Below are positions 1 to 64,000 of a stretch of DNA of 64,000 nucleotides, one piece after another. Below the pieces are notes generated by a model. The model saw only the letters and a program-made list of their open reading frames with translations. It searched no databases and was not told where the DNA came from. This stretch comes from Trichoplax adhaerens (Eukaryota > Animalia > Placozoa), in contig NW_002060965.1 in assembly GCF_000150275.1 (NCBI RefSeq), positions 124,001-188,000 of the forward strand, read 5' to 3'. Each line of letters starts with the position of its first letter. Position 1 is the first letter of the stretch. Position numbers and translations under genes: made by a program.

Positions 1-2904
1 GCTGAGAAAGCTTAATATAAATACTTAATAGGCAGATTCAATCCGGTAGAATACTAATGCTCTTACATCGAATTAATGTACATCCGCTAATGCATTGTAT
101 GGCATGATTATGCGTAAATTTAGTCACCATTTATGGAAGTAATCGCACGACTTGGATAAGTGATTTGTAACATTGCATTCATTTAAAGAGTAAGATGATA
201 TATTGCACCAAAATTGCGATATTATAGAATGTATTGTATAATGAATTGCTGTCGATATCCCATTCCTAATAATTAATCTACGATGTAACAAATATTTTGT
301 ATTTCCATAGCTTTGAGGCGTGATTTTGATTAACTTTGTTAAGACATATTGTAACCATCAATATGGTTGTTTAATATGCTTAATTAAATACAACATCATA
401 GACTCAAGTTTTCTCTTAAACTGACCAATCCATTTTAAGACTGTGGTGATAAAACTGACGATCATTTGTGATATCCAGTCTTATCTAATAAACGACTTAA
501 ACTATTATAGAGTACAGGATGAAGCGCTAAGTGTTAGTTTTGCCTTGCATCGGCATTCAGAACCTTAACTGGATTTAATTATATTGGATTGGTAGGATAT
601 TATGGCATACGAAGTACAGTAGTTAGGGTATTAGAACATAAACAAGAAGAGAATGCAAGACCGTAACTTATGCATTACTTTATAACTATAGAGTTGTTAT
701 TTCCCTCTCGTACGATTTAGGTGATTATAATATCATTTATAGCCTTATTTCCTTCTATGATTTCCTCAAGTATAAATTTTATGGTTATAACTTTATGGAT
801 ATTATCCCTATTCCATTCGATTAAGTTGACCATAATATTATTTATAGCATATTTATTTCCATAATAACCGAGTTGGCTGATGTTGAGATATAGTAATTAT
901 AAATGATAATCACCAGACTTGTATATCCATCAATACATCCAATTTATTTAGTTAAAATTAGAAATTACTAATAAGTAGCTGAACACAACACTAAACCAAA
1001 ACCGATAGTTATCAATGAGTAAGAAGATCAAATCTAACGTCAAACCTAAGATCAAAACTATCGGATCTTTGTAGTTCTTACCCATCTAGCTTACCATGCA
1101 TATCCTTAAGTACTATCTAATTTAAACAGTGCTATTAAAGTTCAAATTACTAATTACTAATTTTAAGACGATTACATTCCATAAAGAATCGATTCCAAAT
1201 CTTGATAATTAATACTACCGTTAGTTATTGTATTAGTAATAAATACTATAACATGAATGTAACAGCTAGGATAAAAAATAGAGCAATATATTGAAAATTG
1301 TTCTAGCTAATTATTGGTATCATATCGCCTTTATCAATTATAAACATTTGCGATTTGCTCCGGGTTATGCTTCATTCCATTAATGTAATTATTTTTTATA
1401 ATAATAAGGCAAGCAAATCAAATATTTGTTCTAAGAATAAACCATAATTAAATCTAAATGTGATGAGAATCCTCACTGTAATCCTAGATGATATAAAATA
1501 TTGCTTCTATAAGTTATCCGATCGAAAAGGTTTCACTACGCCGAAATATTTATTACAGAAACTATTTTCTTTTCAGAAATTCCATTAGCGTAAATATTTA
1601 TGTCTAAGTTTAGATTGCAAAAACAACATTTTACATGAATAAAGTTCTTTGTTTTCTGCAAGAAATTTATTAAATTCTTTTACTAACTGAATAATTACAG
1701 TTTGAAATTTATTGTAGATATGTAATCGTATGAGTACATAAATAGAAAATTCTTTAATTATAAAAATAGATTGTGTAAATGACAATAACTGTCACTGAAA
1801 AGATCGATATCTTTTAGACAAAGATATCATTAATTATGAAGAAATAAGAGGATTAATAATTAGACTTGACGCAGGGTTTTTCAATTCCTTCCGGTATTAA
1901 GTCAGAGATTGATAAGTATAAGCTGTTTGCAGATTTAGTCGCAATTGCTTTAATTCGCTAATCAATCAAGTGAGGTATTACAACAATGATGATACCTATC
2001 TTCGAAGGGATCCATGTCTATTAGACAAAAGGTTATTAATGATAAAGAAGTAAAAGAATTAGTTTATAGAATTGTAGCAGAAATTTCTCAATTTCTTTTG
2101 GTTTTAAGTTCCAAGACTAATAGTGTAATTTACCGACAATTTCAGTCTTAATTGCTTCAACCCGCTAATCAAACTATCGGTATGCAGTAACCTAATTATG
2201 ATATTCACCTTAATCTCGTAATAGTAAAGAGGATCATTTGATATCCCTTTTAATGATTCACAAACTTGATGCGACATAACATCAAACTTTTTTAAATCAC
2301 GATTATTTACGATGGTAGATAAAAATTTCATGCAATCTTAGCCCTACTGGTTAAATCTAGTAATGCACGAATAGAAATTTAGTGCTTTGAGATTGATCGA
2401 TAGTATTCTTATTTAAACTCCATAGTTGATGAAATCTGATTGGTTTATTCCTATCTTTTTTATCTTAACTGATCGTCTTAAGTTTGTTAATACGCATGAT
2501 TATCTTTAGCTCTAGTACCTTGCCAGCTAATTAATAGTAGATATGAGGACCATTTATTGAAAAATGTATGTGCTATAAACAAATTTTCTCAAGATGCTCT
2601 CGATCGTAACCAAAGGACCTTGTTTTCTGGAAAGGAAACAGAAAATTTGCTGCTAGTAAAATTCTTTGATATCGGACTATAGACGGCGAATAATGCATTC
2701 GATTATTAGCATACCCAATGCTCTAAAATAGATTTTCTAAGTAATATCCTTTAATTTTTTGTAGATCGATTCATGATATTTAAAATTGATAAGGTACTCA
2801 TCCATCACGTATATCCGAACAAATTCACAGCTTTGAAAGCAACTAAATGTCATCTTAATATATCAAATAAAGAAAAAATTTTTGATTCTATCAACGTCTT
2901 ATAA

Positions 2905-3910
2905 AAGGATGAACTTGATATTTTGCACATGCAAATATACATTAGAGCAATTAAGTTGTGAAAAAGCAAAGATATTTACGTTAAATATTTTACATAGAGA
3001 TAGGGGACTGCTTATTTTTCTATCTCTATGAACATATTGGAGTATTTCAAATCATTCATAGTAACTTGGGTGCTATCTTCAAGAGCGAAAGCTGTAACGA
3101 GCTGGAAATTTATTGAGTGGCACAAACCAAATGGAAGCATAAACTTTATATTTTACTTGTTTAATTTACCTGTCAGAGCAATTTGCTTGTAGGAAAGCAA
3201 AGATTTTTGTTAAACATATTGCATTGAGATAAGAGGTTGTTTACTTTTCATCTCCACGGACATATTGCAGCGATTTCAAATCATTGATAGTAACTAGGGA
3301 ACTAATTTTACTGTTAAAGCTAGAACAAGCTTGTGGTTGGTTGAGTGATATAGACCAAATAGACAGAGAACCTTTATATTTTGTATGTTTAATTTATGCA
3401 CTAGAGTAATTAAGCAATACAGAGCCATTCACTGGGAGGGAAGCAAAAATATTTTTTTCAAATATATCGCTTAGAGATAAGAGACTGTTTATTATTTTCC
3501 CATCCACATGGACATCTTGGAGCTATTTCAAATCATTGATGGTAACTAGGGTGATATCTTTATAGGATAAAGCTACAAATAGTTCTGAATTTGTTGACAG
3601 ATACAGACTAGATGAAAGGATGAGCTTTATGTTTTGAATATTTAATTAGCCAATTCTCCTATTAGAGCAATTCAGTTGTAGGAAAGGAAAAAAATTTTAT
3701 TAACTGTATTGTATGGACATAAGAGATTAATTATTTTTTATCTCTGTGGACATATCAAAACTACTTTTAAATCATTGATGGTAACTAAGGTGTTATCTTC
3801 ACAAGCTAAAGCTATAAAGAGCTTTGAATTTATTGTCGGATAAAGACTTAGTAAAAGGATAAACTTTATATATCACACATTAATTTTACATATTAGAGTA
3901 ATTAAGTGAT
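2905..3910. repeat. Degenerate tandem repeat, ~230-250 bp unit, ~4 copies
   Basis: Anchor TTTCAAATCATT(G/C)AT(A/G)GTAACT at 3045, 3274, 3526 and 3766. A second anchor ACTTTATATTT...TTAGAG(C/T)AATT recurs at the same spacing. Confidence 0.85.
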
Positions 3911-6900
3911 CAGAACAGATCTAAAGTTATTTTTAAATATTGTCTCCAAAGCAAGTTCGCAATATTATCGATTGGCGTTGAAAGAAAATACAATGATGGT
4001 CTTGATAGACTATTATACGTTATACTATACATTTCAAATATTAGAATATTTTACGAATTTTGCTGGGCAACTATTGTATCACTATAATCGGCAATAGCCA
4101 GTCAATATTATTCCATACTAAGGCTAGAAACAAGTAGAAAAATTATCTCGTCGTGAATGAAGTTGCTCTGACAACCCATAGAATCAATTTCAAATATGAC
4201 CATTCATCAATATTCAAATTTTGACCATTGACGTCGAATTTTTAAATAACGTAAAACTTGCTGTCAATATTATTACAGCGTTCGAACGTTAAATTAATTT
4301 ACGACCATCATGATAACAAAAGAAGTTAAACATGGATACATGTAAAAGCATAGAATTAACATTGTATAGTAATCATACTATTTAAACGGTGATAATAGCC
4401 AAGAATTGCTTACCTTAGTGGTTGACAGAAAGCTATATGTTGATATGGTTGTTGCTATTAACATCATGTCGGTTCAATGACAGTTTCAATAATCCATTTT
4501 ATTTGCATAAGAATCGATATCCAGTAGCCCTTTCGTCATTGGATAAGATCTGAATTCATTAATTTTAGCACGTAAAGCTACGAGATGAAGATAGTTAATT
4601 AAGGAGTGGATGATACTATAACACTTAGCAACCAAAATCACAACACCTAGTTTAACAATTGCTCAATTGTGCACCATGACATTGCCAACATGGTTTGTCT
4701 TTATTTGACTCTCCCTGTATATATAATATAGCCATGTTACGAGAAAAGCTTATTTTTATGCTTAAATATTAATTCTAAATTGTGCAGTACCGGTAATTTG
4801 TACTATTAAAATTACTGACAGAGAAGGTTACAAGTTTTTGGTGAAGGAAAGATCATTTTTAACTTAGTAAGTTAAAAGCTTTGAAAATTTCCCATTTCGT
4901 TTGCTTTACACTTAAATAGCGTAATCTTATAAACCTGATTTTGTTTTCTCTTATAAAAGGACTAGTGCAAAATTTGATCTAAACCAAGATTGATTAAGAA
5001 GAATTAACAATTTTTATCCACAAACAGCCATTGTGATTATTGCTACTTTCTCACAAGGTAAGTTTTCGCTAAACTAATCGAGTATACTTAGAATAATGGA
5101 CCATCAAGATGACAGGATAACCTGTTGCATTTAGCTTTTGGTCACTGAGAGTATTTAGAGTAAGACAGAATGATATTTTCGTATTTAAGACGACAAAAAA
5201 ATCAATACTACATAGCCTGTTGTATGCTGTGAAATGCATCTTATGAACTTACCTCTCTTGCGCTGTGGCATTTCTTGACGAGATCTCTTGTCGCACTATC
5301 ATTTACAGATGATATTAAAGACGATGTTAATTACAGTGTTTACAACCGCTTTGGGATAATATACTGAAATCATAACAGTAATTAATTTTCTTTTATGAAT
5401 AAAATCCTTAATTTTTCTTTAATAGCCGTCATGCTGTGTATAATCGTTTGCCTTTTACTTTGCTATCGTCATTTATTGCTAGTAATATAAGAGCGATCTT
5501 ATTTCATACATCAGTTATAATTTCAATTTAGCATTTGATCGCTCTGAGGCTCATTATATTGACTCATGGAATCATCATCACCTTGCTTTAATTAATAAAG
5601 CAGACGAGACTGCTTTTAGAAAGTTAGAATACATCGGAGCCACCAATGATACATTGTCATAATAGCCGTATAGGATATCATTTCTATTGGAATGGAGATT
5701 TATTATGATTAATTTTATAGTCAATCTTATGTTACTGAATCTAAATTGTACTACATTTATTAATTTTTAAATCTTTCTGCACCTAAATTATAATAGTTTA
5801 ATTTGATTTGTTCCTTGTTTTAAATTGACAAGACTATTTATACATGTAGAGAATAAATTCGAATTGGGAATGATCAATATAAGTACCATCTAATATTATT
5901 TAACGTGATTGGGAATATAGTACATTTAAATTTTATCGCTAGGGCCTCTGTTACTGATTCTAAATTATCTTATAACATTTTACCAACCTCTGCAGTCAAT
6001 AACTATATTAAATTTCTCTAGAGAAATTTCATGTAAAGCCATATCTCTATCTCTTAATGGGGAGACCTACTACGTTAACGGAATATTTTGTTCACGACTA
6101 ATTACGACCGAATTTCTTAATTGGATACATGAAATAACACGATGGCATGTAAATAGTTAATACTAGTCGAATTAGATTTACTTAAAATAGCTTTATAGGC
6201 GTAGAAATGCTAAGCAACGTGCGAAAATGCCAAACGATTAGACTTGCGAAAAGGGAATGAAAGCTCAAATGAAATCCGTTATTAACACGATTTCGTTACA
6301 CATATTTAATTGAAGTTACTGAAAAACGTCGCCAATTTAACCTGTGGAGCCCTATAAATAGGTAGTTTTAACTTCCTTAGTATCATTCTCTCGATAAATT
6401 CAAGTTGGATAAATAATATATGACAGCGTTAAAATAATTTAGTAATCATTACTTCACACGGAAAAAATGACTTTAACATATAAGGGTTGTATATTGTCTT
6501 ACCGGTAGCATGAATTAGTAGATTTTTTCTTCTTTATTAACTGTAATATGACATTGGTATAGAAATAATTTCATGTAGCTCTGAAGCCATTTTGCAGCTA
6601 TTTCTCTAATGCTCATTAATAACAATAATCATAAAATGTAATTGAATACAAAACAATGTAGCACCTGGCGATGGCCTATGTACAGATAATGAAAGGTAGA
6701 ATGCGGTAATAGAAGAATAATCACCTTTAGAATTTATGTCATGTTTAAGGGTTTTACTGACGAGCTAATTATGCCCTCTTTCAAGCATTTGACCTTATTC
6801 TAACGTTGTATTCTTTCCATAACTATTAAAATTCTTTCCTATAAGTGGTAGGAAAAATTTTTAAACTTTCGTCAGGCCTTAATATTGGAAGAAATTAAAA

Positions 6901-8149
6901 AAAGTTAATCTAAACTAAAGATGACCCCCTAACCCTTTCCCATTGGAATAATAGTTTATAATAATATCATAGATCGACAAATAGACAAATCAGTCAGTTA
7001 TTTCTCTACTAATCTATTATCTTAGCGCTTTTCAATATAGATATGCAAATTTTGCCTGAATAACTAAGAATCGTAAAGAATGTCTTAATCAACGTGATTG
7101 TATCTAGCAATTTCTCCTTCAGTATCGCTATATAAAACATAAGTCATTCTCTTTGAGAATGCAACGGTCGTTGATGATGATATTTGCTATTTTTTCTAAA
7201 GAATTTCAGTTTATTCATTTTGAAAATATTTCTTAATCCAGCTATGGCGCTGAATCCATAGCAATTGCTATACAGAGTCACTAGCAATAATGATCAAGTT
7301 GAGACGTAAAATTAACGAATATAGGATATTCCATTTAAATAAGAAATTGTATTAACCTATTACGACTAAGACTGAGTACCATAGTTGATTGTTGGCATTC
7401 TAGAGGGAATAATCAATTTTTAAATCTAAATTGCCATTATTGAACTCTGTTTAGTTATCCTCGTCAGAAACTGAAGTAGTAAGCATTTATTATTCAAATT
7501 TGAAGCTATCTTTCATTCTCTATGGAAAATGACAGAAACAATTATTAGTTATTTGACCAGAAACAGTCAATACCTTTTCGTGAAGGTTAAGATCTCGTTA
7601 ATGAATAATGTTGTTGATGTCATGAATGAACCGAAAATTTTATACTAATTCTTCACCGACAAATTATCACGTTAATATCCAACATATCCTATATACGTTG
7701 ACGTTGATAAGTATGGTTGTAATCTAATAAATCATCATAGATTAATAATTTATTTCATTTTATCAGTATGTTGTAGATTGCTAACATGCAGTTAATGTGA
7801 TTATTAATTTACTCTATCGTCGCCGAAAAATAAATAGGAATAATCCATGTTATACATAGAATAGACTGCCATGAACATTGCTGAATAGTTTTAATTTACG
7901 ATAACTGATGTGTTGTCGACTACCTATTCTTACACAGATAAAGCAAGGCTATCATATCATAAATAAAGATGCAGTAATAATACTTATTTTGCCCATACAT
8001 CAAAACTCAATAATCTTTAATTGAATACGATGATCACTTGAATATAATTGCCGGTTAAAAAACTTAGCGAGAATGGTACTCTGTCTTATATTACGTCGAT
8101 AAACATGGCTATCATCGCATAAGTGAACGTAAACGTACGTGTATTAACA

Positions 8150-8665
8150 GGTTCATTTTGCCAATATATCAGACATTATTAATTTGCAATTTAATACAAT
8201 CATCGCTTGAATATATCGCCGCATAAAAATTAGTAGCAACAGTGTATTATCCGATATCCATAAAACAATTTTTATCTTCTCATTACTGAATATTATTAGT
8301 TTCCTATTTTGTCAACATATCAGATATCGTTAATACGTAATTGTAATTTAATGCGGTCATCGCTTGAATACATATATTGCTGCATAAAAATTAGCGGAAA
8401 TGATTCACTATTTGATGTAGATTAAACAAGATTATCTTCTCCTACATGAAGGTACATCCATTGTTTCCTCTGCTATCAGTATGCGTATATCAGATATCAT
8501 TAATATATAATTATTATTCATATAATCATCGCTTGAATACAGTATATTACCCACATAAAAAATTGGCGGAAATAGTTCATTATCTGTTATAGATAAAATA
8601 AGGTTATCTTCACGTAATGATCATACACTATTAACTTCTTACTTTGCCAGTATCTCAAATATATT
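8150..8665. repeat. Degenerate tandem repeat, ~150-170 bp unit, 3 copies
   Basis: The string TATCAGA(C/T)AT..TAAT...CATCGCTTGAATA...CATAAAAA..TT...TTATCTTC occurs three times, with units starting near 8166, 8318 and 8488. Confidence 0.85.
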
Positions 8666-8856
8666 GAATCTGCAGCTTAACAATGCAGCCATCACATTTA
8701 TTTACTACCGTTAATGACGATCGATTAGCAACATTAATAAATTGTCTAGTGGCCATAGCCAGCGCTATTTGTTTACAGCGACATGATGATGCAAATATCA
8801 CGTGATCCCTAGTTGTGGACATTCCAAATTTTACCAAACTTGGAATTTGAGGTTAC

Positions 8857-8870
8857 GTAACCATGGAGAC
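8857..8870. promoter_or_regulatory. RFX X-box upstream of the orphan gene
   Basis: GTAACCATGGAGAC fits the 14-bp X-box consensus RTHNYYWTRRNRAC at every position. It lies ~410 bp upstream of the ATG at 9281. Confidence 0.6.
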
Positions 8871-9280
8871 CATTTTGCGTTTTGGTTGTTTCCGCGGAAT
8901 GCAACCACTTGTAGACATTGCTTGGGAAGATCCCATGTAGAGACAGCTTAGATTACAATAGTTTGCTTTATTTATGCATTTTTTTCTCATTAAAACAGAA
9001 GTAAGACACTATTGACTATCGATAATTCGTGCATTACGTCGGAAAGCGTAGCATTAATTAAGTAGATCCATCAAAAGATTTAAGAAAATTTTAGTATTGC
9101 CGTAAATGGATAGGCAGTAGTGTAGAAATAGTAGTTGGTAAATGAAGAAGATAAAAATAGAAAAATAGTAGGATAATATTAGCGTGCGTCTGTAATGGAA
9201 TCTTTTACTAGAAAACAAGTTAGAATTAAAAAATTGACTATACCGTAGTTACTAAAGTACAGTACAGTATAAACCTGAAA

Positions 9281-12200
9281 ATGGCGACGAAACAGCGGGT
9301 TCATATGTAAGTTAATTAATATGTGCTCTTTATTGCTACACCTACAGCCGTTGGAACTATTGACATGACATATTAATGATTTTATTAATAAAAAATGGTC
9401 GTTTAACCAACACAGTTATTGCCATTAGGTCTTGGTTCTAAATCATACCTTAGTAGAGCCAAAAAAGTTTTCTCTGATTGCCATTACTTTTGTTCATCTC
9501 ATACTAAATAATGATAAAATTTTGAATCAAACAAATCTTACAGGATTAACTTATACTTTTCAATATCCGAATATATTCTTATCGTAGTTGTAGACTTTCG
9601 ATATGAAGGTGTAATATAATAGGAGTTTACTAGCCTTTGTAGGCTTCTTATCAGTATCTCTCAATCTTGCCTAACAGCCATATTCTCAATATTTATAGGA
9701 GTAGCCAATTTCCCAAGAATAAAGTCATATATAGTCACTCGAAAAATCAACGCGTCGTCTTCAGTAGGCAAGTGCCAGCTCCTTTTACTTTATCGTCCGA
9801 GATTAATAGAAGGAGCGCTCTGTCTACAATATCAGGTAAGCGAATAATTAATTATGTAAATATAAATATGCTACCATTTCATCCTTTGTCAATTCCAGAT
9901 TCGCTCTCTAGATATTAACGATCTATTTTTCACGGTTTACTTTAGGCTTTGGTAAAAATCGTCCAGTAAAGAAAGGAAAGAATTCAATGCAGGGATTTTC
10001 CAATATTATAGCTAACTTTGGCAGCCAGAGCAAGGGCAACTTTGTTCAAAGCTATGGCAGCCAACGACCCACAACCAAAAATAAACCATCCACTACCAAG
10101 TCATCGGTTGCTCTAGTTCCTCCTTTGAGACGATTTATGACAGCCGTTTCAAGTGCTCATTCTACAAAAACCACTAAGTCTGCCATTAAAAGTGGTCATG
10201 CTTCATCAAAATCGAACGCTTCTCGTCAAGATCGTTACAGTACTGGCAAAGATAGCAATAGAAATACAACTGCTGTTAGTCGTGGCACTGATGGAATGAA
10301 AAGTAATCAATCATCAAGATATAGCCAAGTCAGACCATCGAAAAAGTCAAACGATGCCACAGGAATTCCAATGTATTCAAAGTTACAGTCTAGAGTTCAC
10401 GATAGTCGTAGGCCAAGATTGCAGCCTATTGCTGAAACTATTAAGCAAAAGCCACATAGTCGACGTACAACAAGTGAAATTACTCGTGTTTATTCATTAA
10501 GCACGCCATTTAATGGGCCAACAGCAATGAAATCCAATAATGGTCATTTATCAGAACGTCATTCTAGGCCTGATAATGATCGTTATGATGCCAATAAATC
10601 GGTTAAAAAAGAAGATAAGCCGAAACAACCTATTCCAACATTAAAGTCTCGCTTACCTAAATCCGTATTTTCATCCATGGTCGTTGGTAGTAACAAATTC
10701 GGTCAATCTAATCCTGATGATAATGATGCCAATAAACTTGAATCACAACCGAAAAAGGACAATAAATTCTCCCAAAATGCAAAGAAATCTTCAAAGCCTC
10801 TACCCTCCTTTGCAAAAAATCGTCGTGCATGTGGTGCTGCAAGTGATTCCGACCTTAGTAAAACCAACAAAAAGCCGACTAAACCATCCAAGCCCAAATA
10901 TAAATCCGATTTACATTTGAACTTCTTACCAATCAATCTGTCTTATTACAAAGATTATGGTGTTACTGAACCAAAATCATTGGGTATGAAGAAATGGGCT
11001 TCTGATGAAAAGATTCGTAAATCTCCCTACAAGTTAAATCTTAAAGTCAACCCTGAATCTACATCGAATGGTGGCAAAATTCCTTCTCCACGCGATGAAC
11101 GCCGTAAATTATCATCTGAAAATCAAAATCTAGCCATTAGCCCAGCCAATCAGGAACTAATTAAAGGGCTCAATCGAATCTATGGTAAATCAGTAAAACA
11201 GAACTTATTGCGTGGAAAAATAGCTGAAAAGGTGCGCCATGCACAAGAAGAACAGAAACTCCGTGAAAAAATACAATCCAAGAATGAAAGGCGCTTATCG
11301 AATATAAAAAAGAAGGAAAGGGAGGAAGATATCCGTAACATTAAAGAAAAACATAATAAGGATTTACAAAAGCGCTATGCCAATACACATATGTCGATGA
11401 AAGCATTATCTATTGCTGTTATTGCCGGTATGAAACTAAAGCAAGGATGGATGCCGCGAGTGGATGATTCTAAAAAATCGCAACCATTGTACACAACCAC
11501 ATCGATTAAAAAGCCTAAAAGTGATCAAGATAAGGCTAGTTCTGTTGCAAGTTCCAGAAATTCGATCGCTCTTCCTGCGGAGGAGGGACATAAATTTTTA
11601 CCAGCCTTGGATGTGAAGCATGAAACGCAGCAACCGTTGAGCTATAATCTCAGCAATCGAAATAGCCCCAAGTCTATGTTTAATCTAAGAGCAGAGGATG
11701 ATGAGTCGATCTTACCACGACTAAAAACTCCTCCAGATTTTTCAAAATCGCTTGATACCCTGCAAAGAGAGATTGAATTGCCTAAAACGCCTGATTTTCT
11801 CGATAGACAAACATTACATCTCGATGACGATGATGACGACCAAATTGCTAAGAGTGACAATGACAAACATGTCAAATTTAGTGACATGGACGATAATCCT
11901 GTCGTAGGAACGACAGCAGGCTACTCGAACCCGCAGTCTCCTATCCTTTCAGGTAAAATAGTGTAGTATGGCCGAAATGATGATTATGGGCCTCGTAGCT
12001 TACAGTGCTTATAATGTTTTGATAACTTATTCAACAGGAAGTTCGAGAGGCAATAGCCCGATACCTAATAATTCTGTTGTGTTGCCTAAAATCTCATCAC
12101 GAGGTATGTCTAGACTACGATTCCTACTAGTATTCATTGGAAGTTTTGCAGATGTGCTCCATTTATAATCCCTTTAAAAATTATTGAAATATTCATACAT

Positions 12201-13680
12201 ATGCTGACCAGTGATAGATATAGATGACAATAAATTAGTAGATATTTATTGCTAGTTTAAAATAGAGGTGAAGAATAAATTACTAGATCTTGATTGCTAG
12301 TCTAAAATAGATGAAAATAAATTATTTTATCTTCATATAGATGAAAAATAAGTTACTACTGTTTCGTTATTTCGTCTTTTTTGTTTTAATTGGTGGATTA
12401 TCTTAATTACAGATAATAGTCCACATGGACCAAGAAGCTCAGCGCCATCTGATGAAGGTCGGAAACTATCGAGCAACGGTGATGATGCGATAGCTAAGCG
12501 ATTAGCAGCATTGAGGAAAGGATCCAAAATCGGAAGTGGTGAAAGTAGCCATGATTTATTGAGCTCGCAAAATGGTCTTGAGCAGAGGCTAAAGGATAAT
12601 AAATTGATAGATGACGATGCAGATGCCGATAGCAGCAAGGGCAGCTTAACCGAAGTACCAGATATCATACAGCAAAAGTTAAAGGAGCTTAAATTAAAGA
12701 ATCGATTGGATAATCCTGGAGATAATTCATCGGATATCGATCAAGGCGATAGTAGGCGCAATAGCAGTGTATATAGTTTAGGATCACTAAGGACAAACCA
12801 AAGGCCAGGTGCATTAGGCTCTGCTAGTAGTGGTTACGCTAGCGAAGGAATTTCACATTTGCCGTCCACAGCTACTGATCCAATCCGTGTTTTACCAACT
12901 CTGGGTAATGATAGTGACAAAATAAATAATGTAAGTGGAGCAGTTAAAAGCAGTTTACAATCTAGATTAGCTCGACTTCGATCCAATCTGGATAAGAACA
13001 GAGCTGGAAGGCCATACAAGCCTCTTAGTCGTAATAGCAGCTTAAAACAGTTGGCTCTGGCTAATAGCAGTGCCCAGCAAGATTCGACTGCAACACCAAC
13101 GAGTTTTAGAGCTGAATCCCAAGTAGATCAAGTTCAATCTGGTATAGCAAATTCCAATAATAATGATGATGACCATGGTGATACGTCAAATTCGCCAATT
13201 AGCTCGTTTGATTTATTACAAAAATTAAAATCGAACGCTGACAATCATAGTGCAGGCAGCAGACGCAGCAGTTTATTTGATACGGATGGCGGAGTACAGA
13301 AAAAGTTAGAAATACTCAAGAATAATCTAAACGATACTCCTGGATATAATAATTACAAACCTAGTAGTGGCAGTCGTATTGGTAGTAGACGCACTAGTTT
13401 GTTCGATGAAGAGGAGGATGTTGCTAAGAGATTGAATGATCTACGTAGTAGTTTAAATGATGATAAAGGATTATTTCAATCGTCTTCGCGTCCCTACACT
13501 GGCAGTAACATCGGCAGTAGGCGAGCTAGTTTGTTCGATAATGGTGGAGATATTCAGAATCAATTAGATTCCTTAAGGGATAACGCCAGTTCTAACCAGG
13601 GATTATATAATTCGCAATCACAAGATCTCTTACAACAGAAACTAGCTGAATTACGATCGACAGCAGCGGTCGAAGGGTAG
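9281..13680 (+). CDS. Orphan, largely disordered protein (~1167 aa) with a basic Ser/Lys-rich N-half, a central coiled coil and a C-terminal MIM1-like/RRxS repeat array
   Basis: Five exons with consistent phases: 9281-9306, 9699-9835, 9946-11952, 12038-12103, 12413-13680 (3504 nt). All junctions are GT..AG. The model joins ORFs 9667, 9987, 11968 and 12511. No recognisable globular domain. Confidence 0.8.
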
Positions 13681-15896
13681 ACCATGACGGCAAAAATAGC
13701 CGCAATTAATTAACTTTAATATTTTTTGAATAGAGTATATATACACGCGTATCCAACCTTAATCCAAGCTGGATTTATTGTACGAAAATTATGCAATTAT
13801 GAGCGTTAAAAAACATACTATAAGTGTAGTATGTCCTGTGGATAATTGTAATCTTATCTATGATCAGCATTTTACCTATTTAAGATGATGCTTGCAAATG
13901 AATATGACTATGTCTATTGGAATAATTTTGACACATTATTTTATGTTAATACAAAGATTGTTTAAACAACTGTATAGTACAATGACAACTTGACGAAAGA
14001 ATTCTAAAATTTTTTGATGAAAAAATCAATTTAATATTATTTCCTTTTCTGCAGCCGTAGTTTATATTAATATTGATAAAGCTATCATGTTAAGCCTAAG
14101 ATTATTATCTATTCTCCCTGTATCATATATCACCCATAATTATTGGACGAATAGTTCTATTTTCAGGTAATAACTGATAACAATTTAATCTTATGAATGG
14201 AAAGAACATTTCTATTCAACTCAAATTGACATGGAATAAGGATAATAAAATGAGCTATGATATTACCTTTGATCTGTTAGATTGTGATTAACTTGAATGG
14301 ATTCATGATACGCGAGTATTCATGACTAGTAGGTAGATATAACCGCAGAATAACATGATGATGCTCGGAAAGATTGACACTGATGTTTATACACATATCC
14401 ATTAGTCATGAATCGATATAGTAAACTGACTGATCCATAAGATAGAGATGTGTTCCTACCTGATATCCAGTTTAGCTTAAAATAGGACATCCAACTACTC
14501 CTCGACTAGCAAATTGCCAGTTGAAAATTCATCGATTCTACGTTGGTAGATGCATAAAACATGGATTATTTATCAGTTTCACTTATATATTTATAGTAAT
14601 CCTATTGACACGGAGGACATCATTGCTACTACTTCTGTATGCGATTTTCAAGTGTTCCAAATCGAAATTTGTAACGTGAAAGTTAAATTAACGCGAGGGT
14701 CTCAATAAATTTCTACCACTTTTGTGGACATGTTAGTCAACACTTTGTTATTGCACTACGCAAAATTGCTGTCATTAGCTGAAATCACTACATGAACCAA
14801 CAGAACTTTTGTATTCGTTTAAAGTTACACAACAGTAAAAGAGGTTAGAACTAGCAGTCCAATCGGAAGATAACAACTCATGTCAAATATCGTAAGCAGG
14901 ACCTTACTTATCATTGCTAGTCTATCGCTTTTAATAATATTGATATGTACTCAGATCGACGAAGAAATTCGATCATGGTCAACGTTTGCTATGAACTTAG
15001 AAATTAGTGTTCACCAGCTACTGGAGGAGCAGTTTCAACGCAATGTTTCGTAATATAAGCTTAGCCTAACTAGTCCATCCTTATTGGTGATATTATTTTT
15101 GCAACTTGCAGCCCCTGCTAAGCTTTATGCAGTAGAATCTCCAAAATGGCTAACATAAACAGTAAGAAGGAAGTAGTCGTCCACTGTTGTAGCTTGCCTG
15201 CAAAAATAATGTTACCAATAACGATGGGCTAGCTAGTGTAAGCTGGTGTTACGATCGCTACTAGGGTGACATTATTTCTGCTAGCAATTTGCACCCGCTT
15301 AATCCTGGCCTAGTTGGTTAAAACCACTGACAGAGAATCATGTTTGAGTAGTACAACTCTACTAAGAATTTATGGGAATCTCTCGTTGCTACCATCGTCG
15401 GGTGGGTAGATCTCTTCAATTTCCAGTTAAAATCCCATCAACTGGCGCTCACTGTGGCCATCATTCACGAGTAAAATCGATTGCATCGGAAGAAATCAGA
15501 CACCCATAGCAGGACCAGTTGATCTGATTAAGCCAGAATAGTGTTGTTCTACCAAGTTTAACCGTAGTGGTAAAGTCAAGAATCAAGAGTACGAGGTACT
15601 ACTTGCTTACACTAGGTTTGAAGTGGGTGTTGACTGGTGTGGCTGTGGCTGCAATCTCTTAAAGTAGAAGTCAGCAAGATCGAGCAGTATTACTGAATAG
15701 CCATCTCCGATCCTGTTTATTTACTCAAATATTAGTTGAGGATAGACAATACTACAGTATATACTTTCCAATTGATCTCTATCGTCTGCATTTGATTGGA
15801 ACTTGAGACAAGGAAAGATTTGCACGTTATTATTATCGCACAAGAAGGAGCAAGTGATTAAATCAATCAACTATCGTCCTGAAATACATAATTATA

Positions 15897-18800
15897 ATGG
15901 ACAAAACTGCTTATCCTCCATTTACTCTCGGTAAAAGTAGATTTGATCAGGTAAGAACTGGAAATGATAGAATAAACTTATCGCTATTGCTAATAAATTA
16001 CGACTCCCAAACGATTCATCATAGTAGAGTACACGCCATATACTGTACATTTCTACTGCAACATCATCTACAGTACTTGCAGTATCAGTGGATGTCTAAT
16101 AAACGGATTTCTATTAAAAAGTTGAACGCTAGAGTCATATTGTGCCTTTATTTAGCACTAGTAGAACATTTTGGGCATGTGAGACCGTTTCTACTTTGAT
16201 TTCTACTACTTTTCGATCGAGTTCACTCTTAATTTACGGCTTAATCAAGGACAGATTACGTCGTTAAATTTGTAAACTATAGATGCCTTATTTTTCCAAC
16301 TGATATTAGAGCATTTACAGAGGACGATTAAAATTTGAACTTATTCCACACTTAGCTTTTAAAGCAATGTATAAAATGACTGACTTCATTGGCTCTATTA
16401 GTCGACATTTTTAGGTAGACTGCGCCATTTCTTAGATGTAACCGATCCAAGAACATTATTCGTGAGTGAGGTAAGATAAGATTGAAAATGAACTAAAATC
16501 AGTCTTTTAGGTATATATATAATTAATAAAAATCAATGTGTTATAATAGATTCATAGTGTAAACGACTGCATCTACTACATTATTTGGATTCGATTTTTG
16601 CTTCGATTTATGCTTCTATAATTTAAGATATAATTATCAACGTACTGGATATGAGTACGATAATTTAAACGAAGCAAAGTATTTAGCTGATGTATATAGA
16701 ATGCTAATAATTTTACTTTTATGCCTTCACACACTCAACCTCATGATGCAGAAGCAACTTCAGGACTCTATTAAACTATTAAATGAATACAAGATAGGCA
16801 AGCTTCCTGATGGGGTTACAAATGAGCAAGTAGGATAACAACTTATTATTAACATAATAATAATCTAGAGAGATTCTTCACATTTATCGTTGACTTTGTC
16901 GATAAATCTACTTAATTGCCAACGATATTTGGTTTGACATTAATCAATATCATTTTTAATGAATTATTAGCTATGGAAGGCTCAAAAAATTAAACAGGTA
17001 CTCAAGGTTTTTAGATAATTATCAAATTTATGGAAGTAAATATCTAGTGTATTCTATGATTATGATGTTGCTAAAAGTTATAAGATGTAGTAGGATGATA
17101 GATGGCATCTAACATCTTTACATCGCAGCCTTGACCTTTACTATTTATAATTCCTTGCTTTACAGGCTATAATTCACCCAGATACCAATGAAAAAATATT
17201 CATGCCATTTAGAATGTCGGGTAAATTATTATTATTACTTATTGAAATAATAGACTATTTATGCTATATAGGAAAAAATAGATAATTAATATTATGGTCA
17301 TATCATCGACGATAATGAACAAAACTGCTTTCTTGATTTGCTCTTCTGCGCAGGATTTGTCCCATTTGGTACTCCGATTGTAAGACTTCAAATTAATTCT
17401 ACTGCTTTTAATCTTGTTGATAAAGTGTCTGTATACATTTATTACTCTTGATGTAATCTTTCTTTAAATATAAAACATTACTCCTAATTGATACTGCTGC
17501 TGCATTAGGTAGTCGGATTATTACTTCCAAATCCCAGTATGAAATCAATCATTTTTTGGCAGGTTGGTATAAATAATTGCTTTTGCTTTCATTTGAACAC
17601 TCAGTGTATATAAAAATTGACAATTTATGATTTGCTTTGTTTCATTCTGTAGTGGTTAAATCAAAGTCATAATGCTTGCGTTAATTATGCAAATCGTAAC
17701 GCTAGTAAAGTAAGTGATATCACATATTTTTGCGTAGTGGAATCAACGCTGTATCAGTCTAGCTGCTAACAAATGTTCTAATTCGTATGTTGATTGCTAG
17801 CCAACTCCAACAAGTGAATTTGTTGCCGGTTATTTTGCAGCAATTACGAGTGCGATAACCATAGCGGTAAGTGGAGTTAGTGATTATTTAAAGGATTTAT
17901 TAATCGGCTAGCTTATCGTCACTGTTTTGTGACTGCAAGTATCTTATTTTGCTATTGGATCGTAAGATAGATGCTATACGTCTAATACATTTTATTGCTA
18001 TCTAACTTTTACACTCAAAAAAATGCGCTTATATCTTCCTTTCATTATCATCTTTACAATTACAGCTCGGTTTAACGGCAGTAATTAAAAGAGCTGATCG
18101 TTTTAGTCCTGCTACTCGCAATGCTATCCAGCGTTTTGTGCCATTCCCAGCTGTGGGTAATGTTGATATTTATACACTTATAAACAGACTTGAAGTGATA
18201 TGATCTACCAGTGGAGATTAATTCGAAAAAACCTTTAAACCCTTCAACTACAGTAATGCAGGGTGCGTATATCGTTTCTGATCGACTATCTCTTAATTTG
18301 ACTATAGCATCTGCTAGCGTTTGCAATGTTCTATTCATGAGAAGAAATGAATTATCTCGTGGAATTGAAGTAGTAGATAAAGATGGCAATACAGTTGGAA
18401 CTTCCAAAATTGCTGCTAAAAAGGTTTCTTGTGAATTTGTTGCGCTTATCAAACGAACCATTAATAGAATGATCCTTTAAAAATCCTAATTAGGCTTTAG
18501 TTGAAATGGCCTGCACACGTGCGTTCTTGCCTGCTCCTATTTTATTACTACCTACAATTGCAATGCAACTTATGGAGAAGTAATAACGCATTCTAGTCCT
18601 CGTATTTTCGTTGCATTAGTTTGATCCTAGTATACGTTGATTTTCAAGACTGTTGATATTAATAAGTTTGCAACGGTTTATCATAACAGAACCAGATTTT
18701 TAAAGGCCAATCCACGTTTTCATTTGCCCCTGAATGCAATCTTTTGCACCATATCGTTTGGACTAGCTTTACCGCTAGCCATTAGCCTATTTCCTCAAAT

Positions 18801-18992
18801 GTCTTCGGTAAGGATAGCATTTCCGACATGTATTTCAATAGGTCCTTAAATATTTAGTAGATAATCACTAGAATGCATTTTAAGTGGTGTGATACATTGT
18901 ACTATGAATAGATTGAAACTGAAAAACTTGAAGAGAACGTTCGAAATCAGGTAAAAGGAGAAAAGTTTTTATATTACAACAAAGGATTGTAA
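15897..18992 (+). CDS. SFXN5: Sideroflexin-5-like mitochondrial inner-membrane transporter (325 aa)
   Basis: 14 exons: 15897-15950, 16402-16470, 16752-16829, 16971-16997, 17166-17220, 17354-17379, 17509-17562, 17653-17709, 17801-17866, 18066-18156, 18308-18423, 18494-18579, 18690-18807, 18912-18992. Family motifs: [72 protein letters not shown] and C-terminal YYNKGL. Confidence 0.95.
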
Positions 18993-19300
18993 ATTTTTGA
19001 GCAGATGATAGGCAAGAAAAAACGATATTGCGCCCGATACATATCGCATGTGAAGCACTTTAATTCAGCTTTACATCAATATGCAGGAACACAGCAAAGG
19101 AATAAAATAACTCTTTTTATTAATCGTTTTAATTGGTAAAAATATAGTTACATTGACTTACTAATCGTATTAAGAATAAAACTGAATAGATTACGGCCAC
19201 TTTAATCATGAAATATTTGGGCTAATTGATCAGAATAAGTAGGTGGTAACGTACAGAAACAAAAAAAATCATTATTTTACAATGCAAGAAAACAGTAGCG

Positions 19301-22300
19301 TTATTCTCTAGGTGTGATTAAACAACGATCGATCTTGAACGATGAAATCAACTCCTATAAGTAAATACAGAAAATCGATTAAAGTCAGGAACGTAGAGTC
19401 TGTTGAGAGCAAAATTAAAACTGGTGCAATGACTAACCTGCCAAGTGTTGTGATCAAGCGAAATTACAGTTTGTTTCTTGTTACAATTTTCACTTTCGCT
19501 CCTATCTACTGTTTGCAACGGAACTAAGATTAACAACAATTTAACGTTAATTATTAGTGATGACCATTGAATAATAGATTGTGTTTAATAAGCCTTAAAA
19601 GAAGGCAAAATTTGTAAGTTGCCGAAATACCAATCTTAGGAATATTGTTTTCTACAGTTATCTTGACCTTTCCATCCTAGGGTTTAATGTAATAGATTTA
19701 ACGTATTAATCATGCTAGTAAAAACTCTTTTATCGTTTTTTATTTACTTAATGATGATCCGTAATAACTATTCAAGTTACTGGCTAAATCAGATTTAATG
19801 TAACAATGTAGTTGAAGAAGAAAATTGCCAGCTTACTCTGATTAAAAATGAAATGTGAAATAAATTTTCAACAGTCCGTCCGAAGGATGTCGGATCAATA
19901 GCAAAGTTGAAGAAATTGATCGGTTGCGGTTTATTGCCTGATGGTTGAAATCAAAGTGTAATGAATAAGGATTGATTCTAAAGTACTATTTGATATTCAC
20001 AGGAACATGAACTATAGCATATCATATCTACGGCATCAAGGTAGCAAAATTATACTAGAAAGTTGTTATAATGATACATTAATGAAGTATTTTCACCCTG
20101 GCGATAAAGATGAGATAGTATGTTGTATATTCTATGAACTTCTAGAGTAGTAGATTCTTTCTCAGTTGCATTTGGATCAACCTAATCAATTTAAGTGAAC
20201 CACAAATAATAATGTCGATAAATTTCAAGCCAAAAAATTGTATTGACGCTGAAAAAATTGTCAAGTTGTGAGCTATATATTTAAGTTTACAGCCATTACA
20301 TCAATTATTGTGTGTAATACTGTAATAATATTTTAAAAAGTATCGGAAACTGCACGTAGTAAATAATGCATTCTAAATAAACAAATACAGATTAGGATAT
20401 ATTTTGCGAAATAGTGCTAACATTTGCAGATTATCCATATTTTTACAGTATCATTAATAGATTGAGCCAGGTCAATGCAGTAATCTAGCATGTTTGGTAT
20501 GATTTAAAATTGCAATACCTCCTTCGGTCGCACTACTGCATTCGGAATAACGGCTTCTTTACGTGATGAACGATTGCTTTGCTTTTTAACCCGAGGCTGT
20601 ATTTTGGCAGGACCATACCTTTTATTATAAAGAAGATATCGAGTACTGTAAATTTACATATTACCACGTGAAATACGGTAATCTTTTAGCATAGCACAAA
20701 AGTAAATTGCAATATATTTAATTCTGTACGTTGACTTATGGCCTGCCACAGTAACAAATGCATAAAATGACTTGTTATTACACCTACATTTCTTCAACTA
20801 CTGTACATACAGTAACTAGCATTTCGACCTACATCGTATTGACAGCGGGTACACTTCGAAAACATCGAAGACATCTTCTACCAAGTTTCGCCCAATCTAA
20901 GGGCATTTCCTGACTGTCACTGACACTATGGTTAAAGTTATGAGGGGACAAGTAGGTTTTCTAAATGAAACAGATCATGAGCCAGTTTTAATATGGAGGA
21001 TCATAGAACTGAAACCCTCTGTTTTAGTGCCATAGTAACAGAAAATCATCTAGAGTAAACTTGCTTCGTTTGAAAGCGAAACGGCATTTAATAACGATAA
21101 TATAAATTTAGATTCGCTCAAATTCATTTAATAGTAACACAGTGATAAGCTGCATGTAATTCATACACTATCTGCAATTACGAGTATCCTCCGATACATC
21201 GCCCATCATTAAATTACAAATTTGACTATTTTTATTGGAACAGAAACAAAGGCGAGAGTACAATGATTCAAGCATTCCTGATCGATCTAGACCTTACCAG
21301 GGTGTTAATGAAGGCATCAGTATCGAATACGTTGCCTTCATTACTGACATTCTGGGCTTGTTTCCTGGCTATTTTGCTAGCGGCAACTAATAGCTGAGAA
21401 TCCAGCACTGCCTCTCGCGTCCGATTCACTAATATTGAAATAACAATCAGAATTTAATTTAAACTACTATGGTCACAGATATTGATACTACTTTGTAAAT
21501 TTAAAATTTGTATATTTTTATATTGAAGGTACTGTACTTTTCATCAACATCAGTATCAACAAAATTGCATCTGCTTTTACATTCAGAGGTAACAAATGGT
21601 TGTTTAGGCATTAATAGCTTGACTAGAATAGCTATAGGGTAAGCTTACCTCCACGGATTAAATTGGCAGCTTTTTCTAATGTCTCCTTAATACCAGACGA
21701 ACCTGGCTGGGCATACTGTTCCATATTTTCTATGTAGAATATACGCGTATAATACAATATTATGAGTCCATTTCTGCATTAATATCATTTCGCATATTAC
21801 AGAAAATGGGCCATTTACAGTAGGTCACTGTCGCAAATGTCATTTTATGCAGCTTCCATTCATGCTGCACTTAATTAATTTACAAAATAGAGTACGAGAG
21901 GGAGTACACTATCCAAGATTTTAACTATCAAACTGTACAATCTAAAGTAGAGAGTGTTTTCTGACGTTGATCATTATCGAGACAACGAGAACGGATGGAT
22001 TAGAGTCCAAGGGCGACCTATTCGGTAGTCGCTGGTCTACAGTCCTATACCGGATGTATCAGCAAGTCGTTTTTCATATTATATTGTCAACAGAATTACT
22101 ATAGACCTTTGACGATATCACGAAATTAAATACTATCGCAGTTTACAGGTGAAAGGAACACAGGACTTTGTAGAATCTCTTTCACCGAGGGCGGCTACAC
22201 TATTTAATTTAAATTAATAAAGTTCGAACAGTTCAATTGACAGCAAGTAGTGCTTACTAAACTGCCAAATAGCAAGTAATATTGGACTAAGCTTTAGTCA

Positions 22301-22581
22301 CTGCAGCTACAAGGATGCAATATCATGACTGCTTTTGCAAGTGGTTCAGTAAGTGATTGATCCTTGATCAATTCATGAAGAAAAGGCAAACACTCTTAAC
22401 TCTTGCCATGGATTGCCTCGACGAGCTCATCCTATCCCTGGCAACAACATTGGCAAAAGTGCAGTCCAATCATATTCTACTTACGTTCAACATGTTCGAT
22501 CATACTACGATATTCCTGTCTTAACCGTCGATATTGTTCATCTTCGATGGAATCGTTTTGCTTTACACTCGATTCACTCAT
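19301..22581 (-). CDS. NSMCE4A: NSE4/EID3-family kleisin of the SMC5/6 complex (302 aa)
   Basis: 10 minus-strand exons with consistent phases: 22581-22485, 21729-21649, 21428-21298, 20960-20833, 20618-20519, 20181-20097, 19937-19837, 19676-19631, 19523-19438, 19354-19301. Motifs: [35 protein letters not shown] and [31 protein letters not shown]. Confidence 0.92.
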
Positions 22582-22800
22582 GGTCCTTGCAATGAGGCCT
22601 TTAAGACGCCACTACCAGTCGATGGGAATGTTCACGATGCACCTTTGCTATTTCTCACACCTCCCTTCGTATTAGCGGGTGGTTTACTTTTGCCTGCGTA
22701 CCACTCAGCAACTCTCTCTACCTTTCACTCTTGCAACTCACTGCAACTCTTCAGCATCAAAGACTAAACAACTACCTTTGGATTGTGGACAGTCACCCTT

Positions 22801-22886
22801 AGCTGCAGTAAAAGCAAAATTGGAGATACTCTTTCCGTTTCCTAAGCTGTAGTAAAAGCAAAATTGGAGATACTCTTTCGGTTCTC
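22801..22886. repeat. Tandem duplication of ~44 bp
   Basis: AGCTG(C/T)AGTAAAAGCAAAATTGGAGATACTCTTTC occurs at 22801 and 22845, upstream of NSE4. Confidence 0.9.
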
Positions 22887-23828
22887 AGCAATAATATTGG
22901 ATTTGCTGGGTATAATCAGCATGCAGGAAAAGAGGGAAAAAGTCTCAGGTCCAGCAGTCGACTGACTACCTTGTAGCTTCTCCAGTCTATGGCCTAGTCC
23001 CGTACCGATGTTAGGGACAGCAAATTTCGCCACTTACAGTATAAGGTACTGTAGAATATAGTACAATGTACAGTGGTTTACAGTACCATACAATACTGTG
23101 GACTGTGGAGCACTCTTGGACGGACAGACATTGTTTGCTTCATCTCGTCAAAATAATGTGCCAAACGCCTGGTTATGACACTACTTTAGTATGGTGACGA
23201 TCGTAATATTACATTGCATCTTATTCGTTGTTACTAAGTTCTGCTGAAGTTCTGCTAAGAAACAGTTATATAACATGGTAGATGTTATTGAAATGAGCAC
23301 TAGAAATTGAGAAAACAAACACTTAACCCTTTTTCAATATTGACAGCCCATAAAGTTATTTGTGACAGCCTAATTTGGTAAAGAAAAGTCCGTCTGTCCG
23401 AGGGAGTGATCTGTCTGTCCAGGTCTTCATCTAGTAGTCCAGTCCAGAACGGTAGTCACTGCATACCTAGCTACGGGGGAAAACAGCCTCTTTCACTACG
23501 GTCTCTCACTGAAACTGTGGAGGTAAAACAAACAATGTTTCATACAAACATGGAATTCTGGAGAGAAGTTCTTCTTCTAGTAGTCCATAGTATAGAACTG
23601 AAACTGTAGAGGTCTTCAACACCCCTAATCTTAAATCGTGATTTTAGTAGTCCCATATGGCCTCAATGATATTCTTGTTATTGAGTTTATTTAGGGCCAG
23701 CACACACACACTAGTACAGTACAGTACTGTACACTGTACTGTACTGCACACTGTACACTGTGCACTGTGCAGTGCCGTACGATGAAACTGGGCATCCATC
23801 TGACTGTCTGATGAAGAGTGCTAGTCGA

Positions 23829-23841
23829 GTTGCCAGGCAAC
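23829..23841. promoter_or_regulatory. RFX X-box upstream of TEX49/SPMIP11
   Basis: GTTGCCAGGCAAC is a near-perfect palindromic X-box, ~300 bp before the ATG of an axonemal gene. Confidence 0.75.
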
Positions 23842-24144
23842 AGCAACAGCAAGGCCGGCTTTAGCAACGACGCTATTTTCGTGTACTAAATCGTCTAATT
23901 GCTAAGTCAAATCGTGGATCAATACTCGAAATGGAGCCTGTGTTTAGAACTACACACACAGACTGATGGAAGCATAAACAAGGATACCATACCAGCGTTC
24001 TAGACTGTTATTTCAATTTCAAAAGCAAAAAATTGGCCTTGCCAGGAACAGTGCTGATCTTACCTATTAATATACGATCTTTAAGGAGTAAAGAGGCGAA
24101 GAAGATTTTCCGATATATTCCACGAGATTCCAAGAAATACAACG

Positions 24145-25176
24145 ATGGCATTTTTTAACGTAACACGACTCGGTGTTCAGGATCCAGTTAAAGCTTCGTT
24201 AAGAGACGAGAAGGAAACCCAAGATATCTATGATACTAAAAAGAAAACCCTCAAGGTCGATGTTAGTACAGAAAGAAAAACGGCCATAAAATTGGATTCC
24301 TCCGAAATTTATAAAGATAAAAGAAGGCGTCATGAAAGATCTCTTCTCGGTAATAAAGAAATTTGTGTAATCCTACTCATAGATTGAATAGTAACAGCGC
24401 TGTAATAAATGTAGCTTCTTTAGTACTCTAGTCTATCGGTCATCGGTCACGAGAAACGAATAAAATAATAACAGAATTGAAGTAAAACATTATTAAAATG
24501 GAAATACAATTAAACATTATGGATTACTTATTTCCATTAAATAAATAATGTTGCGTTCTATTTTTTAAATAATTGTAAAATATTGCGTCAATACTGTCGA
24601 TACTGCTATGTCCACTTGCTAGTAAACCCTCTCAGTTGGCAATACAGTCACAAATACAAACTTGAGCGGTCAAGCACTGCTTTATTGCGCTAATCAAATA
24701 GGTTCACAACTCTTAGCGATTCCCATGTTAGAGTACAAACAAGTAATTACAAGTCTATTCGTAAATTCATTATACATAGGACCGAAAGAAGTTTATCAAA
24801 CCCCAATGACGACATCGCAGGAATATGGATGGCATGATAATAATGAAAAGGAACCTTGGATGCAATCGAAGCGCCACGTTCACGTAAACAGTGAAATGAC
24901 AAAGTAAGCAATTTATATCATCAGATTTCAAACTTTCCCAAATACATTAGCAAGACGTACATTGAACTCTTTGTTGAGTTAAAATATTTTTTTGATGCTG
25001 TCAGTTATACTTTCTCATTAAGTTTAGATTTATGCTTATGCACTTTACTATTATCTTTTACAAAACCAAATTAAGAGTCATTAATTGGACATTTTCTTAA
25101 TATACACAATGTTGATTCTCATTTTAGGTTTGTAAAATCAATGGCTCTAACAAACAGAGACTTTTCCTTATACTAA
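24145..25176 (+). CDS. TEX49: TEX49/SPMIP11-like axonemal microtubule inner protein (125 aa)
   Basis: Exons 24145-24349, 24780-24903, 25128-25176. It starts MAFFN, contains PMTTSQEYGW, and ends PWMQSKRHVHVNSEMTKFVKSMALTNRDFSLY. This parallels human TEX49 as I recall it (MAFFN...PWIRSPRH..SAMTRF...FSLY). Confidence 0.82.
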
Positions 25177-27833
25177 AATGACTAGCAATATCTATCAAAT
25201 TCAGTAATGTTTTAAACTATTGGATAATCCACATGCCACATACTATTTTCTCCTGTAATAACTGGGAGAGAATCGCAATGGCGATGTATTTATCAGTAAT
25301 GATAATGTAAAAAATTTTGATCGAATCATGAATTATTCAGCAAGTTTTAATTTGTAGTCTGTAATAGCGAATGTCATTTGTCGACACTATTAATTAGTGA
25401 TAGATAGCGTACTTTTGCATCGTACAATGTTGTAGTCCTTCTATGAAGAGTAAAATTATTAGGCTTGTGCAATGGGTAAATTAGATACATTTAACTTAAT
25501 ACGATCATGTGATTGTGTCACATTGGATCACCTTTTATAATGGATAAGTTTTACCATCATAAATGCATACTCTAATGAGAATAATATTTCAATTAATTGT
25601 ATACTATGTGGATATATCGATATTGTTGATTTGAGTAAATGCGAAATTTACTGATTGTTCTGTTCCACAATTCTTTCCGAGAATAAATTAAGTCTAAATA
25701 GTATCACTTGAAATAGACTTAAAAATGATATAATAAAGCGTAATGCATTACTTTGTGTTATTAAAATACAGCAATTTTGCAAATTGAGCTCTATTAATAT
25801 TAATCTTCTTATCTTTCCTCCTTCACTATTATATTCACGAAGGTAACGATGTCAAGGCCTGCTAACTAGTTCATTCCGCTATTAACCGCAACAAATTACT
25901 TTAAACTACTGCAACTGATTTAGAAAGTGTTTGTTTTTAAGTTATGGTCTATGATAAAACGCAATCCAAGATAACTAACTGACATCATTCGTAGTAAAGT
26001 AATAATAATAATGCGGTAATGCAATGATAACTTCTTTCAATAATTACTCTATAAATTTGTCACATAAATAATTTTAAATCCATATAATACCGATACGCAC
26101 ACATGCCATTGTATGGCATTAAATGTTAGTTAGATACTATCAGATATCATCTTTCACATGCTCGTAAATTATTACAATGTAATATCATTCTTTATAGATC
26201 ACTTTACAGGTATTAAAATTTCGTCATCGTAATAAATCGTGGTTAAATAGTGTAATTATCACTTAAACGAAAGCTGTAACTAAACTCTATTATTACTGTA
26301 TACAATTCTGAAGCGTTTAAAGTACTAATCCAGTACTATGAAGGCTTTAAGTTAGTTTACTATACATCTCAGCGTATAATAACAGCTCTTTTACCATATT
26401 AAGGGATTACCAGATTATGCCCATTGACAGTGGTAGCTTAATAACTATCAAGGGTGATAAATGAGAATAATTATTCTCTATTCTCTGCTAGTGCGTACCG
26501 TATCAAATCTAAGTCAATCTATGGTTAATGATATTAGTCATACTATAAATTAAATATGGTGAATTTTAATAAAAGCTTGATTCTACTTTTATGCAAGACT
26601 TCTATTTTGAACAATATAACAATATCGCGTTCGGTAAATTGCCAATACGAAGTCAAAAGTCATTGATAGTACCATCACTCAGTTCTGGTTGAAAATTGTG
26701 CGCGGACTCATGACATTACTCTTCATGCTAATATGAGCAAATCCATAAGCTGACCAAGTTGTTTGGTAATGTCTTTTCATTTGAAGATAAGCTGATTTAG
26801 TTTCCAATTCTATGATAACTTGTAATCGTGGCCGAAAGTACTTAAAATTTGTGTTGATACGTGGCCATTATCGCCGATATTGATCAAGATCTAGTCAAAT
26901 CTGTAGAAAGTAATGAAAATTTTTGGATTATGAGCATAAAATCGAGGAAATACCAGAATTTTATAGGATCGCCCAATAGAAACCGACATACCTACTGATG
27001 AAATCCGTTCAAGCTTATGGGTATCTGAATACGTATGATACAATGATGAAATCTTATGAATAAAGCTGCATGTCTGTTTGCCGATAGACAAGCTTTATTT
27101 ATAAGGTTAACGGATTTCGAAATATTATTTATTCTGAATCTGTACCAGACGCCATTTTACTTGAAAACTTACCAATACGGAATTTTTTTAACTTTGAATG
27201 GCCTACGTGGCGCTGTTCATAGGAATGAGTAAATACAAAGGGTATGAGCCATGGTAATCGTTGCAATCATACATTGACATGTGTACAGTTGCGATGATTG
27301 TGCAATCTGTAACTTCACACTCGAGATACTTGATTGCCCATAAGCTTTAATTTTGTTTGAATACACTTAATGCAGCTATGTATTGATTGTAGAGTAGCAA
27401 ATGCAAAAACAGACTCTGCAGTTAAAATTGTTTTGGAAACTACGAGTAACTTAACTTTGAATGAGGGAACCTTTATATTTCCGGATTTAGATTAATATCA
27501 TAGTAGGAGATGTCACTTGATTAAAAAATATAATATAAGCGATATAGCTACTATTTCATCAGGCATATTTCAGGTTGCGGAATGTCTTTTAATATTCCTG
27601 CATTACGATCTTCTCGTATACGTGTATCAACATAGTACTTACCAGTTAGCATATTGTACAAATATTAAACCTTGGTAACGAACATTTTATTACTTTTTAA
27701 TTGTTATCACATGTACGGAAAGTATGCATTGATAACAAAATCGAATTTTTATGTAAGTTTTCTATAAAACAGAAAGTTGCATTTGCTTGTAATTTTTCAG
27801 AGTTTGCAATCGATAGAATTGATTAATGACATT

Positions 27834-29832
27834 CTATGCAGTATGTTTGAATACAGAAACGCGATTACCCTCTATCTTAATTTTTTTACATTTTTTAATC
27901 CACTTTTTAAACAATTCATCACGATCTAGGGCACCACTAGTTCGGGAATGATCACCACTTTCATCTAAAATGGCAAATACCTGTACCACAATATAATATT
28001 TGTTTTATTTACTTATCGATTGTAAAAATAACCAAATAGGGAAATTGCAATACACATTTTCTTAAAAGAAGTTTACAATTTAAATTAACTTGTAACCTTT
28101 TTCTTTAAATGTTTCATGGAAATAGAGCCCTTTTCGGTACTTTTTACAATTCGCGATATAGTCTTTTTCCAGTTAAATTTCTCTGTGTGAGCTATTATTA
28201 TTAATAAATAGTTAGAGTGAAGTAATGAGGTGAAATCAGCCTAGGTGAAGGTATAAAGGATGAGATTCTTACCATTTGAAGAATCTCCATTTTTGTTTGT
28301 CGTCAGTGTATCAATACTGCTAGATGAAATATTTTTACTTTCAGTCTTTAATTTCTTACGTTTCTCAGCTGAATAGGTATCATCGGAGACAGGCGAAACT
28401 TTCTTTTTCTTCCCATGCTTAGAGCTATCTTCACCGTTCTCTTTTAGTTTTCTTTTTTTCGCCTTTCTATTTTCTTTATCAGGCTCGGCAGATGTGTTGG
28501 GAACGTGGGATGAGGTCTCAACATTGCTTGAAGATTTTTCCTTTTTGACCTCTATCAAGTATCAATAATGACAGCATTAGGCACAGTATTTACAGTTAGA
28601 GATACAGTAATCCCCACGAATGATAACGACATACTTTTAGTCTTTTTTTCTTCACTTATAGCATTAACAGGTAGTTCTTTGGGTAAGTCTACAGCTTCTT
28701 GTCTTGCTGGAGTGGTCACTTGACCTTTTTCTTGTGGTTCTGCAGAATCTGGAGTACCATTCTAATAGATAAACGTTAAATTAGCAAAAGATATTGAATC
28801 ATTACAGGATGACAAGCTTGGCAATAGACATGAATTCTTGCATACCATCGATGCAGCAAATAATTCCCAGACTTGGTTCAGTAAAGCTTCATTATAAACT
28901 TTGACACTATTCTTCATGAAATTCTACTTTAACAGAGAATATCAAAATTGGGCGTAGGTTAATTTTAGCGTGATCTGAGAGAATCGTATCGTTGTCGAAT
29001 AATTATTAAGAGCCATGTAGACAAGTGTGGTATGCTGTTGCTTTCTATGATGCAGTATAAATGCAATTGCCAGAATGGAGCTACCATTTATTACTTTCTT
29101 TATTCGCTAGGCAATAGCGTCTTTTTTATGAATGGATGCAATAGACTAGAGTATAGTTCAAATAGCTCAAAACACATCCTTTTAGCAATTTGCACTTACA
29201 ATAAATTTCTTCTTCTTTCTCGGTACATTATCAAAGTTGGCAATTTTTTGTATGATTGAATTGATACGAGGATTGGTAGAATTCTTAGAGGCAGTCATCG
29301 ATTGAAGGTTCTACATAAAACAACATAGTTGTCCCATGTTAGAATGAGATGCATCTTTGCACATACAGTTAGGAATCCAAGTCAGTGATAGCAAGAGCAT
29401 CGCCATGATACACACAGTAAGTATGTTGCAAACAAGTCATTTTGGTGTAGTATCATTACATCTAGGCATGATTTAGTATGCCATCCGTGTATCCAGTTCT
29501 CATCCTCGATATATATTGTAAGCCCATGCATGCATTCATTCATTCTAGAGCTGACGTAGTTCGTATCCCACATTGCAAAATACTCTTACCTTAGTCCAAT
29601 CCAGCTGTTTCTTTTCACCTTTATTCACTTTATCCTTGGCTTGAAAGAGTTTCCCTTGATATTTTTCAGCTTCAGATATACATTTGGTATGATTAGTATA
29701 GCTATCACCGTAAAAACTCTGACCACAGTCCATGCAGGAAAGGGAAGAGCATCCTGAACATTGCATTAGATGCTTTTCTACCTTGTTCTTCTTGACGCTT
29801 TCCCCACATGCATTGCATGTAAACGCTACCAT
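27834..29832 (-). CDS. LYAR: LYAR, nucleolar C2HC zinc-finger protein (356 aa)
   Basis: 7 exons: 29832-29590, 29310-29200, 28923-28846, 28761-28635, 28551-28273, 28182-28097, 27980-27834. Motifs: MVAFTCNACGESVKKNKVEKH..C....LSCMDC......HTKCISEAEKY, DNVPRKKKKFINF, a Lys-rich middle and KFNWKKTI in the C-terminal domain. Confidence 0.95.
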
Positions 29833-30402
29833 TTTCAACAACAATTTCCTTGTGTAACGACTCAATCAATTGGAGACTTGTACTGCTGCAATGATCGCAA
29901 GACGTCTATCTAAATGGATCCTAGATTGAATAAGATCGCAGATTTCTGATCGTGAAGTACACCTCAGTATGGAGAGATGTCCGCGTTGCTGATGATTTAA
30001 TTTTCAAACACTGCACTCATTGCTCGGTTGTCAGGTCAACGCTGACTAGGCGATACGCTCTTCATAGAGCGTCACATTGACTACTGTATGAGTGTATTGA
30101 TAGGGTGTTGGAAAGCAAGCATGGACATTTGGACACTGGACAGGCATAACTTTAGCGAGAATCAGCAGTCCTCGCTAGTCCTAGCCGCTACCGTGGTGGG
30201 ACTTCTTGTTTGCTTACTCGTGATAGAGGGAATGAATCAGCGCTGTTGCTGTTTATCTGCCTCTACACAGCTATTCCTAGGTGTTATTCGTTTATTTTTG
30301 GATATACTCGTATCACTCATGAGAGGGAGTGTTTTCCATTTCTAGCAACGAGTAAGTGAAGAGTAAAGGCATGGCTCTTTTACTGCTTCATTTGTATCGG
30401 GA

Positions 30403-30636
30403 GGCCTCTTCTTGTTCTGGTCATTCTACTATGGCGCAGAGCGGAAACCGAACATCATATAGACCACCATGCAGGTTGCTGATATCCGAAACAAGAAAGA
30501 GACGGACAGAGGACGGTCGTTTCAAGAGACTACTCTCTGCAATCATCATGAACTGCTTGCTTTGATTTTCTTTAGTAAGATAGACGGTTTCCGGGGTAGC
30601 GTCTTTTACTAGAATGACCAGAAGAAGGATGAGGCC
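30403..30636. other. Long-range imperfect inverted repeat (candidate structured RNA) in the LYAR/TACC divergent region
   Basis: TTCTGGTCATTCTA (30415-30428) pairs perfectly with TAGAATGACCAGAA (30610-30623). GGCCTC/GAGGCC extends it outward and GGAAACCG (30443-30450)/CGGTTTCC (30585-30592) extends it inward. Confidence 0.6.
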
Positions 30637-31598
30637 ATTTACGATTCTTACTTATACTGTACAGCCATGCACCAGTGCATAAGACTACTAAATTTACATC
30701 GGAGTGAATTTGGTGCATTGAGTAGTCTATGACCATCATGATTAACCAGTGCTTTAGCTATGAGCATTATTCACGTCACCTTGATCGATTCTTCCTTAAT
30801 AGGCAGTAATGTATTCTTTGAGCCGATAGCATCACTTTGTAAGACACTATTTTTTCTTCTATAGAAGTTATATCAGTTCTACCGTCCGTATGGTCAGTAC
30901 AGCCAGTACAGTATCCAATAGATGACTACACCTGCGCAGCATTGCTCCACCCACCTCCTATTGTATTCCAATATAGCCGTTACATTCTATTGTTCCGATT
31001 TAAATTTCAAAAATTTTTCATTGATTAATTAACCAAATGTATATATACAATCGAATTTGAATGCATGCGCTCGTGCATTAAAAACTGCAATGTGAACATG
31101 AAATCGACAGTAACTGTCCATTATCGCATTTGAAAGTGGTATAGCGTATTCTTATTGACTAGATCTTCAAGACAGTGACTGCTACAGAGTCGAAACTTGT
31201 TATTTTGATCGGGAGATATCCAGCTAGAAATTCAATCAGTAGCACTACGCCTTATTCAAGACGATCGATAGATAGTTGGTGTGTTTCTTGTTTTTTTTGC
31301 TTGTACTGCGATTCTTATCCTTTTTCATCGAACCAAGCCAAACGTCGTTGTAAGTGTGCTTCAATGATGAATTGGGCATGTTGTTCATGCTTGTTGTACG
31401 ATGTTATGCAATACAGTAATAGAATTATCGATTTTTACTAGTGCAATAATACGTAACCAATTAAATTAGTGGTATGTAAATTGGATCAGTGAGTATTTCG
31501 ACTTGACGAAGGATATCTGCTGTCGTTCTTTTTAATCGTTAACATTGGTATCTTGTTTTTTCCCTTCTACAGTACAGACGTAACGCAAGGAAGTAAAT

Positions 31599-34500
31599 AT
31601 GAATCAAGCTTTTCAACAGAGTGGTGAAAATGAAAATACTTTCATGCCCATCAAGTCCGTCACCGACACGGTCTATTCGCCCAATGGTAACAGCATGAAT
31701 GGCTTTCATAACGACTCTTCGGCTAACAAATCTATCTTGAAGCCAAGTAACAACATCAATCTACAACCAAGTAAAAAGGTATTCCATTAATCTTAAAAGT
31801 ATCTTATTTAGCGTAATATAGATAGTAGTTGAAATTGCAGTGTATTTAACATTTCACTTCTAGTTACTGTAAGAAAATAGTGTAATCTTCAGATTGACAT
31901 TGTGCCCTACTTTTTACAAGTACAACACATCAACGTACTGTACTAGTAGCAGGTAATACCATTAGATAGTCAATATTTGTTATAATTATTATTATTATTT
32001 CAATTTTAAAAGTACCCCAATCACATGGGTGCATTAACCAGTTTAAAACGCACTACTGCTACTATCCTGTTAAAAGCGAAAGATGATACCAGATCACCGT
32101 TGGTCAGTATCATACAGCAATAGTAACGCTTTTGGCAATAATACTCTACAGTTGATTTCAAAAGGAGTCTATCAAGGACGGCACATTTAAAGTGCCATGA
32201 TGTACGTTATAATTATGATCAACCTTTTCTAAGCGCAAAAATGTCTACGGTACTATATGCAAATAGAATTGAAAAGATTCAGAAGAAACCCTTGAAAACT
32301 CCATGTGGCAGTGGGCACGAGATACCAATATCATTGGATAGTTCATACCTAGACCATACCAACTTATACAGTAGACTAAACGCTCGAATAGAGTCTAAAA
32401 TTTTCCTTTTCAATGTACAAATTAAAGTATGCCCATCGGGACGAGTACTATACTTGTACACAGTAGAATTATTATAAATTAATTATTTACTACATAAAAC
32501 GGGTGCGCATTCTTTACTTATGTAATTATTAACAGTTAGCAAAATGTTCTCTTTGATTGAATTCAATTTTAAACGATCAGCATTCACCCATTGGAAGGTA
32601 AAATGTACTTGCTATGAGTGTTGTCTTTTCTCATCTATATTTATAATACGAGTTGGCTATACACTATTGATAAAGACTCTATGATAATGAAAAAAGTTGT
32701 AATCAATATTCTGATTGTCACATTTTATATGCACATATGTATACAAATGGATCGCCATGACATGAAATTGTAAGCAATTTTTAGTATACAACCCAATATT
32801 CAGTATCTTTCACATAGTACATGTATTTTGTTTATTGATATAACCACATGAGCAGATAAAACATTTCAACTTGGCAAACAGGGTTACTGTATTTTATTGA
32901 CTGGAAGTAAATTTCAGTGGTCTATGCTATGCCACTATCATTTGATTACACGCCTTGAATTTATTTTTATTCATGAGAATGATAGTTGATAATTTACAAG
33001 AGCTTTCCATGTGTAAATTATATTAAAAAAATTATCTAATTTCAAGTTGCAATTTATTTAATAAGCCATTAGTAGGAAATGTATATTTTACTTAACAAGA
33101 CCGGTAGAAAGTATAATAGGCTTATGAACTAGTCATTATACTGGTATGATACAATGATTGCAATAATTTTGATTATCTTGGTAATTTGCAGCAGAAGTAG
33201 GAGAATACAATACAGTTATGTACTTGATGGAAGCAATGTGTGAAAGTGAAACAGTTCTCTGCCTTAGTGTAATGCATTACTGTAGGACATATCGATATTC
33301 TATTTTTTATTTTCAAGGCTACCAGTAGGCAGCTACTAGAATGCTAAACACGTAAAAAAAAAAAGTAAGATTGAAAGTTCATTTTTAGTCCTATTGATCT
33401 AATCGTCTACCGCGAATGAATAGTATACAAGTATTTACAGTACAGTCAGTAGTGGACATTAATAGTCATGAGATTGTAAAATAATAAATTCTTGGAGGTA
33501 ATTTACCAAGTGAGATTACCGTAGCAGTATTTATCGCTGCTACTTATTCCTGGCAGTTTTTCGATTTTTAAGAATATTATTATTTAATTCAGTGGTTAGA
33601 TTAAAGGGATAAAATCCATATATGATGGATAAGCAGTACAGTATATAAATGATCGGTGGTGAAATCCAATCCTTGGCCGAACCTATGCGTGCATACTGTA
33701 GCTGTATCATTTGTCATGCTGATTCCTGTCTCTACCATTACTGTACACTGTACAGTATGTCAATGCTATCGATTCGATGTCAACTTGCTGATTGTCATCG
33801 AAGTATTCCTCTACTCCGTCTGCAGGTATAGACAGCATCCTTTCATGCAGTACTGTACACTAGAGTACAACACATCTGTCATGCTGGTTCTTTTCACCAT
33901 GGTGAATAAATACCGACCGTACTTTCGATTCATGATTGAATGATCGGATTACATCATCTACTTGTCAATTTTCCTCTACTCTATCTGTCGAGTATATGCG
34001 TATACGAATTGTACAGTATAATAAATCCTCTGGGTTATTTTACCTCCATCACTTGGGTCACATTACTCAGATACTACATAGTGCATAGTAGGGATATTGA
34101 GAGTCTCTATTGTACACTTGTACCTATGATTTCCTTCTCTTTCCTGAAATAAGTACATTACTATCCCTTGGTTGTCCATGGGACGATTGTCGTCAAAGTT
34201 TTCCTTTACTCGATAATACGTCTGCTGGGCCTATTCTGCATGACAATACTGAGTTTAAGTCTACGGTATTCCAAGGCAATTCCGTCCCTTCTCTACCATG
34301 CAATGGATACTGTACGATCGGTTATATACTGCATATATATTAGTGGTCCATTCAATGACTACTAACATGGTTTTCCAGACTTTATCAGTGGCTGATAGCC
34401 GATCGAGTAATATACAGTACTGTACTATATGGCGGCATGTGAATTAAAGTCTGCTCAATGACGTGCATTTCCTCCTGAAAGAATACATCGATGTACAGAT

Positions 34501-37500
34501 GGAGCCAATAATAATACCGTCATTGTAATTTTATGAGTAAGAATCAAATGGTGCAGTTACTGCCGTGAAAGTCGAATTGCAGCATTTTTTTACAGTCTAC
34601 TCGTTGCTTCTTTGCGTCACCTTGTAGGCGAGTCCATTCTACTGATATAAGCTGTTTGGTTGTTGACTATCGAATACCGTAGCAGGCAGAGTTTTAGTTG
34701 GATGGTCGCTCCATCTTCGCAGTCGACCATTGCATTGTAATGACTGCATATAGGTGAGTCATTATGACCAGTAAAGATACTTTGCACTGTCCATGGTCCA
34801 GGTAAAAAAGTCCAAACATCTGCATTGCATGGGGTCCAAATCACGCGTGGGTACTCCAACAGGGCGGCGGATATGGCGTTAGTGCAATCGTCAGCCAACA
34901 ATTCATTCTACATATACCATCCACAGTTATCAAGTACGATTGCTCGACTCTTTATGACCTTCGATACTAAAACCATGACTCAATCTCCAACTATAGCACT
35001 GTACTTGGCCAATCTACTGTATATATCTCCAATTCTATCGTCCAAGTTTTCCCTCATTAAGGAACGGGAGGGGGTAACTCCTTAGTACGCGTATTTACAG
35101 TACAACAAATTGTCTACAACAGTATCTTTGTAAGTACTGAATGGCGTGTATGATATTATTTACCATTTTATAATGACTGTACGTATAGAGTAGTGCTTTA
35201 TTTTGTTTTCGTGAGCAGCATACTGTGACTCTGGCCTTCATCAGTACAATCGTCGACTGCTCAACTCATCTTGGCAATTTTCTGCCTCCCATTTGGATAT
35301 TATTTCGAGCAGTCTGATTGCAAGCCAAGCTCGTTTTTGCTCCTAGCCTAAAAGGTCTATAATACCTGCACCACTTTGACACGGTACGCCGGGCCCGGTC
35401 CATTCCGGTCTTTACCTGTATCCAGTATTCCAGTGTGGCAGCCACAAGACTTTATTCGATTGGGTATCATACAGTACGTTGTAGTACTGTACACTGTAAA
35501 GTGGAGTGGAAGTACTGTACTGTACAGTACAGTACAACAATTAGTCAATCACTGTCCAGTACAATGTACAGTACATTGTACAGTACTGTACAACCATGGA
35601 GTACTCAGTACTGTATGTTTCTAGTACAGTACTGTACAGTACTAGTCAGTCACCCATTCACAACAATTAATCCATACAGAAGCATGCTGTACTGTCGAGG
35701 TACAGTACAGTACTGTATACCCGGCTCGGTCCTTTCCGGTCTTTACCTGTATCCAGTGTGGCAGCCACAAGACTTTATTCGATTGAGTATACTGTACAGT
35801 ACGTTGAAGTACTGTACACTGTAAAGTGGAGTGGTAGTACTGTAGCACAACAGTCACTGTCCAGTACAATGTACAGTACAACCATGGAGTACTCAGTACT
35901 GTATGTTTCTAGTACAGTACTGTACTACAAGTCAGTCACCCATTCACAACAATGAATCCATACAGAAGCATGCTGTACCGTCGCGGTACTGTACAGTATG
36001 CCCGGCCCGGTCCATTCCGGTCTGTACCTGTATCCAATGTTGCAGGCGCAAGATTCCATTCGATTCGGCATCACACTCAGTACTGTACAAGTTAGTCACC
36101 CATTCACAGGAATTAATCCATACAGAGGCATACTATCGCTCGTATATTACATGTGCTATACTGGAGAGGTACAGTACAGTAGATGTAATCTTGTACAGTG
36201 TACAGTGAAACCTGTCCACTGTACAGTATATCGTACTGTACGCGGGACAGCGTGTCTGGTCCACAGTGTACAGTAGCGTATGTACAGTATTGTACTGTAC
36301 ATGAGGATAGAATGTACTGTAATCCACTCTGCCTTGCAACGAGTGACGCACACTGTCGCCGTTGTCGCATATGCACCCTGAGTCGAGTCAATGCGGCTAT
36401 CGTCTGTTCGATACAACAGCAGAGAGAAGAGAAGTCAGTAGAGACGTACGCCAACGCCAAGACAACACTCTTCGGCGTGTTGATCAGCCTCGGCGTACAT
36501 TTGAAATGATTTAACGGAATTGCGACTGGACTCCATTGCCTCTTTTGCTCTTCTCTTCTATCGATTCCTCTTGCATATTGATGAAATTGTGTTTATTGGC
36601 CATTTATTAACTGCAAATCCATCCAGGATTACAAAAGACGTTGACTATCTTGATTTAAACGTGATGTATTCAATGATTTAGGTCTACTTTAAAGAAGAAG
36701 TGGAGGTTGGTAACATCTCGCTTTCCAATTGTAGCCAGCCAGTGGCAATTCCTGCACAATCGCAAATTGAGAATCAATCGCAGGTAAGTTAGCCAACGTA
36801 GTCAATCGACTTTACTACCAATAGAGAGGATAGATTGTCGTCGTTATGCAGTAGAAATAAGGATAGCACAATAGTTCCCAATTGGGGGACCATGTTGGAA
36901 AGAGGATTCTTTCTTCATCAAGCAAAATGGCCTGTCCATGATGGCTGGCTGTTTCAACAAAATTGCAACACAATTCTCTATCCATACCTTTCAAATCGTC
37001 TACTATTTGCTAGCATGTTAGAGCATGGGAAAAATAATATCGGAGAGCACGAGATAGTGGTAGTAGTCTTTAGCCAATCATGGACTTAATACTTGTAGAG
37101 ATAACTCATGATTCTCATAACGCCATGGAGAGCGGTCAAACATGACTGACCGAGGATAAAAAAAAATGAAAGGATCAAAGTGGAGAAATTGGTCATTGGC
37201 AACATGCTCAACTTCATCGTCAACACATTCCACTACGAGGAAGAGGGCGGTGATGAAATTAGACTAGTTGATGCTTCGGTTTCATGTTGAATAACGTCGC
37301 AAGTCTTTCTTGTCAAGTAGTTTTGAGTCAGACTCAAGGTAGACAGAGTAGTACTGTAGTAGTCTTGATAATAATAACATTTTCCAGCACAATGCCATTA
37401 ATTGGGGGATGGCTCAACTATTTTTCATCGTTCAGTCCAATGATATTGGATCATATCATTTTATATAGCACACTATGGCAAGCCGTGATGACTTTAAAAT

Positions 37501-40500
37501 AAAAATTGGCTGGCCCTTGAAATGCTTTTCAATACAAAGCAGTTTTGTTCAACATTGACATTGAAAATGAACTACTACTTGTTTACGTCGTGCTGCCATT
37601 TTTCAACACGATTGTGTCAATTGTCAAATACGTTGATCAAAGTTGGATAATCTTGATTGTATTTTATTCAATAGGAATCACTTCAAAACGTCAATTGCCT
37701 TGATTTACGTCCCTCAAGGTAAATTATTCGCTGAATGTAGAGTAATTTATAAACGCATATTCTAATAGATTTACAATCGATTGATCAATGGATTGAAGAT
37801 TGAGTTGAGACTAATCTCAAATCATCCACCTATTTAATGATTTATACAAATAATTTATTTATCAACCAATCTTTTACCTTGGTCAAAACTGGTAACGATA
37901 GCTTTCTACATGATAACCTCATAGTTAGACTTTGTATTGAAATTACAACAAATACTCTATAGACGACTAGCTCACTCTACCAACTTGCTTTGACATCCAC
38001 TTCATTTTAACCTACTGTAAAGGATGATCGATCGATCATTCATTGCCTTGATATAACTTGCTATACCAAAACATAGTTTAGTCTTACATTGAAACCATTT
38101 CCTGCCTAGGAATCTATCTTTACACACATGTCAGCAATAGAGCAGTATTTTAATAAATTGTCGTATCAATAATAATTGAGTATATCATTTAGACAAAGAT
38201 CTTCTTCTATTTTATTATAGTGAGGAAGGTGACATGTCCACTGGCAATGTATCGTCACCGAAAAAATCCTCCGTAGATGATTTCTCGGAAAGGATTGCTA
38301 ACTTAACTTCTGATATAGAAAAGATTTTGGGCCAGAGTATATCAAGCCCAACTGGTACACCCAGTGAATCAAAAAATAGTGCTATAAAGGCCAGACAACG
38401 ATTGCGTAACCGGAATAAAAGCCCAATTAAAGCTTACACTCCAACAACGCCTGAAGGTATGGTGATTAGAATAGTTTGATTGAACGGAATACATAGTACA
38501 TTGATTGCTTTTTCCTCATAATAACATGCCATAGGCATCGTTCACGTACATCATTTCTATGATACTGTGCACTTGTTAGAGATCGGGTGCCAAAGTTCAA
38601 CTGAAGTTAATGCATAAAATTCAATGATATCATTTTATGCTCATGTACTCCATGGAGCTATCCTTTCGATAGCCTAACACCAAGTAAATATGACTATACT
38701 ATTCGATTGCCCCGCACGTCATATCACGCCAATTACATACAGTATAATATTACTTGGATGTTGCTTGCAATCAGTAAATGCACACAGTCAGTCAAAATTG
38801 ATCAACATTAACATTGAATACCTACCAAATTTCAACAGTCAAATTTTGATATGTACGCGTACAATAGTAGTATAAAATTATAAATTTACATGAATCTAAA
38901 TTGATTTTCGTTGCTATGCCATTGAAGACTCTTTATGAAGCGGCTCCGTTATACACATTAAAACATCGGATGCCAACCCAAATGCAATCTGTGCATACCA
39001 ATCAGCATGTTGATCAATCGGTTGCACTGGGGTCTACAACTGATTAAAGGTGCTATAAAAGTTGTTTCGTACAGTCATGCATGCAACCAGCAACACCTTG
39101 TTAATTTAATTCATAGTGGCTGTAAAATGTATTGCAATGGACGCAAAAGAGAGTCGATATTACAAGTATAATATTCTTGTCTAACAATCAACGGTAGTGT
39201 TGCTATAGTAGTTGCTGGTGTTGCACATTTTCAGTATTCACAAACGATGCAGCTACAACTGATGCTATAATATTGATTAAATTTAGTTCAAATCAGGCAA
39301 TATTCTGTTGAACACTAAAACACAGGTACAGGAAATATTAAATTAATCTATAAATAGTAATTAATGTATTCATCAAGGGATTTCAAACGGCTAATGAAAT
39401 TAAATAGTAGAATTCTAAAATAACCCCGTCATATGTTTTACATGACTTCTGTATCATCAAAATATGGTCGACCGCTTCGTAACTAATATCGGGTGATATA
39501 ATTTACATGATTTACCTAAATCAGTACCTCTTACTAGAATGATTCAATTTTCTCATAGTAAATGATTATGCCGCTACGAAACACCATGTTTATGACGTCA
39601 ATTCAATTTTACCAATAGATGCCCCTGCCAATCTATCCTCTGATATATCGGACCAGTCAATGGATAGTACCAAAACAAGCAATGATTTCAAAGGACCAGC
39701 AGTTGCTGTAACAGTTAGTGACCAAGACGCTGATGGAGATATAGATTATAGCAATGTTAGCTTTAATCCAGAAAAAATAGCACAAGCGTTTGATTTTAGC
39801 GAAGCAACCGTCAACCAACAAGGTAATTTTGTACGGGTTGGAACGTTTCGTAAGAAAAAGACCGACAATCGCCCTACAATTATTCCCAACATTGAAAGTC
39901 CTATTGCTTCACCTACGGTTGCCGGCAATAGTTTATTCGTACCGAATAACGATGGTGCGAATTTTGCTTTGCCTATCGCTCCCACAACTGATAATGCAGA
40001 AGATAATTTAGTAGCTGCTCCCATGATGGATTCAGGTCAAGGAAGAAATTATAGTAGTGCAACAATGATAAAGAAACCAAAAGAACCAGTTAATCATACC
40101 CCAGCATCACAACAACAAATCGATGAAGATGAATTTGTTATGGCAATTGAAGAAGGCTTTAAATCAAGTCAAGGTTAGCAGTATAAATTTCTTCTACTAT
40201 AGGTTACACTAGTAATATCATGCTGTAACTATACCGGGTGAACTAGGCTGTTGCTTCTGATACTGTGCCTGACTACATTGGTCGAAAAGAGTCACTTCTA
40301 ATATGTGCTATATATGTTGCTTGCAGCATTTACTCAAGAATTAGATTATCTAGAGAAAATTGGTACTGGTGCAACGGTATGTTATTGATAAGGTTTTATG
40401 CAGCTGTACAAGTTTATTACGTTGAATAACGGTGATATCGATCGTGTAAACAACTTTTATGTTAACTATATACTATTATAGGTGCAAGAATCTGCGCTTG

Positions 40501-42921
40501 CTCGGCAGTCTTTATATGTTAAGTTCGATCCATATGTAAAACCTTCCATGAAAAGTATGTTTCAAGTTCCAGATAGAGCTGATGTTGTTATCTACTAACG
40601 ATGATCATTGTTGACGTCATGATATCGTGATAATGTTATATATAATATTTTTATCTTGTTCCTATTTCCAGATCGAAATAAGTTTAAGCCTATGCCACCT
40701 TCCAAGTATGTTATTTGCATAGATTGTTTGTCAATGTTTAGTACATGGAATGTCACTGTACGATTTCGAGATATGACTAATGGTTATTTTTTGTATCGAA
40801 TCTTGCAGTGAAAATCTATTACTATTAGAAAGTCCAAACTCTTACATGACCAATGATGAAACGCAACCAAGTCCAACTGAGCAGGATGTCTCCTTACCGC
40901 AGGATACCGCTGTTCAGCGATCCGATGTAGACAAACTTTTATCTTTCAGTCCTCAAGCAGAGCAAAGTAATACTACAACAACTGCTACGGTACCTACTGA
41001 ACCAGGCGAACAAGAAATTTTCATTGATACCCAACCCTCTGTGGCCATCAATCAGCCAGTGTCAATACAAGTAATGTAAATTTAATAATATACCGGTAGC
41101 ACTTGTTACGCAATACGTAATACTATATACTATAAATTTTGCACATGTTATACATTAACATTTCCAGCCTTGTAAGATACTAAAAAGCAATTCAAATTAT
41201 TTTAAACTTGCAGCTACAAGAGACTCCAAAAAGTAAAAGTCAAAATACTGAAAAAACAGTATCTGACCAGAAGCCACAGGTTTTTACAGATTGATTCCTT
41301 AAAATTGCTTTTTATCGATGCATTTGGATGATAATATAGAATTAATCAATGGAAGAATTTCTTATTATTTTGTACCTAAACCACTTAGATTGAAAATAAG
41401 TCAAATGCAACGGCAAATACTTCAGAAGAAATTGAAAACTCAGTGGTAATTACTTGTCATTGAATAAAAAATTGCCTGTTAAAGATGTGGATTTGTTTAT
41501 TACTCTGTCTCTTAACAATTGCAACCTTGATATTTGATATTGCAATCTTAGACTGGCCCTACTCTAATGGAGACTGAAATTGTAAGTCAACAGTTACAAA
41601 AGGAAAATCAAAGTTTACGAAAGGAAATCAATGCCCTAAGGAAGGGACGTGAAATGGATCGGAAGGAAAATGAAGAGTTAAAGTGCGTTTAGATGACCAT
41701 TAAATTATAACTGAATAATGAAAACTAACTATTAGTACTAATATCGCATCCAAATAAATCTAGATATGTTATGAACGAATATGAAAGGACCATGAGCGAA
41801 ATGATTGGTATGGAATTTTACTATTAACTAATGTTTTAGTATTCACTCAATGAAAAATGTTCTTACAATGTAAAGAACAGTTATGATATACTAATCCTTG
41901 GTGTACTAGACGTGTGTGATGTAAATAAATCTATTCGTTCAAATATTAGTTCTCGTTATTCGGGAATTAAATGTTGACAATTCGAGGCTGTTTCTGACAC
42001 AATTACTAGTCTTACTGGTATTTTAGCTTCTTATCTATCAAAGCCATACTCAAATGTGAAATTGATGGATGTTATTATATAGAAACAACAGAAACCCAAA
42101 AGGCTGAGCATAACCGAGAAATTGAAGAAATCTGTCGTGAAAGAGACCAGGTAAATACCCATATGATGTCATATTTCCGAAATTGAATAGGTTTACAAAG
42201 TCGTCTTGTACCGTTTGATATGACTCATGTCTATAACAAATATACATAACAGGCACAAGCTGATATTAATTCTGTAGAAACAGCATTTTCCGATCTTCAC
42301 AAGAGATATGAAAAACTTAAGGGTTTCGTTGAAGGCTACAGAAAGGTATTCTGAAAGACAACGACTTGATGTTTAAAATTCGTAAACAGTTATGTAAAAC
42401 TATTTATATTGTTTTCACTAACCAAAATAAATGCTATTATCAAGAACGAGGAAACTTTAAAGGCTTGCATCGTAGAATATCAACAAAAATTGAAAAAAAG
42501 CGAAAAACGTTATCAAACTTTAAAGAATCATGCTGAAGAGAAAATTGATAGGTTTTCTATTAGCAGCAGTGTTGGCAGTAATCATAAAATTACCCTTTTT
42601 TTCTAGAAAAGTAAGCATAAACATTTCTGTTTTATCAATATAGCGCTAACAAAGAAATAATAAACGTCCGAAAAGGACAGCAGGCTGAATTGGCAGCTTT
42701 GCAAGCCGCTTTACGTAGGGAGCAGGCGAAAAATGCTGGATTGGAAAGTAGCTTAAAACAGAAGGTACTTTAAGCTCATTCTTGCTAGGATATCGAGAAT
42801 TGTACTATTTGCCGTCATTCTGTTAGCGCTTTAGTAACATGTTGGTTGCATTTTGCAGGCACAAGAGAACGCAGAATTAACATCGATATGTGATGAGCTA
42901 ATTGGAAAGATAGGAAAGTAA
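31599..42921 (+). CDS. TACC: TACC family centrosome/spindle coiled-coil protein (~761 aa)
   Basis: Proposed 18 exons: 31599-31778, 36682-36783, 37675-37718, 38221-38456, 39619-40173, 40327-40376, 40482-40554, 40672-40705, 40809-41070, 41214-41279, 41389-41445, 41552-41682, 41764-41807, 42083-42150, 42253-42345, 42445-42551, 42644-42764, 42859-42921. Motifs: LDYLEKIG, ARQSLYVKFDP, SVETAFSDLHKRYEK, YRKNEETLK, RYQTLKNHAEEK and ENAELTSICDELI. Exons 1-3 are less certain than the C-terminal exons. Confidence 0.9.
35375..36300. repeat. Tandem repeat, ~280-330 bp unit (2 full copies plus 1 partial), with internal GTACTGTAC microrepeats, in TACC intron 1
   Basis: CCGG.(C/T)CGGTCC.TTCCGGTCT.TACCTGTATCCA starts near 35388, 35720 and 36001. 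AGTCACCCATTCACA...ATCCATACAGA occurs three times. Confidence 0.9.
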
Positions 42922-44363
42922 TCGAAATAACTTGTATATATATATAAAGTCGGAGGCGAGAACAAATTTTGGTTATTCATTCGTTCCAAGGAATCCAGTG
43001 GAAGCAAAGTTAAATTTTATGACCTGCTAGTCACTGTACAGTTAATAATCAATATAATTCATTTTACAATGATCATTAAGAAAACATTTATTTAGTCATA
43101 TGGCCAACGCTCTGTTGTAGAACTTCCTACTGAACTTGCGTTCTTTTTAAGGCATAATTTGTAATGTATGAATTCTATGAAGTTGGAATGTTTCTATTTC
43201 AAATTTATCACCATACTTTATTGATCTTTTCATAATAAATTGTTGTTGAAGCTAATTCTTCATAAAGAAGCTGAATTTGGAGATTACAATAATTGCTTCG
43301 CTTTAATAATTAAATTAAACGACATTGAGATGAAATAAATGGCATTTAAAAGTTATGATTGTTTGATAAAGTCGCTATTTGTATTTTATTTCACCTGTTA
43401 TGCAAGCCGTACAGTACGAAGCATGCTGTTCAAAAAATTTTTCAAAACTTTTACGTCATTATATTATGCACCTTACAATTATTGCTGCGATAGCTGTAAT
43501 GGATTTAATGACTACCTGATAATCGTACAGAGTGCATTTTTGTGCTCAAACGTCCAGTATTTGAACGCACTTGCATCGGGCAAGAAACATCATTTACTTG
43601 GGAATATGCTATACACTTAATGTTGGCAGTATTATAGAGCTAAAAATCAGGTCATTATTGCTCAAAGTAGTATTTAAAACTTGCAGATCCATTAAATTAG
43701 CTATTCATATTTTTAAGCCAAAGTTAATAAAACTCGAGTTAGCTGATCAATGATAATTACATAATTGTAGTTTACACTTCCACCTATTCGGCTGTTCATA
43801 CCCTTGATAAAGGAATGTTTAAAAAGCATCCCTTGCTGAGATACGTACTTACTCATCAAGATCAAAATGTTGCTAATTTATGAGGAACAAGACTGTGGTA
43901 GAAGGTATTGATTTATGAAATCGTATAATTAATTAAAGGATAATTCCATCGGTACCTTTCTTCCTAGTACTGATTGAATGTTCGCTTGATGCTTTTGAAT
44001 GCTTTAATTAAATTTTATAAAAAGGATTTAAACAAATTTGCAATTGAGAATTAAATTATTCAAAATATTTTCTATTGTTGCCTCATTCTTATTGGCTGGT
44101 TGTACGGCATCAAATTATTATTTATATCAATATGTACCTTGGTGAGCCTATGGTAGTCATAGCAAAATAGAATAAAAAATAGTTCCTATCGAAAACTTTT
44201 TCCGTAAAGGTATAGTATCACATTTTTCTATCTACCGTTTAGAGAGGAAGGTTTTTCTAGTCCTATCGGAAAGGTTCCTGGGATTGGACTTTTCTAGTCA
44301 GCGGGAAACTTACCATTATAGTGTATTCTATCGATCAGCATATCGTGGCGATCCTTTAATTTA

Positions 44364-47042
44364 ATGATGAATATCTGTATAACTATTTTACTGGCTGTTT
44401 TAGCCTTGACGGTTGTTGATGGCCATATCCGTTTAAACTATCCGAAGGCAAGAATGTATGATTTTGACTTTTTGGATAATGTTCGAACTCGCAGCCCTTG
44501 TGGTATGCCAGAAAATGCTACTGGCACAGGTATCTTTAAAACTAAATTGATCACAGGCTCTAAGATTAGTATTACTTGGCACATGGCATTTCCTCATGGT
44601 GGTGGTTTTCGTATCCAAATTTTACATGGTAACGGAACAATTTTACATGAATTAACCCCGACAAATAATACCAATCCATGGTATTCTATCAGTAATTCCA
44701 CTATTCAGAGCTATTTGGCTACTTTACCTAGTGGTTTTACTTGTGATCATTGCATTATTCGACTAACACGTAATGCCAAGGAATGGTCCACTCCTAGTGG
44801 ACCCTATATATTTTGGAGTTGTGCTGATGTAGAAGTCAATAATTTCCAATGCAATCAGTTAAATTGCTATCATGGAGGGAGCATAGCATCGAATTGTAAT
44901 TCTGCTTCAGCAGTTTGTTCATGCCCCAATAATCAATTCTCGGGCGATCGCTGCCAATATATGAATGAATGTGAAACTTACGCAGACTGTAATAATAATG
45001 GTCTATGTGTAACCATTAATCAAGATTATTATTATCCGTTAAAGCAGTGCTTCTGCTCGGCTGGTTTCTATGGCTATAAGTGCTCTAAAACTTCCAATTT
45101 AACGGTGGTTATGCCTAATGATGTTTCCTCTTATTCCTACACGAAATTAGACAATAGCAGTGAAATCTGGTATAAAATTCTATCTGCTACTAATGAAGTG
45201 GAGGTTATTCATAAAACATTATCTACTAGTTGGGTAGGTTTAGGCTGGAGGCCACAAGGATTAAAAGCATCTTGCCAATTTTTCCCTCCTGGAGCGGCAC
45301 CATGTCTTATTAGTGGACCTGAAAGCGCTGTAGGTGAAGGAGGAAATCAACCAGAGGGCAATTCTGAAAGTACAAGTAAACCAGAAGGGGGTGCAGAAAG
45401 TACTGCTCAACCTGAAGGCAACGCTGGAAGTACCGCTCAACCCGAAGGCAACGCTGAAAGCACTGCTAAACCCGAAGGGGAAGGTGGAAGTTCAGAAAGT
45501 GGCGGCGCTGCTGGCAATCTTGTAACCCATGCCATGGATTGTACCGATATGGTGATTGGTAGTGCTCGAGGGAATATGTTTCGATTATTTGATTACTATT
45601 CGCGTGATCGTAGTACACCTCGAATGGATTCCTATTTTGGTGGAGAAGACAGTATTACTGCAGCGGTGGGCTCCGAAAGCAACGGCTATACCACATTAAG
45701 ATGGCGTAAGCAGTTAACTGCAGAAGGAACCACCGATCATACTATTCAGGATGAAGTATTGGATGTTATTTATGCTTATGGTCAAAAGTATCCTTACTCT
45801 CATCAATTTCCATCCGGTCTGCATAATTCGCATCGCTTAACCAATTACTATAATGATGATGAGCTCAAATATCACGGTTATCAAAATCGTGGACGTAAAA
45901 GTCTCAATTTTTTTGGTGATTCCAAGTTAGTTACTAATACTTGTAGTGGTAGCTGGAAAACTGGATGTACCGGCAATTCTTGTTCTAATAACTTACAATG
46001 GAATATTTACAATGATGGAACAGTCCATTTTACAATGTCAGCAGTAACGGATAAATGGATTGGTTTAGGTATTTCAAATGATCATAAGATGGCCAAGACC
46101 GACGCCATCGTTGGTTGGGTAGGGAAAGTTGCCCCTGTCATTACCGATCGCTACATATCTAGCTATGCTCCTCCACCAGTTGATGCTGTATCCAATGTTA
46201 ACTTACTTGAAGGATCGAAATTGAATGGTACCACTACATTAAAATTCTATCGTCCAATTAATACGAGTGACTCACAAGATATCAGTTTACATGGCTGCCA
46301 TTACTTTATATTTGCGATTGGTGGTCAATATACTGATTCTAATTTTGCCATTTCCAAGCATGCCTCGACTCCATTTATTACAAGTCGAAAAATTTGTATC
46401 GATGTTAATCAGTGTTCAAAGTCTTATTCACCGTTAGGTATTGACATCATGACTTCTACTCCTTGTAGTGGAAGCTGGGGTACACGATGCCTGAATGGCC
46501 AATGCGCTAGCAATCTACGCTGGAATGTCTATAACGACGGAACGGTGCATTTCCAGATGTCGGCTGATACTGATAAATGGCTTGCAATGGGTATTTCTGT
46601 GGATAAGAAAATGCCATCTTCAGATGCTATCGTAGGCTGGATATCCCAGGGTACTGCAAAGTTAAGAGATCGCTTTCTTAAAGGTTATTTTATACCTGCA
46701 GTCGATGCAATTACTAATGTCGATTTAATTAATGGTTCTCTCATCAATGGTATAACGACGCTAAACTTTAAGCGTGCTATGAACACCTCGGATTCACAAA
46801 ATGATGTTAGTTTGCATGGTTGCCACTACTTTTTCTTGGGCACTGGTGGTAGTTATGATGATAATAACCTTGATATTGGTGTCCATCCTCAAACACCAGC
46901 TGTCGCTAAAATTCCAATGTGTCTTTATGCTAGTCGATGTACACAATTTAGTCCACCAGGAACTGGCGCAGCTGGCACTATTTTTACTCTAATTCATTTG
47001 GTCATTGCTGTCTTAAGCGTCTTGATTAGTAGTATTTTCTAA
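44364..47042 (+). CDS. Secreted, probably GPI-anchored LPMO-like (N-terminal His) + 2xEGF + 3xDOMON protein, 892 aa, intronless
   Basis: Signal peptide ends ...VVDG|H (His at 44424). A second His lies in WHMAFPHGGGFRI, followed by TCDHCIIRL...FWSCADVE. Two EGF-like Cys patterns. DOMON signatures WVGLGW...MDCTDMVIG...YHG and twice WxGxGIS..KM...DAIVGW...H. Hydrophobic C-terminus with no cytosolic tail. Confidence 0.9.
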   Translation: MMNICITILLAVLALTVVDGHIRLNYPKARMYDFDFLDNVRTRSPCGMPENATGTGIFKTKLITGSKISITWHMAFPHGGGFRIQILHGNGTILHELTPTNNTNPWYSISNSTIQSYLATLPSGFTCDHCIIRLTRNAKEWSTPSGPYIFWSCADVEVNNFQCNQLNCYHGGSIASNCNSASAVCSCPNNQFSGDRCQYMNECETYADCNNNGLCVTINQDYYYPLKQCFCSAGFYGYKCSKTSNLTVVMPNDVSSYSYTKLDNSSEIWYKILSATNEVEVIHKTLSTSWVGLGWRPQGLKASCQFFPPGAAPCLISGPESAVGEGGNQPEGNSESTSKPEGGAESTAQPEGNAGSTAQPEGNAESTAKPEGEGGSSESGGAAGNLVTHAMDCTDMVIGSARGNMFRLFDYYSRDRSTPRMDSYFGGEDSITAAVGSESNGYTTLRWRKQLTAEGTTDHTIQDEVLDVIYAYGQKYPYSHQFPSGLHNSHRLTNYYNDDELKYHGYQNRGRKSLNFFGDSKLVTNTCSGSWKTGCTGNSCSNNLQWNIYNDGTVHFTMSAVTDKWIGLGISNDHKMAKTDAIVGWVGKVAPVITDRYISSYAPPPVDAVSNVNLLEGSKLNGTTTLKFYRPINTSDSQDISLHGCHYFIFAIGGQYTDSNFAISKHASTPFITSRKICIDVNQCSKSYSPLGIDIMTSTPCSGSWGTRCLNGQCASNLRWNVYNDGTVHFQMSADTDKWLAMGISVDKKMPSSDAIVGWISQGTAKLRDRFLKGYFIPAVDAITNVDLINGSLINGITTLNFKRAMNTSDSQNDVSLHGCHYFFLGTGGSYDDNNLDIGVHPQTPAVAKIPMCLYASRCTQFSPPGTGAAGTIFTLIHLVIAVLSVLISSIF
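45348..45480 (+). repeat. Coding minisatellite: 30-bp/10-aa PEG(N/G)xxST(A/S)(Q/K) repeats
   Basis: The translation reads QPEGNSESTSK-PEGGAESTAQ-PEGNAGSTAQ-PEGNAESTAK-PEG. It is absent from the paralog. Confidence 0.9.
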
Positions 47043-47829
47043 CTGGTTCTACGTGCAGCATGATTAATGGGATTACTGCTCATGCTAATATTGATTCATT
47101 ATTCGGGTCTATTTGAAATAGAATATCGTATAGCTGATTCATTGCAATTTAGTAGAGTAAGGATTGATTTGTAATCAATTGCCACTGCTAGATGGGCCAT
47201 TAATTTTAGATTATATGCAAGCCACAAGCTGTTGTTAAAAAATTCAGTAAGTGATCATATTAATCTCAATTCTGCTTCTTTTTTTTCGTTAACAAATATA
47301 TCATATAATGAATGATACCGATTCAAAGGAATTAAGAATTTATATGTATTAATTTCTTAAAGTAGAGTAGATTATGGTGAAAATAAAATTCAAAAAGAAA
47401 AGGTATCTTATAGCAATGTTTATTTCTCAACAACACTGTACTTTCAGAAGATAAAATATTATGCTTAATTTTAATTAAATTGAAAAGTCGAGTTGTTCAG
47501 TAAAGTGTATTTCTGAACAACCTATCTAACCCGTTGTATCAAATAAAGTAAGCATTAAAATTTAGAAATGTTAAAGTTTAATAAAATTTATCTCTGAATA
47601 GGACTTTTTTGACGCATACATGAATTTGCTTCAAGGATAAAATTTCAACCATTGAGGCATTAAGAAAGTCCATTTGGAAATGTTTAGTAAAGTTTTCTTT
47701 CGACATAGCATTATGAACGCATTTCGTAAATATGCGTAAATGACAATATTTCAATAAATGTACGCCTGAAGAACAAGATTAAGTAGTAGTCTAAAATTTT
47801 CTATTCAATCCAATAGTAAGTAAGTGTAC

Positions 47830-48460
47830 AGAATTGTCCGTCAAGTAATTTCATAGAGTAGAATCGATTGAGTCTATGGGTCTGTTTTATATCACCTACA
47901 ATGATAATTGCTATAGCTCAATTCTATCTTATGGTAATACCTATATAAACCTATATAGACATGTAGACATACCATGCAATACTGTATAGATTTAAATGTA
48001 AGGTATTCGCATGATATAGTAGAACCTAACAGATGTACGAATTAAGCTGTTGTATATCATCTGCTTTGATCATTTACTATAACTCGATTCTATCCTTTGA
48101 TTATAGCTATATAGATATAACTTGTAATGTAGATTTATCCGTTAAGTATTTTCATAAAGTAAAGTAAAACCTAATTGATACAAGGGTTTGGCGGTTGTAT
48201 ATCATGTACAAGATTTCTAATTGCTATAGCTCGATTCGATCTTTTGGTTATACCTATATAAACATGCAGACATACCATGCAATATAGATTTATCCGTCAA
48301 GTACTTTCATAGTGGAATAAAACTTAATTGACACGAATATTAGGCTGTTGTATATCATCTACAATAATAATAATTGCTATAGCTCGATTCGATCTTTGGA
48401 TTACATCCATATAGATATGTAGATGAACCATATGATATAGATTAACCGTCAAGTATTTTA
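47830..48460. repeat. Degenerate tandem repeat, ~150-bp unit, ~4 copies
   Basis: TTGCTATAGCTC.ATTC.ATC variants near 47909, 48076, 48221 and 48374. CCGT(C/T)AAGTA and TGTATATCAT also recur. Confidence 0.8.
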
Positions 48461-48974
48461 TGGTCTTATTACAGACAGATCGTGAGCTCATCACTTTTTT
48501 AACAAATAAATTCAAAATTATATATGCTTGAGAATTTTAGCATTAGTCAAATTTTATTATCCCATTCTGCACAGATTATTGAGCATGTCTGTCGCTTCTA
48601 GACATTATTAATTAAGGATAGAATACTAGAATACATATTAAAATAGAAATATGTTGGAAATTAGCTAGATATGTTTCGAAAGATTATCAAATCAATTTTC
48701 TATTCCAGTAAAATTTTTACAATAAACAGAGTAATCACTATAGTTTTAATTAAGCGTTTTCTACTGACTTTCAGAGTATAATCTCTCCCTGTATACTACT
48801 TTACATATTAATTTTCTCTGCTTCGTTCTATTAACCTATCCGAGAAAGGGTAAAGGGATATCGCTGAATTGTGACTTAAACTAGTTAATTCATAGTACAG
48901 CATGATACATCAATAACAGCTGCCGATGCTTCTTGATGCCCTCCCTTTTCCCCAATTATGGAAATCATCACAAG

Positions 48975-49375
48975 AAATGGACTCCTGTAGCGTATTGCTT
49001 GAAGTCCTCAGAAAAGTATCCTAGCAGCTTAATTCAATAACTAAATAATTTCCTTCCCGCAGTTTATTTGCTTTAAACCACTTGGTAAGTACCCTAGTTA
49101 CGTCATAAAAACGTAGCCGAATTATAAAAACATTCAGCCTAATTAATTCTCTCCTGTAGCTTATAGCTTGAAATTATGAAAATACCTAATCAAAGTGATT
49201 CCCTCCTGCGATATCATGCTTAGATTATTAGGAAAGCACCCAAATGGATTCCTTCCTGCAGCTTATTGCTTCAAAACATAAAGGAAGCAAGCAAAAAAAA
49301 GCGGCGAAATTATGCACGCACTGAACTAAATGGATTCTTTCCTGTAGTTTATAGCTTTAAATCATTAGAAATGTA
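48975..49375. repeat. Six degenerate copies of a ~30-bp motif with variable spacers
   Basis: (GGA)TTC(C/T)(C/T)TCCTG(C/T)AG(C/T)TTAT(A/T)GCTT.AA variants near 48978, 49049, 49146, 49198, 49245 and 49331. Confidence 0.7.
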
Positions 49376-50202
49376 TCCTGGCCGTCTAATTGGAAAGTCA
49401 TACAGACTCACTTGCTATGAATGATCAAAGTGGTATTAAAGTGTAAGTAAACACCATCTTTTCACACTTGTTTCCTAACGCAGACAATTAAATTCGATAG
49501 AGGCATTTCAAGGCAGAAATGGCCGAGGATAATACAGTAACGAGCAGTTAAATGAAACTTGATGATATATTACATCGTCGATACGAAGTAACTGCAACCT
49601 TCAACTCTATCGATATAAATGATAATTTAATCCCTCAACACATTATACCTTCGACTTTAATCGGGATTAAATTTCTAGCTATCATCGATATTTTTGTACT
49701 TGCTCTTAAAGAAGCCATTTGTATAATGTCTTAATCCAACTGATCATTGGAAGCTTATTGTATATTGTTGCCATCGTTTATTGACAGCAGTCTATTATGT
49801 CAATAAATTCACTCCGATAACCAATTGGAGCTCCTGCATTAAATAGGAAATTGTAACAATTCTAATTATATAATTAATTATTGATCCTCTACCATGCTAT
49901 GTTATTGTCAAGGATTAAACCAGATGATTGGTTCGTAAGGAGATTATCGTAATAATGCTATAGGTGAAAAATAGAGAATAAGGTCATGACTTTACGGAAG
50001 AAACTCTCGCCAGTATAATTATAATCCCTGAGCAGACCTATACAAAAATAGCAGGAAGCGAACAAAGGCCAAAAAATGACTATTTAATCATCCATTTACA
50101 TACTTTCTTTGTGCTGATTTGAACTTTAGATCCAATTTTAATCTATATCAACAAGAAAGGCGTTGAGAGAACGAATAGTGGTGATCAATCCATGTATTCA
50201 AG

Positions 50203-52209
50203 ATGAATAAGTTGTGCTTTATTTTAATTGGGGTGTTGGCCATAACGATGGTCAATGGACACATTCGCATCCTCTTCCCAATATCTAGAATGTATGATTT
50301 CGATTTTATCGTCAATTTTAGATCACGAAGTCCTTGTGGAATGCCGGAAAATGCAACCGGCCAAGGTATCTTTAAAACGAAATTAGTTGCTGGTTCAACC
50401 TTTGATATGACATGGCATTTAGCATTTGCTCATCAAGGTGGATTTCGAATTCAAATTTTACAACGTAATGGAGTTGTAAGCCATGAATTAACACCGACCA
50501 ATGACTCGGTGCCATGGTTCTCCTCGGATAATGCTACTATTCAAAATTATCTTGTTACCCTTCCTCAAGGCTTTACTTGCGATCATTGCATTATACGCCT
50601 TATACGCGATGTCGCCGAAAGATCAACCCCTACTAAACCGTTCCAATATTGGAGTTGTGCTGATGTTGAAATTGGCAATTTTCCTTGTACACAATTAAAT
50701 TGTTACAATGGCGGAACGATAGCATCTAATTGTAATTCAGCATCGCCAACATGTAGTTGTGCTACTGGTCTTGTCTCGGGCAATCGATGCGAATTTGTCA
50801 ACGAGTGTGAAACAACTTCAGACTGTAATGGCAATGGCCAATGTCTGACTATTAACCAAGATTATTATTACCCTTTAAAGCAATGTTACTGTTCTCCTGG
50901 CTATTATGGCTATCGATGTTCCCAAACTTCGAGTCTTACTGTCGCTATGCCTAGCGATTTAACGTCATATTTCTATTTTCGACTGGATAAAAATAGTGAA
51001 ATGTGGTATAAAATGTTATCTGCTAGCAATGAAATTGAAGTAATCCATAAAACGCGATCGATTACTTGGGTAGGATTAGGCTGGCGACCACAAGGTTTGA
51101 TGGAGTCTTGTCAGTTTTATCCGGCCGGAGCAGCACCAGGTTTAGCTTTTGGTCCACCAGGTTCTCCTGGAGAGAGCAATCAAGCAGAATCAGATGCTAA
51201 GAAAACGCCAGTAAAGCATTCTATGGCTTGTACAGACATGGTGATTGGTAGTGTTCGCGGAAATACTGTTCGAATTTTCGATTACTACTCTCGTGATCGC
51301 GGTACACCTAGAAAAGATTCTTATTATGGCGGAATAGATAGCATTACATCAGCAGTAGGTTCAGAAGTCAACGGTGTTACAACGTTAAGATGGCGGAAAA
51401 AGTTAGCGGCCGATGGACCTACCGATCACACTATCATCGATGCACCCTTGGATATTATTTATGCTTATGGTCAAAAAGTGCCATTTACCCACGAGAAGCC
51501 TTCGGGTATTATTAATACCACTCGCGAAACGACATTTTATGGCGATGATGAATTAAAATATCATGGTTTTGAACATCGAGGTCGTCGTTCGCTCAATTTT
51601 TTCTCAGATAATCGATTGAATGCCGCTACCTGTGGCGGTAGTTGGACTTCCAATTGTGCAGGCAATACGTGTAGCCAAACTTTAGCGTGGAATGTGTATA
51701 ATGATGGAACAGTGCATTTCACGATGTCTGCAAAGACCGATAAATGGCTTGCATTGGGTATTTCCAACGACGCTAAAATGCCCAATTCCGATGCTATTGT
51801 GGGTTGGGTATCCAATGGAGCTGTTGTATTAATAGATCGCTTTCTCAAGACGTATTCTTTACCCGCTATCGACGCCATTAGCAATGTTCAAGTTGTCAAT
51901 GGTTCCCTTATTAACGGCGTAACAATCTTGAATTTTATTCGTCAAATTAATACTACCGATACGCAAAATGATATCAGTTTGCATGGTTGCCATTATTTTT
52001 TCTTTGGCGTTGGTGGAGCTTATAATAATAATACATTGGATATTGCAGCCCATCCTTCAATACCTGCTATCACTAGTCAAAAAATATGTATTGATGCCAG
52101 TCAATGTTCTCAATTTAAGCCACCAGGTAGTGGTACAGCTGGAATCTTTACCATAACCCATTTACTGACGACGATGATAGCCGTTGTCCTATCCAACATT
52201 TTGCTTTAA
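50203..52209 (+). CDS. Paralog: LPMO-like (N-terminal His) + 2xEGF + 2xDOMON protein with a GPI-like tail, 668 aa, intronless
   Basis: Signal peptide ends ...MVNG|H (His at 50260), followed by WHLAFAHQGGFRI and TCDHCIIRL...YWSCADVE. It is collinear with 44364-47042 but has one fewer DOMON and no PEG repeats. Confidence 0.9.
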   Translation: MNKLCFILIGVLAITMVNGHIRILFPISRMYDFDFIVNFRSRSPCGMPENATGQGIFKTKLVAGSTFDMTWHLAFAHQGGFRIQILQRNGVVSHELTPTNDSVPWFSSDNATIQNYLVTLPQGFTCDHCIIRLIRDVAERSTPTKPFQYWSCADVEIGNFPCTQLNCYNGGTIASNCNSASPTCSCATGLVSGNRCEFVNECETTSDCNGNGQCLTINQDYYYPLKQCYCSPGYYGYRCSQTSSLTVAMPSDLTSYFYFRLDKNSEMWYKMLSASNEIEVIHKTRSITWVGLGWRPQGLMESCQFYPAGAAPGLAFGPPGSPGESNQAESDAKKTPVKHSMACTDMVIGSVRGNTVRIFDYYSRDRGTPRKDSYYGGIDSITSAVGSEVNGVTTLRWRKKLAADGPTDHTIIDAPLDIIYAYGQKVPFTHEKPSGIINTTRETTFYGDDELKYHGFEHRGRRSLNFFSDNRLNAATCGGSWTSNCAGNTCSQTLAWNVYNDGTVHFTMSAKTDKWLALGISNDAKMPNSDAIVGWVSNGAVVLIDRFLKTYSLPAIDAISNVQVVNGSLINGVTILNFIRQINTTDTQNDISLHGCHYFFFGVGGAYNNNTLDIAAHPSIPAITSQKICIDASQCSQFKPPGSGTAGIFTITHLLTTMIAVVLSNILL

Positions 52210-53544
52210 AATATCGATGACCAACAATACGATGGGATATAGTATTCGGGTTATCGTCCAAGTTAGAAATACCGTGAATTCGACAATTTCCTATTTCATT
52301 CTGTTTAATTTATGTCTTAAAGTAGCGTTCTACAAGGTAGATTAAAAGGATAAAAAAAGATGTTCATAGTTTATCTGATATGCACGCGTATGCTATCGGC
52401 AGTAGACCAGTCTCTAACGCTCGTAATGATAAAATGAGGCAATTTAGAATAAATATAGTAAATTGGTGATAGAATTATCATAATTTCGGATTTGTCCATT
52501 GCATTCTATTATAGCTTTGAGTGGGATGATTTTTGATTCTGTGAATAAATTCAACTTGCTCATTTAAAATTGGCGATAGTTTGCCTAATCTAGGTAAAGT
52601 ATAACATAGAAATTGTTAGACAGTGGACTAATGATCATTATAACGATACGAAGATCAAGAGCTCTCAAAATCAACCTAGAATTTCAATCGTGAGGACTTT
52701 ACTTTCTTACATTTTATTCTTTCCAGTCATTTTCTTCCTTGATTTCATAAATTCAATCGTTACCAAATATAAATGAAATCTAAATGAATTAGGGAATCAT
52801 ATTCGTTACCGTGTAAGAACGAATCGGTTTTTAGCCCCATTGGATTCAGCATTCACCATCTCAAAATTGGAAATATAACAGAGCAAAGCTCTCACGTAGC
52901 ACAAATAGGTCAATACCGCTTTCAACCTTAAAAATGGTGTTGTTCATGATGATAGGGTTGGTAGAAGATGAATCCGCTTTTTCCTCCCTCATAACAACAG
53001 TTGAAACGTCTAAGAGGAACCCAGTCATCGACTTTAACTCTACAACAATTCTATACCACTCATTCAAAACCGAATCAAAGACTTCTTGACAATATTCTAC
53101 TTGGGAGTTAAGAACCTCATTAGCCTATTAATCAAAAACAGAATTTAATTTGGCTGTCGGCTGAGGCCTTTCATGTCCATAGTACGAATAGTACAAGTAT
53201 ATCGTTTCATCAGATCGCCATCTTTCATAGTTACTTTAATAAGCATAACAGACTATTCCACATCCTATAGAGCTTCATATTTCTACTGTCATTAACTGAT
53301 ATCCCTACAATAATATCAATATTAGGGCTCTGTAGACTATATTCGCATGCTAGAAACACAAGATAAAACATGATTACTTAGAAACTCTTCCATCCTCGTT
53401 CAGCTTACAAATGAACGTGGTATAAACGATGAGATTATCTTGATTTGGTCAATGTGTCTCCAATTTCTCAATCTAGACATGCATTAGTTTTGTACTACAG
53501 GTAAATAAAGGCGGAAATTAAGAATTAATAAATTGTCACAATCA

Positions 53545-54280
53545 TTAATGAACTATAGTACATAAAAAAATTGATCCAAAGATATTTATGCTGAATCCAA
53601 AACTAATGGCTACCAATATGATTAAATCTTTGCTATAAATGAAAGCTAAACATTAGAAATTATATTCATGATTATCATCGATAAACTAAAGCATGTAAAA
53701 ATCGATTTTATAGTGTTTATAGTGAATCAAAAACGAATGGTTACTAGTACGATAGTGTCCTTGCTATAAATGAAACCTAAACATAGAAATTATATCTGTA
53801 ATTAACGTGAACTACAGCTTGTTACAGAATCAATTCTAATATATTTATAGTGAATCTAAAGCGTATGGTTACCAATAGGATAAAATCCTTGTTATAAATG
53901 AAACTTAAACATAGAAATCACACGATAATTATTATCGGTGAACTATAGCATCTTAAAAAATTGATCCTATGATATTTATTGTGAATCCAAAACGAATGGT
54001 TACCAATACGATAAAATCCTTGCTGTAAATGAAACCTAAATATAGAGATTATATCGGTGATTAGCATCGGCGAACTATAGCACGTTAAAGAATCGATCCT
54101 ATGATATCGATGGTGAAAATTATTTTATTCTTGCTCCCCATGTAGCACACCTTCAATCTATCTATCATTCCTTTTATCTCCTTCCATTTTCTGACTTATT
54201 AAGCGAATCTGATTGTTAGCAATTTGAGATAAACCTTGCTATAAATGAAAGCTGAACACAAAAATTATATCCGTAATTGA
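53545..54280. repeat. Tandem repeat, ~130-bp unit, 4 full copies plus partials
   Basis: Unit AACTA(T/A/C)AG...GTGAATC.AAA.C..ATGG.TAC.A.TA.GAT...TC(C/T)TTG.T.TAAATGAAA..TAAA starts near 53550, 53682, 53809, 53940 and 54072. A detached partial copy lies near 54235. Confidence 0.9.
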
Positions 54281-57200
54281 ATAGCCTTTAAGGCTATATT
54301 TGGATGCAAATAATATAGCGTTGTTTATTATTATTTGTATGCTTTTACATCTTGTTCAAGTTTAGCAATGAAGCTGATTTCTCTAGAATAGGTGTGCATT
54401 ATCAAAAATAGACTAATAGATGCCAATATTCAAGCCACAATTCGATTTATAAATACCTGTAAGGTTGTTAAGCACTATTCTAACTTTTGCATGACCTGTT
54501 TTTGCAATTATTTAAACATACAGATGAAAATTCAGGCGTGTATAGTCAATTTTGCGCACTAAAAATGAACATAGGCCGCTAATGGTGATAAAAAGATAAT
54601 GATTACTGGTAGGCTTATTTTCTAAGCCATCTTTTGGCACGATATAATTGCTCGTGTGTTTGACAATTATTACTCCAGATAGGATGAGAAAGCTTTAAAT
54701 AAACGGTCCATTTTGATCCTAAGAATGATTTGGAAATAAATAACTCTCTAGTTAAGAGTAATATTACGGGTCTAGTTCTCAATAATGCTGCTTAAAGTCC
54801 ATCTACTTTGTCCGATAAAGTCTAGCTTAGTATAGTTTGCTTATTATGCGTTGGGATTAGTTTTATTTTTGTAAGCTAAGCATCGTGATGGTCGCAACTG
54901 CTAGATAGTTCTGCCATGGTTTTGTAATGATTCTACACCAGATCTAGGTAAAGTAAAGCAAATCAGGCCTATTTGGCAAAATTATCTGCAGATGTTATGG
55001 ATTATGTATCATACGTCCATATTAAATTAATTATGTACTATTAGCATATCATAGCAATAGTTACCCATATTAGATAAATAATTTTTTAATAATTTCAGGT
55101 ATTGATTTCAATCAAATCAAACTAATTTAGCTAAATCATATATCTATTTGACAGGCTTTGGGTCCATACCTCTATAAATTAATTCTATGTGAGGTGCTCC
55201 TATTGCTATTTAATGTGTCTTTTATACCTTAGCATGCTGCTGATAGCTACTGGTGCTAAATAGATATTCCTTATAAATTAAGATAATAATGTTCCTAAAG
55301 TTCTAAGTCAACTAAATTAAATCACACCTATTAAAATAATAATACATGAGAATTTTTCTAATTATTAGTAAATATTCATTAAATAACAGCTATTTTAAGC
55401 AATTAGACCTGAAACTAGTGTGATTGATTTTGATTAATAAATAGTATACTGATTGTAGTACTGGTATCTACTTCTTTACTGATCGTACATAATGTCTATA
55501 TACGAGGATATACTCTAATTTCAAGTCTGGGACTTTTAAAAGAAACTTAAGGACTGAATATGCATCTTCAGCACCCAAAGTAAGCAATATTGATTAAATA
55601 GCATCTATTTTTATGCTATTGGGTCTGAATTAGCCCGCAATTAACAGGTATGATTCATGTCCAGTTGTAACCAATATGACTTCAGTTAAGTCGACTTAGC
55701 GAGATTAAGAAGAGATGAATATCATATGCTTAGGTTAATTGATCACCGTAACCTGACTGTATCGGTAAAAATCTAAGCGATATTGATTATTTGCACCTTA
55801 ATTTCAGGATAATTTACTATCTGCACTACTTTAATGTGATGGATATGACTGACAGTTTTTTACGGGAAAACTTATATATTTATATCCTATAATAACTAAT
55901 ATCTTTTTCTTGCTCAGAGCAATATTGATGAAATGACATCTATTTCATGCGATTAGGCCCAGGTTAATTTTGCTCTGTATCCTTAACGTAATGATAGTTA
56001 TAACTGATAGCTAATTATGTATATTTATTTACCCGATTACATTACAGGAGATGATTTGCTTTAGTTCTAATTCTTGATTAGTTTCACGTCTGTTTTATCC
56101 TATTTGCTCAGATTAGTGCCGTGTGTTTAGACTAATTTATCCTCACAAGCTTAAAATAATGATATTCATAATTAACTATTAATAGGTCGCGATTTCTACT
56201 GTTGCCTATAGCAATGTTAATAAGATCACTTGCAGTTCGCAATATTTAACTTTAATTAGACGGTAGTCTGGATCTCATATGTTCTAAATTAATTTTATTT
56301 TCTCTAGTGGAATACTATCTATCCAATGTGAAATTAACATTATTATAACAGAGGCTAATTATCAATTTACGAGAACGTAGACAATCTAGTACAAGAAAGG
56401 AAACCTTCTTTGACTAGTTGTAGATGACCTGAGCCAGCAGTAAAGCTAACGTAATGTAGTAATACAATATATGTAATTGATCAAACTCTAGAATATCAAT
56501 TTTGACAGATAAAATTATTCAATTTGTTTATATTGCCCTTTGCGTCAATCATAATGTCTGCATATACGTCATTATCAATGACGATCATAGCATACAAGTA
56601 GTAATTGAGACAATCTGATTACGTTCAAGATTGTCATATTTTTACAATAAATTGTATATTATGATATTATTGCAATTTTAGAATTCTATTTTTAACCAAT
56701 TTAAATAGATAATGAGGGCATTAACATAACATACAATAAGATTTAATTCAATTTGTCACTCCCAGTCTTTATCGAAGCCTGTAAGGTGTTCAATCTATTG
56801 ACAGATTCTAGTTTATTTCGTCAATTGTACTCCTAATTGTAATGAGAATAGGCTGTTTATTAAATGAATAGAATTCATTAAATAGTTTAATGGATTGATA
56901 TTGTCAGATTGATCATCATTAAATATTCCACATAAGCAAGATAACAAATATCAGTTTGCTATTATCAGCAAGTTTGGATAATAAAAAGTTCATTATCATG
57001 TTTGCTAATTAACTTCAAATTTCAGTTACTCCTTGTATATTTTATGTACACGTATTAGTATAAACCTATTTATCATATAGCCTCAAAACTCGTGTGTAGA
57101 ACAATCTTGCTAGGAAAGGCCTTGAATTTTTTCTACGAGAGAGGTCTCTGAATCATTTCTTACTACATTGAACACACCTTCGCCGGTAAGAAAATCAAGG

Positions 57201-60200
57201 AATTCTTGTCTTATAACCTTGAAATTTCTTCTAATGTGAAAATATATGATGTCCAGCCATATGATTTTTCGCCTATAGCCAAATTGAGAAATGTTACAGT
57301 TTGACACCGGTTCTTTTACACGAGATGTATTGTATGCGATATTTCTCTCAGAAAATTTTTTACGGTGGATAAGCCTCTTGTAACCGTTGAATTTATATCC
57401 TAATTCTGATCAGATATAAATTTTTCTAAAGCTTTTGCTATTCTATTGGCTAAACGATGTTTTAGATGAGTAGAAAATCGCAAGATTTTATTTAATCTGA
57501 TAAGAAACAAACGAATAAGAACTAGAAATTTATAATAAATGTCATGATAAGAAGTAAATATACGTTTAAAATACTTTTATTAGTGTGAACAATATGTGAG
57601 TATGTTCTACTGTTACATTCTACAACTCTTGAGCTTGGTCAACATTAATAATTCTTAAACGATTCGTATAAATTGCCAACCTAAATTGTCCTATTTTTTA
57701 GTCTGGCTATCATCTTATGCTGCAAATAGTAATATATCTATGAATATTATTAAACGTGAAATTAGCCTTATAAATGGATTGATCGAAAGATAAAAGTACT
57801 AATCATCTTAACTGTAGTAAAAGCTTAGTCGTTTAAAAATGATTAGTTGATATAATGTATCAGATGATAATGTAATGCAGTGTAGTGATCACCACCAATT
57901 TGGAGTAGAAAAGGCATGATTTAATATGTAGGACTAGCGCCATCCTTTTATGAATTCCTCTCCCCCCCCATTGCTTGTAAATCTTGAATTCAATTACCAA
58001 CTAGCAAATAAAAAAAGCTGTTCTAGGTGCAATAATGTACTAAATTTCAGTATTGCTAATAGTATACTTGTCAAACTTTCTTTTGGAGATAACATTTATT
58101 TTTTAAACTATTTTGCTGCTACCATGTGCAGAAAATAGCTTATGCATTCCATAAAAAATTAATCTTTAATAGTACCTGACGTAACAGAATTTCAATAACT
58201 GCATCTAGAAACGATTAATTTACATTTAATCATTCAAACTGTGAATGAAAATTATAGCAACTTATCGTTCGCAATGAAGTAGAATAATCTTCTTTGCTCA
58301 TGTAGACAATCTTTTATTCAGGATCAACAGAAATTTTCACCAATTTAAAATAATACTTTATTCAAGCAATTTTAAAATGCATCGGAAAAATATCCAATGT
58401 AATACTAACTACTTCTACATAAGTCATATTCATGTTAATAATCTGATAATATTTGATGAATTGATAGTATATTCGTCAACACTAAAATTTGGCAAATGTT
58501 AAAGTAAAGACGTTTTCTCGATTTTCATGGGTACAAAATTACAATATCAATAAGGTCGTAACCTTATTCCCCTGGAATTGAATTCCGTTAAATCCTATAA
58601 AGCTTCTTGAATCTATAAGATCTCTTAGACGATTGATTCTGAATAACTTCTTTCTCCTTAATAGTAATATAAGACAAGTGCTCACTGTTATATCCCTATG
58701 CCTATAACAGTTAAAGGAATACATTGGAGGAATAGTTTTATTATCCAGTATCATCAGTAATCATTTTTGTCTCAACATTGATCGTTTCTTTGCTATAATT
58801 CTTTGCGTCATATCCATAATGGCTAAGCATGCTACAGGAACGATTTAAATTATCGATCTTAACCTATTTGTGATAGAGTTACAAAGATGAATTGATTTAG
58901 ACTTGCCTGAAATCAACTTTAAATTTTACCGTTTCATCACTATAATCTATAATGTATGTGGTAGATAACCTGAACTGATGACTGACCTTGTTGTTCTTTT
59001 TTATGTATCTTTTATTAGTAAATTAGACGGTCAAATTATCTATTGATTCCTTATTCAACATTATTATTAACCAACGCAAGGGATCAGAAAATTAAGCAAA
59101 GTTATATCTTGGGAAGCTACTGCCCAAAAACTCTACATCATCTATCGGTATGCATCGACAGTAATATCTACTGCACTATCAAGAATAGACTAGATTTCAT
59201 GACATGAAGAATAAGACAGATTCATGTCCATTAGGACATTAACTGAATGTCAGATATCTCACTTTTATGAAGTTAGTTTATGCTATCTTTAGATTTTGAT
59301 GGCATTTCTAAACGGAACTTTGCTGCAATATGTCGATAGAGAATAGAATTTGAAACATTAATATAACAAAGCATTACAGACCGTTTATAATAGTAAAATC
59401 CATCGGCAAACAAAGAAAACTTCTGCTTACTGTCAATATTTCTTTTCTGTGCTTTAACCATGTAAAAGATTTGTGCCAACATAGCCATGGTTTAATTAGT
59501 ATTTCGCCGCTTATTATGATCGTAAATGCTTCCTACTTCTTAATTGTAATTTACAGCTCCATAAGCAATACTCTGCCAGAGGATAGAATGGAAAAGCTGT
59601 TAATATTACGCCTGATTCTGCTATAGATAATGAAAAGTAGCTATAATGAAATAGCTTTAAAGGAATAGAAGATCAGAAATGGTCTTTTATACCAAAGTTG
59701 AAGCTACTTCTAAAAACCTCTGTACCTTGTAGCCAACAAATCTTGAGAACAGACAACCTGGTTTAGAATTTAGGAGATTACTAAAATCTTAAATTTTAAC
59801 TCGATATTGATCTAGAAGCATTTGTGAATAAGAAGTACTTTATCAGATTAGTAATGGCTAATCTTTTCTCTATTTTGAATAACATTGAATGATTATGTAA
59901 CAATGGTTAAGCACGAGAAGTTCTTGCAATAATTTGGTTAAGATTCTTGAAAATAACGTTAGTATAGTATTTTTATTCCCCTAATCATATTAAAACTGGT
60001 CAATGTTCTTATTACGGTAGCTAAAAAGGACTAACCATAGCTGCATTACCGTAGCCTAATAGGACTGCTAGACTCACTTTATACCATAATTGCATCTCTT
60101 TTCCGATCGGCCGGTGCATTTATGCTCATGATATTCTTGTATTTGACTTTATCCCTTACCAAAGCATTGCTAGATTTCCCTTACTGAAAAATCATCTACG

Positions 60201-63200
60201 AATAGCTACCTGTCCACTTACTGTCGAATTATTCACTTTGATGTATAAATAATCTTCACTTTCATAGTAACAATCGAAACTACTTCTAATGTGTAAATTA
60301 TTAGGCCATCATTTATTTATCGACCTCGAAATCTAGGCATGATAATATCCTAACTAGCATTATTTGTGACACCTGTCACCAGTTTAAGAAGGATAAGAAA
60401 ACATAAAAATTGTAATATTGTGCATGATCACTTTGTTAATCAGTTATTTTCCTCTTTCACTATGGCATTTGACGTAATGAGTTCATGTTCTATGATTTAT
60501 ATTTTGTTAATTTGCGTGATTGAAATGAATATATCGACTTATTTATTCCTAAAGAAAGTATTCTTTTCAATTAATGGAAAAACATGTATAGCTGTAGCTT
60601 TCCACGTCGATTTTCTTCCGAGAAAGTCAAATTTAGACAATAGTAAGTAAGTGTGTAAGATCGGAGGGGTGCCTGATCGATGAATTAAAATAAATTTAAA
60701 TAACTATCATGAATTACTATTAACTATTTATTCTAGAAGCCTTAATTGGCTATAGAAAAGTAGACATGGTTATTATGTAGAAATAAAATTGGTCACTGAA
60801 CAACATTGGTAAATTATGGTGGGTTACGTTCACTTTAATGATGGTAAATCAATCAAGAACACCTTTCTCTTAATTCTGCTCCCTAGGTGTTAACAACCCG
60901 ATATTAGATTTAATTCAGTCTTTAGACTCAGTAAAGGAGATTCTTAACTTTATTTTTTCTCGCCCCAAAGGTTAAATTTTATCATAATTTTGCTAAGCAT
61001 TCATTTTATATTTAGAAATTATAATTCTGAACTATTTTCAGGCTGTGAATTAATATATGATTTTAGACGCATTTTCAACTAAACTGTAGCCTGTAGTTAA
61101 GAAAAGATGTCTATCGAAAATGGCTGTAGACAGTAACAGATCATTTTATTAATAAAACTAGGGAAGGGTATATCTTCCACTCTAACATAATTAGAAGCTT
61201 TTGACGGGTAATGTTGATGGGTGATAAAAGGTAAATGATTCCTGCCGCTAAACTTGAAAGAATTGACGATGGCTAATAGCCTGTTTAATAACAAAATACT
61301 TTCCGCTAGATTAATTCTTTATTAAATTGCCGACATAATATTATCTTTCATCTCGTAGTGCTATAAATTATCAGGGCAAGGTCATATTTTGGCCTATTCA
61401 TGATGAGATAATTGCGAAAGTCCAGGCTAAAAGGATTACTGGACATATTCATGATTTATCTGATCTAATTCATTTTGAGAAGCAGATGTAAATTTAAATC
61501 GTCCTAGCAGCATTGGTTAGATATTTCTTATTATGTAATAGCCTTGATATCCGTATAGATTGCCTATAGGTTAGTATTTGTTTTATGGATCGCTATTGTA
61601 TATTCATCCATTATTATTAATAAATCGATTTTTTAAATTTTGTATTATGATTTGTCTGGCGATGGCTAATGTAAATATATTCAAAATTTGATTGAAGAAA
61701 ACTACGTCTCTTCGATGTAATAGCCTTTACAATAAAATATTTTTGACGAAAATTACTATTCAATGATCCAATACCTTATCAACGTATGATTTAAGAATTG
61801 CTACTTCACGAGATTAACGAGACTACATCGTACTCATTATTTACGATTTATTAATAATATTACGCCACAAATAATGCGATTGAGCACCACTAATTAATGC
61901 AATTGGCAATAACCATTTATTTGCAGCATTGATTCATGAAACAAAAACAGCATAGAAATGTCTAGCAATTAATGACTAATACTGTGAAGCCATTAATTGA
62001 TTCCCTGCTAATGATTATTGAAGGACAGTGTCGGAGCAATTATCGACTCGCAATGCGACTGAATTAATCCAACCGATTAAATTACAGCAATTTATTCTGT
62101 AACCGTCGAGAATATGATTTACGTATCATTCGTATTTAATCAAAGTCTGATAAACCTTAAGTAAAATCTCTTTCATCTTGTCGACAACCTTTGTCTAGTC
62201 AATGATATCCTTAATGTTTATTTTTATCATTATCAATCTGTTAAGTTTATTTTCGATATTATTTCTTTTATCTTTTCTCTAGTCTGATGGATAGCTCTAT
62301 TTTAGGTTATAAATTATAAAAGCCGTTAAAGTACGATAGCTAAAATTTTGTTACTTTTGGTGCTGGCTTTTAAATTCTTCGATTTCGGTCCTAATCATTC
62401 ATGCGTACAAATTTAAATAATTAATTTAATGGAACAAAATTGGCGTAACTCTGGAAACGCAATAATTGTTATCTTAATGTTAAAATTTATAATACATTCC
62501 AAGCGTTGATCACCTTTGATCAATTATAATTGGATAGCCACACATTTGTTTACACTGATTGACTATTACTAATTGATTTGTATTATATGTAGACAAAATT
62601 ATAAATTCTTATGGCGTCTAGTCCGATCATAACATTTCATTTTTTTGCCTTTTTATGATCATTTAGCCATGTCAATCAGTAACTCATCTACGATCGCTAC
62701 TACTATGAAAGGAAACCAAACTGGTAAGTTAGCATTGCCTTGCAACGGCAAACTTTTGAGTTTTTCTTTGAGTAATGTCGTAGGCAAGTATAGCATCAAA
62801 TTTGTCTTACTGCATATTCAGTTGGCGAACAATTCGGTTGATAAGCTACAGCATGTAACTTTTTAACATTCTCATGCTCCTATCGCTATATTTATTTTAG
62901 GAAGAGTAGATCATGATTGGTAATACTTTCCCCATGTTCTTCGTGATCGTTAAGTTTACAATCAATCGCACAGTAAACAGTAAATAATATCCAGATTCTA
63001 TATTAGCAGCATATTATTACTCAAGCACTTGCTACCACAGATAGGGTAGTATCGAATCCAACTGAACAAAAAACTGAAAAATTGATGTGTTTAATCTTTA
63101 ATGATAATAATGATTTCCTGGAGAAAATTTTGTTGTTTTATTTTCTATGAACGTCCTAAATTTTTATTTTATTGCTGTATACATGAAGTTTATCATTCTT

Positions 63201-63590
63201 ACAATTTCTCCTAAACATAAAATAGTTATTAGTTGCTCTTGTAAGATCTAAACATTTTATTTCTATATCGTTCATCGGGAGATAGTAGCGTTGTAACAGT
63301 AGAACATATCAGGATAGTATTAGTAGATAGATTAAAGAGGCACTTCTTTTTTACTCATTTAATCTTACTGAGTCCTTGAACATGTCTGATGCATTACTAA
63401 AATCCTTTATTGGGTGCAAAAATGACTCTGCAATCATTTTGCATCGTCTTGTTTGCTACTAGATAATATCGATATAACGTAATACTGCATACGTCAACTA
63501 TATTACATGATTAGTGGTCCATATAAACTTTTGGTGATAAACTGAAAGTAATCGTAGCGCATAAAGCTGCGATAAATAAAGTGAAGCAAA

Positions 63591-64000
63591 TGGACTAGAG
63601 TTTCAATACAAGGTCCTAATCAATTTCTCCATTCTCTAGAGGTTATTTTAGGAACAGAATACATCATCAGCGGACTATTAACCTTGTTTACCAACGGAGC
63701 ATTGTTGATGTTCATCTTGGCTAATAAGAAACTAAAGACGTCTAAACTCATTATAATTTGTAGCACATTGATTGCTGGCATACTCTTCGCTAGTTGCTAC
63801 ATTTTGCCTCGTTTTACGCTTTTACTTAAGAATGGACAATCTGAATGGCCTCAAGACTATCGTTGTGGATTGATATCGCGCCTTGGATTAGCCATTTTTT
63901 TCTGTTTAAATATTCATTTGATCATGAGAATTATGGAAATGTATATCCAAATTTGTCATCCATTCCAGTCGCAACATGTATTAACCAGTAGAAACATAAC
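63591..64000 (+). CDS. Rhodopsin-like (class A) GPCR, TM1-TM3/ICL2, truncated by the window end; possibly a pseudogene
   Basis: The frame is open from 63585 to the end: ILGTEYIISGLLTLFTNGALLMFILANKKLK (TM1), IIICSTLIAGILFASCYILP (TM2), C...GLAIFFCLNIHLIMRIMEMYIQICHPF (TM3 with a DRY-like EMY and an ICL2 HPF). There is no in-frame ATG before TM1. Confidence 0.75.

What the first reader, a model, noticed from the sequence alone, without database searches (positions are those of the whole stretch)
44364..52209. Tandem pair of surface-anchored LPMO-like copper domains fused to multi-heme DOMON modules: a candidate self-powered oxidative system
Seen in sequence: in both proteins the first residue after the predicted signal peptide is His (44424; 50260). 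A second His follows in W-H-x-A-F-x-H-x-G-G-F-R-I (44595; 50431), then LP..TCDHC..RL and (F/Y)WSCADVE. Established: a free N-terminal His plus a second His form the copper histidine brace of lytic polysaccharide monooxygenases. The motif order H..L..P..R / PCG / W...H.G.(F/Y)RI / C..C.L / CAD matches bacterial SCE4755-type LPMO-like proteins as I recall them. Seen: every DOMON keeps a Met/His pair (gene 1: 45534/45873, 46089/46359, 46611/46884; gene 2: 51223/51562, 51778/52051). Established: this is the b-heme ligation of the cellobiose dehydrogenase cytochrome domain, the natural electron donor of fungal LPMOs. Inference: one GPI-tethered chain carries both the copper oxygenase and its heme electron relay. 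It could serve extracellular digestion of algal or biofilm polysaccharide, matrix remodelling, or copper handling. Similar EGF+DOMON proteins probably exist in other invertebrates (I recall Drosophila nahoda, unverified), but usually without annotation of the N-terminal domain.
Basis: partly seen in the sequence, partly recalled or inferred. Interest (0 to 1): 0.92.

Follow-up and report, generated by a model that had tools for sequence, protein, structure and literature searches.

The report
Copper LPMO-like domain fused to heme DOMONs
Two neighbouring Trichoplax genes encode cell-surface proteins that join a copper-binding domain of the type used by polysaccharide-cutting oxygenases to two or three heme-type DOMON domains; they belong to the widespread but unstudied animal "nahoda" family, which probably passes electrons from heme to copper outside the cell.

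Summary

- **N-terminal domain.** The ~140-aa domain has an LPMO fold. Pfam LPMO_10 scores above its cut-off. A family profile hits TdAA15A at E 2e-9, with His2 on His91 and the axial Phe/Tyr on Tyr184. The AF2 model (pLDDT 89.5) aligns to TdAA15A at Z 13.4, residue 1 on His1.
- **Conservation.** His1 directly after the signal-peptide site is kept in 94/96 relatives and His2 in 90/96. The DOMON Met/His pairs are kept in 69/69 and about 80/83.
- **Family.** This is the insect "nahoda" family, found from sponges to tunicates and functionally uncharacterised.
- **New support for a heme-to-copper relay.** Green-algal relatives carry the same module fused to a cytochrome b561 membrane domain.
- **Not supported.** "Self-powered" fails because the chain has no dehydrogenase domain and needs an outside electron donor. 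The usual second-sphere Glu/Gln is replaced by Tyr.

The substrate is unknown, and copper capture for uptake (Bim1-like) is a serious rival. The same stretch was noted elsewhere in this scan (s1-762710).

The parts
44364..44423 (+). Gene 1 signal peptide (aa 1-20), predicted cleavage V-D-G|H
   Evidence: Hydrophobic core with mean KD 2.55. The -3/-1 rule is conserved across the family. No SignalP run.
44424..44843 (+). Gene 1 LPMO-like histidine-brace domain (aa 21-160): His21, His78, axial Phe150
   Evidence: Pfam LPMO_10 27.7 bits against a cut-off of 23, and BIM1-like 18.3 bits, below its cut-off. NCBIfam SCE4755 family E 2.4e-8.
44844..45086 (+). Gene 1 two EGF-like modules (aa 161-241)
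   Evidence: Weak Pfam EGF_2/EGF_TEN hits. The profile hits Notch, reelin and teneurin EGF domains in the PDB.
45111..45908 (+). Gene 1 first DOMON (DBH-like, aa 250-515) with Met391/His504. It is interrupted by a low-complexity insert (aa 318-385) containing a 30-nt tandem repeat at 45347-45478.
   Evidence: Pfam DOMON. Met and His are invariant in 69/69 relatives. TRF result.
45942..46403 (+). Gene 1 second DOMON (cytochrome-type, aa 527-680), Met576/His666
   Evidence: Pfam DOMON; CDH-cyt 22.2 bits, below the cut-off of 27. Conservation.
46464..46922 (+). Gene 1 third DOMON (aa 701-853), Met750/His841
   Evidence: Pfam DOMON, three stretches. Alignment A2.
46947..47042 (+). Gene 1 C-terminal GPI-signal-like tail and stop codon
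   Evidence: The last 20 aa have mean KD 2.57 and no charged residue in the last 22, preceded by PPGTGAAG. No NetGPI run.
50203..50259 (+). Gene 2 signal peptide (aa 1-19), predicted cleavage V-N-G|H
50260..50682 (+). Gene 2 LPMO-like histidine-brace domain (aa 20-160): His20, His77, axial Tyr149
   Evidence: Pfam LPMO_10 29.8-30.8 bits against a cut-off of 23. AF2 model pLDDT 89.5. Foldseek: all 44 hits at E<=0.001 are LPMOs or LPMO-like proteins. VIA-align: TdAA15A Z 13.4, rmsd 3.2 over 138 residues, model residue 1 on chain residue 1. SCE4755 family E 1e-11.
50683..50922 (+). Gene 2 two EGF-like modules (aa 161-240)
   Evidence: Pfam EGF_Teneurin, weak. Profile hits to EGF structures.
50950..51603 (+). 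Gene 2 first DOMON (aa 250-467), Met341/His454
   Evidence: Pfam DOMON, two stretches. Met and His invariant in 69/69.
51631..52095 (+). Gene 2 second DOMON (aa 477-631), Met526/His617
   Evidence: AF2 model pLDDT 94.4. VIA-align: DBH DOMON Z 15.4, CDH cytochrome domain 1d7b Z 14.6, CcPDH cytochrome b domain 6jt6 Z 14.5. Met526 aligns to a Met in 6jt6 and to Leu in DBH. Met and His are invariant in 31 aligned sequences.
52114..52209 (+). Gene 2 C-terminal GPI-signal-like tail and stop codon
   Evidence: PPGSGTAG followed by an uncharged hydrophobic end.

Best explanation
The two genes are tandem paralogs of the metazoan 'nahoda' family in Trichoplax adhaerens. Each encodes a membrane-tethered extracellular redox protein.

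The domain order is:
1. A signal peptide whose removal exposes His1.
2. A compact (~140 aa) LPMO-fold domain that binds one copper in a histidine brace (His1 amine and side chain plus His77/78, with an axial Tyr/Phe).
3. Two EGF-like spacers.
4. Two (gene 2) or three (gene 1) DOMON domains that each bind a b-type heme through a Met/His pair, as in the cytochrome domain of cellobiose dehydrogenase and in CYBDOM proteins.
5. A GPI-type C-terminal signal.

Proposed mechanism: the DOMON hemes take single electrons from an outside donor. That donor could be extracellular ascorbate or a plasma-membrane cytochrome b561, which the genome encodes. The hemes pass the electrons along the chain to the Cu(II) site. 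The resulting Cu(I) reacts with O2 or H2O2 to oxidise a still unknown extracellular substrate.

Shown here: the domain identities, the folds, residue conservation, transcription of gene 2 as one uninterrupted exon, and the natural fusion of the same module to cytochrome b561 in green algae.

Inferred: copper and heme binding, heme-to-copper electron transfer, the GPI anchor and the chemistry at the copper. The chain is a relay, not a self-contained power source.
For: - **LPMO fold and brace.**. The TdAA15A ligands His1, His91 and Tyr184 come from PMC5823890.
- **Conservation of His1, His2 and the axial residue.** Counted in 96 relatives.
- **DOMON identity.** Pfam E 2e-57 and 3e-39.
- **DOMON fold.** It is equal in score to the heme-binding cytochrome domains.
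- **Met/His pairs.** Near-invariant. The non-heme DBH DOMON has Leu at the Met position. The motif S-x-D-x-x-M...D matches the predicted heme site of CYBDOM DOMONs (PMC10691727).
- **CDH-cyt hits.** Other family members pass Pfam's CDH-cyt cut-off: 147.5, 56.1, 47.7 and 40 bits.
- **Rosetta-stone fusions.** Bryopsis P0172, P0204 and P0208 have the order LPMO-like, EGF, DOMON, Cytochrom_B561 (28.6-30.2 bits against a cut-off of 23).
- **Possible electron donors.** Cytochrome b561 genes are present in this genome.
- **Membrane tethering.** It is universal in the family, as either a terminal hydrophobic tail or a TM helix plus cytoplasmic tail.
- **Transcription.** Gene 2 is covered end to end by contigs from RNA libraries, while flanking stretches are empty.
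Against: - No metal or heme binding has been measured for any family member; nahoda appears in the literature searched only in gene lists.
- The Glu/Gln two residues before the axial residue is Tyr here (73/96). That Glu/Gln is present in TdAA15A (Glu182 by alignment) and is regarded, from my own knowledge, as important for LPMO catalysis.
- The L2 region is much shorter than in AA15.
- In sequence, the later DOMONs are closest to the DBH DOMON, which binds no heme.
- For these two genes the CDH-cyt hits are below Pfam's cut-off (22.2 and 13.7 bits).
- The fourth paralog (TRIADDRAFT_60676) lost His2 and the axial aromatic residue but keeps every DOMON Met/His. The DOMONs therefore have a role that does not need the copper site.
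- The algal fusions rest on gene models and one assembled contig.
Confidence: 0.55

Rival explanations
1. Copper capture and reduction for uptake (Bim1/X325-like). The surface-tethered histidine brace binds Cu(II). The DOMON hemes reduce it to Cu(I), which is released to a Ctr1-type importer. No substrate is oxidised.
For: - 11 of 26 family N-domains hit Pfam BIM1-like (best E 1.5e-6) against 9 for LPMO_10. The insect nahoda proteins hit only BIM1-like, over the whole 140-position profile.
- The domain size (~140 aa) and the GPI-type tether match X325/Bim1 (PMC10952591, PMC7529816).
- LaX325 aligns at Z 10.7.
- The LPMO second-sphere Glu/Gln is missing, and a conserved Glu139 (81/96) could serve as a carboxylate ligand.
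- Ctr transporters are encoded in the genome.
- CYBDOM proteins are metal reductases (PMC10784552).
- A crab homolog carries His-containing octapeptide repeats that hit the prion copper-binding repeat model.
Against: - The BIM1-like scores are below Pfam's cut-off: 18.3 bits for gene 1, and no hit up to E=10 for gene 2.
- Fold and profile similarity are highest to the catalytic AA15 and AA10 families.
- An axial Phe/Tyr typical of LPMOs is kept.
- Whether any residue fills the fourth equatorial position, as the Asp of X325 does, could not be tested.
- Two to eight hemes per chain seems excessive for a simple metal reductase.
Confidence: 0.2
2. Classical digestive or matrix LPMO. The copper domain cleaves chitin, cellulose or algal polysaccharide at the feeding surface, and the DOMONs serve only to prime it.
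For: - Pfam LPMO_10 scores above its cut-off.
- The nearest structure is the chitin- and cellulose-active TdAA15A.
- An equally small chitin-active LPMO domain of 142 aa (5aa7) aligns at Z 11.4.
- Cytochrome-type DOMONs are the natural reductants of fungal LPMOs (established knowledge).
Against: - The family is membrane-tethered and not secreted, and it lacks any carbohydrate-binding module.
- The L2 surface region is short and unusually conserved (D34, F35, L36, D37) across phyla with very different diets and matrices.
- Glu/Gln is replaced by Tyr.
- No chitin synthase was detected in the Trichoplax genome.
- The related X325 proteins show no polysaccharide activity.
Confidence: 0.12
3. Non-redox adhesion or receptor protein. 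The EGF and DOMON modules bind ligands or sugars, and the LPMO-like domain is a binding module that has kept ancestral residues.
For: - Some DOMON-superfamily members bind sugars; CBM9 aligns at Z 7.1.
- EGF modules, SEA domains and long cytoplasmic tails in arthropod and mollusc members resemble surface receptors.
- One Trichoplax paralog lacks His2.
Against: His1, His2 and both DOMON ligand positions are near-invariant over the whole metazoan range, and these positions rank among the most conserved columns. The fusion to cytochrome b561 in algae makes sense only for electron transfer.
Confidence: 0.1

Closest known systems
AA15 / AA10 lytic polysaccharide monooxygenases (Pfam PF03067; TdAA15A, PDB 5msz)
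   Same: Same beta-sandwich fold (Z 13.4). The N-terminal His, the second His (on His91) and the axial Tyr/Phe (on Tyr184) align. The C-x-x-C and C-A-D motifs are shared. The Pfam score is above the cut-off.
   Different: - About 55 residues shorter, mainly in the L2 region.
- Tyr in place of the Glu two residues before the axial residue.
- Tyr/Phe in place of Ala89.
- Membrane-tethered and fused to EGF and DOMON domains.
- No activity data.
Bacterial SCE4755 family polysaccharide monooxygenase-like proteins (NCBIfam NF043005)
   Same: The best full-length sequence-family match to the 146-position model (E 2e-8 and 1e-11), with the same motif order and size. Bacterial members appear among the homologs (P0164, P0181, P0189).
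   Different: The scores are below the 75-bit equivalog cut-off. The bacterial proteins lack EGF and DOMON modules and instead carry, for example, a MYXO-CTERM anchor. That family is itself uncharacterised.
X325 / Bim1 LPMO-like copper proteins of fungi (Pfam PF20238; LaX325, PDB 6ibh)
   Same: A small histidine-brace domain on a GPI-type tether. Many family members give sub-threshold BIM1-like hits. Fold similarity is Z 10.7.
   Different: Below Pfam's cut-off here. The presence of the extra Asp ligand of X325 could not be established. X325 proteins carry no heme domains.
Cellobiose dehydrogenase cytochrome domain (AA8) and CYBDOM/AIR12 DOMON cytochromes
   Same: DOMON fold (Z 14.6 to 1d7b). 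The Met/His pair sits at matching places. AIR12 has a GPI-anchored format, and CYBDOM is wired to cytochrome b561, as in the algal relatives. AA8 domains reduce LPMO copper.
   Different: In CDH the heme domain is fed by its own flavin domain and acts on a separate LPMO molecule. Here there is no dehydrogenase, and the copper domain is on the same chain.
Dopamine beta-hydroxylase / MOXD1 (DOMON plus copper monooxygenase)
   Same: This is the other animal architecture that joins a DOMON to a copper oxygenase. The DBH DOMON is the closest solved structure in sequence (E 1.7e-11) and fold (Z 15.4).
   Different: DBH uses the two-copper PHM-type catalytic core, not a histidine brace. Its DOMON has Leu at the Met position and binds no heme.

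Membership tests
LPMO (AA10/AA15 type, Pfam LPMO_10) | Score above the curated Pfam cut-off | tested here: met
   27.7 bits (gene 1) and 29.8-30.8 bits (gene 2) against a cut-off of 23. Only the C-terminal half of the profile (positions 81-183) is matched.
LPMO (AA10/AA15 type, Pfam LPMO_10) | His as first residue of the mature protein | tested here: met
   V-x-G|H follows a hydrophobic core. His is kept in 94/96 relatives, with small residues at -1 and -3. Model residue 1 aligns to residue 1 of TdAA15A and to the first mature residue of AA10s. The cleavage site was not confirmed by a predictor or experiment.
LPMO (AA10/AA15 type, Pfam LPMO_10) | Second brace His and axial Phe/Tyr at homologous positions | tested here: met
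   In the profile alignment to 5msz, His2 falls on His91 and Phe/Tyr on Tyr184. The ligand identities come from PMC5823890.
LPMO (AA10/AA15 type, Pfam LPMO_10) | LPMO beta-sandwich fold | tested here: met
   Foldseek: all 44 hits at E<=0.001 are LPMOs or LPMO-like proteins. VIA-align Z values run from 13.4 down to 9 across AA15, AA10, AA11, AA16, AA13 and AA9.
LPMO (AA10/AA15 type, Pfam LPMO_10) | Second-sphere Glu/Gln two residues before the axial residue | tested here: not met
   The position aligned to Glu182 of TdAA15A is Tyr in 73/96 and Phe in 7/96. A conserved Glu139 lies elsewhere; its position relative to the copper is unknown.
LPMO (AA10/AA15 type, Pfam LPMO_10) | Copper-dependent oxidative cleavage of a polysaccharide | not testable with these tools
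   Needs protein and product analysis.
X325 / Bim1-like copper proteins (PF20238) | Score above the curated Pfam cut-off | tested here: not met
   Gene 1 scores 18.3 bits against a cut-off of 27, and gene 2 has no hit up to E=10. 11/26 family members match at E<0.01, none shown above the cut-off.
X325 / Bim1-like copper proteins (PF20238) | Carboxylate (Asp) filling the fourth equatorial copper position | not testable with these tools
   No residue-level alignment to LaX325 and no model coordinates were available. Glu139 and Asp34 are candidates only.
X325 / Bim1-like copper proteins (PF20238) | GPI anchor | tested here: inconclusive
   The C-terminal pattern fits a GPI signal. No GPI predictor was available.
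Cytochrome-type (heme b) DOMON: AA8 / CDH-cyt / CYBDOM | DOMON fold | tested here: met
   Pfam DOMON E 2e-57 and 3e-39. The model (pLDDT 94.4) aligns to 1d7b at Z 14.6 and to 6jt6 at Z 14.5.
Cytochrome-type (heme b) DOMON: AA8 / CDH-cyt / CYBDOM | Met and His axial heme ligands | tested here: inconclusive
   - Both residues are near-invariant.
- The Met aligns to a Met of 6jt6 and to Leu in the heme-free DBH.
- The offsets in the structural alignment to 1d7b fit Met65/His163 within a few residues.
- No residue-level alignment for the His was obtained.
Cytochrome-type (heme b) DOMON: AA8 / CDH-cyt / CYBDOM | Pfam CDH-cyt score above cut-off | tested here: not met
   22.2 and 13.7 bits against a cut-off of 27 for the two window genes. 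The cut-off is met by relatives P0079, P0007, P0063 and P0052.
nahoda family (LPMO-like, EGF, DOMON surface proteins of animals) | Same domain order and collinear homology over the whole ectodomain | tested here: met
   Hits named nahoda (Rhodnius, Carabus) at E 1e-108 to 1e-92. The N-terminal domain, EGF and both DOMON types align.
Self-contained LPMO plus reductase system (CDH-like) | An electron-generating dehydrogenase domain (FAD, PQQ) on the chain | tested here: not met
   No such Pfam domain appears in either protein.

The most novel reading that the evidence does not exclude
The nahoda family, with its green-algal b561-fused relatives, would be a previously unrecognised class of cell-surface machine. 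A trans-plasma-membrane electron chain (cytosolic ascorbate, then cytochrome b561, then DOMON b-hemes) would end at an LPMO-type histidine-brace copper on the same or a neighbouring polypeptide. That would be the first native, covalent wiring of an LPMO-like copper centre to its cytochrome. It would be conserved from sponges and placozoans to insects and tunicates, and it would perform oxidative chemistry on a conserved non-chitin extracellular substrate.
Probability: 0.4. Interest if true: 0.85.

Novelty: new variant of a known kind. Interest (0 to 1): 0.7.

Why it matters
LPMO research has treated the copper enzyme and its cytochrome reductant as separate proteins. It has also treated animal LPMOs as chitin or cellulose tools of arthropods. 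Here the two partners sit on one conserved, membrane-tethered chain in an animal that appears to lack chitin synthase, and the same family runs through most invertebrate phyla.

The family includes a named but unstudied Drosophila gene, so genetics is available. The algal fusions to cytochrome b561 make a concrete electron path testable.

If the relay works, it gives a natural model for heme-to-copper transfer. It may also reveal a new extracellular oxidative or copper-handling function in animals. The open literature searched holds only a one-sentence mention of the LPMO_10/DOMON/EGF grouping (PMC6950343). A 2023 review of histidine-brace proteins (PMC10952591) never mentions DOMON and lists electron transfer as an unknown role for histidine-brace proteins.

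Tried and rejected
- **Profile search for a CDH alignment.** I searched the PDB with a full-length family profile hoping for a residue-level alignment to the CDH cytochrome domain. Only DBH and AA15 aligned in sequence, so the His ligand mapping stays indirect.
- **X325 primary paper.** The paper (doi 10.1038/s41589-019-0438-8) is not held, so the position of its Asp ligand could not be compared.
- **ESM Atlas.** It did not hold the window domain. A sponge homolog gave only leads: BIM1-like, LPMO_10 and SCE4755 clusters.
- **Gene 1 expression.** The single read-laying run showed no contig on the gene 1 3' end (46500-47090). The tool warns that holes prove nothing, so gene 1 expression is unresolved.
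- **Literature search for native fusions.** A search for native LPMO-cytochrome fusions returned only separate AA8 proteins and engineered or free-standing cytochromes.
- **Rejected: prokaryotic or contaminant origin.** A paralog on another scaffold is letter-identical to TRIADDRAFT_60676.
- **Rejected: 'multi-heme' in the c-type sense.** The proteins contain no CxxCH motifs; the claim is one b-heme per DOMON.
- **Not available.** SignalP, NetGPI, HHpred and model coordinates.


Full report
**1. What is there**

The region holds two uninterrupted ORFs on the + strand: 44364-47042 (892 aa, gene 1) and 50203-52209 (668 aa, gene 2). They lie 3.2 kb apart in AT-rich DNA.

The genome is Trichoplax adhaerens. 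A paralog on another scaffold of the same assembly (L016) is letter-identical to P0006, which NCBI names TRIADDRAFT_60676.

The genome has four such genes, all single long open frames. The N-terminal domains of genes 1 and 2 are 65% identical.

Contigs from two RNA-seq libraries, and from two runs guessed to be RNA, cover gene 2. One contig of 2559 nt spans 49858-52400 without a joint. The stretches 46500-47090 and 48470-49060 are empty in all four runs. Gene 2 is therefore very probably transcribed as a single exon. Gene 1 expression is unresolved.

**2. The N-terminal domain**

Evidence for an LPMO-type domain:
- Pfam LPMO_10 matches both proteins above its curated cut-off: 27.7 and 29.8 bits against 23.
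- A profile of 26 family members finds the Thermobia AA15 enzyme 5msz at E 2e-9. In that alignment the second His lies on His91, the T-C-x-x-C motif on its counterpart, and the F/Y of (F/Y)-W-S-C-A-D on Tyr184.
- These are the copper-site residues reported for TdAA15A (PMC5823890).
- An AlphaFold2 model of gene 2 residues 20-164 is confident, with pLDDT 89.5 and pTM 0.85.
- Foldseek returns only LPMOs and LPMO-like proteins among its 44 hits at E<=0.001.
- VIA-align gives TdAA15A Z 13.4 (rmsd 3.2, 138 residues) with model residue 1 on chain residue 1. AA10s score Z 11-12.6, aligned from their first mature residue. LaX325 scores Z 10.7.

NCBIfam's SCE4755 family model covers the whole domain at E 2e-8 and 1e-11, below its 75-bit equivalog cut-off. 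Bacterial homologs found in the representative search pass the cut-off.

Conservation in 96 aligned domains:
- His1 is kept in 94/96. It sits directly after A/G/S/C at -1 and mostly V/A/S/T at -3, behind a Leu-rich core. This is the classical signal-peptidase pattern.
- His2 is kept in 90/96.
- The axial position is F81/Y6.

Departures from catalytic LPMOs:
- The residue aligned to Glu182 of TdAA15A is Tyr (73/96).
- The residue aligned to Ala89 is Tyr/Phe.
- The L2 region is about 30 residues shorter and unusually conserved (D34, F35, L36, D37).
- Eleven of 26 family domains give sub-threshold hits to Pfam BIM1-like, against nine for LPMO_10.

The family therefore sits between AA10/AA15 and X325.

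**3. The DOMONs**

Pfam finds three DOMONs in gene 1 and two in gene 2 (E 2e-57 and 3e-39), with weak CDH-cyt hits.

The first DOMON is DBH-like and is split by a low-complexity insert; gene 1 carries a 30-nt repeat there. Its Met (M-D-C-x-D) and His (K-Y-H-G) are invariant in 69/69 relatives. In the later DOMONs, Met is kept in 81/83 and His in 79/83, and both are invariant in a 31-sequence alignment.

Evidence on heme binding:
- The Met aligns to a Met in the cytochrome b domain of Coprinopsis PDH (6jt6) and to Leu in human DBH. By established knowledge, and as PMC10691727 notes, the DBH DOMON lacks the heme ligands.
- The local motif resembles the S-x-D-x-x-M-G-x-D motif that the same paper describes around the predicted heme Met of CYBDOM DOMONs.
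- A model of the gene 2 second DOMON (pLDDT 94.4) aligns to the DBH DOMON at Z 15.4. It aligns to the cytochrome domains of cellobiose dehydrogenases and CcPDH at Z 13-14.6. The ranges put Met50/His141 of the model within a few residues of Met65/His163 of 1d7b.
- Relatives from abalone, ark clam and annelid pass Pfam's CDH-cyt cut-off.

Heme binding is therefore well supported by inference but has not been shown.

**4. The family**

Full-length relatives include proteins named nahoda in Rhodnius and Carabus, many other insects, crustaceans and springtails. Nematodes and a nematomorph, molluscs, an annelid, hemichordates, a tunicate and a sponge are also represented.

All share the same N-terminal domain, which precomputed Pfam annotation mostly leaves blank.

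Every member is membrane-tethered, in one of two ways:
- a hydrophobic stretch at the very C-terminus (placozoans, hemichordates, tunicate), which is GPI-like;
- a TM helix with a 35-235-aa cytoplasmic tail (arthropods, molluscs).

The representative library holds 294 clusters at E<=0.001.

In the literature searched, nahoda appears only in gene lists. Voshol et al. 2019 note in one sentence an early-branching group of 'DOMON/EGF and LPMO_10' sequences (PMC6950343). A review of histidine-brace proteins never mentions DOMON and lists electron transfer as an unknown role for histidine-brace proteins (PMC10952591).

**5. Evidence on mechanism found here**

Green-algal relatives carry a signal peptide, A-H start, LPMO-like domain, EGF and DOMONs, followed by a Pfam Cytochrom_B561 domain above its cut-off. 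These are Bryopsis P0172, a EukProt model P0204, and P0208 on a 4070-nt assembled contig.

In CYBDOM proteins, cytochrome b561 carries electrons from cytosolic ascorbate to the extracellular DOMON heme (PMC10784552 and PMC10691727). A copper domain at the far end of that same chain is best explained as the electron acceptor.

The Trichoplax proteins lack the b561 part, and they also lack any dehydrogenase. They therefore need an external donor. The genome encodes several b561 genes. This is why 'self-powered' is not supported while 'electron relay' is.

**6. What the copper does**

Two readings remain open:
- **Oxygen or peroxide chemistry on a substrate.** This is favoured by the AA15/AA10-like fold and the axial aromatic residue.
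- **Copper capture and reduction for uptake.** This is favoured by the BIM1-like signal, the small size, the GPI-type tether and the missing Glu/Gln. Ctr transporters are present in the genome.

A plain chitin or cellulose digestive role is less likely. There is no CBM, the proteins are tethered to the membrane, the conserved surface is shared across phyla, and no chitin synthase was detected here (absence in a six-frame search is not proof).

The fourth paralog has Asp in place of His2 and Val at the axial position, yet keeps all DOMON ligands. The DOMONs therefore also work without the copper site.

**7. Verdict**

This is a new variant of known kinds (LPMO-like histidine-brace proteins and DOMON cytochromes) in a named but unstudied animal family. 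I put 0.55 on a heme-to-copper surface redox protein, 0.2 on Bim1-like copper handling, 0.12 on a classical LPMO and 0.1 on a non-redox role.

Noticed in passing
L011:634-1977 (-) = G000:C1408, about 4191484-4192827: A fifth LPMO_10-positive gene in the genome (447 aa, 26.7 bits). It has a signal peptide ending E-A|H and a C-x-x-C / C-S-D-V pattern. It has no EGF or DOMON; its ~280-aa C-terminal part has no Pfam match.
   Followed up: partly
L016:1014-4061 (-) = TRIADDRAFT_60676: This paralog has four DOMONs. Its copper site is degenerate (His2 to Asp, axial Phe to Val), but His1 and all DOMON Met/His pairs are kept. It may be a copper-free relative.
   Followed up: partly
window 47155-48360 and 48126-48459: Contigs of run X1 (depth about 60) cover 47155-48360 between the two genes, where no ORF exceeds 63 aa. 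A 153-nt tandem repeat (2.2 copies) lies at 48126-48459. This may be a gene 1 3' UTR or a non-coding transcript.
   Followed up: no
window 44364-44453 (protein P0004): The stored gene model for gene 1 (862 aa) starts at Met31. It omits the signal peptide and His21, so database annotation of this gene would miss the histidine brace.
   Followed up: yes
P0172, P0204, P0208 (green algae): Ulvophyte proteins join the LPMO-like, EGF and DOMON modules to a cytochrome b561 membrane domain. Other algal models (P0205, P0209) lack the b561 part.
   Followed up: partly
P0093 residues about 1045-1130 (Petrolisthes crab homolog): About a dozen F-G-H-P-P-S-G-S octapeptide repeats hit Pfam's prion copper-binding octarepeat model (38.6 bits against a cut-off of 32) in a nahoda-family protein.
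   Followed up: no
P0157/P0195 cluster, P0164: The stand-alone copper domain also occurs in a haptophyte (Prymnesium) and in myxobacterial MYXO-CTERM-anchored proteins. The domain therefore predates the animal fusion.
   Followed up: no
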